Below, piece by piece: positions 1 through 64,000 of a stretch of DNA of 64,000 bases (position 1 is its first letter; every line of letters begins with the position of its first letter). The stretch is from Gammaproteobacteria bacterium. GTDB lineage: Bacteria > Pseudomonadota > Gammaproteobacteria > Eutrophobiales > Eutrophobiaceae. The stretch covers positions 1,504,001 to 1,568,000 of the forward strand of contig OZ244905.1 of the NCBI GenBank assembly GCA_965221695.1, read 5' to 3'. Under the pieces are notes generated by a model. That model did not search any database, was not told the origin of the DNA, and was given only the letters and a program-made list of their open reading frames with translations. Made by a program: the position numbers and the translations under genes.

Positions 1-1134
1 GCCGCGCAACGCACCGTCCTTGACGAATTGGTCGATATCGACCGCACCGAGCGGGAAGTGGTGACGGGAATGCACCGAGACTGGGGCTATGCGGCTTACT
101 ACACCTTTCACCTGACCTACGATCCGCCGTCGGATTTTGCGTTTGCTGCGCTCGGCCAGCGCGACACCTCGCCCTGGAAACATCGCATCCGCGCCCTTGC
201 CCTGGAAGGACAGATTTACGAAACCGACGCAGACAATCCCGACTTTGCGTTGATTGGCCGACTCGACTTCGCGTTTGTTGCGAGCATACTTGCTCCGTTA
301 TTGCTGATCCTCCTACTGCATGACTTGCGTTCCAGAGAACGCGCTGCGGGACGCTATGAACTGCTCAGCGCAACGGCAGCGAGCGCGGGCAGCCCCTGGC
401 TCGCGCGTGCGGGTTGGCGGGTTGGCGCACTGACGTTGTGCCTGCTTGTTCCACTCTGGGCAGGCGGTCTGTTGGCCGGAACGGACGCTTCAAAGCTGGC
501 GCTAGCAAGCCTCCTGGTGGCCTTGCACATCGGCTTCTGGTGGGGTATTTGCGCGGCTATCGATCGTTTTGGCTGGAGCAGCCCGGTCAACCTGACCGCG
601 CTTATCGGCGTATGGCTGGCGCTTACCGTGGTCGTCCCCGCAGCCATCAAGAGTTCAGTGGAGGCCGCCGTGCCATTACCGGATGGCGGCGAGATCATGC
701 TGATTCAAAGGGAGGCAGTGAACGACGCGTGGGATTTGCCCAAGTCAGCGACCATGGGGCCCTTCATTGAGCGCCATCCGCAATGGGCGGACTACGCGGA
801 AATCAACCAGTCATTCGAATGGAAATGGTATTACGCTTTTCAACAAGTCGGCGACCAGACAGTCGAGCCCCTGTCGCTGGCCTATCGCGAAGGACGCATC
901 AGGCGAGACCGGCTTGCTGGAACGCTCGCCTGGCTGTCACCACCCGCACTGGTTGAGCGCACCCTGCAAGACATTGCGGACACGAGCATGACGGATTCAC
1001 TGGCCTATGAGCAACAGGTACGCGACTTCCATAACGCGCTGAGACACTACTACTACCCCAGGCTGTTTCGCGATGAAGTCGTCTCAGATGCAAGCCTCGC
1101 ACAGCGACCTGAATTTCGGGTAACGGGAAAATGA
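1..1134 (+). CDS. ABC-2-type permease, DUF3526 family (5' truncated by window edge)
   Basis: Frame is open from base 1. Multiple TM segments; 'RIRALALEGQIYE..NP...GRLDFAFV' and 'FEWKWYYAFQQVGD' are typical of DUF3526 permeases. Confidence 0.75.
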   Translation, partial: AAQRTVLDELVDIDRTEREVVTGMHRDWGYAAYYTFHLTYDPPSDFAFAALGQRDTSPWKHRIRALALEGQIYETDADNPDFALIGRLDFAFVASILAPLLLILLLHDLRSRERAAGRYELLSATAASAGSPWLARAGWRVGALTLCLLVPLWAGGLLAGTDASKLALASLLVALHIGFWWGICAAIDRFGWSSPVNLTALIGVWLALTVVVPAAIKSSVEAAVPLPDGGEIMLIQREAVNDAWDLPKSATMGPFIERHPQWADYAEINQSFEWKWYYAFQQVGDQTVEPLSLAYREGRIRRDRLAGTLAWLSPPALVERTLQDIADTSMTDSLAYEQQVRDFHNALRHYYYPRLFRDEVVSDASLAQRPEFRVTGK

Positions 1135-1319
1135 ACACATAGCAAGTGTACGGTGAAACCGATCACATAATAAACGACACATCTTCCTCTTAGGTTTAAT
1201 TTCGTGTTTGACAAATCCATTTAAAGAATGGTTAATAGAGTTCAGGCAAAAAGGTAAATATGATCCATCCGATTCACAAAATTTCACATTTCTGATTCCA
1301 TCACCTCCAATCTGTTAAT

Positions 1320-2072
1320 GTGAACTGGCTTATGTACCGGCAACTGGACAGACTCAAACAAAAACTTGATGCGCATCGGCCTTTATCATCTGCTGTGATA
1401 AAGAACCTGCGTGAGGACCTGGTATTGCGTTGGACTTACCACTCCAATGCAATCGAAGGCAATACGCTTACGTTGAAAGAAACCAAAGTAGCATTGGAAG
1501 GCATCACAGTTGGCGGTAAAACCATGCGGGAACACCTCGAGGCGATTAACCACAGGGAAGCGATTTATTTCATCGAGGAATTGGCGCTTCAAAAAAATCC
1601 ACTTACGCAGCGAGACATAAAAAATATTCACCAGTTGATCCTGAAAGGTATTGACGACCGTAATGCCGGCGCCTACCGAAACACCAATGTCATTATCGCC
1701 GGCGCCGACCATACGCCGCCTAATTTTTTGCACGTGATAAGCGAAATGGACCAACTGGCAAGCTGGCATCAAAACGAAGCGCAAAGACTACACCCGGTGG
1801 AAAGAGCAGGCCGCTTGCATGCTGACTTTGTCAGAATTCATCCTTTCATTGATGGCAATGGCAGGACAGCCCGGCTATTGATGAATCTTGAATTGATGCA
1901 AGCAGGCTTTCCTGCTGCAGTTCTGCCTGTAGAAAAACGCTTGGACTATTACGAAACATTGGACGCAGCACATATTCAAAACGACTACCAGCCATTCTTA
2001 TCCTTGATAATTGAAATAGTCGAACTGGGTTTTCAGCCCTACTGGCATGTTTTAAATATTAAGCAGGATTAA
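1320..2072 (+). CDS. Fic-domain protein (class II, N-terminal inhibitory helix)
   Basis: Canonical HPFIDGNGRTAR motif; N-terminal SNAIEGN auto-inhibitory motif. Confidence 0.93.
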   Translation: MNWLMYRQLDRLKQKLDAHRPLSSAVIKNLREDLVLRWTYHSNAIEGNTLTLKETKVALEGITVGGKTMREHLEAINHREAIYFIEELALQKNPLTQRDIKNIHQLILKGIDDRNAGAYRNTNVIIAGADHTPPNFLHVISEMDQLASWHQNEAQRLHPVERAGRLHADFVRIHPFIDGNGRTARLLMNLELMQAGFPAAVLPVEKRLDYYETLDAAHIQNDYQPFLSLIIEIVELGFQPYWHVLNIKQD

Positions 2073-2131
2073 GTTAAAACTTCAGATGCTTCACCTTATC
2101 GACTAATCAAAACAACAAGTTACGTGATAGC

Positions 2132-2154
2132 TTCGAATCCGGCCATCCGCACTA
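2132..2154 (+). mobile_element. att-like scar: isolated 3' end of a tRNA (Leu-like)
   Basis: TTCGAATCCGGCCATCCGCACTA reads as T-loop + 3' T-stem + acceptor 3' strand + ACCA-like end. No tRNA 5' half upstream. Confidence 0.6.
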
Positions 2155-2171
2155 ATTTTTACCTTTTTTAT

Positions 2172-2459
2172 TCATTTCAAATCTACGAACACGTTCGGAT
2201 GCTGCTCGGCAATTCGTAGAAGAGCAATAGCCGGGCCCTGCGGCTGTGGCCTTCCTTGTTCCCAGTCCTGCAGGGTACGCAGACTTACCCCAATCATGTC
2301 GGCAAACGCCGATTGTGACAGTTCTAACTTAAAGCGAATGGCTTTTGGTTCTGACGGTGCAGAAAGCCTGGTCGTCTTAAGTTTTACCTTGCCCTTCTTA
2401 TACTCCTGAATTTCTTTAAGGCCCGCGAGTATTTCAGCCCCGATATCACGATTTGTCAT
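2172..2459 (-). CDS. HigA-type HTH (Xre/Cro) antitoxin
   Basis: 95 aa; 'IRFKLELSQSAFADMIGVSLRTLQDWEQGR' HTH; overlaps the end of a HigB-like pseudogene. Confidence 0.88.
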   Translation of the reverse strand: MTNRDIGAEILAGLKEIQEYKKGKVKLKTTRLSAPSEPKAIRFKLELSQSAFADMIGVSLRTLQDWEQGRPQPQGPAIALLRIAEQHPNVFVDLK

Positions 2460-2685
2460 GTTTAATGGCCTCCGCTATTTTTTTGAGTCTATGGCCGGGG
2501 ATCGTTGAGCGTTCCGATTTGTCATAGAGCGCCAACATCCATATTTCATGTTCAGACGGTTTCCAGTATTAAATCACTCGAACACCGCCACTTTTACCAC
2601 GGCCACTTTGCGCACTGCGTACTTTCCTCACACCACCGGAACCACGGATAAGGTTGCCGGCATCTGGTTTCATCATCAGATAGGA
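2446..2685 (-). pseudogene. HigB/RelE-family toxin pseudogene
   Basis: Manual translation: ...KPDAGNLIRGSGGVRKVRSAQSGRGKSGGVRVI*YWKPSEHEIWMLALYDKSERSTIPGHRLKKIAEAIKHDKS*. In-frame TAA at 2569-2571; N-terminus missing. Clearly similar to the intact toxin at 10024. Confidence 0.85.
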
Positions 2686-3104
2686 TTACTCGGGTGTGCT
2701 GCCAGGAGGCGAAGATATCGATCATACGCGTGTGTCTGGATAGTCAGGCCATTCTCCCAGCGGTTCAAGGAAGCTACACCGATACCTGTTACTTGAGCAA
2801 ATTCCTCCTGAGTCATACCGAATCCTTTTCTGATGTGACGTATATCGTCAGGCGACAGGACGCTAAGATGCCGGCATACCGCTTCGTGTTGTAATCGTTC
2901 GCCTTCATCATCAAGATATACGAAGTCGCAGTCTTTGCATCGGCGAACAGGTACATTCACTGTCAGTTCCACCATGGATTCACCGGACCCATAGTTGAAT
3001 GCGTGGGAGTTCCATGATGTAGTTATGCTCGCGTTGCCACACAGTGCGCATGTGAGTTCCTGCTTTGCTGTAACCAGCCCAGTTGCTGATGGTTTTGGAT
3101 TCAT
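2676..3104 (-). CDS. MqsA/YgiT-type zinc-finger + HTH antitoxin
   Basis: CALC...CKDC zinc ribbon plus 'IRKGFGMTQEEFAQVTGIGVASLNRWENG' HTH. Probable ATG at 3104, just after the toxin-remnant stop. Confidence 0.85.
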   Translation of the reverse strand: MNPKPSATGLVTAKQELTCALCGNASITTSWNSHAFNYGSGESMVELTVNVPVRRCKDCDFVYLDDEGERLQHEAVCRHLSVLSPDDIRHIRKGFGMTQEEFAQVTGIGVASLNRWENGLTIQTHAYDRYLRLLAAHPSNPI

Positions 3105-3105
3105 T

Positions 3106-3185
3106 TTAGTTATCTCGTTCAGAGTAGTGAAAACTGCGCCCAATGATCTTCCCGGACCCAAGTTGGAGCTTGATTCTAATCACAT
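3106..3185 (-). pseudogene. C-terminal remnant of an MqsR-like toxin
   Basis: Translates ...VIRIKLQLGSGKIIGRSFHYSERDN*, with the IKL...SFH end typical of MqsR-like toxins. Directly upstream of the MqsA-like gene; N-terminal part absent. Confidence 0.6.
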
Positions 3186-3204
3186 GGTAACAATTATCAG
3201 TTAA

Positions 3205-3425
3205 TTCTTGGCTCTATTAAAGTGATCATGGAGTGGCTCTATAGAGGTGCAAACTGACGTTGACTCGGGTTATTCCACTCTCGATAAAACAGCCGAGAAT
3301 AATCGTTTAGTCACACGCTGGAATTTATGGGTGCCCGAAAAAACGCAATTATGAAACTTACCGATTTTCAGGAGATTTGGACTTCACACTTCGGGATCAA
3401 AGTTACGTTGATGAGGCATTACGGA
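3205..3425 (+). pseudogene. Collapsed AbiEi-AbiEii (type IV TA / abortive infection) relic
   Basis: Frameshifted pieces: RCKLTLT/SGYSTLDKTAENNRLVTRWNLWVPE (AbiEi-like C-terminus) joined to YETYRFSGDLDFTLRDQSYVDEAL (AbiEii RFSxDLD motif). Confidence 0.65.
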
Positions 3426-3473
3426 ATTCTAACAATATTGTATCCTGCTTAACCCAAGCATAAGCACAGAATA

Positions 3474-4754
3474 TTAGCTCTCGTCACTTTCTAACATATC
3501 AATGGCGATGGCTGTGCAGGTGTCGACTATGGCATCCAATACTATGTGGAGCTTCGCGGAATCATACGGGTTGTCTCGTCCTTTTTGATTTAAGAAGGCT
3601 TTCGTGAATTTCTCTTTATGCTGCAAAATGCCCTGATAATGACCAACTTCCTCAATGTGATTCTTCCATTGCACGAGGGGTTGTAGACCTTCTACGTTAA
3701 GATCGAGATAGCACTCGATAGCAGCAGCCCGTCCATTTATATCGGCCAACTGCTTACCATTGGGTCCTGTCGTCGGGAAAGATTTAAATGCTTTAAGATC
3801 GGGTAACTTCATTGCCCGCATATTCATAGGTAGTGCCATGTGATTCAATTTCCGAACCGCTCTGCTTCCCTCCGCGTCATTATCAAGAAGGAAAACTGTC
3901 CGATTTTGTATATCAATGCTTTTTAGACCTTTGGCGAAATTGACTAAATTACCGGTACCGGAGAACGGATGTCCTTTGTTAAAATCGATAAATTGAAAGA
4001 AGTCTGCAATCTCAGGTCGAAGGAATTTGAAGGCTTTCTCCAAAATATGACTGTCGGAACTACCTTCGGTCGCAATCGAATATCTTTGCCTGCGGCGAGC
4101 CCCTGGACGGAATGCACTTTCTTCAGCCCACCCCGCGTAGACCATGGGGCCATATTGCCAGTCCAGATTCAGGTCTAAGTTTGTAGGATTTTCGGCAAGA
4201 AGCCGCAGCAGAGTATAGGGTTGAAGAAAGTCGACAAGGCTTGCGAAGTAGCTCTTCTCTGAGTGCATCGAATTGTCGTAATAATTACAACTAGGAATAC
4301 GTGAATTCAGCAACTCATCAGTAAAACGTCCTTTGATACGGGTCTCATTATCCTTGGACCAACTTAGGTATGAATCATCCAGATCTTTGATATTGACCGT
4401 ATTCACAAAGCTGAGGAATTCTTCAAATGACATGACTTCGAACCGTAACTTGTCGTAGGATTTAGCTAACTCGCTACGGTACAATTTGGCCATCTGTGTA
4501 TATTCGGCTTCAGCCGTTGCCAAATTGTGGCCTAGCAACTCGAGTCGCGGCAGGACAGTGCTGAGGGGACGGCGAAATCCTAATTCCGGTTCCCCTAGAA
4601 GCGGGCTATCATCTTGATCATCATAGTAATACTGGCCGGACTGAAACTTTTTTCGATCACTAGACTGGAAGAGAAATCCATGATCTGCGCCGCGGTGGTT
4701 CTTTGCATATGTGATCGACATCCCCCCGATTTCAAGACAAATCTCTGTTCCCAT
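3474..4754 (-). CDS. HEPN/Toprim-associated N-terminal domain + OLD-like Toprim protein (putative defence nuclease)
   Basis: N-terminus MGT..LEIGG..I.Y.KN....DH..LFQ..D resembles HEPN_Toprim_N. C-terminal Toprim signatures IATEGSSD and LLDNDAEG. Confidence 0.7.
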   Translation of the reverse strand: MGTEICLEIGGMSITYAKNHRGADHGFLFQSSDRKKFQSGQYYYDDQDDSPLLGEPELGFRRPLSTVLPRLELLGHNLATAEAEYTQMAKLYRSELAKSYDKLRFEVMSFEEFLSFVNTVNIKDLDDSYLSWSKDNETRIKGRFTDELLNSRIPSCNYYDNSMHSEKSYFASLVDFLQPYTLLRLLAENPTNLDLNLDWQYGPMVYAGWAEESAFRPGARRRQRYSIATEGSSDSHILEKAFKFLRPEIADFFQFIDFNKGHPFSGTGNLVNFAKGLKSIDIQNRTVFLLDNDAEGSRAVRKLNHMALPMNMRAMKLPDLKAFKSFPTTGPNGKQLADINGRAAAIECYLDLNVEGLQPLVQWKNHIEEVGHYQGILQHKEKFTKAFLNQKGRDNPYDSAKLHIVLDAIVDTCTAIAIDMLESDES

Positions 4755-4942
4755 TTCTCATAACCTATTCATGTTCTCTCTAATTTATCCCTTCTCCATA
4801 AATTGAGATGCCTGTGGGTAAGGGATTTTCCAAAATTACTTGTCCCTGATTTGTTCGCACTTAGCAATTCGTCTACAGGCTGCTCGTTATTTTTGTGACA
4901 CGCATATTCTCCATTCTAACCTAGAGGCTCATCATCCATTCT

Positions 4943-6430
4943 CTAATCTGCCTTCAACCCAGCCAGCACCTCCCGGAAACTGTTAAGTCCGGCTTCAAGG
5001 TTTTCAATGATCTCCTCGGCTAGGTCGTCGGGTTCGGGAAGGTTGTCAAGGTCGGTCAGGCTTTTGTCTTTGAGCCAGAAGATGTCGAGGCTGGTTTTGT
5101 CGCGCGCTTTGATCTTCTCAAGGCTGTAGCTGCGCCAGCGGCCGTCCGGTGCGTCGTTTTCGTGCCAGGTTGCCTTGCGCTCATGCCGGTTCTGTGGGTT
5201 GTAGCACTGGATGAAGTCTGCCAGATCTTCGAATCGCATTGGCTTCTTCTTCAGTGTGTGGTGAATATTGGTGCGGTAATCGTAGTACCAGACTTGTTTG
5301 GTCCAGGGTTCCGGGCTGGCCTCGCGGTTATCGAAGAAAATCACATTAGCCTTCACGCCTTGCGCGTAGAACACACCGGTGGGTAGGCGCAGGATAGTAT
5401 GCAGGTCAGTGTTTTCCAGTAACTTCTGACGAATTGTCTCACCCGCTCCGCCCTCGAACAGTACGTTATCCGGCACAACAATGGCGGCGCGTCCGCTGGT
5501 CTTGAGCATGGTGCGGATGTGCTGCACGAAGTTGAGTTGCTTGTTCGAGGTGCTGGCCCAGAAATCCTGGCGGTTGTAGGTCAGTTGGTCCCGGTCCTGT
5601 TCGCTCTCCTCGTTGGTGAAGGTCATCGAACTTTTCTTGCCGAACGGCGGATTTGCGAGCACATAGTCGAAACGTTTGCCGTTATCGGCCACCAACGAAT
5701 CGTTTGGCGAGACTGGCGCGCCACCGTCGATCTCACCGATGTTGTGCAGGAACATGTTCATCAAACACAGGCGACGCGTGTTGGCAACAATCTCGTTGCC
5801 GTGAAACGCATCGTGCTTCAGAAACGCTTTCTGCGCCTTGTCCAGCATAAAGTTATCCGGGTTGGTCATGAAGTCGTAGGCTGCCAGAAAGAACCCACCT
5901 GTGCCGCAGGCTGGGTCCGCTATCAGTTTGCCGGGTTCGGGCCGCACGCATTCAACCATCGCGCGGATGAGGGCACGCGGTGTGAAATACTGGCCGGCTC
6001 CGGATTTTGTGTCTTCTGCGTTCTTCTCCAACAGCCCTTCGTAGATGTCCCCTTTGATGTCGGCACCCATGGTGACCCACTCGGTGTCGTCAACCATGTC
6101 GATAAGACGGTAGAGTTTCGCCGGGTCTTGAATCTTGTTCTGCGCCTTGGTGAAAATCTGCCCCAGCATACCCGGCCTGGCGCCGAGTTCCCTCAGCAAT
6201 GTGGCATAGTGGCGCTCCAGTTCCGCCCCGTTCCTGGATGTAAGGCTGTGCCAGGCATACTCATCCGGGATGCCGACATCGCGCTGATAGGGCGGTTTGC
6301 CGTACTCATCCGCCATCTTGAGAAAGATCAGATAGGTGAGTTGCTCCAGGTAATCGCCATAGCCCACGCCGTCATCACGCAGGGTGTTGCAGAAGCTCCA
6401 GACTTTGGAGACGATGGGGGCGGCGCTCAT
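4943..6430 (-). CDS. hsdM: Type I restriction-modification methyltransferase subunit M
   Basis: GQYFTPR, DPACGTGGF (SAM binding), NPPF (catalytic); HsdM N-terminal 'LRDDGVGYGDYLEQLTYL'. Confidence 0.96.
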   Translation of the reverse strand: MSAAPIVSKVWSFCNTLRDDGVGYGDYLEQLTYLIFLKMADEYGKPPYQRDVGIPDEYAWHSLTSRNGAELERHYATLLRELGARPGMLGQIFTKAQNKIQDPAKLYRLIDMVDDTEWVTMGADIKGDIYEGLLEKNAEDTKSGAGQYFTPRALIRAMVECVRPEPGKLIADPACGTGGFFLAAYDFMTNPDNFMLDKAQKAFLKHDAFHGNEIVANTRRLCLMNMFLHNIGEIDGGAPVSPNDSLVADNGKRFDYVLANPPFGKKSSMTFTNEESEQDRDQLTYNRQDFWASTSNKQLNFVQHIRTMLKTSGRAAIVVPDNVLFEGGAGETIRQKLLENTDLHTILRLPTGVFYAQGVKANVIFFDNREASPEPWTKQVWYYDYRTNIHHTLKKKPMRFEDLADFIQCYNPQNRHERKATWHENDAPDGRWRSYSLEKIKARDKTSLDIFWLKDKSLTDLDNLPEPDDLAEEIIENLEAGLNSFREVLAGLKAD

Positions 6431-7125
6431 ACAGGGAAGCCCTTTGCCTCAATCTGCCGAACTAAGGCATTGCCAGCCTCAGTGCGTCGGTAGCACTGGT
6501 TCTGACTTCTGGGTTTGTCGGGTACGGCCATTTCGATCAGACCGGCATCAAGGGCTGGGCGTAGATATATAGTCCTGAAGTGCTTCCGGTCTTTCAGTTC
6601 CAGTTTTTCCTGCAATTGCCCGCGACTCATGGATTCTGAAAGTGCTGTCACCAGTCTTAAGACATGTCTAGTCACTTGGGGGGTCACTTGGGGGGTCTTT
6701 TGTATATAGGCCTGTTTTATCAGAGACTTATCTTGTTCGGCCACGTGTCCTGTTACTTGTTCGGTATCTTGTAGGGCGACTTGAGGGGTCACTTGGGGTG
6801 TCACTTGTTCGGTCGCGGGCTGTAAAGCCTGCTGATGTACCGGTAGGCACACCCGGAACCAGGTGCGTTCATCGTCGCTCTCGAAGATCGGAGCCGGGGA
6901 GCCGTTCTCCTCGCTCAGAATCACCGGCAACGGACCGCGGACCTCTTTCTCCTTGAACTGTTCTCTGCCTAGCCTATTGGGGAACCACACCACATCGATT
7001 TGCCTCGTCAGTAAGAATTTGTGTAGTTGGTCGTTGAAAAATAACAACACGACATTCTTCGGGAACAGGGCTTCGGGCGGCCTGCCAACGATGTCTAGGT
7101 TCCGGTCGATAAGCGTATCCGTCAT
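6427..7125 (-). pseudogene. C-terminal fragment of an AlbA_2(Schlafen)/HATPase_c_4/wHTH protein, internally deleted
   Basis: 'PKNVVLLFF..QIDVVWFP..EK...GPL' jumps directly to 'NGSPAPIFESDDERTWF', then QVT-repeat linker and Fic-type C-terminal wHTH 'YLRPALDAGLIEM..PDKPRS.NQ.Y'. The ORF is open and may still be translated. Confidence 0.7.
6671..6815 (-). repeat. Intragenic 12-bp tandem repeats encoding (T-P/E-Q-V)n linker
   Basis: GTCACTTGGGGG-type units at about 6671-6697 and 6750-6815; protein TEQVTPQVTPQV...TPQVTPQVT. Confidence 0.85.
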
Positions 7126-8096
7126 CGTAGCTCCTCTGGCAGTTCGATACCATTCTTGACGAAAAATTCCTTGATTATGTCGTCACCCGATGCCACGCTA
7201 AAGCTGTGAATTTGAACCCCTCCTCCACTGCTCAAGGCGTTAACAGCGTCAAAGAAATTATTCTCATTCAGCCAGTCATACCTCTTGCTAGCCAAGCTTT
7301 CCCAAGTCTTCGTCAATGACCACTCTATCAACTCAGGCTCGGCCGACTGCTCCTCGCCACCGACCAGAATTGGGCCTGGAGCGACATAGCGCCCGTTTTG
7401 TTCCTTTACCTGTGCGCCCCACAAAGATATGATTTTTGTGGACAGGGAATCAGTCGCTTTACCACCAGGCGGCGGATGTATCCCAGACCTGTGTGAAGCC
7501 ACCTTGTTTCTCCATGCCCGCAATGGCTTTGCTTCGGGTATTGATTTAGTGTACTCCCGCGCACGAGATTTAATTTTCTCCATACCATCTTTGCAGAAAG
7601 CAAAATCCTCATAGTTTCCCTCACGCGCCAAAGTATCCAGCAAGCTGACGCCTTCCATGAGATTCAGCATACTCACGCTGAACCAGTCGAACTTGACAGC
7701 TAGATGCGCATAGATGCTATTGACATCGAAATCATGACAGCTATTAGGGTCGCTCGGCAACTTACATTCGAGATTCCTTACTTCTTGATATAGGGAATGA
7801 AGACCGGTACGCAAAACCGCTACATTGCGAACAAAGTTACTGGAATTTTTAAAGTGAGCAATCTTTCCCGGCGGCCAATCCGCCTTGTCCAGTACGACAA
7901 ATCCAAGTTTACTTAGGGCGGCCTCTAATGCCTCTTCTCTCGTTCGTGCCTTCGCGATCACTTCTTTATTCTTCTCCTGTTCAATATAAACAATCCATTC
8001 TATAGGTTCGTCTTCCGAGGGAATCGGTTCCCAACGAAGAATTGTGTCTGCTGTGTGCATGATGTGTTTTAATTCAATGAACTTTGCAACAATCAA
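7122..8096 (-). CDS. Hypothetical protein with HEPN-like RxxxxxH motif (putative RNase effector)
   Basis: 324-aa AT-richer ORF, mostly helical-looking core, '[11 protein letters not shown]'. Start is TTG 8096 or ATG 8060. Confidence 0.6.
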
Positions 8097-8296
8097 GGCG
8101 CATGAACGAGAGTCGCCGAGTCTGCAACGCCCAACACGATGTAACCGCCGCCGAGGTTATGGAAATCGTTTGCGAAAGCGCAGATGGTGTGTAACACGCT
8201 GGCCGGATTCCAGCCTGCCTTGTACTCAATCCGCTCTCCCTCAATGCTGCGCTGGTGCAGTAGGTGGTCGATGTTGATGGGAAGTTCGTTGCTCAT
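8093..8296 (-). pseudogene. N-terminal fragment of AlbA_2 (Schlafen-like) domain protein
   Basis: '[38 protein letters not shown]' is the AlbA_2 core start; the ORF stops after 67 aa. Confidence 0.85.
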
Positions 8297-9849
8297 ACCG
8301 TCGCCGCTTTAGGTTGGCGTCTCTTACCAGTTTTGCCTTTTGATTGTGCCATTTTCTCTGCTCGAATCCGTTCCAGCAGCACAGACGCCGGTTCGTCGTT
8401 GGGGTCTTGCGGGACCAGTTGGCCGGAGAAGGCTTTTTTTAGGATGGATTGGCGGAGGGTATCTATATAACTGAGAGTCCCTATAATTTTCCGTTCCTGC
8501 GCGTCAAGAGTCGTTAGGATATTATCAATCCGCCGACAAAGCACTTCTTGTTCCTCCAACGGAATCAGTGGCACAGGAAACTTGCTAAGAACTGTTTTAT
8601 TGATCGAAGCAAGATTCGTTGTCTGTTTACCTACCTTTTCGAAATATCGCTGTCCAAATGCGTTAGCCCAGTAGGACAGAAGTTTCGAGTTGAATTCTGA
8701 CGTTATATGTGGAGTTGCTCTGAAAACGTGATTTTGGGTTATACACGGCACAATTTCAGACTGCCAAATCCAACCTCGGCCAAGTTTGTCCCGATCTCCT
8801 CCTTCGTTAAATAGTATATCCCACTTCTTGAGTTGAAGAGCGGCAAGCTGGGATTTCTCTATTCTCATATGCTTGATTTCGGAAAGATCGAGAACTCCTC
8901 GTTGCACGTTCGCCACCCGCAAGTAGGGAACTTCCATCGGATCTTTGAACTTTCGTCTAGCACTGACCGACATTCCTGAACCTATTTCCGCAACTTGGCA
9001 AAGACGTACGAGATACCAACTTTCGGGTGTATTTGGTAGCTCGTATTTTTCCTGAGAAGCTATTTCTGTGGTTGTCGTCACTCTGTTCGGTTTTGTTGGC
9101 TTCTTGATTGAATCTCCTTCTGCTTTCCACTCTCTAACAGCAACCCTCCATTCCTCAAGTTGCCGCTCATAGTGGGCTTCCCGCTCCCGCTTGATGCGAG
9201 CGAGCAATTGCTCGGGTGTTTCGAGTTTGCCCTTGTTCTTCTTACGCCAATCCGCGGTGAGCTTGCCTTCAAAGGCGTGTTTGAGTACGGCCTGACGGTA
9301 GACTGCAAGCTGCGCTCGTGCCGTCTTCAGGCTTTCAATGCCCTTGTCCAGCTCGGAAAAGAGTTCCTCGATCTTGGCGATGATCCGATTTTGTTCAAGC
9401 AACGGTGGTAAATGAAGCTCGAAACTTTCAATTAACGCCTTAGTAATGGCCTTGAATGTCGAGCCTGTCCCTTTTCCTGATATATCAGGCTCTGCACTTC
9501 TGAATAGATACAGCAGGAACTTCGGCTCAATTCCCCCAAGGGGGTGAAGTGCTGCTAATCCTCGACCAATGCAGCACTCGTGTTGCACCAGATTAGTTGG
9601 TCCAACGGGAGCTCGAACCGACAGTAGCGTTGCGCCTGGTTTGGCCACCTTATTGGGCTTTGAACAATACAGGTTGACGGTTGGGGATAGATCGCCGAAT
9701 TCCGCCTTCCCCTGAAAGAAAGGAAGGCCATCCCCGTTACGGTTATAGGTCCTGGAAGAGGGGGACTGGCCCATCACGATGTGCGTGAAATCGATAAGAA
9801 TGCATCGTTGCCATCCCTTAGGGACTGTGTTCTTTACGAAATCGGTCAT
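8293..9849 (-). CDS. hsdS: Type I restriction-modification specificity subunit S
   Basis: Two TRDs separated by conserved '[31 protein letters not shown]'; ends '[30 protein letters not shown]'. Confidence 0.95.
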
Positions 9850-9906
9850 TTATATCGCCAACGCCTCATTCAACTCATTAATTTCACTATCCATCCGACC
9901 CCCGAA
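9850..9906 (-). pseudogene. Relic second copy of the hsdR 3' end
   Basis: Encodes FGGRMDSEINELNEALAI* versus hsdR FGDRMDSVIDEMNEALAA*. 45/57 nt identical to 10818-10874 by manual alignment. Its stop abuts the hsdS ATG. Confidence 0.85.
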
Positions 9907-9985
9907 ATTCTGACACTTCCGATCTATGCTTCCATTGAAATAGACCCGCGAGGCATGAAACCGCGAGTTCGTATTAACATGAAGG

Positions 9986-10014
9986 TTGCAAACATTGCGG
10001 CATTGCCGCATAAT
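9986..10014 (+). promoter_or_regulatory. Sigma70-like promoter of higBA with palindromic operator
   Basis: TTGCAA-17 bp-CATAAT; palindrome TGCGGCA-T-TGCCGCA (9996-10010) in the spacer; ATG 10 nt downstream, so near-leaderless. Confidence 0.7.
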
Positions 10015-10023
10015 TGACAGTTC

Positions 10024-10353
10024 ATGCATTTGTACTTTACTCGAGCTTATGAACGCGCCATTAGCAAATTGCTCTCGCCACCGGCCCGAGGTGAAATGGA
10101 ATCGGCAATTATGTCCGCTCCCGATTCGGCGCCCGTTATTCGGGGGACAGGCGGCATCCGCAAGCTGCGATGGGCGGGTTCCGGTCGCGGCAAGCGAGGT
10201 GGCATCCGCGTAATCTACTTCTACCCTGGTCCCGAAGCGATTTATATGCTGACGGCATATGCGAAGGCAGAGCGCGAAGATTTGTCGGCAGCGGATATGA
10301 AGGTGTTGTCCAAGCAGGTGGCAGAAATCAAAAAAGAGAGGCGAAAACGATGA
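10024..10353 (+). CDS. HigB/RelE-family toxin
   Basis: 'IRGTGGIRKLRWAGSGRGKRGGIRVIYF...LTAYAK.E.EDLS'; toxin-first order. Confidence 0.92.
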   Translation: MHLYFTRAYERAISKLLSPPARGEMESAIMSAPDSAPVIRGTGGIRKLRWAGSGRGKRGGIRVIYFYPGPEAIYMLTAYAKAEREDLSAADMKVLSKQVAEIKKERRKR

Positions 10354-10691
10354 ATGAACGCACCAAGATCGGTCAGGAGATTGAAGCGGCCCTCGGCGAG
10401 GTGCTGGCTCATGTGCGCGGCGAGGCTGTGCTGGCTTGCCGGATTGTAGATGACCCCAGTGCCGCGCGGATTGTTGCGCTGCGTAAACGATTGAAGCTGA
10501 GCCGGCAGAAGTTCGCGGACCGATTTGGCCTTGATGTGCGCGCTGTGCAGGACTGGGAGCAGGGCCGACGGGTTCCGGAACGGGCTGCACGCGTCTTGCT
10601 GACCGTGATTGACCATGATCCGGATTCGGTTGCGCGTGCGCTCGCCGCAGGGGCAACAAAGCCCGGGGATGCCCAAATTGCGGCTCAGTGA
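10350..10691 (+). CDS. HigA-type HTH antitoxin
   Basis: ATGA overlap with the toxin; 'LRKRLKLSRQKFADRFGLDVRAVQDWEQGRR'. Confidence 0.9.
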   Translation: MNERTKIGQEIEAALGEVLAHVRGEAVLACRIVDDPSAARIVALRKRLKLSRQKFADRFGLDVRAVQDWEQGRRVPERAARVLLTVIDHDPDSVARALAAGATKPGDAQIAAQ

Positions 10692-10707
10692 AGGCTGAGC
10701 TGGCACT

Positions 10708-10818
10708 AAGGTAAAAGGAAGAAGGAGGAAGGAAGAAACGCGCGTTGAAATCAACGCGCGGCCTTTCGCTTCGCATTGTCCTTGTTACTTCTGCCTTTAT
10801 CCTTCTACCTTTTTCCTT
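10708..10818. repeat. Inverted heptamer-array element with central hairpin
   Basis: 4 x AAGGNNN (10708-10735), perfect palindrome CGCGCGTTGA-AA-TCAACGCGCG (10739-10760), 4 x NNNCCTT (10791-10818). Lies between convergent higA and hsdR. Confidence 0.75.
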
Positions 10819-13583
10819 CACGCTGCCAACGCCTCATTCATCTCATCAATCACACTATCCATCCGGTCTCCGAACAGCTCGTACATCCGACCCCGGCCGC
10901 CTTTGGCATCGAACGGCGTCATTTCGAGGTCGTTCTTATCCAAGTGGAACGAAGTGATGATATGTTCGCGAATCATGCGCAACCAATCCATCTGTTCTTC
11001 GTTGAACTTTTCACCGGCGCCGCTGTGGTGCGTCATAATCCAGGTCTGGAAGTTGCGGCGTACGGTTTCTGCATAAGTCGACAATCTGGCATCAATGCCG
11101 CAGACGCGACGAATCAATGCCATAAGCGCTGTTAATTCGGTAACCGGCTGGGAACCTTTATATTCGTCAAGAAGTTCATATGCCTGCCATACGCGCAACG
11201 GCGCCAGCTTGGGCCGGTCGCGCTTTAACCGGTCCAAGACTTCCCGGATCATCGCGTAGGTCAACTCTCGTCGGCGATAGGGCTGGGAGAAGAAAATCGT
11301 CAGCGCTTCAATCTCATCGCGGTTGGCTTCCAGGTATTGCCGGAAGTCCTCCACCATACTCTTCGCATTCTCGTGCGCGGCATCTGCCCATCCGGCGCTG
11401 AGCAAGGTATCCGGGTTGTCGTGGTCGATGGTCTGTTCTTTGTCCCGGCGAATTGAGTCGATCAATTGGATCAGTTTACCGTTGAATACCTTGGCTGCTT
11501 CGTTCACCAACTGTTCCTGGGCCTGTACGCGCACTGCCTCCGTTGGCTCAGCGTCATTCGCCACCGGTTTTATCTCGCGGGCTTTCTCCTCGATTCTGTC
11601 CGGGTCTATCGCGGCCAGCAGATCGCTGACGATCCGGGTGAGTTCGATGCCCCCGGCTTGCGCCGTGATCTTTTCTTTCTCGGCCGGATCGAGTTGCTGA
11701 TTCAGCCGCGCGAGACGGCCGGCCAGCGAACTCACCGTTTCTTCGTCGCGCGCGCCCATCATCACATTCATTGCAAGGTCTTTGAGTGGAACAGTAGGCT
11801 TGGTGTCCAGCGGTTGGCTGGCCGTTTTCACTGATTTGGTTACCCCGACCGCGTCAACGATCACATAGTGGGTCTTTGCGCTGGTAGCGGAGGGTGAGAC
11901 TTTCTTGAGATCGTCATGATCGAGGGTACGCGTGCCCCGGCCCTTCATCTGCTCGAAGTAATTACGGCTCTTGACATCGCGCATGAACAGCAGGCATTCG
12001 AGCGGTTTTACATTGGTGCCGGTGGCAATCATGTCCACGGTCACGGCGATACGCGGGTTATAATCATTGCGAAGCTGACTGAGGACCGTCTTGGGATCGT
12101 CATCGATCCGGTAGGTGACTTTCTTGCAAAAGGCATTACCTTCACCGAACTCTTCCCGCACGGTCTGGATAATGTCATCGGCGTGGCTGTCGGTCTTGGC
12201 GAAGATCAGCGTCTTCGGGATCTCTTTGCGGACCGGAAAGATTTCCGGCAATTTGTCGCGAAACGTCTTGATCACCAAGCGAATCTGGTCGGGGTTGACA
12301 ACGCTGCGGTCGAGTTGCCTGGTGTCATAGGTCTCGTCCTCGTCCTGGGTCTCCCAGCGCTTGCGTCTTGACAGGCGCTCACGCTTCTCGACGAGCTGCT
12401 CCGCCTTGAGTTGACCGCCGTGTTTCGTCACCTCCGTGTCGATGACATAGATTTCGTTGCCCACATTGACGCCGTCGGCAACGGCCTGCTCGTGGGTATA
12501 CTCACTGACAACATTCTGCTTGAAGAATCCGAAAGTGCGGTTATCTGGCGTTGCGGTCAAACCGATAAGATAAGCGTCGAAATATTCTAGTACCTGAAGC
12601 CAGAGATTATAGATGGAGCGGTGGCATTCGTCGATGACGATGAAATCGAAGAACTCCGGTGGAATCTTCGCGTTATAGTCTACTGTTTGGGGTTGTTTAG
12701 GCTGTACCCTCTCCGCCGGGTTGGACTCCTCGGTGGCTTCGTCGAATTCCTGGCCTTTAAGCAGTGAATACATTCTCTGGATGGTACTGATGCAGACCTG
12801 ACTGTCCTTGGCCACAAAGGATGATTTCAATCGTTGGACGTTATAAAGTTCTGTGAACTTGCGGTTGTCGTCGCTCGGCACATAAGCCATGAATTCCTGC
12901 TCGGCCTGTTCGCCCAGATTCCGGGTGTCCACAAGAAAGAGGATGCGTTTGGCGCCGGCATGTTTAAGCAACCGGTAGATCGACGTGACCGCAGTGTAGG
13001 TCTTACCTGAACCGGTGGCCATCTGAATAAGGGCGCGGGGACGGTCTTCCTTGAATGAGGTTTCCAATTTCTGAATGGCGTTGAATTGGCATGTTCTGAG
13101 TCCCCCAGGGTCCAACTCTGGCAGGCTGTGAAACCGGGCGCGCAGCGTGTCCGATTGTGCGTACCAGTCCCGTAGCGTCTCTGGTCGAAAAAAGCTGAAT
13201 GCTTCGCGGGAACGGGGGTGTGGATCGCGCTTATCGGTAAAGCGTGTGAGTACCCCTGTGCTCTCGTACACAAAAGTCATGGGTTCTTTGTTGTTAAACC
13301 ACTTGAGCCTGGCGTTGGCATAAGTGGCGGATTGTTCTTCAACCTTGGTTAGCTTGTGGCCGTAGTATTTCGGTTTGGCCTCGATAATGCCAACGGGTTT
13401 TTTGTCGATCAACAGCGCGTAGTCAGCGGGGCCAACATCTGTCGGATACTCGCGAACAGCAATCCCGGAGCCTGCGCTGAAGTCGATTTCATTCTTTGAT
13501 TGCACCTTCCAACCGGCCTGTTCCAGCTTGTCATCAATGACCTCGCGGGCCTGCTGTTCGGGGGTTCGGTTTCCTTCACTCAT
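10818..13583 (-). CDS. hsdR: Type I restriction enzyme subunit R (EcoEI-like)
   Basis: Nuclease ADY..IIEAK, Walker A MATGSGKT, DECHR, GLTATP, QMKGRGTR. Probable start MSEGNRTPEQQAR at 13583. Confidence 0.96.
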   Translation of the reverse strand: MSEGNRTPEQQAREVIDDKLEQAGWKVQSKNEIDFSAGSGIAVREYPTDVGPADYALLIDKKPVGIIEAKPKYYGHKLTKVEEQSATYANARLKWFNNKEPMTFVYESTGVLTRFTDKRDPHPRSREAFSFFRPETLRDWYAQSDTLRARFHSLPELDPGGLRTCQFNAIQKLETSFKEDRPRALIQMATGSGKTYTAVTSIYRLLKHAGAKRILFLVDTRNLGEQAEQEFMAYVPSDDNRKFTELYNVQRLKSSFVAKDSQVCISTIQRMYSLLKGQEFDEATEESNPAERVQPKQPQTVDYNAKIPPEFFDFIVIDECHRSIYNLWLQVLEYFDAYLIGLTATPDNRTFGFFKQNVVSEYTHEQAVADGVNVGNEIYVIDTEVTKHGGQLKAEQLVEKRERLSRRKRWETQDEDETYDTRQLDRSVVNPDQIRLVIKTFRDKLPEIFPVRKEIPKTLIFAKTDSHADDIIQTVREEFGEGNAFCKKVTYRIDDDPKTVLSQLRNDYNPRIAVTVDMIATGTNVKPLECLLFMRDVKSRNYFEQMKGRGTRTLDHDDLKKVSPSATSAKTHYVIVDAVGVTKSVKTASQPLDTKPTVPLKDLAMNVMMGARDEETVSSLAGRLARLNQQLDPAEKEKITAQAGGIELTRIVSDLLAAIDPDRIEEKAREIKPVANDAEPTEAVRVQAQEQLVNEAAKVFNGKLIQLIDSIRRDKEQTIDHDNPDTLLSAGWADAAHENAKSMVEDFRQYLEANRDEIEALTIFFSQPYRRRELTYAMIREVLDRLKRDRPKLAPLRVWQAYELLDEYKGSQPVTELTALMALIRRVCGIDARLSTYAETVRRNFQTWIMTHHSGAGEKFNEEQMDWLRMIREHIITSFHLDKNDLEMTPFDAKGGRGRMYELFGDRMDSVIDEMNEALAA

Positions 13584-13651
13584 TGCGGATATTCTTTGGG
13601 TAGTCGTGTGCCAGCAAACCCAGCGTGGATCATATCTGCAGTCCGCCACTC

Positions 13652-15490
13652 TCAGCGGGTCACGTTTCCTACCGGTTGGCTCAGGGCGTCGGCTACCAGT
13701 TCGTCTACGTTGCTGCCGGTGAGGGAGTTCAGAAATGCGACGATGGCATCCATCTCAGCGTTGTTCAGACCCAGTGGTTGGATCAAGGGGTCGAGCAACG
13801 CATTTTTTATGCCGCCGCGGTTGTAGAACTCGACCACCTGGCGCAGGGTTCGCAGTGAACCGTTGTGCATGTACGGGGCGCTGAGGGCCACGTTGCGCAA
13901 CATCGGTGTCCTGTATTTCCAGCGGTCGTCGGGGTTGCCGGTAATCTCGTAATAACCGAGGTCGTTGGGAGCCGGCTTGCCCTTGAGAGTGATGAACTCC
14001 CGGTCGACCATAAGCGTGACGCCGGGCGCCACCGTCACCGGCACTTTGTCATCCGGTGTTCCCATGGAAACCAGGTAACCGATGCCGGTGTTATGCAGAC
14101 CGTGGTCGGTGAACAGCGCGTAATCCCTGTTGACGGTATGGCACGCGACGCAGCGCGCCTTGCCGGTAAACAGGTCGAAGCCGGCTCTTGCCTGTTCATC
14201 CAACGCAGCTTTCTCGCCGCCGTAATACCAGCGATCAAACGCGCTGCCCGCCGAGCTCAGGGTGCGCTGGTAGCTGGCCAGGGCCATGCCCACGGTCTCC
14301 ATGCCAGGCCCTCTCCCATCAAAAGCCTGTGCAAACTTGCCTTGATATTCAGGCAGGGATTTCAGCCGGTCGATGACAAAACCGACGGACGGGTTGGCCA
14401 TTTCGTTGCGCGCCAGCAGCGGTGTCCAGACCTGTTGTTCCAGCAGGTTCTCGCGGGCGTCATGGAACAGCTTTTGGGCAAAGCCGACGTTATACAGCGT
14501 TGGCGCATTGCGGCGCAGGGTTCGGCCTTCAATACCGATGGCGACCGACAGTTCCTGGCTGGTGAAACCCTGTTCCGGGATATGGCACATCGCACAGGAG
14601 AGCGTGTTGTTATGCGACAGGCGCCGGTCGAAAAACAGTTGCCGGCCGAGCAGTATCTTTTCCTGTGTCAGCGGGTTGTTATTCGGGACCTCAAGCAGGG
14701 GCAGGCCGGACAGCGCCCCCTCACCTGACGCGCCGCCACTTGCCCTGCCCTCCGCTGCACTGGACGCTGCCTCTGTCGCCGCGCCTAAGCTGTGATCGCC
14801 ACTTTCGATGGCCAGGGTGATGATGTCGTTGATCACCGTGTCTGCATGCAGGAACGATACGCTGTAGATGTTGCGCACCTGTTTTTGCTTGTCCAGCAGG
14901 AACACCCGCAGGATGTGCGAAATCACTCCGGTGTATTTTCCGGTCTCGTCGTATTCCTTGTTCACCGACTGGTTGTAACCCCGGAGCATGGGCTGCAAGC
15001 GCGCCGTTGAAGCTGTGGTCAGGAAGCGCCAGTCATAGTTGTTCCGGTTGAACTGTCTACCGTACTTCAGCATCACCTGCGGCGTGTCGAAATCCGGATC
15101 GAAGCTGAGGCTGATCATCCGCACCTGATCCTCAAGACGGCTGTCCGCATCCAATCGCTGTTGTAACTGCCCCAAGACGAAGGTGGCCAGCGGACACCCG
15201 TTGACATCGTTGCAACTGGTAAAGATGAAGCTGAGGACGACGAACTTGTCGCCAAAGAACTCGTGCAGGGGGCGTTCACGCCCTGTTTCGTCCAGCACCA
15301 GGCCGTCGCCGGCCTTGCCTAACGGGGGGAGCTGGTAGGTGCCCGGTTCCGGCGCGTCGTATTCGAGCACGCGGTAGCCCGGCGCCAGGATCTGCGCCGG
15401 CGCGTCATGCTGATGTTGTGCCTGGGCGCGCGGCGCTACTACGGGGTAGAGACAAAGAACGCCGACTACCAGTAAAAGGAGCGCCCTCAC
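13652..15490 (-). CDS. SCO1/SenC - MauG-like di-heme cytochrome c peroxidase fusion (probable MtoX maturation protein)
   Basis: Signal peptide; SCO domain 'FIFTSCNDVNGCP..SFDPDFDTP..H'; two CxxCH (CAMCH, CVACH); 'APYMHNGS...EFY'. Directly downstream of mtoX. Confidence 0.88.
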   Translation of the reverse strand: MRALLLLVVGVLCLYPVVAPRAQAQHQHDAPAQILAPGYRVLEYDAPEPGTYQLPPLGKAGDGLVLDETGRERPLHEFFGDKFVVLSFIFTSCNDVNGCPLATFVLGQLQQRLDADSRLEDQVRMISLSFDPDFDTPQVMLKYGRQFNRNNYDWRFLTTASTARLQPMLRGYNQSVNKEYDETGKYTGVISHILRVFLLDKQKQVRNIYSVSFLHADTVINDIITLAIESGDHSLGAATEAASSAAEGRASGGASGEGALSGLPLLEVPNNNPLTQEKILLGRQLFFDRRLSHNNTLSCAMCHIPEQGFTSQELSVAIGIEGRTLRRNAPTLYNVGFAQKLFHDARENLLEQQVWTPLLARNEMANPSVGFVIDRLKSLPEYQGKFAQAFDGRGPGMETVGMALASYQRTLSSAGSAFDRWYYGGEKAALDEQARAGFDLFTGKARCVACHTVNRDYALFTDHGLHNTGIGYLVSMGTPDDKVPVTVAPGVTLMVDREFITLKGKPAPNDLGYYEITGNPDDRWKYRTPMLRNVALSAPYMHNGSLRTLRQVVEFYNRGGIKNALLDPLIQPLGLNNAEMDAIVAFLNSLTGSNVDELVADALSQPVGNVTR

Positions 15491-15493
15491 CCG

Positions 15494-16861
15494 TTAGAAG
15501 TTAACCGCCACGGATACCGCTTGATCCTCTCCGGCGGGCCGGCGTTTTGCATACAGTGCATAAGAGCCGAAGCGCATCTGGTGGGGCATGCCCAGTCCTG
15601 CCTCAATGAAATCGATGGAGAACTGCAGGTTCAGCTTCTCCCCGTCCCAGGTGTAGGACTTGAAATATTGCAGGTCCTCGCCTTCCTCGGCCTGCCGTTT
15701 GTCCCAGTTGGACAGCAAGGAGGAGGTGAAGTAAACCCGTTTCCCGTCCCAGCTCTGGGACAGCATATTGATCTGGGCGCCGATCTTCTCTGCGAAGATT
15801 TCCTTTGCGTTATGCGGATCGCTGATATCGAATACCCGGGCCATGCCGTCGTTCCAGGTGTCCACCCATAACAGCGAATCATCCGCCGAAATGGAAATAT
15901 CCACGGGCAGCGGAATCTGCTCGGCCACGCCGATGTCCGCAACCGGCTTCGCTTGCCAGTCGCCGCCGTCATCCTCGTAGATCAGCCAGATCTTGGATGT
16001 GAGCGCAGTGGTCGTGAAGCAGTAATTATTGCGCGAGCCCCAGGCGCAGCGAATTTCCAGCGGCGCTCCGGGCACGTCCAGCACCTTTTTCGGCTGGCGT
16101 TTGTGCAGGTCCCAGATGACCACGGTATTGCCGAACCGCTGCATCGCCTCCGGGTCCGCCATCATTTGGCCCAGGTCCATCATGTAATTGTTCCAGCCGG
16201 TAAATGAGGACGTGACCATCACGTTGCGGCGCGGCAGCACGCGCAGGTCATAACCATAGCCATCGGCGAAAGTGCCGGACTTGACCGCGCCTTGCAGGTC
16301 GGCGTCGGTAGGCATCCAGTAAGTGGCAACGTAATCGCCTTCGTTGGTGTATTCCACTATCCCGGTCACGCCACCGTGATCCTTGTCATTCGACAAGCCG
16401 GTAATAAGCATCCTGCCGGGCATCGCATAACTGGTGTGCGGCCCGACCACGCCGCCGCTGCGGGCGACAAAATCTTCGATGGTCTTGTGCAGCCTGGGTT
16501 GGGCCGGGTCTGAATGCACATCGAAGATAAAAATCCTGTTGGTGTCGAGCCCGGACGCCCACAGGTAGCGCCGGTCATCCGTCAGGCCCGAATGGTGAGC
16601 TTCATTACGCCCGCCCACCGATAAAACGTGAACCACCTCGCCGTATTTTTCCGACTGCGGGTTGACGTCCACGGTAACCAGTTTGTCCTGTTCATCACCT
16701 AGACCCTCCATGCCCAGCGTCCAGATATAGACGAAATCCTCCTGTCCGACGATTTTCGCCATGTACGGCGACATACAGGTCTCATCGGCGGAAGCAAGCG
16801 GCGTGATTGACAGCAGGAAAAGAAAGACAATAAAATAAGCGGTGCCGGTAAGTTGTCTCAT
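15494..16861 (-). CDS. mtoX: Methanethiol oxidase (SBP56/SELENBP1 family), periplasmic
   Basis: Signal peptide then DETCMSPY; 'NEAHH', 'GPHT', 'SSFTGWNNY', 'SSLLSNWDK', 'PHQMRFG'; SCO/MauG neighbour. Confidence 0.88.
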   Translation of the reverse strand: MRQLTGTAYFIVFLFLLSITPLASADETCMSPYMAKIVGQEDFVYIWTLGMEGLGDEQDKLVTVDVNPQSEKYGEVVHVLSVGGRNEAHHSGLTDDRRYLWASGLDTNRIFIFDVHSDPAQPRLHKTIEDFVARSGGVVGPHTSYAMPGRMLITGLSNDKDHGGVTGIVEYTNEGDYVATYWMPTDADLQGAVKSGTFADGYGYDLRVLPRRNVMVTSSFTGWNNYMMDLGQMMADPEAMQRFGNTVVIWDLHKRQPKKVLDVPGAPLEIRCAWGSRNNYCFTTTALTSKIWLIYEDDGGDWQAKPVADIGVAEQIPLPVDISISADDSLLWVDTWNDGMARVFDISDPHNAKEIFAEKIGAQINMLSQSWDGKRVYFTSSLLSNWDKRQAEEGEDLQYFKSYTWDGEKLNLQFSIDFIEAGLGMPHQMRFGSYALYAKRRPAGEDQAVSVAVNF

Positions 16862-17075
16862 TGATTATCTCCGGTCAGTAAAGGATCAGTCTCAACAACA
16901 ATAATACAACGTTTCGATACATTTTACATTTTTACCTGTACCCACCGGCCGCTGTCGTGCACTATACAAATTATGACGTACTTCATTGTACGTGAAACCG
17001 GACTCTAAGCTGATAGTGTTATATTGGCCGTAACCTGATTATTTTCCACCAGTACTCTTTCCAGCAGATATTGAC

Positions 17076-18740
17076 ATGAAACGCACGCGCGGTAAGAAAG
17101 GCCGCATCCAGGGTCGGATTACACCAAATAAGGCATTGGCCGAGGTACGGGAGCTGCTGGGAGACGCGCCGCGTACCCGCGACCTGCTGCTGGAACACCT
17201 GCACAAGCTGCAGGATCATTACGGACACCTGTCGCACCGCCACCTGCTGGCGCTTGCGATTGAAATGGAACTGCCCATGGCCGAGGTCTACGAGACAGCC
17301 ACCTTCTATCACCATTTCGATGTGTTGAAAGCCGACGATACCCCTCCGCCCGGTATTACCGTGCGGGTCTGTGAGTCGCTGACCTGTGAGATGTTCGGCG
17401 CAGCCGATTTGATCAACCAGCTTAACGCGACAACCGACTCCGACCAGGTCAGGATTCAGCCAGTGCCCTGTGTAGGCCGTTGCCATGCGGCGCCGGTCGC
17501 GGTGGTGGGCGCCAACCCGGTGGAACATGCGCAAACGGAAACGGTTGCCGCCGCCGTGAACAACAAGGCTACGGTATGCCCGCAACCGGACGCAATGCGC
17601 TACGCGGACTACCGCGCACAAGGCGGATACAAGCTGCTTGCGGAGTGCCGCAATGGCGGATACACGCCGGAACAGGTCATTGACATGCTGGAGACGGCCA
17701 ACCTGCGCGGCCTGGGCGGCGCCGGTTTCCCGGCAGGGCGAAAATGGCGCATCCTGCGCAGCCAAGCCCAACCCCGGCTGATTGCAGTCAACATCGACGA
17801 GGGCGAGCCGGGGACCTTCAAAGACCGTCACTACCTGGAACGCGATCCGCACCGTTTCATTGAAGGAACACTGATTGCGGCCTGGGCCATCGACGCGGAA
17901 GCGATCTATATCTACCTGCGTGATGAATACGCCGGCTGCCGCGCCCTGTTGCAGGCAGAACTGGCAGCATTGCAGGATGATCCGCCCTGCCCGCTGCCGC
18001 CGATCCACTTACGGCGCGGCGCCGGCGCTTATATCTGTGGCGAAGAATCCGCGATGCTCGAATCCATTGAAGGCAAACGCGGCATGCCGCGCCTGCGGCC
18101 GCCTTACGTAGCGGAAGTGGGTCTGTTCAACCGCCCTACCCTGGAACAGAACATGGAAACCCTGCACTGGGTGCGGGATATCATTGAGAACGGGCCCGAA
18201 TGGTTTACATCCAAGGGCCGGCGCGGCCGCAAGGGCTTGCGCTCGTTCTCGGTGAGCGGCAGAGTGCAGAACCCCGGCGTGCACGTGGCGCCGGCAGGAA
18301 CCACGATCCGCGAGCTGATCGAGGATTACTGTGGCGGCATGTTGCCCGGTCACGAATTTTACGGCTACTTCCCCGGTGGCGCCTCCGGCGGGATACTACC
18401 TGCTTCCCTGGACGATATACCGCTGGATTTCGACACCTTGCAGCCGCACGGCGCGTTCATCGGTTCAGCCGCGGTGATCGTGCTGTCCGACCAGGACAGC
18501 GCCCGCGCGCTGGCGCTGAACGCGATGCGCTTTTTTGAGGATGAATCCTGCGGCCAGTGCACACCTTGCCGGGCAGGTACGGCCAAGGCGGTGAAACTGA
18601 TGGAGAAACCGGAATGGGACCGGCTGTTGCTGGAAGATCTGGCGCAGGCCATGGAAGACGCATCAATCTGCGGGCTGGGCCAGGCCGCGCCAAACCCGTT
18701 GCGTTGCGCGATAAAGTATTTCCCGGAAGAATTTTCCTGA
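17076..18740 (+). CDS. NAD-dependent formate dehydrogenase flavoprotein subunit (NuoE-NuoF-like fusion)
   Basis: 2Fe-2S cysteines (VCESLTC, PCVGRC), GLGGAGFP, DEGEPGTFKDR, GAYICGEE, ESCGQCTPCR. Confidence 0.92.
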   Translation: MKRTRGKKGRIQGRITPNKALAEVRELLGDAPRTRDLLLEHLHKLQDHYGHLSHRHLLALAIEMELPMAEVYETATFYHHFDVLKADDTPPPGITVRVCESLTCEMFGAADLINQLNATTDSDQVRIQPVPCVGRCHAAPVAVVGANPVEHAQTETVAAAVNNKATVCPQPDAMRYADYRAQGGYKLLAECRNGGYTPEQVIDMLETANLRGLGGAGFPAGRKWRILRSQAQPRLIAVNIDEGEPGTFKDRHYLERDPHRFIEGTLIAAWAIDAEAIYIYLRDEYAGCRALLQAELAALQDDPPCPLPPIHLRRGAGAYICGEESAMLESIEGKRGMPRLRPPYVAEVGLFNRPTLEQNMETLHWVRDIIENGPEWFTSKGRRGRKGLRSFSVSGRVQNPGVHVAPAGTTIRELIEDYCGGMLPGHEFYGYFPGGASGGILPASLDDIPLDFDTLQPHGAFIGSAAVIVLSDQDSARALALNAMRFFEDESCGQCTPCRAGTAKAVKLMEKPEWDRLLLEDLAQAMEDASICGLGQAAPNPLRCAIKYFPEEFS

Positions 18741-18774
18741 GGCAATCCGCAGATGTTCCTTTGAAATGAGATAA

Positions 18775-21516
18775 ATGCACAAAGAAGACAATACGACAAT
18801 CCGGTTTTCCCTGAACGGGCGCGACATTGAGGCCGCAGCGGAAGAGACAATACTTGAGGCGGCGCAGCGTCATGGGGTCGAGATCCCGCGGCTGTGCTAT
18901 AAAGAAGGCTATCGCGCCGACGGTAACTGCCGCGCCTGCATGGTGGAGATCGAGGGCGAGCGCGCCCTGGCGCCGTCCTGTTGCCGCAATCCCGCAGCCG
19001 GCATGAAGGTGACCAGTGACTCGGATCGGGCGCTGCACTCGCAGAAAATGGTGCTGGAACTGTTGCTGGCCGACATGCCGCAACAGGGCGAGTCACCTTA
19101 CCGGCTGGATTCGGAACTGGATCACTGGGCATCAAAATTGAACGTGTTCTCGCCCCGCTTCGAAGCGCGGGAACCCGTCACATCGGACCACTCGCATCCT
19201 GCCATCGCGGTTAACCTCGATGCCTGTATCCAGTGTACCCGTTGCGTGCGCGCCTGCCGCGAAGAACAGGTAAACGACGTTATCGGTTACGCACATCGGG
19301 GTAAACACTCCGAAATTGTGTTCGATATGGGCGACCTGATGGGCGAGAGCACCTGCGTGGCTTGCGGCGAGTGCGTGCAGGCCTGCCCCACCGGCGCGCT
19401 GATGCCGGCCCGGAACGTCGGGCTGGTGGAACCGGACAGGCAGGTCGATTCCGTTTGCCCGTATTGCGGTGTGGGCTGCCTGCTGACATACAACGTGAAG
19501 AACGGCCACATTCAGTATGTCGAAGGCCGTGATGGCCCCTCCAATCAAAGCCGCCTGTGCGTCAAGGGGCGATATGGTTTCGACTATGTTCATCACCCCG
19601 CGCGCCTGACGCGGCCACTGGTCCGGAAGCCGGGCACGCCCAAGACCACGGAAATCATCCCGTCCCGGGCGTTGCACCGCTATTTTCGCGAGGCAACCTG
19701 GGAAGAAGCCCTGGACCTGGCGGCCGCCGGGCTGCGTTCTATCCGCGACACGCAGGGATCGCAAGCCCTGGCCGGGTTCGGCTGCGCCAAGGGGAGCAAC
19801 GAGGAAGCCTACCTGTTCCAGAAGCTGGTACGCACCGGTTTCGGTACGAATAACGTGGACCATTGTACCCGCCTGTGCCATGCCTCCTCGGTAGCGGCGC
19901 TGCTGGAGACCATCGGCTCCGGCGCAGTCTCCAACCAGGTGGCTGACGGCACCCAGGCTGAGGTCATCATCGTGATCGGCGCCCGGCCCAATGATAACCA
20001 TCCGGTGGCGGCCACGTTCATGAAGAATGCGGCCCTGAACGGCAGCAAACTGGTCGTGATCGAGCCTTACAGCTCCGAGATGTACCTGCACGCCCATGAG
20101 TTCCTGCAACTGCGTCCGGGCACGGATGTGCTGCTGCTGAATGGCATGATGCACACCATCATCGACGAGGAATTGCAGGACCAGGCGTTTATCGATGCCC
20201 ATACCGACGGGTTCGACGCGCTGCGGGAAACAGTACGGGAGTACAGCCCGGAGAAAGTGTCGCCGCTGTGCGGTATCGCTGCGGAGACCATCCGGGAGAC
20301 GGCGCGCCTGTATGCGACCGCAAAATCCGCGATCATCTTCTGGGGCATGGGCATTTCACAACATACGCACGGAACGGACAACGCCCGCTGCCTGATCTCG
20401 CTGGCGTTGATGACTGGGCAGATCGGACGGCCCGGCACCGGGCTGCATCCGCTACGCGGCCAGAACAACGTACAAGGGGCGTCCGACATGGGTCTTATCC
20501 CGATGGTTTACCCCGACTACCAGTCTGTGCAAGACCCTGCGGTGAAAAGCAAGTTCGAGGAATTTTGGGGCACGGAACTTGATCCGGAAAGCGGCAAAAC
20601 GGTGGTTGAGATCATGCACAGCGTGCATGACGGGGATATCACCGGCATGTACATCATGGGTGAGAATCCGGCGATGTCCGATCCCAACCTGGCGCACGCC
20701 AGGGAAGCGCTCACCAGGCTGGAGCATCTCGTGGTGCAGGATATCTTCTTCACCGAAACCTGCGGCTTTGCCGATGTGATCCTGCCGGCCTCCGCGTTCC
20801 CGGAGAAAACCGGCACGTATACCAACACCGATCGTCGGGTACAACTGGGAAGGCAGGCCGTCAGCCCACCCGGCGCGGCGCGTCAGGATCTCCGGATTAT
20901 CCAGGAACTGGCTCGGCGCCTTGGCCTTAACTGGCGCTACGCCGGCCCGGAAGCCGTATTCGAGGAGATCAGGCAAGCCGTGCCGAGTATGGCGGGCATG
21001 ACCTGGGCGCGCCTGGAAGAAGAGGATTCACTTACCTACCCCCTGCTCAGCGAGGGCGACCCGGGCGAACCGATCATCTTCAAAGACGGGTTTTTCCCGA
21101 CCGCCAACGGCAAGGGGCGTTTCGTTGCGGCTGAGTATATCGAGGCAGCCGAACTGCCCGATGAGACACATCCATTCATCTTCATGACCGGGCGGCAACT
21201 GGAACACTGGCACACCGGCACGATGACACGCCACTCTCGGGTGTTGAACACGATAGAGCCCTGGCCCTATGTCCTGGTCAATCCCGAGGACCTGCGTCGG
21301 CTGGACATGGAATCCGGCGACCTGCTGGCCATTGAATCCCGGCGCGGCGCGCTGACCGTCGCCACCCGCGTGGACGAAGGCATGCAAAAAGGTGTCTTCA
21401 TGATGCCGTTCACCTACCACGAAGCCGCGGCAAACCTGCTCACCAACGACGCCCTCGACCCCTTCGGCAAGATCCCGGAGTTCAAGTTCTGTGCAATACG
21501 GGTGAGCAAACATTGA
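18775..21516 (+). CDS. Formate dehydrogenase alpha subunit (Mo/W-bis-MGD, Cys-ligated)
   Basis: N-terminal 2Fe-2S/4Fe-4S motifs (CIQCTRC, CVACGEC), CPYCGVGC, DHCTRLCH, PLRGQNNVQG. Beta-alpha layout resembles Methylorubrum Fdh1. Confidence 0.93.
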   Translation: MHKEDNTTIRFSLNGRDIEAAAEETILEAAQRHGVEIPRLCYKEGYRADGNCRACMVEIEGERALAPSCCRNPAAGMKVTSDSDRALHSQKMVLELLLADMPQQGESPYRLDSELDHWASKLNVFSPRFEAREPVTSDHSHPAIAVNLDACIQCTRCVRACREEQVNDVIGYAHRGKHSEIVFDMGDLMGESTCVACGECVQACPTGALMPARNVGLVEPDRQVDSVCPYCGVGCLLTYNVKNGHIQYVEGRDGPSNQSRLCVKGRYGFDYVHHPARLTRPLVRKPGTPKTTEIIPSRALHRYFREATWEEALDLAAAGLRSIRDTQGSQALAGFGCAKGSNEEAYLFQKLVRTGFGTNNVDHCTRLCHASSVAALLETIGSGAVSNQVADGTQAEVIIVIGARPNDNHPVAATFMKNAALNGSKLVVIEPYSSEMYLHAHEFLQLRPGTDVLLLNGMMHTIIDEELQDQAFIDAHTDGFDALRETVREYSPEKVSPLCGIAAETIRETARLYATAKSAIIFWGMGISQHTHGTDNARCLISLALMTGQIGRPGTGLHPLRGQNNVQGASDMGLIPMVYPDYQSVQDPAVKSKFEEFWGTELDPESGKTVVEIMHSVHDGDITGMYIMGENPAMSDPNLAHAREALTRLEHLVVQDIFFTETCGFADVILPASAFPEKTGTYTNTDRRVQLGRQAVSPPGAARQDLRIIQELARRLGLNWRYAGPEAVFEEIRQAVPSMAGMTWARLEEEDSLTYPLLSEGDPGEPIIFKDGFFPTANGKGRFVAAEYIEAAELPDETHPFIFMTGRQLEHWHTGTMTRHSRVLNTIEPWPYVLVNPEDLRRLDMESGDLLAIESRRGALTVATRVDEGMQKGVFMMPFTYHEAAANLLTNDALDPFGKIPEFKFCAIRVSKH

Positions 21517-21519
21517 ATT

Positions 21520-21700
21520 TGTGTCGCCCAGGGGCGACCAGTTGTTTCACTGGATTCCCGCTTTCACGGGAATGGGAGGGGGGCACTTCCGCGAACACTG
21601 CCACAGCACCACTCCCGCGGAAGCGGGAGTCCAATGTAATACTGTGTCGCCCGCAGGGCGACCCGTTGTTTCACTGGATTCCCGCTTTCGCGGGAATGGG
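21520..21700. repeat. dRS3/REP-like palindrome cluster (1.5 copies of a REPIN-like unit)
   Basis: CTGGATTCCCGCTTTC(A/G)CGGGAATGG twice, an inverted copy CCACTCCCGCGGAAGCGGGAGTCCA, and two GTCGCCC..GGGCGAC hairpins. Confidence 0.9.
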
Positions 21701-21748
21701 ATAGGGGCGCTAGCGGGGGAATAGGATGGAGTGCGTGCCCGCTTGTTG

Positions 21749-21757
21749 TGATATAAT
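21749..21757 (+). promoter_or_regulatory. Extended -10 promoter candidate for yajC-secDF
   Basis: TGaTATAAT about 30 nt before the yajC ATG. Confidence 0.45.
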
Positions 21758-21787
21758 GTTCAACCTATTTCAGAAAACGTCGAACAG

Positions 21788-22114
21788 ATGATTGATTTCT
21801 TCATAAACAGCGCATGGGCACAGGCTGGCGGACAGGGCGGGGGTGGTTCCTTCCTGTTCATGATGCTCTTGTTTTTTGTTATATTTTACTTCTTCCTGAT
21901 CCGGCCGCAGATGAAACAGGCCAAGGAGCACAAGCAACTGGTCAGCAACCTGGCGAAAGGCGATGAAGTGACCACCAATGGCGGCGTGCTGGGGAAGATT
22001 AACCAGGTGGGAGATAATTTTATCGTGCTGGAAATTGCCCAGGGCACCGAGATCAAGGTGCAGAAGCAGGCCGTTAACGCGGTCCTGCCGAAGGGAACGC
22101 TGAAAACCCTCTGA
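21788..22114 (+). CDS. yajC: Preprotein translocase subunit YajC
   Basis: 'FYFFLIRPQ..K.H..L..L.KGDEV.T.GG..G'; upstream of secDF. Confidence 0.97.
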   Translation: MIDFFINSAWAQAGGQGGGGSFLFMMLLFFVIFYFFLIRPQMKQAKEHKQLVSNLAKGDEVTTNGGVLGKINQVGDNFIVLEIAQGTEIKVQKQAVNAVLPKGTLKTL

Positions 22115-22248
22115 AGCGCGTTACAGATATCATCCCAGTTGTTCATGGACTGCCATCTCAAAACTCCAATTCATAAGGTACGCCGCAAGGACATGGATAT
22201 TTCACTGACTTTCCACCCGCGCCTAGAGACGCGCAAAGTTAACTGCCG

Positions 22249-24108
22249 ATGAACCGTTACCCTCTCTGGAAATACCTGCTGATCTGTGTCGTCATTGCAG
22301 TCGGCTGCTTGTACGCGCTGCCCAATATATACGGCAAGGACCCGGCTTTGCAGGTTTCTGCGTCGCGCGGCGGCGAGGTTAGCGAACTGACCCGCTATGC
22401 CGTGGAAGATGCCCTGGACACGGCAGGTATCGAATACGGCGCTATCACTGTGGGGCAGGGGAACCTGGTGGTCAGGTTTGCGGATGAGGGAACCCAACTC
22501 AAGGCCCAGGATGTGGTAAAGGAAGCGCTGGGCCGCACCCATACCGTAGCGCTGAACCTGGCGCCGGCAACGCCGGGCTGGCTGCGCACGCTGGGCGCCG
22601 AACCCATGTTCCTGGGCCTGGACCTGCGCGGTGGCGTGCACTTCCTGATGCAAGTGGACATGGAAGCGGCGATCGTCAAGGCGGAAGAGCGGTACGTTTC
22701 GGACATCAGGACGCAACTGCGAGACGAGCGCATCCGCTACCGGACCATCACCCGGCGCAGGGACGGTGGTTTGCTGATCCGCTTCCGCGACGCCGAACAG
22801 CGCCGTCTGGGCATCATAGAAATAGAAGACAGTTTCACCGACCTGGAGCTGGAGCAACCCGGGTCCGAGAGCGACGAGTTTCCCCTGCTGGCCCGTCTCA
22901 GTGACAATGCGGTAAAGGAAACCCGGCGGCTGGCGCTGCAGCAGAACATCACCACCTTACGCAAACGGGTGAACGAACTGGGCGTGGCCGAACCGATTAT
23001 TCAGCAGCAGGGGCTGGAGCGCGTGGTCGTGCAATTGCCGGGGGTGCAGGACACTGCCCGGGCAAAAGAGATCCTGGGCGCTACCGCAACCCTGGAATTC
23101 CGCATGACCGACGAGGAGCGTTCCGTGCAGGATGCGCTGGATGGGCGCGTGCCTGCCGGTTCCCGGCTGTATTATGAACGGGGCGGCAACCCGGTACTGC
23201 TGAAGAAAGAGGTCATGCTCACCGGCGACTATATCATCGACGCCGCAGCCGGTTTCGATGGCGTCACTGGCAGTCCCAATGTTTCCATCACCCTGGACGG
23301 CAAGGGCGCGAAACGCTTCAGCGACGCCACCGCCGAGGAGGTGGGCAGGAACATGGCCGTGGTGTTTATCGAAAACAAAACCGAGACCGTGGAGCAGGAT
23401 GGAGAAATGGTGAAACGCCGGGAAACCATTGAGGAAGTCATCAACGTGGCCACCATTCGGGAACAACTGGGCAAACGCTTCCAGATCACCGGCCTGGACA
23501 CTACCGAGGAATCCCGTAACCTGGCGCTGTTGCTGCGTGCCGGCGCGCTGGCGGCGCCCATCGAGATCATCGAAGAACGTACCGTGGGTCCTAGCCTGGG
23601 CCAGGACAATATTGACAAGGGTTTCCTGTCGGTCAAGATCGGGTTCATCCTGGTGCTGATCTTCATGGCAGTATGGTACAAGGCTTTTGGCCTGGCTGCG
23701 GATGTGGCCCTGGCGCTGAACCTGGTGCTGATCGTTGCCCTGTTGTCGATGCTGCAGGCAACACTTACCTTGCCGGGTATTGCCGGGATCGTACTGACCG
23801 TCGGTATGGCGGTGGATGCCAATGTGCTCATCTTCCAGCGTATCCGCGAAGAGATCCAGAACGGCAATTCGCCCCAGGCCAGCATCCACGCGGGCTATGA
23901 AAAAGCGTTCACCACCATCGCCGACGCCAACATCACAACCCTGTTTGCAGCCATTGTACTGTTCAGTTTCGGCACCGGCCCAATCAAGGGATTTGCGGTT
24001 ACCCTGTCCCTGGGCATAGTGTGCTCAATGTTTACCGCGATCATGGTGACCCGCGGCATAGTAAACCTGATTTACGGCGGCAGGAAGCTGCGCAAGCTGG
24101 TGATCTGA
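22249..24108 (+). CDS. secD: Protein translocase subunit SecD
   Basis: MNRYPLWKY, LGLDLRGG, ERTVGPSLG, GMAVDANVLI. Confidence 0.98.
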   Translation: MNRYPLWKYLLICVVIAVGCLYALPNIYGKDPALQVSASRGGEVSELTRYAVEDALDTAGIEYGAITVGQGNLVVRFADEGTQLKAQDVVKEALGRTHTVALNLAPATPGWLRTLGAEPMFLGLDLRGGVHFLMQVDMEAAIVKAEERYVSDIRTQLRDERIRYRTITRRRDGGLLIRFRDAEQRRLGIIEIEDSFTDLELEQPGSESDEFPLLARLSDNAVKETRRLALQQNITTLRKRVNELGVAEPIIQQQGLERVVVQLPGVQDTARAKEILGATATLEFRMTDEERSVQDALDGRVPAGSRLYYERGGNPVLLKKEVMLTGDYIIDAAAGFDGVTGSPNVSITLDGKGAKRFSDATAEEVGRNMAVVFIENKTETVEQDGEMVKRRETIEEVINVATIREQLGKRFQITGLDTTEESRNLALLLRAGALAAPIEIIEERTVGPSLGQDNIDKGFLSVKIGFILVLIFMAVWYKAFGLAADVALALNLVLIVALLSMLQATLTLPGIAGIVLTVGMAVDANVLIFQRIREEIQNGNSPQASIHAGYEKAFTTIADANITTLFAAIVLFSFGTGPIKGFAVTLSLGIVCSMFTAIMVTRGIVNLIYGGRKLRKLVI

Positions 24109-24130
24109 GCAACCGTATGCGCACTGTCCG

Positions 24131-25045
24131 ATGAAATTACCGACACAAAGATTCAACTTTGACTTCATGGGCAAACGCAAGGTTGCGGCGCTGTTCTCCG
24201 CGTTGCTGCTCAGCGTTTCCATCACCTCCCTGGTCACGCAGAAACTCAATTTCGGCATTGATTTCACCGGCGGCACGCTGGTGGAGGTCGGTTACAGCGA
24301 GACCGTGGAACTGAACGAGGTGAGGAGCGTGCTGTCCGCCACCGAGTTCAGGGATGCGGTGGTCCAGTATTTCGGTTCCGCCAACGACATCTTGATCCGG
24401 GTCGCCCAGGTTGAGGGCATGAACAGCGCGGACATCAGTAACGAGATAATTGGAGTCCTGGAACAATCCGGCCATGCGGTCGAGGTTCGGCGCGTAGAAT
24501 TCGTCGGTCCCCAGGTGGGCGAAGACCTGCAGGAAGACGGCGGGCTGGCGTTGATCTATGCGCTGATCATGGTTTTCATTTATATTGCGTTCCGCTTCCA
24601 GCGGCTGTTTTCCGTCGGCGCGATTGCCGCGCTGGTGCATGACGTTATCATCACCGTCGGCATCTTTTCTGTGTTGCAACTCGATTTCGACCTGACCGTG
24701 CTGGCGGCGCTGTTGGCGGTTATCGGTTATTCGCTCAACGATACCATCGTGGTCTTCGACCGTATTCGGGAAAATTTTCGCCGCATACGCAAGGGCGCGC
24801 CGGTCGAGATCGTCAACGCGTCGTTGAACCAGACCCTGACCCGCACCTTGATCACCTCCCTGACCACCTTGCTGGTATTATCCGCGCTGTTCTTCCTGGG
24901 AGGCGAACTCATACGTCCATTCTCAAGCGCGCTGATCATCGGCGTCATCATCGGCACCTATTCCTCCATATACGTTGCCAGCCCCGTCACCCTGGCGCTG
25001 GGCATCAGCAAACAGGACCTGATGCCGGTTGAAAAAGAGGAATAA
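24131..25045 (+). CDS. secF: Protein translocase subunit SecF
   Basis: GIDFTGG, EFVGPQVG, GYSLNDTIVVFDRIREN. Confidence 0.98.
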   Translation: MKLPTQRFNFDFMGKRKVAALFSALLLSVSITSLVTQKLNFGIDFTGGTLVEVGYSETVELNEVRSVLSATEFRDAVVQYFGSANDILIRVAQVEGMNSADISNEIIGVLEQSGHAVEVRRVEFVGPQVGEDLQEDGGLALIYALIMVFIYIAFRFQRLFSVGAIAALVHDVIITVGIFSVLQLDFDLTVLAALLAVIGYSLNDTIVVFDRIRENFRRIRKGAPVEIVNASLNQTLTRTLITSLTTLLVLSALFFLGGELIRPFSSALIIGVIIGTYSSIYVASPVTLALGISKQDLMPVEKEE

Positions 25046-25113
25046 CATGCGGTCAGCGTAAAACCGGAACACAGTGGTCAGAAACGGCCCGTTGTTTCCT
25101 GTTGATACCTGAT

Positions 25114-26256
25114 ATGAAGATCACCGCAGACAGCGCCATCCCCTATGCCGAGCGCCTTTTTTCGACCCTGGGCGAGGTGGAACCGGTAGACACCGCGGCG
25201 CTCAGCGCTGATTCACTTAGTGATACCGATTGCCTGGTAATCCGCTCGGTAACCAGGGTGGACCGGGACCTGCTGGACGGCACAAAAGTACGCTGTGTCG
25301 CCAGCGCCTCGAGCGGAATTGACCATGTGGACCAGGATTACCTGCATTCTCGGGGCATCCCGCTGTTATCCGCAACAGGTTGCAACGCCCGCGCGGTCGC
25401 CGAATACGTGCTCAGTTGCCTGTTCGTACTGGCGCAACAATACGGCGTGGAACTGGAAGACAAAACCGTTGGTATTATCGGCTGCGGCCAGGTGGGCGGA
25501 CAGTTACGCAGATTGTTGCGGCTGCTGGGTATCGAGACCCGGGTCTACGACCCGTTTATCAGGGATGAAAACGGTCATTTTAACTTCCGGAACCTGGAGC
25601 AAGCGCTGTCCTCGGACATAATCAGCCTGCATGTTCCGCTGACGCGGTCTGGCGACTACCCCACCGCGCGCATGGTTGACCGAGAATTCCTAGACAAGCT
25701 GAAGCCTGATGTCATCTTCATCAATACTGCGCGCGGCGCGGTCGTGCACGAACAGGACCTTATCGATTTCGCCGGGCGCAACCCGGCGTGCCGCCTGGCG
25801 CTGGATGTCTGGGACAACGAACCCGAAATCAATATTGAACTGCTGGGGCACACGGCGCTGGCCACGCCTCATGTGGCCGGCTACAGCGCCCGGGCGAAAC
25901 TGAATGCTACGCGCATGACTTATGAGCAGGTCTGTGCCTGGGTCGGCGCGCCGGCCGCGGCGGCAGACGATACAGTAATGCCGGGAGAGCAGATGGAGTT
26001 CAACCTATCCGGATTCGACGAGCCTTTCGATGCCGTCAGGCTGGCCGTCCTGGCCTGTTATGACGTGCGCACGGATTGCGCAGCGTTCAGGGAGATAGAA
26101 TCCGTTGGCGGGCACTGCAGGAGTGATTTTTTTACGACAGCAAGAGCAGATTATTCTTTCAGGCGGGAATTTCCCGATTTGCGGGTAGTCCTGCCCGGTA
26201 ATGACCGCGGCATACGTGATCAATTGTCCGGCCTGGGATTTGACGTTGTCGGTTAA
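25114..26256 (+). CDS. pdxB: Erythronate-4-phosphate dehydrogenase
   Basis: MKI.AD..IPY, RSVT.V, G.DHVD, GCNA.AVAEYV, LDVW..EP, TPHVAGYS. Confidence 0.92.
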   Translation: MKITADSAIPYAERLFSTLGEVEPVDTAALSADSLSDTDCLVIRSVTRVDRDLLDGTKVRCVASASSGIDHVDQDYLHSRGIPLLSATGCNARAVAEYVLSCLFVLAQQYGVELEDKTVGIIGCGQVGGQLRRLLRLLGIETRVYDPFIRDENGHFNFRNLEQALSSDIISLHVPLTRSGDYPTARMVDREFLDKLKPDVIFINTARGAVVHEQDLIDFAGRNPACRLALDVWDNEPEINIELLGHTALATPHVAGYSARAKLNATRMTYEQVCAWVGAPAAAADDTVMPGEQMEFNLSGFDEPFDAVRLAVLACYDVRTDCAAFREIESVGGHCRSDFFTTARADYSFRREFPDLRVVLPGNDRGIRDQLSGLGFDVVG

Positions 26257-26260
26257 CCCG

Positions 26261-26857
26261 GTGAACCTCGGGTTTCTGGCCTCCCATAACGGCAGCAACA
26301 TGCAGGCCGTTATCGATGCCTGCCGCTCGGGGAGACTGGCTGCGAGTCCTGTGGTGGTCATCAGCAACAATGTGGATTCCGGCGCCTTGGAACGCGCCCG
26401 TAACGAAAGAATCCCCTGTTATCACCTGAGCAACCGCACCCACCCGGACCCCGAGGACCTGGACAGGCAAATCGTCGATGTCCTGCTCGAACATGGGGTC
26501 AACCTGGTGATTCTGGCCGGGTACATGAAGAAAATCGGCCCCGTGACGCTGGCGACATTCCCCGGCCATATCCTGAACATCCATCCGGGCCTGTTGCCCG
26601 ACTTCGGTGGCCAGGGCATGTATGGCCGGCGCGTGCATGAAGCCGTACTGGCCGCGGGCGCCGGGACCACCGGCGCGACCGTCCACGTGGTGGACGCGAT
26701 CTACGATAACGGCCCGATACTCGCGCAAAAGAAAGTCAAGGTAAAAAAGACGGATACGGCAGACAGCCTGGCCCGGCGCGTGCTGGCGCTGGAGCATGAA
26801 CTCTACGTGGAGACTATTGACCGGATAATCCGCGCGGAGATACGGCTTCCAGGGTAA
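26261..26857 (+). CDS. purN: Phosphoribosylglycinamide formyltransferase
   Basis: ASHNGSNMQA, LAGYMK, NIHPGLLP.FGG.GMYG, GATVH.V...YD.GPI; probable GTG start at 26261. Confidence 0.93.
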   Translation: MNLGFLASHNGSNMQAVIDACRSGRLAASPVVVISNNVDSGALERARNERIPCYHLSNRTHPDPEDLDRQIVDVLLEHGVNLVILAGYMKKIGPVTLATFPGHILNIHPGLLPDFGGQGMYGRRVHEAVLAAGAGTTGATVHVVDAIYDNGPILAQKKVKVKKTDTADSLARRVLALEHELYVETIDRIIRAEIRLPG

Positions 26858-26886
26858 GACAGGTCATGATGGTTTTCTGACCTGTT

Positions 26887-27300
26887 TTACTCAACCGTTA
26901 TCGTAATCTGTTCTGACATCACCGCAGGTTCATGGGGAATGTGGGCAAAATCTCCCAACAGAAGTTGCAGTGTGTGTTCCCCCGGAGGCAACTCCAGCGT
27001 AACTTCCGTCTGGCCACCGCCAAAATGCAGGTGGTTAGCGTCATTGATGATGGGAAAATCGAGCGCCGGCAACTCCGTGTTCACCAGCAAGTGATGGTGG
27101 CCGCTGTTGTCGTACTTGATGCCGGCGGGCGCTACGCCCATGTTCTTCAGCCCGAAGCGGACGGTGACCGGATTTGACACCGTTGCGCCGGCGGCAGGCG
27201 AGATGAAATAAAGTTCGGCATTCTCCGGAGCAGGAGTTCGCTGTTGGGCGAATACGGAAAATGCACATACGGCAAGGAGCAAGAAAACCAGTTTATTCAT
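26887..27300 (-). CDS. DUF4399 exported protein
   Basis: Signal peptide; 'VRFGL..MGVAPAG....SGHHHLLV...HFGGGQTE..L.L.PGEHTLQL..GD..H'. Confidence 0.85.
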   Translation of the reverse strand: MNKLVFLLLAVCAFSVFAQQRTPAPENAELYFISPAAGATVSNPVTVRFGLKNMGVAPAGIKYDNSGHHHLLVNTELPALDFPIINDANHLHFGGGQTEVTLELPPGEHTLQLLLGDFAHIPHEPAVMSEQITITVE

Positions 27301-27510
27301 TTGCAAACCTCTTTGATTCAGTAATTTGTCCGAGTATCTCACTACCAATTGATGCGATGATCGCTGAGGATTTACAGATTACCATAATTCATTGACAGCA
27401 AACATCTATCCGATGCTGACAAGCGAGTTGGCGAAATTGTCAGACCAGTATGAGACCATGAAACAGAAAATCATGGACATGTTTTACCGTATGATGGTTT
27501 AATTGATATC

Positions 27511-30003
27511 GTGTCGGAAAACCAAATCACTACATTGTACGAGCGGTACATTCTCGGCCGTCCCCGGTCGGCGCTGGCGGTCCTGCTCGCCCTGTTCGCT
27601 TTTTTTGGCTGGCATGCCAGGGACTTCAAACTGGATGCCTCCACCGATACCCTGATCCTCGAAAGTGACGAAGACCTGCGCACATTGCGTCAGGTGAACA
27701 AGCGTTATGCAACCCGGGAGTTCCTGGTCGTGACGTTCACTCCCGCCACTGACCTGTTCTCGGATGAGTCGCTGGAAACAATTCGCCGGTTGCGGGACGA
27801 CCTGGAACAACTGCCGGGGGTCGATTCGGTGTTCACACTGATCGATGCGCCACTGGTAAAAATCGTCGGCGGCAAACTGGCCGAGGTGGCCACCAACTAT
27901 CGCACATTGGAGGACCCGGAGGTGGACCGGGAGCGGGCGCGGGAAGAACTCCTGGCCAGTCCCATATTCCTGGACCTGCTGATCAGCCGCGATGCCGGAA
28001 CAACGGCGCTGCAGGTCAACCTGAAAAACAACGCGGCCTTCATCGATGCTCAGAAACGGAGAAACGAACTGCTGATAACACGGGACACCGAGGGTCTGAC
28101 CGCAGCGGAACAGCTCGAACTGGCGCAGATCCAGCAACAGTACGATGCGGCCAAGAAGGAAGTCACCCGGCTCAACCATGAAACCGTTGCCGCAACCCGT
28201 GCGGTGATGGACCGCTACCGGGACCGGGGCATCCTTTACCTCGGCGGTATTCCGATGATTGCGGACGACATGATCACGTTCATCAAGAACGACCTGTTGG
28301 TATTTGGCTCAGGCGTATTCGCGTTCCTGATAATCATGTTGTCAATCATCTTCCGCCAGGCCAGGTTCGTGTTGCTGCCCCTGTGCAGTTGCGCGTTTAC
28401 GGTGGTCATCATGATGGGGCTACTGGGCATGACCGGCTGGCCGGTAACGGTGATTTCATCCAATTTCATCTCGCTGATGCTGATTCTCACTATGTCGATG
28501 AACGTGCACCTGGTAGTGCGTTACCGCCAACTGAGCCGTGATTTTGCCGGCCAAGGTCAGAAGCAACTGGTATCCGATACCGTTCGCCGCATGGTCTGGC
28601 CCTGTCTGTACACCGCGTTGACCACGATGATCGGTTTCGGCTCGTTGGTGGTTAGCGATATCAAGCCCGTAATTGATTTCGGCTGGATGATGGCCCTGGG
28701 GCTTTGCGTTACCTTTATGACCTCATTCCTGCTGTTTCCGACGATACTGGTGTCACTGAAGAAAAAGATCACGTATCCGGGCAAGGAAGAGGCGCCATTC
28801 ACCGCGGTACTGGCGAGGTTCACCGAGAAGTTCGGCAACGGCGTGCTGGCAATCGCGCTGCTGCTGGCCGTGCTCAGCGTTTACGGCGTATCACGTTTGA
28901 AGGTTGAAAACAGCTTTGTTAACTACTTCAGCGATTCCACGGAAATACACCAGGGGCTGAAACTGATCGATGATGAACTGGGCGGCACTGCGCCCTTGGA
29001 CGTTGTTCTGAAATTCGATCCGGTCAAGGAATTCGGGGAAGAAGATGCGTCAGAGGACGATGAATTTGCCGACCTGGACGACCTGTTCGGCGGCTTCGAT
29101 ACGGAACCCGCGGACCCGGCGGATTCCTGGTTTACCGCGTACAAGATCGATCGCATCAAAGCGGTGCACGACTACCTGGACAGTCTGCCTGCCGTGGGCA
29201 AGGTCCAGTCACTGGCTTCGGTGCTGCGCCTGGCGGAAGACCTGAACGAGGGCGAGGAGTTCGATGCTTTCGAGCTGGCGATCATCAACAAGAAACTGCC
29301 GCCGGAGATCAAGGAACAACTGATTGATCCGTATATCTCCATCGAGGACAACGAAGCCCGCATCAACATGCGCATCCTGGATTCCCTGCCCGACCTGCGC
29401 CGCAAGCAGTTCCTGGAAAAAATCAGCGCAGACCTGCGTGCCGAATTGGGCCTGACCGACGATGAGTTCCAGGTCAGCGGCGCGATGGTGTTGTACAACA
29501 ATATGCTGCAAAGCCTGTTTACTTCCCAGATTGAAACCCTGGGGGTCGTGATGCTGGGCATTGCCCTGATGTTGCTGGTACTGTTCCGGTCCTTGTCTCT
29601 GGCCATCATCGGCATCCTGCCGAATATCCTGGCTGCCGGCATCATCCTGGGGCTTATGGGCATCCTGGACATCCCCCTGGACATGATGACGATCACCATC
29701 GCCGCGATCACAATCGGCATCGCGGTGGACAACAGCATCCATTACATCTACCGCTTCCGCGAGGAGCGCCCGAACCAGCCGGACTATATTTCCACGCTAC
29801 ACTACTGCCACGCCAACATTGGGCGTGCGGTGTTCTATACGGCTATCACCATCATCATCGGCTTTTCCATCCTGGTGATGTCGAATTTCATACCGACTAT
29901 CTATTTCGGCCTGCTCACAGCGCTGGCGATGTTCATCGCGCTACTTGCAGCCCTCACCCTGCTGCCCAAGCTAATCCTGGTGTTCCGGCCTTTCGGCGAG
30001 TAA
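27511..30003 (+). CDS. MMPL/RND-superfamily transporter
   Basis: 830 aa with two repeats of TM + large periplasmic loop + 5 TM; 'GIAVDNSIHY'. Confidence 0.9.
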   Translation: MSENQITTLYERYILGRPRSALAVLLALFAFFGWHARDFKLDASTDTLILESDEDLRTLRQVNKRYATREFLVVTFTPATDLFSDESLETIRRLRDDLEQLPGVDSVFTLIDAPLVKIVGGKLAEVATNYRTLEDPEVDRERAREELLASPIFLDLLISRDAGTTALQVNLKNNAAFIDAQKRRNELLITRDTEGLTAAEQLELAQIQQQYDAAKKEVTRLNHETVAATRAVMDRYRDRGILYLGGIPMIADDMITFIKNDLLVFGSGVFAFLIIMLSIIFRQARFVLLPLCSCAFTVVIMMGLLGMTGWPVTVISSNFISLMLILTMSMNVHLVVRYRQLSRDFAGQGQKQLVSDTVRRMVWPCLYTALTTMIGFGSLVVSDIKPVIDFGWMMALGLCVTFMTSFLLFPTILVSLKKKITYPGKEEAPFTAVLARFTEKFGNGVLAIALLLAVLSVYGVSRLKVENSFVNYFSDSTEIHQGLKLIDDELGGTAPLDVVLKFDPVKEFGEEDASEDDEFADLDDLFGGFDTEPADPADSWFTAYKIDRIKAVHDYLDSLPAVGKVQSLASVLRLAEDLNEGEEFDAFELAIINKKLPPEIKEQLIDPYISIEDNEARINMRILDSLPDLRRKQFLEKISADLRAELGLTDDEFQVSGAMVLYNNMLQSLFTSQIETLGVVMLGIALMLLVLFRSLSLAIIGILPNILAAGIILGLMGILDIPLDMMTITIAAITIGIAVDNSIHYIYRFREERPNQPDYISTLHYCHANIGRAVFYTAITIIIGFSILVMSNFIPTIYFGLLTALAMFIALLAALTLLPKLILVFRPFGE

Positions 30004-30129
30004 AACCAGGCGCCGGAGGCGACTCTGTACATAAACGGAACTTTTTGAAATAAATTCTTTCTCAATTGCCAGGTTCAAATATAATATAGGGCTGTGCTAT
30101 AGATAAATTCAATCGGGAGATACCAGACC

Positions 30130-30762
30130 ATGAGACGGAAACTTTTCTATTTTGTGATATTGCTGTTGCCGGCGCTGACGGTAACTTCGGCTACAGAGGA
30201 CATTGACAAGCCTGAGGATGTAATTCTGACTACGGTGGATAGCGTGATCGCCCGCATTACCGCGGAAAGAGAGATGCTTGATGCGCAACCGGAAACAGTA
30301 TATGACCTGATAAACGACCTGATCGTGCCCGTCTTCGATTTCAAGAACATGTCCAGGTGGATACTGGGCAAGCATTGGAAGGAGGCCAGTGAAGAGCAAC
30401 GCAACACGTTCACCAATGAATTCCAGGCGCTACTGGTGCGTACTTATGCCAAGGCAGTGCTGGGTTTTACCAACGAGCAGGTCAATTATGTGGAAACCCT
30501 GACAGGCTCCAAGCCCAATATCGTGATGGTAAAGACCGAGATAGAGTCGGACAACGGCGTCACACCGGTCAATTACACGATGCATATCAGCGACGGGAGC
30601 TGGAAAGTAATAAACGTGGCCTTTGAAGGCATAAGCCTGGTCGAGACATACCGGAAGTCTTTTGCCTCCGAGATCCGCAATAACGGCCTGGCAACCCTGT
30701 TGCAGAAGCTGGTGGACAAGAACGAAAAACTGGAACAGTCCCTGGTGACTGAAGATGCCTGA
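30130..30762 (+). CDS. mlaC: MlaC/Ttg2D periplasmic lipid shuttle
   Basis: Signal peptide; 'P.FDF..MSR..LGKHW..AS.EQR..F...F..LLVRTY', 'WKV.NV..EGISLV..YR..F'. Confidence 0.9.
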   Translation: MRRKLFYFVILLLPALTVTSATEDIDKPEDVILTTVDSVIARITAEREMLDAQPETVYDLINDLIVPVFDFKNMSRWILGKHWKEASEEQRNTFTNEFQALLVRTYAKAVLGFTNEQVNYVETLTGSKPNIVMVKTEIESDNGVTPVNYTMHISDGSWKVINVAFEGISLVETYRKSFASEIRNNGLATLLQKLVDKNEKLEQSLVTEDA

Positions 30763-30833
30763 GAAACAGGTTAGCGGCCAATGAGAAACACGGGTAATCC
30801 GCATCGCCGCTTTGTGCGGGAGGAGCGCTGACC

Positions 30834-31094
30834 ATGCAGGTTGAAGACATTGCAGAATTGATTAAATCCGGTGTCCCGGATTGCGAGGTCGAAGTAGATG
30901 GTGACGGCACACATTTCACCGCGATCATCGTGAGCAATGTGTTTGCAGGAAAGAACATGGTACAGCAGCACCAACTGGTCTACGGCGCTCTCGGAGACAA
31001 GATGGGAGGTGAAATCCACGCTCTTTCGATACAAACCTACACACCGGAAGAATGGAAAAAAAAGAGCGCGTTTCGGGTCATCTCTTCGACATAA
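30834..31094 (+). CDS. ibaG: BolA/IbaG family protein
   Basis: 'GDGTHF...IVS..F.G...VQQHQLVY..L......IHALS'; upstream of murA. Confidence 0.9.
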   Translation: MQVEDIAELIKSGVPDCEVEVDGDGTHFTAIIVSNVFAGKNMVQQHQLVYGALGDKMGGEIHALSIQTYTPEEWKKKSAFRVISST

Positions 31095-31101
31095 TCACTG
31101 A

Positions 31102-32364
<1,263 letters not shown>

Positions 32365-32369
32365 AGAAT

Positions 32370-33002
32370 ATGAAAGACAGTATTACAATTGCGGTATCCA
32401 AGGGGCGGATTCTTGCCGAGTCTCTGCCGCTACTCGCACGCGCCGGCGTGCATCCCCAGGATAATCCCGACACCACCCGCAAACTCATATTCGACACCAA
32501 CCAACAAGAGGTACGACTGATCATCATCCGCGCCGCGGATGTGCCCACCTACGTTTTAAACGGCGGCGCTGATCTGGGTATTGCCGGGAAAGATGTGTTG
32601 ATGGAATGTGAGAACGATAACCTGTACGAACCGTTGGACCTGAAGATAGCCCGTTGCCGCCTGATGCTGGCTGGCCTTCGAGACGTCCCGGTAAAACCGG
32701 GCCGTTTGCGGGTTGCCACCAAATATGTTTGGACCACACGCAACTATTTTGCTGAAAAAGGACAGCAGGTGGAGCTCATCAAGCTGTACGGTTCGATGGA
32801 GCTTGCGCCTGTGCTGGGCCTATCGGACCTCATCGTTGACCTGGTCAATAGCGGCAACACCTTGAAACAGAACGGGTTGGAACCACTGGACAAGATCGCT
32901 GAGATAAGCTCCCGTCTTATCGTTAACAAAGCGTCAATGAAGATGAAGCAGGAAATGATCAAGCCGTTCATCCAGCGCCTTGCCGTAGCGGTGCGGCAAT
33001 GA
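32370..33002 (+). CDS. hisG: ATP phosphoribosyltransferase, short form (HisZ-dependent)
   Basis: KGRI, DVPTYV..G.ADLGI.GKDVL.E, GSMELAP; 210 aa with no C-terminal regulatory domain. Confidence 0.97.
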
Positions 33003-34297
33003 TCGATATTGCAAGGCTGTCGGTTTCCAATCCCGATTTTGAAAGCAGCTTTGCGCAACTGCTTGCCGGCAACGACATCCTTGATCAGACGTTGACCGCA
33101 ACGGTTTCAACCATCCTGAACAACGTCAGGGAAACCGGTGTCACGGCCCTGCTGGAATACACTAACCGGTTTGACCGCCGCAATGCCGGCCCTGGCGACC
33201 TGGAGGTGACGGAAACGGCGTTGGATCATGCCATGACAACCATACCCCAGGACCTGCGCCGGGCTCTGGAAGACGCGACGGAACGGATTACCGCTTATCA
33301 CCGGCATCAAACGGGCCGATCCTGGTCGTTCGAAGACCCGGATGGTTCGACCCTGGGACAACGCGTAACCCCCTTGGATAGGGTGGGGGTTTACGTGCCC
33401 GGCGGCAAGGCCGCTTACCCGTCAACAGTCCTGATGAACACGTTGCCCGCAAAGGTGGCCGGCGTCGGGGAAATCGTTATGACCGTGCCGGCCCCGGACG
33501 GCGAACTGAACCCCGTGGCGCTGGCTGCCGCCCGCATCGCGGGCGTGAACCGGGTCTTTTCCGTCGGCGGCGCGCAAGCTATTGCGGCGCTGGCCTTTGG
33601 CGCCGGACCGATCCCCGCAGTCGACAAGATCGTGGGGCCGGGCAATCGCTACGTGGCCGCCGCCAAACGCCTGGTTTTCGGGGTTGTCGGGATAGATATG
33701 ATCGCAGGTCCTTCAGAAGTGGTGATCGTTGCCGACGGGAGCGCCGATCCGGACTGGATCGCGATGGACATGTTTGCCCAGGCCGAGCATGACGAGGATG
33801 CCAGGGCCATCCTGGTAACGACCGACGCAACCCTGCCCGCAAAGGTCGAAGCCTCCATTAACCGGCAAATCGGCGGCATGGCGCGCGCCGATATTATCCG
33901 CACGGCATTGAACAACAACGGCGCCCTGATCCTGGCTGAGAACCCGGAACAAGCATGTAACATCGTCAACGAGCTGGCGCCGGAACACCTGGAACTTGCG
34001 GTAGAGGACCCGGACAGTTACCTTGAAGCCATCAGGCACGCCGGGGCGATCTTCATCGGTCACTTCGCTGCGGAAGCGTTGGGTGATTATTGTGCCGGTC
34101 CAAATCATGTCCTGCCCACCGGCCGGACGGCAAGATTTTCCTCCCCGCTGGGCGTTTATGACTTCCAGAAACGCACATCCCTGGTGCACTGCACACCTGC
34201 ATCCGCGTCCCGACTGGCCGAAACCGCAACAGTCCTGGCCCGCGCCGAAGGCCTGTCAGCCCACGCCGGCGCCGCGCAACTGCGTATAAAAAAGTGA
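32999..34297 (+). CDS. hisD: Histidinol dehydrogenase
   Basis: [45 protein letters not shown]. Confidence 0.98.
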
Positions 34298-34298
34298 T

Positions 34299-34446
34299 TA
34301 ACATTGATGTACAGGATATACAGGATTATATTGGAATGGCTCAGTAGCGCCTTCCCTGACTGTGCCAGCTTTATTCACTAACTATATCCGCACCTTCTGA
34401 AATAATTTTTCTTGTTCATCCTGTATATCCTGTACATCCATGTGAA
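34299..34446. repeat. MITE-like inverted-repeat element with 9-bp-periodic arms
   Basis: GATGTACAGGATATACAGGAT (34306-34326) is the perfect reverse complement of 34418-34438. Lies between convergent hisD and degS. Confidence 0.85.
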
Positions 34447-34452
34447 TACAAA

Positions 34453-35565
34453 TTATTGCCTGGGAGCAGGACGCTCCGCAACCTGTATGTTTATCGTCCG
34501 GGTTTCCCAGCCGCGCAGGACTTCCGCGCGAATCACGGAGCCGGGTTCAATCCGGGAAATCATGTTGATCGTATGTTGCGGGCTGAACAAAGGCATGTCG
34601 TTGATCGCAGTCATGATATCGCCGGGTACGATCCCTGCCCGGTCCGCGGGACTGCCCCTGAGCACGGCCACGATCAGTATCCCGCCCTGGTCCAGACCCG
34701 TCGCATCAATGATATCCTGTGGCAGGATCTGAAACTCGACACCAATCCAGCCGCGAATGACATGACCGTATTCAATGATCTGTGTCATCACGTCCAGGGC
34801 CAGGTCAACAGGAATAGCCAGGCCAATACCCTGCGAACCCCCGCTGCTGGAAATGATCGCGGTATTAATCCCTATCAGTTGTCCCTGAGCCGAGATCAGC
34901 GCGCCGCCGGAATTGCCCGGATTGATATCGGCGTCGGTCTGGATGAAATTCTCGAACGTCGTGATGCCGACCCGGTTGCGCCCCGTGGCGCTGACAATGC
35001 CCTGGGTAACTGTCTGCCCGAAATCATAGGGATTACCGATAGCCAGGACCACATCCCCTACCCTGACCTGGTTTGAATCGTTATAGGGGGCGGTATGGAG
35101 GTTGTCCAAGTCCGTTTTCAGGACCGCAAGATCAGTATCGCTGTCCACACCGACGACCTGGGCGCGCGACTGGCGGCCATCGTACAAGGTGATGCGGATT
35201 TCATCGGCATTATTGATCACGTGGGCATTGGTGAGCAAATAACCCCGGCTGTCCATGATCACACCGGAACCCAGGTTGCTGTTGCGCCGCTCGCCGGGAT
35301 TGCGGGGGCCGAAAAAACGCCGGAACAAGGGATCATGGAACAGGGGATGAACGGCGCGCCGCTCAATGTGCGTGGCGTAGACATTGACCACCGCGGGCGC
35401 GACCCCGGCCACCGCCTCGCTATAGGAGACGACGCCCTCTTGGCCACTCCTGCCGGCGCCGCCATCCCGTGCCGAATACAGTCCAGGAAACAGGTACAGC
35501 AACACGAACGCGACAGCCAGTCCAAGAATGACACATTGGGCAATAAATTTAACAGATCTGTCCAC
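34453..35565 (-). CDS. degS: DegS-like serine protease with one PDZ domain
   Basis: N-terminal TM, LTNAHV, TDLAVL, INPGNSGG, single PDZ; usual position next to hisD. Confidence 0.88.
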   Translation of the reverse strand: MDRSVKFIAQCVILGLAVAFVLLYLFPGLYSARDGGAGRSGQEGVVSYSEAVAGVAPAVVNVYATHIERRAVHPLFHDPLFRRFFGPRNPGERRNSNLGSGVIMDSRGYLLTNAHVINNADEIRITLYDGRQSRAQVVGVDSDTDLAVLKTDLDNLHTAPYNDSNQVRVGDVVLAIGNPYDFGQTVTQGIVSATGRNRVGITTFENFIQTDADINPGNSGGALISAQGQLIGINTAIISSSGGSQGIGLAIPVDLALDVMTQIIEYGHVIRGWIGVEFQILPQDIIDATGLDQGGILIVAVLRGSPADRAGIVPGDIMTAINDMPLFSPQHTINMISRIEPGSVIRAEVLRGWETRTINIQVAERPAPRQ

Positions 35566-35655
35566 AGGTGGTATTTTAACCCGAAAATCTCATGAACAGA
35601 GCTTTGCACGCCCCGATTGCATGTAAGTGTTGCACCGGCCAGGGTATTCCTCCGT

Positions 35656-35749
35656 ACCACTTCCGCAAAAGCGGGAGTCCAGTCAAATACGCTGTCGCCC
35701 GAAGGGCGACCCAGTGTTTTACTGGTTTCCTGCTAGCGCGGGAATGGTA
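35656..35749. repeat. REPIN-like element, same family as 21520-21700
   Basis: ACCACTTCCGCAAAAGCGGGAGTCCAG - GTCGCCCGAAGGGCGAC - CTGGTTTCCTGCTAGCGCGGGAATGGT. Confidence 0.85.
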
Positions 35750-35785
35750 TCCTTCATAGGTTATACAACAAAATTTACACAGCAA

Positions 35786-36730
35786 ATGCAACAGGAAGAC
35801 TTTACTGTAATCGTGCCGGAGCAACATGACGGCAAACGGCTGGACCAGGCACTGGCCCTGTTGTGCCCGCGCCATTCCCGTTCGCGCCTGCAGGCGTGGA
35901 TCAGGAACGGCTTTGTTACCGTGGATGGCGCCGGCCTGAAGCAGAAAGATACCGTCCGCAGTGGGCAGTCAATCAGGGTCTGCGCGACGTTTGACGATCA
36001 CAATGAAAACTGGGCCGGGCAGGACATACCCATTGACATCATCTACGAAGATGAGGACATCCTGGCAGTCAACAAGCAGCCCGGTATCACCGTGCATCCG
36101 GGCGCCGGCAACCCGGACCGCACCCTGGTCAACGCGCTGCTGTATTACGCGCCGCAACTGGCAAAAGTCCCCCGGGCCGGCATAGTGCAGCGGCTGGACA
36201 AGGACACCTCGGGCATCATGGTGGTCGCGAAGACGCCGGAGTCCCATACCAGGCTGGTCCGGGACCTGCAGCGGAGGAATATCACCCGGAGCTACCGGGC
36301 CATTGTCCACGGGACGCTGATCAGCGGGGGTACCGTAGACGCTCCCATAGGCAGACATCCCAGCCTGCGCACGCGCATGGCCGTCACCGACAAGGGCAAA
36401 CCCGCAGTCACGCATTACCGGATCGTCAAGAAGTTCCCCGCTTGCACGGATACCAGGGTGAAACTCGAGACGGGACGCACGCATCAAATTCGGGTTCACA
36501 TGGCGCACCTGGGCCATCCCATCATTGGCGACCCGGTGTACGGCGGCAGAAAGCGCCTTGCAAAAAACCTGTCCGCCTCGCTCAGGGAAGCGCTGGCCGC
36601 ATTTCCCAGGCAGGCGCTGCACGCGGCAAGACTCGAATTGCAACACCCCATAAGCGGCAACTTGCTGGAACTGGAAGCGCCCCTGGCCGCGGACATTGTG
36701 CAACTTCTTGAACAGATAGGCAATGACTGA
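35786..36730 (+). CDS. rluD: 23S rRNA pseudouridine synthase RluD
   Basis: S4 domain, VHPGAG, RLDKDTSG, LETGRTHQIRVH, RQALHA. Probable ATG at 35786; the longer ORF runs through the repeat. Confidence 0.95.
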   Translation: MQQEDFTVIVPEQHDGKRLDQALALLCPRHSRSRLQAWIRNGFVTVDGAGLKQKDTVRSGQSIRVCATFDDHNENWAGQDIPIDIIYEDEDILAVNKQPGITVHPGAGNPDRTLVNALLYYAPQLAKVPRAGIVQRLDKDTSGIMVVAKTPESHTRLVRDLQRRNITRSYRAIVHGTLISGGTVDAPIGRHPSLRTRMAVTDKGKPAVTHYRIVKKFPACTDTRVKLETGRTHQIRVHMAHLGHPIIGDPVYGGRKRLAKNLSASLREALAAFPRQALHAARLELQHPISGNLLELEAPLAADIVQLLEQIGND

Positions 36731-36752
36731 ATTGGAAGGAGTGAGAAAAATA

Positions 36753-36778
36753 CTTGAATCACTGCGCGATGCCCATAT
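36753..36778 (+). promoter_or_regulatory. Sigma32 (RpoH) promoter of clpB
   Basis: CTTGAA-13 bp-CCCATAT, 50 nt upstream of clpB. Confidence 0.75.
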
Positions 36779-36828
36779 TTAACTACTGTAACAGGCCAAG
36801 AAAACTCTGAGCTTAATGTAATTGACCA

Positions 36829-39405
36829 ATGCGTACAGACCGATTGACCAGCAAATTCCAACAGGCCCTGGGAGACGCCCGGAGCCTCGCGCTCGGGCGC
36901 GATAACCAGTTTATCGAACCGCTGCACCTGATGGCCGCGCTGCTGGACCAGGAAGGCGGTTCAACCACTCACCTGCTCGCCCTCGCCGGCGTGGATACCG
37001 ACCGGTTACACCAGGGAATAAGCCGCGCCCTGGAGAATTTACCCCGGATCCAGGGACACGACGGCGAGGTATACGTATCCAAGGACCTGGAACGCTTGCT
37101 TAACCTGACGGACAAGTACGCACAGAAGCGTAATGACCAATATATCTCCAGCGAATTGTTCTCCCTGGCTGCGGTGGACGACAAATCAGGGCTGGGGAAG
37201 TTGATGCGGGAATGCGGCGCAGAAAAACGCAAGCTTGAAGCCGCCATCGGCAAAGTCCGCGGCGGGGAAAGCGTCAATGATCCCAATAGCGAAGACAACC
37301 GCGGGGCGCTGGACAAATTTACCATTGACCTCACCGACCAGGCCATCCAGGGGAAACTGGACCCGGTCATCGGCCGGGACGAGGAGATCCGCCGCACCAT
37401 CCAGGTGTTGCAAAGACGCACGAAAAACAACCCGGTACTGATCGGAGAGCCCGGCGTGGGCAAGACAGCTATTGTCGAGGGGCTGGCGCAACGAATCGTC
37501 AACGGCGAAGTGCCCGATTCCCTGAAAAGCAGACGCCTGCTGTCGCTGGACATGGGCGCGCTCATTGCCGGGGCGAAGTTTCGCGGTGAGTTCGAGGAAC
37601 GCCTGAAAGCGGTGCTAAACGATCTCAAAAAACAGGAGGGCGGCATCATCCTGTTCATTGATGAAGTGCACACCATGGTCGGCGCCGGCAAGGCGGAAGG
37701 GTCGATGGATGCCGGTAACATGCTGAAGCCCGCGCTGGCCAGGGGCGAATTGCATTGCATAGGCGCGACAACCCTGGATGAATATCGCAAGAATATCGAA
37801 AAAGATGCGGCGCTGGAACGGCGTTTCCAGAAAGTGTTTATCGGCGAACCCAACGTAAATGACACCATAGCTATCCTGCGCGGTCTGAAAGAACGTTACG
37901 AAGTGCACCACAACGTGCAGATTACCGACCCTGCGATCATCTCCGCGGCAACGCTTGGACAGCGCTACATTACCGATCGGCAGTTGCCGGACAAGGCGAT
38001 AGACCTGATCGATGAAGCCGCGAGCCGCATCAGCATCGAGATCGATTCCAAGCCGGAGGCGATGGACCGGCTGGAACGGCGCCTTATCCAGATGAAGATC
38101 GAACGCGAGGCCCTGAAAAAGGAAACCGATGACGCGTCGAAACAGCGCCTGGCAGACCTGGATAGCGAAATCAACCGGGTTGAGCGGGAATTCGCCGACC
38201 TCGAAGAGATATGGAGAGCGGAGAAAGCGGCATTACAGGGCGCGCACGAGATCAAGGAACGGCTGGAACAGGCGCGCATGGAGTTCGAGACTGCGCAACG
38301 GGCCGGCGATCTCAACCGCATGTCGGAGTTGCAATACGGCATCATCCCCGATCTCGAAAAACAACTGGAAAACGCCGAACGGGCAGAAACCGAGCCGTTG
38401 CAACTGCTGCGCAACAAGGTCACCGAGAACGAGATCGCGGAAGTGGTATCGAGGTGGACGGGGATACCGGTCGCCAAGATGCTGCAGGGTGAAAAAGACA
38501 AGTTGCTGCAGATGGAAGATGCATTGCGCAAACGCGTGGTCGGCCAGGATGAAGCGATTGTCGCGGTCGCAGACGCGATACGGCGCGCCCGCGCCGGGTT
38601 GTCCGACCCCAACCGGCCAAACGGCTCATTTATTTTCCTCGGACCCACCGGCGTGGGCAAGACTGAATTGTGCAAGTCGCTGGCGGACTTCCTGTTCGAC
38701 AGCGAGGACGCGATCGTCCGCATCGACATGTCCGAATACATGGAGAAGCACTCGGTGTCCAGGTTGATCGGCGCGCCGCCGGGCTACGTTGGTTATGACG
38801 AAGGCGGTCAGTTGACCGAACAGGTGCGCCGCAGACCGTACAGCCTGGTACTGCTGGACGAGGTGGAAAAAGCCCACCCCGATGTTTTCAACGTGCTGCT
38901 GCAGGTGCTGGATGACGGGCGCCTGACCGACGGCCAGGGCCGCACGGTCGACTTCCGCAACACCGTCATAATCATGACCTCGAACCTGGGTTCGGACCAG
39001 ATCCGGGAACTGTCCGACGACGCGGATTACGACACGATGAAAGCAACGGTGCTGGAAATCGTGTCCGCATACTTCCGGCCGGAATTTCTCAACCGGATTG
39101 ATGACCTGGTGGTGTTCCACTCGCTGAAGCGCGCGCAACTCACCGCGATCACCGAAATCCAAGTGAACCGGCTGCAACAGCGCCTGGCTGACCAGGGTAT
39201 CGATATCTCTCTCTCGGACAAGGCCAAGGAGACCCTGGCCAATATCGGCTATGACCCGGTCTATGGCGCCCGGCCGCTGAAACGGGCCGTGCAGACGCAC
39301 CTCGAAACCCCCCTGGCCAGGGAACTGCTGGCAGGCAAATTTCACTCCGAGAGTACCATTCTCGTGGATGCCGAAGACGGCGTCCTCAACTTCACTGCCG
39401 GGTAG
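36829..39405 (+). CDS. clpB: Chaperone ClpB
   Basis: 858 aa; two AAA+ modules ([16 protein letters not shown]), coiled-coil middle domain, [11 protein letters not shown]. Confidence 0.98.
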
Positions 39406-39467
39406 GCCCGGTTTTAAATCCGTGCCTGTTTACGCGATACTGAGGCGACTTACGATGCGCAACACCG

Positions 39468-40340
39468 ATGAATACGTTCCAGGAAATTCCGCTACCCCTG
39501 TTTTATGCCTTTATTGGCCTCCTGGGACTGGCGGTCGGGAGTTTCCTGAACGTGGTCATTCTGAGGCTGCCGCGCATGATCGAAACGGCATGGCGCGCGG
39601 AGTGTCGTGAATTACTTGCTATCACCACCAGCGAACCAGAAGAACAGCCCTGGAACCTGCTCCGTCCCGGCTCCACATGCCCCCACTGCGGGCGCCGCCT
39701 CAGCTTGTTGGAGAACATCCCGGTAATCAGTTACCTGCTGCTCAAAGCAAGGTGCAAGGGTTGCAACAACAGGATTTCTTTACGTTACCCCCTGGTTGAA
39801 TTGCTGTGCGCAACGCTAACGCTGTTGGTCGCGCTCAGGTTCGGCATCAGCGCCCAGACCGCTTTTGCCTGTTTCTTCACCTGGGCGCTCATAGCGCTGG
39901 CCGGCATCGACATTGACCATCAACTACTGCCAGACAGCATCACTCTTCCCTTGCTATGGCTGGGCTTGTTCTGTAACTATTTTGGCCTGTACACAGACCT
40001 GTATTCCAGCGTGGCGGGCGCGGCAGCGGGTTACCTGATTTTTTGGCTGGTCCTGCATGTTTTCAAGCTCCTCACCGGCAGAGACGGGCTGGGCGCGGGC
40101 GATCTGAAGCTACTGGCGCTACTCGGCGCGTGGGCCGGCTGGCAGATGCTAGCGACAATTATTTTCGTTTCCTCGCTGCTCGGTTCACTGGTGGGACTTT
40201 ACCTGATTATTGCGCGCGGGCAGCAAAGGTCGACGCCAATCTCCTTCGGCCCCTACCTGGCCTGCGCAGGCTGGCTGTGCCTGATATGGGAGTTGGATAT
40301 TTTTGATTTTCGGTATCTGTCTGGAGCAATATTGACATGA
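39468..40340 (+). CDS. pilD: Prepilin peptidase/N-methyltransferase
   Basis: GSFLNVVI.RLP, CPHC/CKGC, ID....LPD, G.GD.KL, FGPYL. Confidence 0.95.
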   Translation: MNTFQEIPLPLFYAFIGLLGLAVGSFLNVVILRLPRMIETAWRAECRELLAITTSEPEEQPWNLLRPGSTCPHCGRRLSLLENIPVISYLLLKARCKGCNNRISLRYPLVELLCATLTLLVALRFGISAQTAFACFFTWALIALAGIDIDHQLLPDSITLPLLWLGLFCNYFGLYTDLYSSVAGAAAGYLIFWLVLHVFKLLTGRDGLGAGDLKLLALLGAWAGWQMLATIIFVSSLLGSLVGLYLIIARGQQRSTPISFGPYLACAGWLCLIWELDIFDFRYLSGAILT

Positions 40341-40951
40341 AGCTTCCCTTGCGCGTGGGCTTGACCGGAGGCATAGGCAGCGGTAAGTCTACAGTCAAAA
40401 ATTTCTTTGACGAACTCGGCGCGCCCACCATCGATGCAGACGAGATTTCCCACAAAATTACAAAACCCGGCCAGGCAGCTTTCGACGAGGTAGTGCGCCT
40501 GTTCGGAGCAGAGAGCCTCGATGAAACAGGCAACCTGGACCGGCGACGGTTGCGCGAACTGGTCTTCAGCGAACCGGCCCTGAAACAAAAGCTGGAGGCC
40601 ATCATCCACCCGCGCGTGCGCGCCCAAATCCAGGAGTTTATACATCAGACGGACTATCCATACTGCGTCATCTGCATACCTCTGCTACTGGAGACCGGCT
40701 CCCAGTCCAAGGTGGACAGGGTGTTGGTAGTGGACACGCCCGAGGAACTGCAGGTGGAGCGGGTCGGTCTGCGGGATCAGGCGGACGAACGGCAAACGAA
40801 GCGGATAATCCAATCTCAATTTGGCCGCGCGCAGAGATTACGCGCCGCGCATGACATAATTGTGAACGATGGTAATATTAACGACTTGAAAACACAGGTC
40901 AAAAGCCTGCATGACAGATACATGAACATCGGCTTGGAACAACAACAATAA
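40337..40951 (+). CDS. coaE: Dephospho-CoA kinase
   Basis: GLTGGIGSGKS, IDAD, LE.IIHP, PLLLE. Confidence 0.97.
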   Translation: MKLPLRVGLTGGIGSGKSTVKNFFDELGAPTIDADEISHKITKPGQAAFDEVVRLFGAESLDETGNLDRRRLRELVFSEPALKQKLEAIIHPRVRAQIQEFIHQTDYPYCVICIPLLLETGSQSKVDRVLVVDTPEELQVERVGLRDQADERQTKRIIQSQFGRAQRLRAAHDIIVNDGNINDLKTQVKSLHDRYMNIGLEQQQ

Positions 40952-40972
40952 CCTCACACACCTGACTGCGCT

Positions 40973-41743
40973 ATGGAACCTCTTCTGATCTACGAACATC
41001 CCCTGAACGAGCGTATCAGGACTCTGTTAAGAATAGAGAGCTTATTCGGCAGGTTAAGTCATTATTCCTCGTCAATCGACACTATGGACATGCGCCTGAG
41101 CATCTCCCTGATGATTAACCTGAATGAATTATTGAAACTGTCCGATACGCGAACCGAACTGACCCGGGAACTGGAGCGTTTCCAGTCTGTTCTAAGCGGG
41201 CTGGAAGGCAAGCCTGGAGTGGATGCCTACAAACTCAAGCATATCCTCAGCGATCTCAAAAAGTGTCTGGATGTCCTCAACGACGACGCCTGCCAACCCG
41301 GCGCCAGACTGGATAGCGATGAATTGATCACCTCCATCAAACAAAAGGACTCGCTGAGCGGAGGCGCATGCAATTTTGACTTGCCCGCCTATCAGTATTG
41401 GTTGAACAGGTCTACCCGCGCAAAACAACAAAGTCTGCGCGCCTGGCAGGAAGACCTGTCAATCGTCCGGAAAAGCGCAGAACTGGCGCTGAAACTGATT
41501 AGAAGTAATACCACATCAAAAAAAGAAATTGCTCAGGGAGGATTCTACCAGCAAGCGATTGAACCCAGCGCGCCTTACCAGTTGATCCGTATCATCACTG
41601 CGCGCGAGCTGAAGTGTTTCCCGGAAATCAGTGGCGGCAGACATCGGATCACGCTGCGTTTCCTGGAGCAGGAAGAGACGCAGCAGCGGCCGGCGCAAAC
41701 CGAAAAAGATGTGGCATTCGAACTGCAATTCTGCGCTTCATAA
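40973..41743 (+). CDS. zapD: Cell division protein ZapD
   Basis: YEHPLNERIRTLLR.E, GG.C.FDLP, FPEISG; follows coaE. Confidence 0.93.
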   Translation: MEPLLIYEHPLNERIRTLLRIESLFGRLSHYSSSIDTMDMRLSISLMINLNELLKLSDTRTELTRELERFQSVLSGLEGKPGVDAYKLKHILSDLKKCLDVLNDDACQPGARLDSDELITSIKQKDSLSGGACNFDLPAYQYWLNRSTRAKQQSLRAWQEDLSIVRKSAELALKLIRSNTTSKKEIAQGGFYQQAIEPSAPYQLIRIITARELKCFPEISGGRHRITLRFLEQEETQQRPAQTEKDVAFELQFCAS

Positions 41744-41748
41744 ACCGA

Positions 41749-42777
41749 TTATTCAAAGTCCCTGACTTTTTTCAACCTCGCGACCGCATCCGGCTTGCTC
41801 CACACATCGCTGATCAAGGCGACGCCCTGTGCCCCGTGCTGTATAGCAATGTCTACATCGGAAAGTTTCATTCCGCCAAGAGCATAAACAGGAACCGGTA
41901 TACGGCTCACCAACTCGGAAAATCCATCCCATCCGAGGATATTTTCCGAAGAACAAGGAGACTGTCCCCGGTTTCCGCTTGATGAAGATTCAGCTCTCTT
42001 GTTTCTGACCGGGGACAAAACACAAAAGTCAACGCCCACATCTACCGCGTGCGCCAATTCACGCCTGTTATGACAGGAAGCGGCAACCCAGGTCCCGGCA
42101 GGCAGCGGACGTTGCGCTAATTTCAACAAGCGCCTGCTGTTAAGGTGGACGCCGGAGGCGCCGACTTCCATAGCGTATGCCGGAGAAGCATTGACGAGCA
42201 ATTCCGCTCTCTTGCTTCTGCATTCGCCGATCATACTGATGGCAACCTGTTTGTGGCGCTTCGATTTTTTACTTCTAAACTGTGCCAACCTCACGCCGGC
42301 CGCGAGATATTCCTGCAATTCGCCCATGAAGGCCGGTGGGTAATGCTCCAGATCCGGAGTGATGAGATACACGGATGGCAGTTTGCAAGCGGTGATAATG
42401 CCCTTGTTTGCGGGGGGAAAATCCAATGCCGCCAGCGAGGAGATGTCAACCCATTGCGTCTCCTGTCCTTGCTGTCCTGTCACTTTTCCGTTCCAACGGT
42501 AGATCTTCCACACCTCAAGCCGCAATGATCTGTCGGGATAATCATAGTCGAATGAAATAAGTGGGGAACAATCACTGATCTCGATATTGATCTCTTCATA
42601 CAGTTCCCGTTTCAGCGCATCCAGCGCGGTCTCGCCAGCACGCGCTTTGCCGCCGGGGAATTCCCATAGACCGGCACAGTGAACGTCACGTGGACGCCTA
42701 GCGACCAACGCCTTGTCCCGCGTTGCATTGTAGACAACGCCCAAAACGACATGATCTGATGTTGTAATCCGCATCAA
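41749..42777 (-). CDS. Nudix (MutT-like) - thiamine-phosphate-synthase-like fusion
   Basis: WEFPGGK...GET...ALKREL.EE Nudix box; C-terminal TMP-TENI fold (GVHL, ASCH, PVYALGG). Confidence 0.92.
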   Translation of the reverse strand: MMRITTSDHVVLGVVYNATRDKALVARRPRDVHCAGLWEFPGGKARAGETALDALKRELYEEINIEISDCSPLISFDYDYPDRSLRLEVWKIYRWNGKVTGQQGQETQWVDISSLAALDFPPANKGIITACKLPSVYLITPDLEHYPPAFMGELQEYLAAGVRLAQFRSKKSKRHKQVAISMIGECRSKRAELLVNASPAYAMEVGASGVHLNSRRLLKLAQRPLPAGTWVAASCHNRRELAHAVDVGVDFCVLSPVRNKRAESSSSGNRGQSPCSSENILGWDGFSELVSRIPVPVYALGGMKLSDVDIAIQHGAQGVALISDVWSKPDAVARLKKVRDFE

Positions 42778-42907
42778 GGGTTAACGCAGGTTCACCTGTG
42801 GCAAGACGATAATTTTTGCATACTCCAGCGTGTTCGGCTCTGGCTCCGTTCCAAACAGAACTGGATGTGGGATAAAATCCGGGTTAACCCCGCTTCCGGG
42901 GCGTTTA

Positions 42908-44122
42908 TCAGCTCCGGTATTCAGCGTTAATGCTTACGTAGTCATGGGACAGATCGCAGGTCCAGTAGCAACCGCCGACTCCACCCTTGTCCAAATCTAT
43001 GCGTATCTCGATTTCCTTACCCTGCATGGCGGCAACCCCTTGCTCCTCGGTATAGCTTGCGGCCCTGGCGCCGTTCTCGACGATACACACCCCGTTCAGG
43101 CACAATGAAACCTTACTGATGTCCAGACTGGCGGTCCTGCTGCGGCCGATGGCGGCCAGCAACCTGCCCCAATTGGGATCCGAAGCATACAACGCGGTCT
43201 TCACCAGGGGCGATGTCGCCAGCGCCTCCGCGACCGCTGCGCATTCTTTATCATTGCGCGCATTATCGACACGGATGGTGACAAACTTTGTCGCGCCCTC
43301 GCCATCTCTGACTATCTCCTGTGCCAGGCGCATACATACCGTCGTAATTTGCTCTACCAGCAAACCATATGCGGGATGGTCTTCGTTTGTCACCGGGCCA
43401 ACATGGCCTTTGCCGGTGGCAACCAGGACACAGGCATCGTTGCTGGACGTATCGCCGTCAACACAGATTCTGTTGAACGATTGGTCCACGGCTGTCTTCA
43501 GTATACGGTCCAATACATCCTGATTGACGCTGGCATCAGTAGCGATAAAAGCCAGCATGGTTGCCATATCAGGTTTAATCATGCCAGAGCCTTTTGCAAT
43601 GCCGGTCACGACGCTCAAACCGGGGTCTGTTGCATACGCGCTAACACCTTTCGGGCGTGTATCGGTCGTCATAATGGCCCGAGCGCAATCGGGCCAGGCA
43701 TCGCCGGTTAATGCCTCAAGCAGTTGCGGCAGCGCGCGGCATATTTTATCAACCGGCAAGTATTCCCCGATCACGCCGGTGGAAAACGGGAGTATCGCTT
43801 CCTGCGCGCAACCGGTCCGGGAAGCCAAGGCCGCGCACACCTGCCTGGCGTCGTCAATGCCTCTGGCGCCGACTCCCGCATTGGCGTTACCGGCGTTGAC
43901 CAGCAGGTATCGGGCGGGTGCGCGCCTGAGGTGGTCCCTGGCGACCCTGACCGGCGCTGCCTGAAACCGGTTGCGGGTAAACACTGCGCTGAGCGTGGCG
44001 TCGGCGCAGACTTCGAACAAGGCGAGGTCGTCCCTGGGCTTGTCGTAGATGCCCGCCGATGCGGCAGCCAGCCGCATACCCGGCACTGGCAGTAGCTCCG
44101 GGAGCTGTGTTAATTCTGACAT
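42908..44122 (-). CDS. argJ: Bifunctional glutamate N-acetyltransferase/ornithine acetyltransferase
   Basis: GNANA, STGVIG, IMTTDT, KGSGMI.PDMATML, DGEGATK, DPNWGR. Confidence 0.97.
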   Translation of the reverse strand: MSELTQLPELLPVPGMRLAAASAGIYDKPRDDLALFEVCADATLSAVFTRNRFQAAPVRVARDHLRRAPARYLLVNAGNANAGVGARGIDDARQVCAALASRTGCAQEAILPFSTGVIGEYLPVDKICRALPQLLEALTGDAWPDCARAIMTTDTRPKGVSAYATDPGLSVVTGIAKGSGMIKPDMATMLAFIATDASVNQDVLDRILKTAVDQSFNRICVDGDTSSNDACVLVATGKGHVGPVTNEDHPAYGLLVEQITTVCMRLAQEIVRDGEGATKFVTIRVDNARNDKECAAVAEALATSPLVKTALYASDPNWGRLLAAIGRSRTASLDISKVSLCLNGVCIVENGARAASYTEEQGVAAMQGKEIEIRIDLDKGGVGGCYWTCDLSHDYVSINAEYRS

Positions 44123-44123
44123 G

Positions 44124-46817
44124 TCAGTTCAGTTTTCCATGGCAGAATTTGAATTTTTTGCCGGAACCGCAGGGGCAGAGTTCGTTGCGGCCGATTTTTC
44201 TCTGGTTGCGGATAAACGGTTTCTGCTGTGGCGGAGCCTCGGGCTTGGCGCCTATCGCGTTGGGCGCGTCCGGATGGCTGTACTGCACTTTTGCGGGCTG
44301 GGGTCGTTGCTGCAACATCTGGATGTCTTGATCCTCCTTGATCTGTATTTTCGCCAGCAGGGTAACAACATCATACTTGATGTTTTCCAGCATCAAGCCA
44401 AACATCGCGAATGCTTCCTTCTTGTATTCTTGCTTGGGATTCTTTGCCGCATAGCCGCGCAAGCCTATGCCCTGCCTGAGATGATCCATCGCCACCAGGT
44501 GCTCTTTCCAGTGCCGGTCCAGTGTATCCAGCATCAGTCCTTTTTCCACCCTACGCGCCAGTTCCTCCGGTAAATCTGCATGGCGCAGGTCGATATCGGC
44601 GGCGACACTCTCAAGCGTTTTTGCCAGCAGCGCCTGTTCGTCCATGGAAGCATCCTCATCCAGCCATTGCTGTACCGGCAGGCGTGTATTCAATTCATTG
44701 GCCAGGGCTTCTGTCAACGCGCCGATATCCCACATTTCGTCGAGGCTGCCGGGGGGGATATGGTTTGCAAAAATGCCTTTTATCACATCCTCCCGCATCG
44801 ATGTAATATCAGCGGTGACATCGTCTCCACCCAGCAGCCCACTACGCCATTCATAAATGACCTTGCGCTGGTCGTTGGCAACATCATCGTATTCGAGCAG
44901 GTGTTTACGGATTTCGAAGTTATGGGCCTCAACTTTCCTCTGCGCATTTTCAATCGCCTTGGTCACCAGGTTGGATTCGATGGCCTCGCCCTCCTCCATA
45001 CCCAACCGCTGCATGATGGAAGACACACGCTCGGATGCGAAGATACGCATCAGGTCGTCTTCAAGGGAGATATAGAACCGGCTTGAGCCCGGGTCGCCCT
45101 GGCGCCCGGAGCGACCTCGCAACTGGTTGTCGATACGCCGGGACTCGTGGCGTTCGGTGCCAACTATGCGCAAACCTCCCTGTTCGATCACCTTATTATG
45201 GCGTTCCAGCCAGGCCGCACGAGTCTGCTCCAGCAGCGCTTTATCGGCCTCTCCCAATGATTTGATTTCGGCATCCAGGTTTCCGCCAAGCACGATGTCG
45301 GTGCCGCGCCCTGCCATGTTGGTCGCAATGGTCACTGTGCCCGGACGTCCGGCCTGGGCAATGATCTCCGCCTCCTTCTCATGGTACTTGGCATTCAATA
45401 CCTGGTGTTTTATCTTCTGTTTCTTCAACTGGTTCGACAGGTATTCCGATACCTCTATGGACACGGTGCCAACCAGAACAGGCTGGCCGTTCTCCTGGCA
45501 GGATTTGATATCATCGATTATCGCCGTGTATTTCTCCTGGGCGGTCAAGTAAATCATATCCGCCTGGTCGTCCCTGATCATCGGCAGGTGAGTCGGAACT
45601 ACGGTCACTTCCAACCCGTAGATCTGCTGAAATTCATATGCTTCGGTATCCGCGGTGCCGGTCATGCCGGCCAGTTTTTCATAAAGGCGGAAATAATTCT
45701 GGTAGGTGATGGTCGCCAGTGTCTGGTTTTCATTCTGGATGGGCACGTTTTCCTTTGCCTCAATGGCCTGGTGCAAGCCGTCAGACCAGCGCCTGCCCGG
45801 CATAGTCCTGCCGGTAAATTCATCGACAATCACCACTTCATTGTTCTGCACGATATAATCGACATTATTATGGAACAGGGAATGGGCCCGCAGCGCCGCG
45901 TTCAAATGATGCAGGATGGGGATATTCACCGGGTCGTACAAGCTCATGCCTCGCTGCATTACATTGTTTTCCAACAGCATCTTCTCCACCCGGTCATGGC
46001 CTGTTTCCGTCAGGTAAGCCTGTTTGCTCTTCTCCTCCAGCACATAATCGCCATCTTCTTCTTCCTGCTTCTGCAGCCTTAACCGGGGGACAATCCTGTT
46101 CATGCTGAGGTACAGATCGGACCTGTCATCCACCATGCCGGAGATAATAAGCGGCGTGCGCGCCTCATCTATGAGTATCGAATCCACCTCATCAACTATT
46201 GCATACTTCAGGTTGCGTTGAACCTGATCGTCGTTGCGGAACTTCATGTTGTCGCGCAGGTAGTCGAAGCCAAATTCGTTATTGGTTCCATAAGTGATAT
46301 CTGCGGCATAAGCTTGTTTCCGCTGCTCGTTATTCAACCCGGACACGATCACGCCAGTGGTCATTCCCAAGAAAGAATAAATTGCCCCCATCCATTCGGC
46401 GTCGCGCTTGGCAAGGTAATCGTTGACAGTAATGATGTGCACGCCTGTGCCCGTGAGTGCGTTTAAGTAAGCCGGCAATGTCGCCACCAGCGTCTTGCCT
46501 TCGCCGGTGCGCATTTCCGCGATGTTGCCTTGGTGCAATACGATGCCGCCCAGTATTTGCACGTCGAAATGGCGCATATCCAAAGTTCTCCTGCCGGCTT
46601 CGCGCGCCAGGGCAAAGGCCTCCGGCAGGACCGCCTCCAAGGTTTCGCCACGTTCGATTCGGGATTTTAATTCCTCAGTCCTGCGCGGAAACTCTGCGTC
46701 CGCAAGCGCGGCAATATCCGCTTCAAGCATGTTGACCCGCTCAACGGTCTTTTGCATGCGCTTGAGGACGCGCGCGTTCCTGCTGCCGAACAGCTTCGTG
46801 AAAACGGTTTTTATCAC
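44124..46817 (-). CDS. secA: Preprotein translocase ATPase SecA
   Basis: MRTGEGKT, DEVDSILIDEARTPLIISG, C-terminal SEC-C CPCGSGKKFK.CH. Confidence 0.99.
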   Translation of the reverse strand: MIKTVFTKLFGSRNARVLKRMQKTVERVNMLEADIAALADAEFPRRTEELKSRIERGETLEAVLPEAFALAREAGRRTLDMRHFDVQILGGIVLHQGNIAEMRTGEGKTLVATLPAYLNALTGTGVHIITVNDYLAKRDAEWMGAIYSFLGMTTGVIVSGLNNEQRKQAYAADITYGTNNEFGFDYLRDNMKFRNDDQVQRNLKYAIVDEVDSILIDEARTPLIISGMVDDRSDLYLSMNRIVPRLRLQKQEEEDGDYVLEEKSKQAYLTETGHDRVEKMLLENNVMQRGMSLYDPVNIPILHHLNAALRAHSLFHNNVDYIVQNNEVVIVDEFTGRTMPGRRWSDGLHQAIEAKENVPIQNENQTLATITYQNYFRLYEKLAGMTGTADTEAYEFQQIYGLEVTVVPTHLPMIRDDQADMIYLTAQEKYTAIIDDIKSCQENGQPVLVGTVSIEVSEYLSNQLKKQKIKHQVLNAKYHEKEAEIIAQAGRPGTVTIATNMAGRGTDIVLGGNLDAEIKSLGEADKALLEQTRAAWLERHNKVIEQGGLRIVGTERHESRRIDNQLRGRSGRQGDPGSSRFYISLEDDLMRIFASERVSSIMQRLGMEEGEAIESNLVTKAIENAQRKVEAHNFEIRKHLLEYDDVANDQRKVIYEWRSGLLGGDDVTADITSMREDVIKGIFANHIPPGSLDEMWDIGALTEALANELNTRLPVQQWLDEDASMDEQALLAKTLESVAADIDLRHADLPEELARRVEKGLMLDTLDRHWKEHLVAMDHLRQGIGLRGYAAKNPKQEYKKEAFAMFGLMLENIKYDVVTLLAKIQIKEDQDIQMLQQRPQPAKVQYSHPDAPNAIGAKPEAPPQQKPFIRNQRKIGRNELCPCGSGKKFKFCHGKLN

Positions 46818-46928
46818 GTGGAAAGTCCCATCAATATGTCACTACTTCGCATCGCTTGAGCACGAAAAGGCTCGCACTGATTAAAACAGAACGACAGGAA
46901 AAAATAAAGATTCAGCGGACAGAAAGCT

Positions 46929-47810
46929 TTAGTTTAAAGAAATATAATTGCGGGGATTGATGTGCCGGCCGTTTTTGACGACCTCGAAATGTACATGCGG
47001 GCCGGTGCTGCGGCCGGTGCTGCCCATAAGCGCAATCACCTGCCCTTTTTCAACCCTATCCCCTACATTCACCAGGTTTTCACTGTTATGGGCGTATCGG
47101 GTTACGTAACCATTGCCGTGACTGATTTCAACCAGGTTTCCATAGCCCTTGTTCGGACCGGACCAGGTGACTATGCCCGAGGCAATGGAAGTAACCCCCG
47201 TGCCGGCCTTGCTGGCCAGGTCCAGGCCCAGGTGAAATTCTTTTTTACCGGTTATCGGATCAGTACGGTAGCCGAACAGTGACGAGATCCAGCCACCTTT
47301 TGCGGGATTGCCCAGTGGCTGGGCCGAGGCGCGCAGGCTTCTTCCCATCAACATAGCCTCCATGGCCGTCAGTTTGGTCTGACGGTCCTCCAGCGCCTGC
47401 TCTAAGCGGTTGAGTGAGATGAGAAAATCGTATTCGGACGATTCTCCTGAACCGTTCCCGGCCAGGTTGGTATGGGGACCACCGAGCCCGGGCTGGCTAT
47501 CGATATCGAATTCAATATCATCCACTTGCGCCATCTGTGCGAGCCTGGAACCCAGGGCATCCAGCCGCATCACATGGCTTTGCAACAGGCTTACCCTGCC
47601 AACCATAGCGTTCAGCGCCGTTTCGGTATCCGCTCTCACTTCCTCCAGAGACTGCAATTCACCCTCAACAGCGCGTTTGTTGAGATAAACTCCAACCAGA
47701 TTGGAAAGGTAGATCGAAACCGCGGCGAATGCCGCCAGCGCGACAACACACAGCTTTACCGGCAGCTTCAGGGCTTTCTTTTTACTGTTCAGAAAGATTA
47801 TCATCTTCAC
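46929..47810 (-). CDS. M23 family metallopeptidase
   Basis: TM + coiled coil + HLGLD, YAH, STGPHVHFEV; usual position before secA. Confidence 0.93.
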   Translation of the reverse strand: MKMIIFLNSKKKALKLPVKLCVVALAAFAAVSIYLSNLVGVYLNKRAVEGELQSLEEVRADTETALNAMVGRVSLLQSHVMRLDALGSRLAQMAQVDDIEFDIDSQPGLGGPHTNLAGNGSGESSEYDFLISLNRLEQALEDRQTKLTAMEAMLMGRSLRASAQPLGNPAKGGWISSLFGYRTDPITGKKEFHLGLDLASKAGTGVTSIASGIVTWSGPNKGYGNLVEISHGNGYVTRYAHNSENLVNVGDRVEKGQVIALMGSTGRSTGPHVHFEVVKNGRHINPRNYISLN

Positions 47811-47839
47811 ATGTTACAGCCCGAGAGCAAATTCAGACA

Positions 47840-48307
47840 ATGATATCCCGAAGATCTCTGCAGATGTATCTGTTAGCTGACATCATAACAAACTCTGATC
47901 AATTGTCACAAACCTTAAATCATATAGAAATGCTAGGGAGATTACAAACGAAACTACGTGATTACCTTGGGCCACCCCTGAATGGGCACGTAATTATCGC
48001 CAATTACCGGCAGGAAACTCTAGCGATTCATACAGACAGCGCTGCCTGGACGACCAGGTTGCGCTACCGCACACGGGATATTCAGAGACTTTTCCAGGAC
48101 GATCTGCCGGGAATAAAGACAATCAGTATTAAAAATCCGCCCATAGAGACGCGCTCGCAGACCACGCGCCAGGCCGCCAAAGCCTCTCCCCGGACGGTGG
48201 AAGCCATTCACAAGGTTGCTGTCGGGATGACAGACCCGCCTTTACGTTCCGCGCTACTGAGGATAGCGGACAAACTGTCAGGCGCTGGCGAGAGGTCGGA
48301 TATATGA
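47840..48307 (+). CDS. DciA/DUF721 family protein
   Basis: 'L.I..DSAAW.TRLRY' motif; conserved antisense position between the M23 gene and lpxC. Start uncertain. Confidence 0.8.
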
Positions 48308-49189
48308 AACCGACTCTGCCACCTCTTCGTTGAAGTTTACGATCTCCCAAGCGTCCCGTGTATAGACCAGTTTGTTCAGCAGGCGGTTATTCAGTTCATG
48401 ACCGGATTTGTAACCCTGGTAAGAACCAATCAGGTTATGGCCGAGCAGGTACAGGTCGCCTATTGCGTCGAGGATCTTGTGCCTGACACACTCATCCTGA
48501 TAACGCAGGCCTTCCTTATTCACCACTTGTTCGCTATCGACGACCACTGCATTATCCAGGCTGCCTCCCAGGATAAGATTCTTCTTTCGCAAAAAGTCAA
48601 AATCCTTCATAAAGCCGAAGGTCCTGGCCCGGCAGACTTCTTTGATAAATGATGTGGTGGAAAAATCAACTTCCGCGCGGCAACGCCCGTTGCGAAACGC
48701 AGGATGATCGAACTGTATGGTAAACCCCACCTTGAACCCATCATAAGGTTCGAGCATTGCCCATTTGTCTCCATCCTCAACGGATAATTTCCGCTTTATT
48801 TTTAGAAAACGCTTTTCTTCATCCTGTTCACACACACCCGCAGATTGGATCATAAACACAAAAGGCCCGGCGCTGCCGTCCATGATCGGCACCTCTTCGG
48901 TGCTCACATCAATATAGGCATTGTCGATACTGAAGCCGGCGAACGCTGACAACAAATGCTCTACCGTGGACACTCTTGCCCCGTTGCTGACCAGTGTTGT
49001 AGACAACAGGGTGCTGCCTACATTGGCTGTCTGCGCAGGAATCTCCGTAGGGGGATCCTGGTCGACACGGCGGAAGATTATCCCCGTGTTTCCCGCTGCC
49101 GGGCGTATGGTAAGATCAGCTTTCTTGCCGGTATGCAGTCCTATGCCCTGCGCTCGGATTGCGTTTTTCAGTGTGCGTTGTTTTATCAC
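48278..49189 (-). CDS. lpxC: UDP-3-O-acyl-GlcNAc deacetylase
   Basis: [36 protein letters not shown]. Confidence 0.98.
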
Positions 49190-49196
49190 GTGTCAA

Positions 49197-50339
49197 TCAA
49201 TCAGCCTGCCGCCTCAGAAATGCGGGAATCTCCAGGTAATCAGAGTCGTCTCCGACAGATAGGACATCATCATTGGCGACCTTGTTACGAAATACAGTAG
49301 GACGTTCAAGTGTACCATAATCCGGGTTTTGAACGCCAGGTTCATTGCTTGAAACCAGCGTCGGACGCGAAATCTGTTCAGCCGGATGGCTGAGTCCGGT
49401 CGCTACAATCGTTACCCATATTTCTCCGCTGAGTTCCGGGTTGAGCACCGTCCCGATCACCACTGTCGCCTCATCGGCGGCCACGGTCTTGATGATATTG
49501 CCCACCTCATTGAATTCGCCTATGCCAAAGTCCATGCCGGCGGTGATATTGGCGAGTATGCCTTTTGCGCCCGACAGATCAATATGTTCCAACAACGGGC
49601 TACTGATAGCTGCCTCTGTCGCAACCCTGGCGCGGTCTTCGCCCTGGGCTTTTCCGGAACCCATCATAGCCATACCCATTTCGCCCATCACGGTCTTGAC
49701 ATCAGCAAAGTCGACGTTGATCAACCCCTGGCAGGTAATAACTTGCGCAATTCCCTGGACCGCGCCCAGAAGGACGTCATCGGCAGCCTCGAACGCATTC
49801 AGCAGGGAAACATCAGAGCCAAGCACATCCACCAGCCTGTCATTAGGCACTGTGATTAGGGAATCGACGTATTGGCCAAGCTCGCGAATCCCGCTGTTGG
49901 CAACCTCAACCCGTTTCTTCCCTTCAAACGAGAACGGTTTGGTCACCACCGCAACGGTCAGGATACCCATTTCCTTTGCCACCTGGGCAACAACGGGCGC
50001 CGCGCCGGTGCCTGTGCCGCCGCCCATTCCGGCGGTAATGAACACCATGTCAGCGCCTTCCAGGATATCCATTATCCGATCCCTGTCTTCCAGCGCCGAC
50101 TGGCGTCCAATTTCCGGGTTGGCGCCGGCGCCCAGACCATTGGTAATATTGTTGCCCAGTTGTATGATGTTGCGCGCGCTGGATGCTTTCAACGCCTGGG
50201 CATCGGTATTGGCGCAGATGAACTCAACTCCTTCAATCTCGGCCGCCATCATATGGTTGACCGCGTTGCCGCCGCCGCCACCGACTCCAATCACTTTTAT
50301 CACTGCCGCCTGGTTTGCGGCATCGACGAGCTCAAACAT
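49197..50339 (-). CDS. ftsZ: Cell division protein FtsZ
   Basis: GGGTGTG tubulin signature, NVDFAD, C-terminal IPAFLRRQAD; probable ATG at 50339. Confidence 0.99.
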   Translation of the reverse strand: MFELVDAANQAAVIKVIGVGGGGGNAVNHMMAAEIEGVEFICANTDAQALKASSARNIIQLGNNITNGLGAGANPEIGRQSALEDRDRIMDILEGADMVFITAGMGGGTGTGAAPVVAQVAKEMGILTVAVVTKPFSFEGKKRVEVANSGIRELGQYVDSLITVPNDRLVDVLGSDVSLLNAFEAADDVLLGAVQGIAQVITCQGLINVDFADVKTVMGEMGMAMMGSGKAQGEDRARVATEAAISSPLLEHIDLSGAKGILANITAGMDFGIGEFNEVGNIIKTVAADEATVVIGTVLNPELSGEIWVTIVATGLSHPAEQISRPTLVSSNEPGVQNPDYGTLERPTVFRNKVANDDVLSVGDDSDYLEIPAFLRRQAD

Positions 50340-50400
50340 GTTATCTTCCTCCAAATTATTGAATAATGCGTTAAAGAACCTGGGTTGAATCTGAGAGTCT

Positions 50401-51621
50401 TTATACGTTGCCTTGAAACCAACTCTTCATTCGATTCCAGATTCCGGTTGTTCCATTCTTGATATACCCTTCGCGCATCCCGCTCTGGTGCTGGCGTCGG
50501 CTATACAGTAATAGTCCCACTCCGGTTGCATAAATCGGATTTTTTACCAATTCGATCAAACCGCCGACATACTGCGGAGACCCCACTCTTACAGGTAGAT
50601 GGAAAACTTCTTCAGCCAGTTCAACCACGCCGCGCATGTTTGAGCTGCCGCCGGTCAAGACAATACCTGCCACGATTTGCCTCTCATAACCACTGCGTCT
50701 TAATTCGGCCTGCACCAGTGAAAACAATTCGACATAACGAGGCTCAACCACTTCTGCCAGTGTTTGAGTGGACATCCGGCGCAACGGCCGGTTGCCGACA
50801 CTGGGAATATCCAAAGTCTCGTCGGAATTGGCAAGCTGTGCCAGCGCACAAGCATGTTGCACCTTGATCTCCTCGGCATTCTTTGTGGGCGTGCGCAGCG
50901 CAACGGCAATGTCATTGGTAACATGGTCGCCCGCAATCGGAATGACCGAAGTATGGGTGATTGCGCCATTGGTAAAGACGGCCAAGTCGGTGGTGCCGCC
51001 GCCAATATCCACAAGACAAACACCCAGATCTTTTTCGTCCTCAGTCAATACCGAATAGCTGGACGCCAGTTGTTCCAGGACAATATCGTCAGCCTCCAGG
51101 CCGCAACGGCGCACGCACTTGATGATGTTCTGGGCCGCGCTGACGGCGCCGGTGACGATATGCACCTTCGCTTCCAACCTCACCCCGGACATGCCGATGG
51201 GTTCCTTAATGCCTTCCTGGTTGTCGATGATGAAATCCCTGGGAATGATGTGCAATATCTTCTGGTCTGCCGGGATAGCCACTGCGCGGGCCGCGTCAAG
51301 CACTCTTTCTATATCGCCCGCAGTGACTTCATTGTCGCGGATCGCGACAATTCCATGCGAATTCAGGCTGCGAATGTGGTTCCCGGCAATCCCCGTAAAC
51401 ACCGCATGGATGTTACACCCGGCCATCAATTCCGCTTCCTGTATGGCGCTTCGAATGGTCTGTACTGTAGACTCTATGTTGACCACCACACCTTTTTTCA
51501 GTCCGCGCGAGCGCGCGGACCCCAGACCGATGATTTCGATGTCGTTTTCCTCGTTTATCTCGGCAACTATTGCAACCACCTTTGACGTGCCGATATCCAG
51601 CCCAACAATTAAATTAGACAT
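50401..51621 (-). CDS. ftsA: Cell division protein FtsA
   Basis: GLDIGTSK, DIGGGTTD, VLTGG; C-terminal amphipathic helix. Confidence 0.99.
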   Translation of the reverse strand: MSNLIVGLDIGTSKVVAIVAEINEENDIEIIGLGSARSRGLKKGVVVNIESTVQTIRSAIQEAELMAGCNIHAVFTGIAGNHIRSLNSHGIVAIRDNEVTAGDIERVLDAARAVAIPADQKILHIIPRDFIIDNQEGIKEPIGMSGVRLEAKVHIVTGAVSAAQNIIKCVRRCGLEADDIVLEQLASSYSVLTEDEKDLGVCLVDIGGGTTDLAVFTNGAITHTSVIPIAGDHVTNDIAVALRTPTKNAEEIKVQHACALAQLANSDETLDIPSVGNRPLRRMSTQTLAEVVEPRYVELFSLVQAELRRSGYERQIVAGIVLTGGSSNMRGVVELAEEVFHLPVRVGSPQYVGGLIELVKNPIYATGVGLLLYSRRQHQSGMREGYIKNGTTGIWNRMKSWFQGNV

Positions 51622-51627
51622 AAGCGC

Positions 51628-52404
51628 TCACCCTGAAACACTGGTTGCGGACCCGCTGGCCCATTTGATCGCAAACCCGTTCGTATATCTCATATCAATC
51701 GATTGTGCCTGCAACAGCTTGTCGGCATGGTATGGGATTGCATAATGAAAAAATCTTTCAAACCTGTCTTCCACATCCTTCCTTCCCAGCAATACCAGCG
51801 GACCCTCCGCAAGTCTGAACTGCCAGGCCCGCCTTTCTGTCAGCGCCAGCGTGTCGACTTCAATGTCTCGCTGCGCAAGTTCCGTTTTCAGGAACTCGAA
51901 TTTTTCCAGTACTGCTTGCTCGCTGCCCTTAGGTCCGTTCAGAAACGGCAATCCGGGCGGAAAGGAGTCCTGCGGCGGTGAAAATATCACCGCGTTGTTG
52001 CTTATCAGGCTGTTGCTGCCCCATAGGGCTACGGGTTCATGTTCTGTGACATAGATAAACAGGCTATCCGGCCAGACCCGCCTGACCACGACGTTGCTGG
52101 CCCACTCATCTTGCAACAATTCCTGTTTGATGCCGTCAATGCTTACGGTGATGAATCCGCCATGGATGGCGTTCGCCGCTTTTCTTTCCAGTTCCGTCGG
52201 AGACAAATGGGCGAAAAGACCGGAAATCTGCACCTTTTTTATCGGCAGGATTTCTGGCCAAGGTATTTTCTGCCAGCAATACACGGCCAGCAAGACACCC
52301 GCTGCCAGAACCAGGAGCCTGATCAGGCGCCACTGCCATTGTGCCAGAGCCATGGCGTCGGCTGAGCTCAAATCATGGTCTGTATCGAGATATAGCTGTT
52401 TCAT
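51628..52404 (-). CDS. ftsQ: Cell division protein FtsQ
   Basis: TM + POTRA 'VRRVWPD.L...VTE..PVA.W', DMRYTNGFA. Confidence 0.95.
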   Translation of the reverse strand: MKQLYLDTDHDLSSADAMALAQWQWRLIRLLVLAAGVLLAVYCWQKIPWPEILPIKKVQISGLFAHLSPTELERKAANAIHGGFITVSIDGIKQELLQDEWASNVVVRRVWPDSLFIYVTEHEPVALWGSNSLISNNAVIFSPPQDSFPPGLPFLNGPKGSEQAVLEKFEFLKTELAQRDIEVDTLALTERRAWQFRLAEGPLVLLGRKDVEDRFERFFHYAIPYHADKLLQAQSIDMRYTNGFAIKWASGSATSVSG

Positions 52405-52406
52405 TA

Positions 52407-53357
52407 TCAGCTACCTCCAGTCATTTCCGGCGTCGGCATGCTCGTATCGAGAACCCGCAACACCAGGTCGTCAAAATCGATTCCCGCCTGACGCGCCGCC
52501 ATCGGAACCAGGCTGTGACCGGTCATGCCGGGAACCGAGTTAATATCGATCAAGCTGGGCCTGCGGCGCTCATCCAGCAGTATATCGACCCGGCCCCAGC
52601 CGCTGGCGCCGATGGCAGCGAATGCTTGCAACGCCAGGTCGGCCATTTCCGCTTCAAGTTCCTGTGAGAGGCCAGAGGGACAGAGATAGCGCGTGTTATC
52701 ATCTTCATATTTGGCCTGGTAGTCATAAAATTCCCGCTCTGTTTCTATTTTAATTACCGGCAAGGCCTGCCCGTTGAGTATGCCCACGGTGTAATCTCCA
52801 CCCGGTAGCCAGCGTTCGCAAAGCGCTTCATCGTCGTAGCTGAGCGCATTCATCCATACCCGCCGTAAGTCCTCCCGGGCAAACGCCTTGGCGATGCCCA
52901 GGCTGGAACCTTCGTGCACCGGTTTCACCATCAGCGGAAATCCCAGTTCCCGGGCTGCCGCGTCAAGATCCTGTTCGTTACGGATAAGTTTGAAATCCGG
53001 GGTCGGCAAGCCCAGTCTTTCCCAGATCCACTTGCACCGCAGTTTGTCCATGGACAGGGCCGAACCCAGCACCCCGCTGCCGGTATAGGGCAGATTCAGA
53101 GTCTCGAGCGCGCCTTGTATGACGCCATCCTCGCCGCCTCGCCCATGCAATGCGTTAAACACGCGATCAAACTCGCCATTAATGAGGTCGGTTGTCACTG
53201 TGGCTCCCACATCGATTTCCCATGCATCCACTCCCTGCCGGCGCAGGGCGGCAAGGATTGAGGCTCCCGTCTGCAACGAGATTTCCCGCTCGGACGATCG
53301 GCCTCCCATCAAAACGGCGACCTTGCCGTAGCGCCTGTGTTGTGTCTGCTTGTTCAA
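52407..53357 (-). CDS. ddl: D-alanine--D-alanine ligase
   Basis: GG.SSEREISL, LHG.GGEDG, GSSLG, FYDYQAKY, N..PGMT..SL.P. Confidence 0.97.
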   Translation of the reverse strand: MNKQTQHRRYGKVAVLMGGRSSEREISLQTGASILAALRRQGVDAWEIDVGATVTTDLINGEFDRVFNALHGRGGEDGVIQGALETLNLPYTGSGVLGSALSMDKLRCKWIWERLGLPTPDFKLIRNEQDLDAAARELGFPLMVKPVHEGSSLGIAKAFAREDLRRVWMNALSYDDEALCERWLPGGDYTVGILNGQALPVIKIETEREFYDYQAKYEDDNTRYLCPSGLSQELEAEMADLALQAFAAIGASGWGRVDILLDERRRPSLIDINSVPGMTGHSLVPMAARQAGIDFDDLVLRVLDTSMPTPEMTGGS

Positions 53358-54280
53358 TATCCCACGCTCCTGGATGCGCCTATTATTTTCACTTCTCGCT
53401 CCAATTCGATACCCGTCAGTTGCGCCACGGTTGTTTGCACATGCGCGATCAAGTCTTCAATGTCGGCCGCGCTCGCCTGGCCCGTATTGACGATGAAATT
53501 TGCATGTTTTTCCGACACGCTGGCGCCCCCTATGGCGCAATTCTTGAGGCCGCATTGCTCAATCAACCTGCCGGCGAAGTCGCCGGTCGGATTCTTGAAG
53601 ACGGAACCGCAACTGAACTGGCCGGTGGGCTGGCTTGCGGCCCTCTGCGCCAGCAAATCCCTGATCCGGGCCTCAGCCATCATTTCAGTATCCGGGCTGA
53701 GTTGGAATATCGCGCCCAGAAACCACTCATCCGACGCCAGACCAACGCGGCGATACCCGGTATCGAAATCGCAACCTGTTCTTTGCATGCGCGCGCCCGC
53801 TCGGTTCACTAACTCAACTCGTTCAACAATATTCCAGGTCTCCGAACCGAAGGCGCCAGCGTTCATGGCCAGCGCTCCGCCCACCGATCCCGGGATCCCC
53901 GCCATAAATTCCGCGCCGGACAGGTTACTCCGGGCGCTGAACCGAGCCACTTTTGCGCAAGCAACGCCGCAACCGGCCCGGAGCGTATTGCCGGGAAGCA
54001 ATTCCAACCTGTCTTTCATTCCCCTGGTCGAAATAACAACGCCCCTGATGCCGCCATCCCGCACCAGCACATTACTGCCCAGTCCTATCCAGGTAACCGG
54101 CTCGGTATCCGGCAACGCGGCAAGAAAACCGGCCAGATCCTGTTCATCGACTGGCGCGAAAAACAGGTCCGCGGGTCCGCCAACTTTCCAGGAAGTGTGC
54201 CGGGACATGTTCTCTCCTGCCGTTAATCTGCCCCGTATGGCCTGCTCGTCAAGATATCCGGTAACGGTTTTCATAAGCAT
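53354..54280 (-). CDS. murB: UDP-N-acetylmuramate dehydrogenase
   Basis: GGPAD, G.GSN.L, GIPGSVGGA..MNAGA, GSVFKNP, KHANF, LE.EV. Confidence 0.97.
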   Translation of the reverse strand: MLMKTVTGYLDEQAIRGRLTAGENMSRHTSWKVGGPADLFFAPVDEQDLAGFLAALPDTEPVTWIGLGSNVLVRDGGIRGVVISTRGMKDRLELLPGNTLRAGCGVACAKVARFSARSNLSGAEFMAGIPGSVGGALAMNAGAFGSETWNIVERVELVNRAGARMQRTGCDFDTGYRRVGLASDEWFLGAIFQLSPDTEMMAEARIRDLLAQRAASQPTGQFSCGSVFKNPTGDFAGRLIEQCGLKNCAIGGASVSEKHANFIVNTGQASAADIEDLIAHVQTTVAQLTGIELEREVKIIGASRSVGY

Positions 54281-55690
54281 TTATGGGCTCCCGCTGCGGT
54301 ACGCGTCGAGTAGCCGGCCACCCAGCGCGCTGATATCTCCGGCGCCCAACAGCAGCAGGATATCGTTATCTTCGGTAACGCTTTCCAGCAGTGAACGCAA
54401 TTCTGCCTCGTCATTGGCCAGGATAGGCTCCACTTTGCCTCTGACTCGGATCGCCCGGCTCAGTGAACGGCTGTCGGCGCCCTGTATGGGTTGCTCTCCG
54501 GCAGGATATACGTCAAGTAGAATCAATGTGTTGAGTTCCGACAATGCCTGGCAGAACTCTTCAAACAAATCCCGGGTGCGGGTATAACGATGTGGCTGGA
54601 ATACCGCCACCAGTCTCCTACCGGGCCAGCCGTCGGCTACGGCGCGGGTGATGGCTGCTATTTCACTGGGATGGTGCGCGTAATCATCAATCAACAAGAC
54701 CAACTTGCCATTGATACGTATATTCCCCAGTATCGAACTCCTGCGAGCTATACCTTGGAAATTTGCCAATCCGGCGCTGATTGCCTGCCTGGACACACCG
54801 AGTTCTGTTGCCAGAGCTACGGCCGCCAATGCATTGAGGACGTTATGGCGCCCCGGCAGGTTCAATGTTACCCGGAACGGTTCGTCCCCGGTGGCGCGCG
54901 CGATGTTGAAACTGGCGCACGGGCCGGCAAACTCGATCGCCTCCGCTCGGTAATCCGCAGCGGATTCTATGCCGTAGGTGACGTAGGGGCGGTTTATACG
55001 CGGGAGAATCTCGCGGATGCCGGGGTCATCGCCGCAGATGACAACCAGACCGTAAAACGGCAGGCAGTGCAAAAAGTCAATAAAATTGTCTTGCAGCGCC
55101 TGATAACTGCCGCCGCAATATTCCAGGTGGTCGGCATCGATGTTCGTCAAGGCCGCGTACATCGGCGACAGGTGCAGAAATGAAGCGTCGCTCTCATCCG
55201 CCTCGGCTACGATGTATTTCCCCTTGCCCAATCGGGCATGGGAACCGCTCATGTTCAAACGGCCGCCGATAATATAGGTCGGGTCGAACATCCCTTCCGC
55301 CAGCAGGCTGGCAATCAGGCTGGTGGTCGTGGTTTTGCCATGGGTGCCGGCCACGGCGATCCCTTCGCTGAAACGCATCAGTTCGGACAACATTTCCGCG
55401 CGCGGGATGATTGGTATGCGCTTGGCCCGCGCGGCTTGCAATTCCGGGTTGTCGGCAGGCACAGCGCTTGAATAAACCACGACATCGCTGCCGTTGACGC
55501 ATTCCGCACTGTGCTCAAAGCGCACCTCGACACCCATGCCGGCGAGTCTTTCCGTGATGCTGCCGCGCGCCAGATCGGTGCCCGTCACCGTATACCCAAG
55601 GTTATGCAGCACCTCGGCAATCCCGCTCATACCAGCGCCGCCGATGCCGACGAAATGGATTTGTCTGACCCGCCGCATTTCAACTCGCAT
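54281..55690 (-). CDS. murC: UDP-N-acetylmuramate--L-alanine ligase
   Basis: GIGGAGMSGIA, GTHGKTTTT, EADESD, DDYAHHP. Confidence 0.98.
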   Translation of the reverse strand: MRVEMRRVRQIHFVGIGGAGMSGIAEVLHNLGYTVTGTDLARGSITERLAGMGVEVRFEHSAECVNGSDVVVYSSAVPADNPELQAARAKRIPIIPRAEMLSELMRFSEGIAVAGTHGKTTTTSLIASLLAEGMFDPTYIIGGRLNMSGSHARLGKGKYIVAEADESDASFLHLSPMYAALTNIDADHLEYCGGSYQALQDNFIDFLHCLPFYGLVVICGDDPGIREILPRINRPYVTYGIESAADYRAEAIEFAGPCASFNIARATGDEPFRVTLNLPGRHNVLNALAAVALATELGVSRQAISAGLANFQGIARRSSILGNIRINGKLVLLIDDYAHHPSEIAAITRAVADGWPGRRLVAVFQPHRYTRTRDLFEEFCQALSELNTLILLDVYPAGEQPIQGADSRSLSRAIRVRGKVEPILANDEAELRSLLESVTEDNDILLLLGAGDISALGGRLLDAYRSGSP

Positions 55691-56783
55691 TTTCCGCCAC
55701 TCCGCTATTCACATACTCAAGGCAACGGTCGCCCACCGCCTGCGTCGCATCGGGGAACGCGCATAACCGGGCGTTGCGCGCCAGTTCGGACAACCTGTTT
55801 TCTACGCTGCACAACCGCCATAGCAGGTCTTCAATGCCAGCCTCGGTCAGCTCTTCTTCCGGGAGCAACAACGCCGCGCCGGCATCGCACAGGTAACGGG
55901 CATTGGCTGTCTGATGATCGTCGATGGCAAACGGGAACGGGACCAGGATTGAACCGAGTCCCGCAGCGCATAGTTCCGCAATGGTCAGCGCGCCGGCCCT
56001 GCAAACAGCAATATCTGCCCACTTGTACGCCGAGGCCATATCGACGATAAACGGGTCAAGCTTGACCTGATCCAGTTGCAGGCCAGCATACACACGCTGC
56101 GTATCGGCCAGGCGCTGCTCTCCGCATTGGTGCCAGACGTTCACTTTCTGCCTGCGCCGCAACCTGTTCAAACCCCGCGGCGCTATCCGGTTCAGTTGCC
56201 GCGCGCCCTGGCTGCCGCCGAGCACCAGCACATTTAATCTGTCGGAGGAGCGGGCAGATTTCCACCCCGGAAGGTCTACAATCTCCCGGCGCACAGGATT
56301 ACCCGTTGTAACAACCTTGGCGCTATCCTCGAAAGCGCCCGGAAAACCCTGCATGATCTGCGTCGCAAACCGGGCCAGGATGCGGTTGGTAGAGCCTGCG
56401 ATCCTGTTCTGCTCGTGTATCAGTAACGGAATGCGCAACAACCAGGCTGCGATGCCGCCCGGCCCGCTGGCAAAGCCGCCCATGCCCAACGCCGCGGCCG
56501 GTTGCCTTTGGATACAGATGCGCAAGGACTGGAGGATCGCTAGCAGAATTTTCACCGGCGCCGCCAATTTGCTTTGCAGCCCCTTGCCGCGCACTCCGCT
56601 CACCCTGACGGTCAACAACTCTATGCCCTGTTTCGGCACAACCTGATTTTCTATCCCATGGGGCGTTCCCAGCCAGAACAAGCGCGCCCCGCGCGCGCGC
56701 AAATATTCCGCCACGGCCAGCGCCGGGTAAACATGCCCGCCGGTGCCGCCCGCCATGATCATGATTGGGCTGTTACGCTTCAC
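55680..56783 (-). CDS. murG: MurG glycosyltransferase
   Basis: AGGTGGH, HEQN, GNPVR, GGSQGA, RAGALT..E, DHQ..NA; probable GTG at 56783. Confidence 0.97.
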   Translation of the reverse strand: MKRNSPIMIMAGGTGGHVYPALAVAEYLRARGARLFWLGTPHGIENQVVPKQGIELLTVRVSGVRGKGLQSKLAAPVKILLAILQSLRICIQRQPAAALGMGGFASGPGGIAAWLLRIPLLIHEQNRIAGSTNRILARFATQIMQGFPGAFEDSAKVVTTGNPVRREIVDLPGWKSARSSDRLNVLVLGGSQGARQLNRIAPRGLNRLRRRQKVNVWHQCGEQRLADTQRVYAGLQLDQVKLDPFIVDMASAYKWADIAVCRAGALTIAELCAAGLGSILVPFPFAIDDHQTANARYLCDAGAALLLPEEELTEAGIEDLLWRLCSVENRLSELARNARLCAFPDATQAVGDRCLEYVNSGVAENAS

Positions 56784-57963
56784 GACCGCCTCCCTGCCTG
56801 CGTATCCTGATGCCTCGGGGATATCGGTTTTCCAAATCAATGCGCAACAGGATTGCCACAAGTATGCAACTGCTGAGGATACTATTGGCGCCATAACTGA
56901 ATAACGGCAAGGTCAGACCCTTAGTAGGCAACAACCCCACGTTTACGCCCATGTGGATAAATGCCTGGATACCCATGATTAAGCCGATGCCATACGCCAT
57001 ATGCGAGGCAAAGTATTTCCCCAACTGATGGGCGTGACCGGCGATGCTGAATGCTCTCCAGACAAATACCAGGAAAGCCGCGGTCAACAGCAGGGAGAAC
57101 AGCAGTCCCAGTTCCTCAGCGGAAATGGCAAAGATAAAATCCGTATGGGCTTGGGTCAGGTAAAATAGCTTCTGCACGCTGCTGCCCAGACCTACACCCA
57201 GCCACTCGCCCCGGCCGAATGCGATCAGTGACTGGATGAGCTGATAGCCGGAATTGAAAGGGTCCTGCCAAGGATCGATAAATGCCTTCAATCTGGCCAG
57301 GCGGTAGGATGGAAAGACCGCCAGCGCGCCCAGCGCTGCCACCATCACTGGAATCCAGATCAGAAACCGGCTGGCGGGAATGCCGGCCAGGAACAACATA
57401 CCCACAGCCGTCAGAAAAATGACCACGACCGAACCGTAATCAGGCTCGAGCAGCAACAGCCCGGAAATGACGATCACCACACTGATGGGACGCATGAAAC
57501 CGCTAAACGTCATGCGCACACTGTCCGCATGCCGCGTCAGGTACGCGGCCACATAGGCAATAATGCACACCTTGGCCAGTTCGGAGCTTTGCAGATTGAC
57601 CGGACCCAACCGGATCCAGCGGGCGCTGCCATTGATTTCACGGCCTACGCCGGGGATCAGTACCAATACGAGTAGCGCCAGCGCCAGCAACAGCAACGGC
57701 GCGCTGAGTTTTTCCCATACAATCACCGGAGATTTCAGGATCATGGCGCCCAACGCCAGGCTCAGCGCGAGCGAGAAAACCTGGCGTCGAAAATAGTAGA
57801 ACGGATCATCGTGCAATCGTTCGGCGAGCGCAACGGAGGAGGAAGCCACCATTACCAACCCTGCGACCAACAAAAACAGAACAACGATAACCAGCCAGGG
57901 ATCATGATCGTGCCAGCTTGAAGCCTTCACATCCTGGAGCCTGACTGCCTGCAATTTCTGCAT
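56773..57963 (-). CDS. ftsW: Peptidoglycan polymerase FtsW
   Basis: NG..RWI, Q.SE..K, EPD.G, GYQL.QSL, HTDFIF, KGLTLP..SYG; probable ATG at 57963. Confidence 0.97.
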   Translation of the reverse strand: MQKLQAVRLQDVKASSWHDHDPWLVIVVLFLLVAGLVMVASSSVALAERLHDDPFYYFRRQVFSLALSLALGAMILKSPVIVWEKLSAPLLLLALALLVLVLIPGVGREINGSARWIRLGPVNLQSSELAKVCIIAYVAAYLTRHADSVRMTFSGFMRPISVVIVISGLLLLEPDYGSVVVIFLTAVGMLFLAGIPASRFLIWIPVMVAALGALAVFPSYRLARLKAFIDPWQDPFNSGYQLIQSLIAFGRGEWLGVGLGSSVQKLFYLTQAHTDFIFAISAEELGLLFSLLLTAAFLVFVWRAFSIAGHAHQLGKYFASHMAYGIGLIMGIQAFIHMGVNVGLLPTKGLTLPLFSYGANSILSSCILVAILLRIDLENRYPRGIRIRRQGGGREA

Positions 57964-59321
57964 TATTGATCTCCCCGGGCGCTGATCTTGGCGAGCGCGC
58001 GCTTGAAAGCGTCGCCGCGATCGGCGAAATCCTTGAACATGTCGATACTGGCGCACGCGGGGGACAACAACACGGTATCTCCGGGCTGCGCGCAACGCCG
58101 TGCCGCGTTCACCGCCGCGTCCATTCCGGTAGCATAAAATACGGCGCTGCTTTCCGGCGCTATACGGGCAATATCCGGCGCGCTGTTTCCTATGAGGATG
58201 GTTGCTTTCACATATTTTCCCAACACGTCTGCGAGCGGCGAAAAGTCCGCGCCCTTACCATCGCCCCCGGCAATCAGAATTATGTTCTTGCGCTGCTGCG
58301 ATAATCCGCGCAGAGCCGCCAGGGTTGCTCCGACATTGGTTCCCTTGGAATCATTGAACCAGTCTACGCCGCTGATCCTGGCCACCCATTCACAACGGTG
58401 CGGCAACCCGACAAAAGCACGCGCGGCTTCCAGCATGGATGGCATCGGCAGTTCCAGGGCGCTGCCCAACGCCAGGCACGCCAGCGCGTTGGCCAGGTTG
58501 TGCCGGCCATATATCTTGAGCTCGGATTGTCTGATCAAGGCCTTATTCCGATGCGCCAACCAGACCTCGCCGGCGCGCTCCAGCACGCAGAAGTCTGCCT
58601 CGGGCCGGATCATGGAATAACTGATCGTTGTGCGCTCCGGTCGCGACATAGAGCGCACGATTTCATCATCCAGGTTGATAATCATGACGCCGTCTCCGGC
58701 GTAGATATTTTGCTTGGCGCGCGCATACTCCGTCATCTCCCCGTGACGGTCGAGGTGATCCGCCGACACGTTGAGCGCCGCCGCGGCGACAGGTCTGTGC
58801 GAGCGCAAGGTCTCAAGCTGGAAACTGGATAATTCCAGCAAGTAGTAATCCGGCGCCGGCTGCGCCAGCAAATCCAGCGCTGGAATTCCGATATTTCCTC
58901 CCAGGCCAACGCGCAGACCCGCGCGTTCCAGCATCTTCGCCAGCAAGCTCACCACCGTGCTCTTGCCGTTTGACCCGGTTACCGCAACCAGCGGCGCGTT
59001 AATATGGCGGCAGAAAACCTCCACATCTCCCAGGATTTCCACTCCTGCGCTGGCCGCGGCGCGGATAGCCGGATGATTCAGCGCGATTCCCGGACTGACG
59101 ATCAGACGGCGCGCCCGGCACAGCAGGTCGGGCTGGAATTCGCCCGGAAAGAACGGCATATCCGGATAACGCTGTTTCAGATCTGAAAGCCCGGGCGGCT
59201 CCTGCCTGGTGTCGGCCACCCCCACACGCTCTGCTGAACCTGCCAGGTAACTGACACAGGACAGACCGGTCCTGCCCAATCCCAGCACCAGTGTATCAAA
59301 GCGTTGCGCGCGTTCAGTCAT
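57963..59321 (-). CDS. murD: UDP-MurNAc-L-Ala--D-Glu ligase
   Basis: GLG.TG, TGSNGKST, ELSSFQLE, DHLDRH, NDSKGTN, LSPACAS.D. Start is 59321 or 59369. Confidence 0.97.
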   Translation of the reverse strand: MTERAQRFDTLVLGLGRTGLSCVSYLAGSAERVGVADTRQEPPGLSDLKQRYPDMPFFPGEFQPDLLCRARRLIVSPGIALNHPAIRAAASAGVEILGDVEVFCRHINAPLVAVTGSNGKSTVVSLLAKMLERAGLRVGLGGNIGIPALDLLAQPAPDYYLLELSSFQLETLRSHRPVAAAALNVSADHLDRHGEMTEYARAKQNIYAGDGVMIINLDDEIVRSMSRPERTTISYSMIRPEADFCVLERAGEVWLAHRNKALIRQSELKIYGRHNLANALACLALGSALELPMPSMLEAARAFVGLPHRCEWVARISGVDWFNDSKGTNVGATLAALRGLSQQRKNIILIAGGDGKGADFSPLADVLGKYVKATILIGNSAPDIARIAPESSAVFYATGMDAAVNAARRCAQPGDTVLLSPACASIDMFKDFADRGDAFKRALAKISARGDQ

Positions 59322-59389
59322 ATGGCGGTCGTCGGTAGCATTTGCAGCCAGCGTAGTTGTCGAACCCATGTCTCGATGCCAAGCCCCCG

Positions 59390-60472
59390 TCACCTGATCT
59401 TCATGCTGGCCAGTCCGATGAGCACCAGGATCACTGTAATGATCCAGAAGCGCACAATGACTCGCGGCTCGGGCCAACCCTTTAATTCATAGTGGTGATG
59501 CAGCGGCGCCATGCGGAATATTCTCTTGCCGGTAAGCTTGAATGAACTGACCTGCAGGATAACGGAAACCGTTTCGATGACGAACACGCCGCCCATGATG
59601 AACAGGACCAACTCTTGCCTGACGATTACCGCGATGGTTCCGAGCGCGGCGCCCAGGGACAGGGCGCCGATGTCGCCCATGAACACTTGGGCAGGATAAG
59701 TGTTGAACCAGAGAAAGCCCAGGCCGGAGCCGGCGATGGCCGCGCAGACAATACAGATTTCGCCGACACCGGGCACATAGGGGAAGCCGAGATATTCAGC
59801 AAAACTGACATGGCCGGTAACGTAGGCAAACGCAGTCAGCCCGCCCACAACCATAACGGTCGGCATGATCGCCAGACCGTCCAGTCCGTCTGTAAGGTTC
59901 ACCGCGTTGCTTGAGCCCACTATGACTAAATAGCTGGTCAGGATGAACAGCAAACCCAGTTCATAATTGAAGGATTTGATAAACGGCAGGATCAGTGTCG
60001 TCTGCGCGGGCGCGCCGGCGCTCGCATACAGGTAGCCGGCGATGGAAAGAGCAAACACCGACTGCCAGAAATATTTCCATCGAGCGCTCAGACCCTTGGA
60101 ATTCTTGCGCATGATCTTCCGGTAATCGTCCACCCAGCCGAGCAAGCCGAATGCCAGGATGGCGGCAAACACGACCCAGACGAAGCGGTTGGAGAGATCC
60201 GCCCAGCAAAGTATGCTGATGGAGATGGAAAATAGTATCAGCGCGCCGCCCATGGTCGGCGTGCCAGCCTTTTCCAGGTGCGTCTGCGGGCCGTCAGCGC
60301 GCACTTCCTGGCCTATGCGGTATTTGTCCAGGTAGCGGATCAGCATCGGACCGGCCAGCAACGTTACGAACAGGGCGGTCAGGGCGCCAAGGATAGTGCG
60401 GGTAACGATATATTGAAACGCATTGAACCCGCTGTAGAACTGCGTCAGGTATTCCGCCAGCCAGAACAGCAT
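59390..60472 (-). CDS. mraY: Phospho-MurNAc-pentapeptide transferase
   Basis: [36 protein letters not shown]. Confidence 0.99.
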
Positions 60473-61839
60473 CAGACGCTCCCCTCAGCCAGCGCTTCCA
60501 CCACGCGCTCCATGGCCATGGACCTGGAACCTTTGACCAGCAATACGAGGTCCGGGCGCAGTTCATTGCGCAAGGTCTTGACCAGGTCATCCAGCGCAGA
60601 GAAATGCGCCGCGCCGACGCCGAAACCGGCGACCGCACGCGCGGCGAGTTCCCCGAAACCGTAGAGGCGTTCGATGCCAAGTTCGCGCGCTTCTGCGCCG
60701 GCCTGTTCGTGCAGACTGGAAGCGTCGGCGCCGAGTTCGCCCATATCACCCAGGATCAACCAGGCTCGTCCCGGCATTTCACGCGCAACCTTGAGGGCGG
60801 CGACCAGCGACGCGGGGTTGGCGTTATAGGTATCGTCAATTAAGAGCGCGCCGCGCGCGCCGGTTTTCAACTGCATCCTGCCCTTGACGGGTTGCGCCTT
60901 GCGCAGCCCTGACTGAATCTGGTCTAGCGGAATATCAATTGCAATACAACAAGCTGCCGCCGCCAGCGCGTTCATGACATTATGGCGGCCCGCCAAGCTC
61001 AATTCCATGGCGATACTGGTATCGGTCCCGGAGTCGTTCAATACCAGGTCGAAGCAAACCCGCCCCGCGCCGGGAGTCAGATCGACATTCTGCGCGCGCA
61101 CATCCGCCCGCGAGTCCATACCGAAGGTGATCTGCCGGTAACCGCGGGAACGCTCCAACCATAGTTGCGCGCGTTCGTCGTCGATATTGATGATGGCGAC
61201 GCCGCCCGGCGCCAGTCCTGTGTAAATTTCAGCCTTGGCCTCGGCTACTCCCGCAACAGAGCCGAATCCCTCAAGATGGGCCGGCGCGCAGAGGGTAATC
61301 AGCGCCACATCCGGTCTGGTAATATGGCTTAACCAGCTTATTTCTCCGGGGTGGTTAGCGCCCATTTCGACTACCGCGTGCCGGTAGCCGGCAGCCAGTT
61401 TGAACAGGGTCAACGGAACGCCGATATCGTTGTTGAAATTTCCCTGGGTAGATAGCGTCTCACCATTGATGGACAGGATTGATCTGATCATTTCCTTGAC
61501 CGTGGTCTTGCCATTGCTGCCTGTCACCGCAATGACCGGCAAGTCGAACCCGGCGCGCCAGTGTCCTGCCAACTGACCCGCCCGTTTCCTGGCGTCATCC
61601 ACCTTAATCACGGGCAACGGATAGTTGTGATCCCGATCCACCAGCGCCGCGCTAGCGCCCCGCGCCAATGCGTCAGAAATAAAATCATGGCCGTCCCGTT
61701 CCGGTCCGCGCAAGGCGATGAACAACTCTCCAGCTTGTAGTGTGCGGCTATCGTAACTGCAACCGGCAAACTGCCGATCCTCTCCACAGAGTTGGCCCTC
61801 CAGAACGGCGCTGGCCGCTGATAACCACATGCTGATCAT
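60472..61839 (-). CDS. murF: UDP-MurNAc-tripeptide--D-Ala-D-Ala ligase
   Basis: [39 protein letters not shown]. Confidence 0.98.
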
Positions 61840-63338
61840 CCGGCGCGCTCCAGGATCATACGAACCTGTTGCCGGTCGCTGAAGGGATAACGTTTCCCGG
61901 CAACTTCCTGAATGGTTTCGTGTCCTTTGCCGGCAATCAGCGCTATATCGTCGGGCCCCGCCTTTTCCAGCGCGATTTCGATGGCCCGGGAGCGATTCCG
62001 CTCGATAGTAACGGCGTCGGCGCGAGACATGCCGGAAAGAATGGCTGCGATGATGTCAGCGCCAGCTTCACTCCTCGGATTGTCATCAGTCAAAATCACC
62101 TCCGTAGCTAGCCTTTGCGCCACCTCTCCCATTAACGGCCGCTTTTCCACATCGCGCTCGCCGCCACAACCGAAAACGCAAATCAGCCGCCCTTCGCAGC
62201 GCTCTCGCAGACTCGCTAAAGCCTGCTCAAGGGCTGCGGGAGTGTGCGCATAATCCACTACCACGCGCGCGCCGTCCGTCCGCGCAAAACTTTCCATGCG
62301 GCCCGGAACCGGACCGATCGCTTCCAACTTTTCCAAGACACTGTCCAAGGAGAAGCCCGCCAGGCACAGCGTCGCAACCACGGCCAGTATATTGCCTGCG
62401 TTGAATTTCCCCGTCACCCCGGGCCGCGTGCGACCGTTTCCCCAAGGACTGGCAATATCCAGCACAAGTTCGAAGCCGGGCGCCAAGGTGGCGCTGACCA
62501 ACGGAGGGCGCGCCCCGCCCGACAAGCCATAGCTGATCGCTTCCACCCCGGTCGGGAGCTGTTGCAGCAGCGCCCGCCCGCAAGCGTCGTCGCTGTTCAC
62601 CACCGCTGCGTCCAGAGTTTCAAACGCAAACAGTTTTTTCTTGGCTCGGAAGTAATGGTCCATGTCCCGGTGATAATCCAGATGATCCCGGCTCAGGTTG
62701 GTGAACACCGCGGTATCGAACTCAACGCCAGTCACACGTCCCTGGTCCAAGGCATGGGATGACACTTCCATGAATGTCGCCTGCGCGCCGGCATCGAGAA
62801 AATCAGCGCACAGACGTTGCAGGCCGATGGCATCAGGTGTCGTATTGGAGCCGGATTGCAGACGCGGGAAACAACCGTAGCCGAGCGTGCCGACCAGCCC
62901 CGCCGGTTGCCCGGCAAGCTGCGAATGAACCTTTGCCAACCACCAGCTTACTGATGTTTTGCCATTGGTTCCGGTAACGCCGGTCACACGCATCTGTCTC
63001 GTGGGTTGGCGATAAAACCGGCTGGCGATCAATCCCAGTTTATCTCGTAACTTCGGCACCGGAATAACCGGGCTAAGACGCTGGTCCAGATCAGACAACA
63101 GCGCCGTATCCACAGCCGCCGCCACTGCTCCCGACATAAGCGCTTCCCGGATGAACAGGCTGCCCCGGGTCCTGGTCCCCCGACAGGCAAGAAACAGGTC
63201 GCCGGCGCGCACCGCGCGACTGTCGGAGCTGATCCCCTGCGCGTATATTTCGGGGGCGATCAGCGCATCGGTCATCCCTTCCAGCAAAGCCCGCACTGGA
63301 AGACCGGTTTGAGTATTGTTTTCCGCCAATATCATCAC
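61836..63338 (-). CDS. murE: UDP-MurNAc-dipeptide--meso-DAP ligase
   Basis: TGTNGKTS, EVSSH, DHLDYH, DYAHTP, DNPR (DAP-specific), AGKGHE. Confidence 0.98.
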   Translation of the reverse strand: MMILAENNTQTGLPVRALLEGMTDALIAPEIYAQGISSDSRAVRAGDLFLACRGTRTRGSLFIREALMSGAVAAAVDTALLSDLDQRLSPVIPVPKLRDKLGLIASRFYRQPTRQMRVTGVTGTNGKTSVSWWLAKVHSQLAGQPAGLVGTLGYGCFPRLQSGSNTTPDAIGLQRLCADFLDAGAQATFMEVSSHALDQGRVTGVEFDTAVFTNLSRDHLDYHRDMDHYFRAKKKLFAFETLDAAVVNSDDACGRALLQQLPTGVEAISYGLSGGARPPLVSATLAPGFELVLDIASPWGNGRTRPGVTGKFNAGNILAVVATLCLAGFSLDSVLEKLEAIGPVPGRMESFARTDGARVVVDYAHTPAALEQALASLRERCEGRLICVFGCGGERDVEKRPLMGEVAQRLATEVILTDDNPRSEAGADIIAAILSGMSRADAVTIERNRSRAIEIALEKAGPDDIALIAGKGHETIQEVAGKRYPFSDRQQVRMILERAG

Positions 63339-64000
63339 CTGGAGCTTTCAGCGAGCAACGCTCTTTGTTTCAATCCAATCAGGTTGTCGGGAGGGATATT
63401 CAGGATGCGCAACGCGCCGCGCATGACCGCGGCAAACACCGGCGCCGCCACCTGGCCACCGAAGTATTGTCCGGTCCTGGGATCATCCACCACCACAACC
63501 AGAACAAGACGCGGGTCAGTGGCCGGAGCAAAACCCGCGAACAGGGACACGTAACGATCCTCCTCATAACCGGAATCCGATGCCTTGTGCGCGGTGCCGG
63601 TTTTACCGGCGACATGATATCCCTCCACCGCCGCGCGCCAGCCGCTGCCGCCGCTCCTAACTACTGATCGCATAATATTATTCACCTCGAACGCGACCAT
63701 TTCCGGCATCACTCGCCGCGGTTTGCGCAGGGTATCGACTTTCTCGAAGCTGATTGGGTACAACAAGCCACCGGACGCAATCACAGAATAAGCCTGGGCC
63801 AACTGCAAGGTGGTTGTCGATATACCGTATCCGTATGAGACAGTGGCCAGGTCAATTCTGGACCAATCGGCAAAATCCGTGAGCGTCCCCGGCGCTTCCC
63901 CGGGATACCTGCTCATGGTGGGACTGCCAAAACCGATGCCATGGTGCAGCTTCCAGAGCGGTTCCGCCCCTAGCGACAAAGCAACCTTGGTGACGCCCAC
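63335..64000 (-). CDS. ftsI: Penicillin-binding protein 3, C-terminal part (truncated by window edge)
   Basis: SYGYG, AGKTGTA, FGGQVAAPVF; upstream of murE. Confidence 0.95.
   Translation of the reverse strand: MGVTKVALSLGAEPLWKLHHGIGFGSPTMSRYPGEAPGTLTDFADWSRIDLATVSYGYGISTTTLQLAQAYSVIASGGLLYPISFEKVDTLRKPRRVMPEMVAFEVNNIMRSVVRSGGSGWRAAVEGYHVAGKTGTAHKASDSGYEEDRYVSLFAGFAPATDPRLVLVVVVDDPRTGQYFGGQVAAPVFAAVMRGALRILNIPPDNLIGLKQRALLAESSR

Follow-up and report, generated by a model that had tools for sequence, protein, structure and literature searches.

A one-gene cassette encoding a probable HEPN protein lies within an accessory gene of a type I restriction-modification operon

Does a HEPN gene found within a restriction operon guard the restriction system, or does it lodge there? 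This question has stood since 2013, and it is raised again by an open reading frame between hsdS and hsdM in the window, the whole 64,000-nucleotide stretch of gammaproteobacterial DNA analysed here. The initial annotation of the window proposed that this gene (the target) is an orphan HEPN-like back-up toxin of the type I restriction-modification (R-M) system, analogous to PrrC. The reading we favour, with a probability of about 0.6, is that it encodes a homodimeric, metal-independent HEPN endoribonuclease that is borne on a cassette and acts as a self-contained abortive-infection effector, not as an obligate restriction partner.

The operon lies entirely on the minus strand, in the order hsdR, hsdS, AlbA_2 5' fragment, target, AlbA_2 3' remnant and hsdM, and is composed as follows:

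10818..13649, minus strand: hsdR, 943 aa, with Pfam ResIII, EcoEI_R_C, HSDR_N and Helicase_C
8293..9849, minus strand: hsdS, 518 aa, with Pfam Methylase_S in two stretches
8093..8296, minus strand: AlbA_2 (Schlafen-type) 5' fragment, 67 aa, matching SLFN_AlbA_2 positions 1-45 of 118 and PADLOC PDC-S50 positions 1-61 of 387
7122..8060, minus strand: target gene, 312 aa from the likely ATG start, homologues beginning at M13
6427..7125, minus strand: AlbA_2 3' remnant, a 232-aa frame with Pfam Fic-like_C (E 4.4e-22)
4943..6430, minus strand: hsdM, 495 aa, with Pfam N6_Mtase (E 1e-71) and HsdM_N

The open frame at 7122-8096 on the minus strand is intact and spans 324 aa when counted from TTG in the list of open reading frames, as initially annotated. 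In an alignment of the relatives, however, the homologues begin at the position of M13, which favours ATG 8060 as the likely start of a 312-aa product, so that translation may not in fact begin at the TTGA overlap. The two 4-nt stop/start overlaps reported for the open frame do exist, TTGA at 8096-8093 and ATGA at 7125-7122, but their partners are the AlbA_2 fragments and not hsdS and hsdM. Likewise, the gene is co-oriented with the type I operon and lies inside it as claimed, but its direct neighbours are the two AlbA_2 gene fragments; hsdS and hsdM sit beyond these, each overlapping its adjoining fragment by 4 nt. A search of the interval from hsdS to hsdM revealed no promoter-like or terminator-like sites on the minus strand, hinting at co-transcription, and the target probably shares a transcript with the restriction genes.

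No model in Pfam, NCBIfam or PADLOC v2.0.0 matches the target at threshold, and it is solely in this sense, that curated models miss it, that the description of an orphan with no nameable family still applies. These same scans contain no ATPase families, in agreement with the annotated lack of an ABC-ATPase. No second copy is present in its own genome at E <= 0.01. The protein does have many relatives: word-indexed searching of 5.8 billion clusters recovered 27 proteins with 43-60% identity, and when 1.84 billion representatives were searched with a profile, 260 matched at E <= 1e-3, of which 80 reached E <= 1e-10 and 12 reached E <= 1e-30, the family size of about 260 referring to clusters at 50% identity. 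A chance frame is ruled out by the 27 clusters at E <= 1e-35 together with the 260 cluster representatives. Most of the profile matches are proteins of about 210 aa that align with the core alone (short forms), and the clade containing the target (the long form) has an additional N-terminal domain and a C-terminal extension. The protein is divided as follows:

7851..8060, minus strand: N-terminal alpha/beta domain, aa 13-82, beta-beta-beta-alpha-beta-beta, in the long-form clade only
7419..7841, minus strand: helical HEPN-like core, aa 86-226
7491..7511, minus strand: codons of the Rx5H HEPN-type motif, R196-N-K-V-A-S-H202

The short N-terminal alpha/beta module had been placed at about aa 15-70 and is found in the structure model at aa 18-81; when aa 13-85 were searched alone, the sole match was the query itself. 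Conservation of the arginine and histidine, which the initial annotation had put forward as a check, was determined in an alignment (A3) of 102 relatives, some of them only 21% identical. R196 is present in all 102 and H202 in 101, with N, D or H following R196 in 100 and K198 conserved in 101; outside the motif, E110 and W138 are each found in 100 of the relatives and W259 in 101.

The HEPN superfamily is defined in PMC3710099 with an Rx4-6H motif (the wording of the motif is also given in bioRxiv 10.1101/2024.01.29.577857), and the target carries such a motif with a polar residue after the arginine, RNKVASH at aa 196-202; the 11-residue stretch annotated initially is present and corresponds to aa 192-202. 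Matches to Pfam HEPN_AbiU2 below threshold were obtained for 25 of 69 relatives (best E-value 9e-4), each of the other Pfam families listed matching a single member, and HEPN families other than AbiU2 were absent from every Pfam scan of the target and its relatives. The target itself scores 11.7 bits against HEPN_AbiU2 (PF18734; E 0.18, aa 177-205 only), below the gathering cut-off of 26.8 bits, and is rejected as a member. An hhalign comparison of the family with 13 genuine AbiU2 genes gathered from 401 genomes gave a probability of 67.9% (E 4.8e-5) across a 36-column stretch that surrounds the motif, and six of the 13 contain the word R[ND]KxxxH. The sub-cut-off score and the hhalign match together indicate that, by sequence, the target family is a relative of AbiU2 and not a member of it. 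As leads only, the ESM Atlas returned unnamed clusters at 0.87-0.89 and a farther cluster at 0.79 with HEPN_AbiU2 on 26% of its members.

Foldseek against the PDB gave no matches at E <= 1e-3 with either the full model or the core model, and a profile search of PDB sequences gave a single chance match (E 1.2); in two structure searches the top matches were HEPN toxins of HEPN-MNT pairs, with fold matches that are middling. A homodimer is predicted in silico with a score of 0.66, compared to 0.00 for the best control; among proteins of solved structure, 20 of 30 pairs and 1 of 23 single chains attain the mark for a dimer. The prediction runs share at least 45% of contacts, with pLDDT of at least 73, and the predicted interface is symmetric about W138 and includes R196 and residues 200-208, R196 touching residue 201 of the partner copy. 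HEPN active sites are composite, two motifs being brought together in a dimer, and the predicted geometry is the arrangement expected. With the conserved R[NDH]KxxxH word, the repeated weak AbiU2 matches, the hhalign result, the HEPN toxins at the top of the structure searches and the predicted dimer all in accord with the HEPN-like assignment first proposed, we consider the target very probably a HEPN protein.

The middling fold matches would also suit a passenger, either a non-catalytic helical protein that binds RNA or a ligand, or a recently transferred gene without current function in its host. The neighbouring genes are decaying at this locus, and none of the sequencing runs that contain the stretch is an RNA run, both of which are compatible with such a role. 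However, the frame is intact both in the window and in L001, where another assembly has a copy with 99% identity, and the catalytic-type residues are almost invariant in the 102 relatives down to 21% identity; such constancy of R, K and H in distant relatives argues for selection on an active site, and makes a passenger highly improbable.

The origin of the gene is evident from comparison with an intact homologue of the interrupted accessory gene, from which a single inserted segment can be delimited:

7095..8124, minus strand: single-gene cassette, 1,030 bp, delimited by blastn against the intact L020 homologue and by contigs from sequencing runs X1 and X2

At locus L020 of G012, which is a genome from the same class, an intact gene coding for a 536-aa AlbA_2 / HATPase_c_4-type / Fic-like_C protein lies directly upstream of a very similar hsdM; this homologue was used for mapping the window fragments since the AlbA_2 protein of L002 is too distant. 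Three blastn blocks align the window with L020: 8286-8127 with the first codons of the intact gene (82.5% DNA identity, within the 5' fragment), 7089-6900 with its middle (70.5%), and 6567-4962 with its end and hsdM (79%). The homology thus ends at window position 8127 and restarts at 7089, leaving about 1,037 bp in the window versus 466 bp in L020. Runs X1 and X2 each contain a contig in which 7094 is linked to 8125 by 459 other letters, and a second X1 contig (1,321 bp, zero differences) has the cassette; depths in X1 are 45.6 and 66.6 for the cassette-less and cassette contigs, respectively, and these contigs show the existence of both forms, not their proportions. The cassette therefore took the place of about 460 bp in the middle of the AlbA_2/Fic-like_C accessory gene, and the target is the sole gene within it. 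Its GC content is 0.455-0.50, compared with 0.54-0.57 in hsdM and the AlbA_2 remnant, and no terminal direct or inverted repeats were found at its ends.

The cassette contains the last ten codons of the AlbA_2 5' fragment and the ATG of the 3' remnant, and both remnants are still open frames despite the cassette and a second internal deletion in the 3' remnant of about 116 codons, the HATPase_c_4 part (residues 6-73 and 71-226 of the remnant match 348 nt apart in G012). The layout is the same in L001, where the 3' remnant is split again into frames of 146 aa and 78 aa. The target gene arrived as a one-gene cassette in an accessory gene of a type I R-M operon, and the blastn alignments and the X1 and X2 contigs do not bear out the implication of the initial annotation that it is a designed part of that operon, since it broke the AlbA_2 accessory gene on arrival.

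These observations weigh directly on a PrrC-like guard, in which the type I complex would hold the HEPN RNase inactive, perhaps via its N-terminal domain, until a phage anti-restriction protein releases it; such a model has been put forward in PMC3710099 for HEPN clades in R-M operons generally. The lack of promoter-like and terminator-like sites between hsdS and hsdM is in keeping with it. However, an unrelated accessory gene was destroyed where the cassette landed, and the existence of a sister operon allele without the cassette means that the operon does not need the target. In addition, the target has no ABC-ATPase, which is the regulatory half of PrrC according to the domain layout described in PMC3710099. 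The neighbourhoods of the relatives were compared at 17 loci from species-representative genomes:

L001, L002, L007: type I restriction neighbours
L008: type II methylase / EcoO109I pair upstream
L010, L012, L015: PLD-helicase and Eco57I / Type-ISP-like methylase upstream, with an 86-aa ORF between in L012
L011: Eco57I-like methylase and MTaX1-HNH upstream
L013: Mrr-type nuclease adjoining, on the opposite strand
L014: methylase about 2.7 kb upstream, past a transposase gene
L003: AbiEii before the relative
L004, L005, L006, L009, L016, L017 (6 of 17): no restriction gene seen

A co-oriented restriction gene is the upstream neighbour in eight of these 17 loci, many of which are from Dehalococcoidia genomes and are not mutually independent. 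Within the long-form clade, three of six independent loci (window/L001, L002 and L007) place the gene directly after hsdS in a type I operon, and short forms come after type I, type II and type IIG/ISP-like restriction genes, both of which favour a guard. Against it, the relatives are found with at least four restriction architectures that have no subunit in common, and others have no restriction gene nearby and lie beside AbiEii, ParE/Phd, integrase or relaxase genes, or beside genes for TIR and caspase proteins. We therefore regard a guard as rather unlikely.

We also recovered 45 metagenome loci, all of them short forms and many on contigs shorter than 2 kb; they were found by a motif pattern (alignment A1), so that their motifs are not independent evidence, and each matches the family profile at E <= 3.7e-22. 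Restriction genes are present at four of the 45 (L046, L048, L049 and L066, of which L048 and L049 look like the same locus), and the other neighbours include Phd/ParE, PIN, resolvase, integrase, relaxase/MobC, Mu-type transposase and AbiEii genes. A tblastn search of 72,556 plasmids with the target found nothing, and a short-form query found one record, Shewanella baltica OS185 plasmid pS18501 (NC_009661.1, L087), in which genes for a TIR-domain protein and a caspase-family protein lie upstream of the relative (L087 14-2942). Considering these restriction, AbiEii, toxin-antitoxin, plasmid and prophage contexts, the family is associated with defence and with mobile elements, and restriction operons are a frequent but not an obligate home. 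As to the association of homologues with hsd operons or defence islands raised initially, many are in restriction or defence contexts and others are without restriction genes.

Some of these neighbours suggest instead an addiction or stabilisation toxin, which would stabilise the island or exclude competing elements with an antitoxin encoded elsewhere or supplied by a neighbour, and would have no direct anti-phage role. HEPN domains are common toxins of toxin-antitoxin systems according to PMC3710099, the best structural matches of the target are toxins of this kind, and the relatives adjoin Phd/ParE, PIN, HicA and AbiEii genes. Furthermore, a LigT-type 2H phosphoesterase (2',5' RNA ligase family) is encoded directly upstream of two short forms (L072:3-326 and L076:3-500); it could undo RNA damage, and could be an antidote or repair partner for the cyclic-phosphate RNA ends made by HEPN RNases. 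However, the cassette consists of one gene, and across the loci examined the family members have no recurring neighbour of the MNT type or of any other small conserved kind. We consider this reading very unlikely. A HEPN-MNT type II/VII pair specifically is rejected, there being no adjoining nucleotidyltransferase and the flanks of the one-gene cassette being AlbA_2 fragments.

A self-contained effector could operate as follows. Two copies of the target are predicted to pair via the invariant FDWFS helix, and this pairing would unite two R196...H202 motifs in one composite RNase site. The enzyme would normally be silent, its N- and C-terminal extensions perhaps restraining it, and would be freed by a cue derived from the phage; the freed enzyme would then cleave cellular or phage RNA and infection would be halted at the cost of the cell. 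The operon would provide a landing site and a source of expression for the cassette. Whereas the gene, its family, the conservation of its motif, its cassette and its contexts are directly observed, and the fold and dimer are computed, we infer the RNase activity, the trigger and the abortive outcome.

For the long-form clade a coupling to restriction can be imagined in which the N-terminal domain reads a signal linked to the type I system and opens the dimeric HEPN site, with the AlbA_2 gene between hsdS and hsdM acting as a landing pad at which one-gene effectors of this sort would be exchanged among strains by recombination. The signal would be the activity or inhibition of the type I enzyme, conveyed by a subunit of the complex or by a nucleic-acid product. 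The N-terminal domain is weakly dsRBD-like and is absent in short forms. We consider such a sensor-effector quite unlikely.

The self-contained effector that we prefer has parallels among known systems. The abortive-infection protein AbiU2 of Lactococcus lactis (PF18734), to which the target family is distantly related, is similarly a solo HEPN protein with a core of about 200 aa and an R[ND]KxxAH word, but the alignment with the target is confined to the motif helix, and the window clade adds the N-terminal alpha/beta domain and C-terminal extension. Genuine HEPN_AbiU2 genes adjoin short forms in two of the 45 metagenome loci (L047:878-1549, E about 4e-18; L056:514-1098, 5e-18), showing that these are two separate paralogous families. 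AbiU2 is listed as occurring in R-M operons in Table 1 of PMC3710099, and the same paper describes the Bxe_C0808 HEPN family, with a conserved motif, as 'in operon with AbiU2'; the neighbour in L047 and L056 is the same, and the likeness to Bxe_C0808 is one of description only. PrrC/EcoprrI and RloC resemble the target in that a gene for a HEPN RNase lies within a type I hsd operon, but have an N-terminal ABC-ATPase (both as described in PMC3710099), where the target has a beta-beta-beta-alpha-beta-beta domain of about 70 aa instead. A fusion of ABC ATPase and HEPN of the PrrC/RloC type is accordingly rejected, as no ATPase family is found in the target.

Embedded defence genes in type I R-M, BREX, DISARM and Hma loci resemble the target in being single genes nested in an immune operon, but these 'guilt-by-embedding' genes lie between operon genes, whereas the target cassette sits inside another embedded gene. 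One of them, HEC-08, is a HEPN protein with an Rx4-6H motif whose histidine is needed for defence, and differs in being of the DUF3644 type with zinc-finger-like C-terminal domains (bioRxiv 10.1101/2024.01.29.577857). The anticodon nuclease ApeA is likewise a solo HEPN protein and is embedded in R-M operons in some lineages (PMC3710099). It is described as triggered by deoxydinucleotides, small products of DNA breakdown, without touching the restriction enzyme, and as forming large doughnut-shaped oligomers with a ligand pocket (bioRxiv 10.64898/2026.01.26.701840), in contrast to the dimer predicted for the target; neither the target nor its relatives match Pfam HEPN_Apea in sequence.

The claim of an undescribed system does not survive comparison with the literature, because a HEPN gene in a restriction operon is already a known arrangement. 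Anantharaman et al. reported in 2013 that at least 16 HEPN clades are linked to R-M systems and proposed the PrrC analogy for all of them (PMC3710099), and in 2024 Payne et al. compiled a catalogue of 17,432 non-redundant genes that lie within loci of the BREX, DISARM and type I R-M kinds (bioRxiv 10.1101/2024.01.29.577857). The HEPN family itself is without a threshold Pfam, NCBIfam or PADLOC model, and no functional study of it was found in the full-text literature on AbiU2 and Bxe_C0808. It adds a conserved set of candidate anti-phage effectors with an invariant R..K...H site, and its small, soluble-looking and predicted dimeric proteins make toxicity, phage plating and motif mutants easy to test. 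The two operon alleles, one with the 1,030-bp one-gene cassette and one with 459 bp in the embedded accessory gene, also provide a clean natural example of gene movement.

Other parts of the operon and its flanks also vary. In X1 and X2 contigs, 677 bp of hsdS (window 8460-9136) are replaced by 674 other letters, at depths of 179 and 19.5, respectively; related strains have here a different allele of the target-recognition domain. Between hsdR and hsdS, on the plus strand at 10024-10691, are an ORF for a RelE-family toxin (109 aa) and one for an HTH/MqsA-like antitoxin, at the position of which L001 has a 312-aa ORF with no family matches. Downstream of hsdM by 188 bp, on the minus strand at 3474-4754, is a gene whose 426-aa product contains a complete HEPN_Toprim_N domain (E 1.2e-51); in L001 this position is occupied by a 1,371-aa PD-Lambda-4_A-like gene on the opposite strand, and the downstream flank of the operon is thus also a variable defence slot. 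Just past the HEPN_Toprim_N gene, on the minus strand at 2172-3161, are two further ORFs, of 95 aa and 161 aa, for MqsA/HTH_3-type antitoxin-like products, the longer of which has a zinc-ribbon-like N-terminus. Finally, 12-nt periodic repeats at 6662-6820 encode a TPQV-rich linker in the AlbA_2 remnant, at the position of which the intact G012 homologue has a GTEQ/GTPQ repeat.
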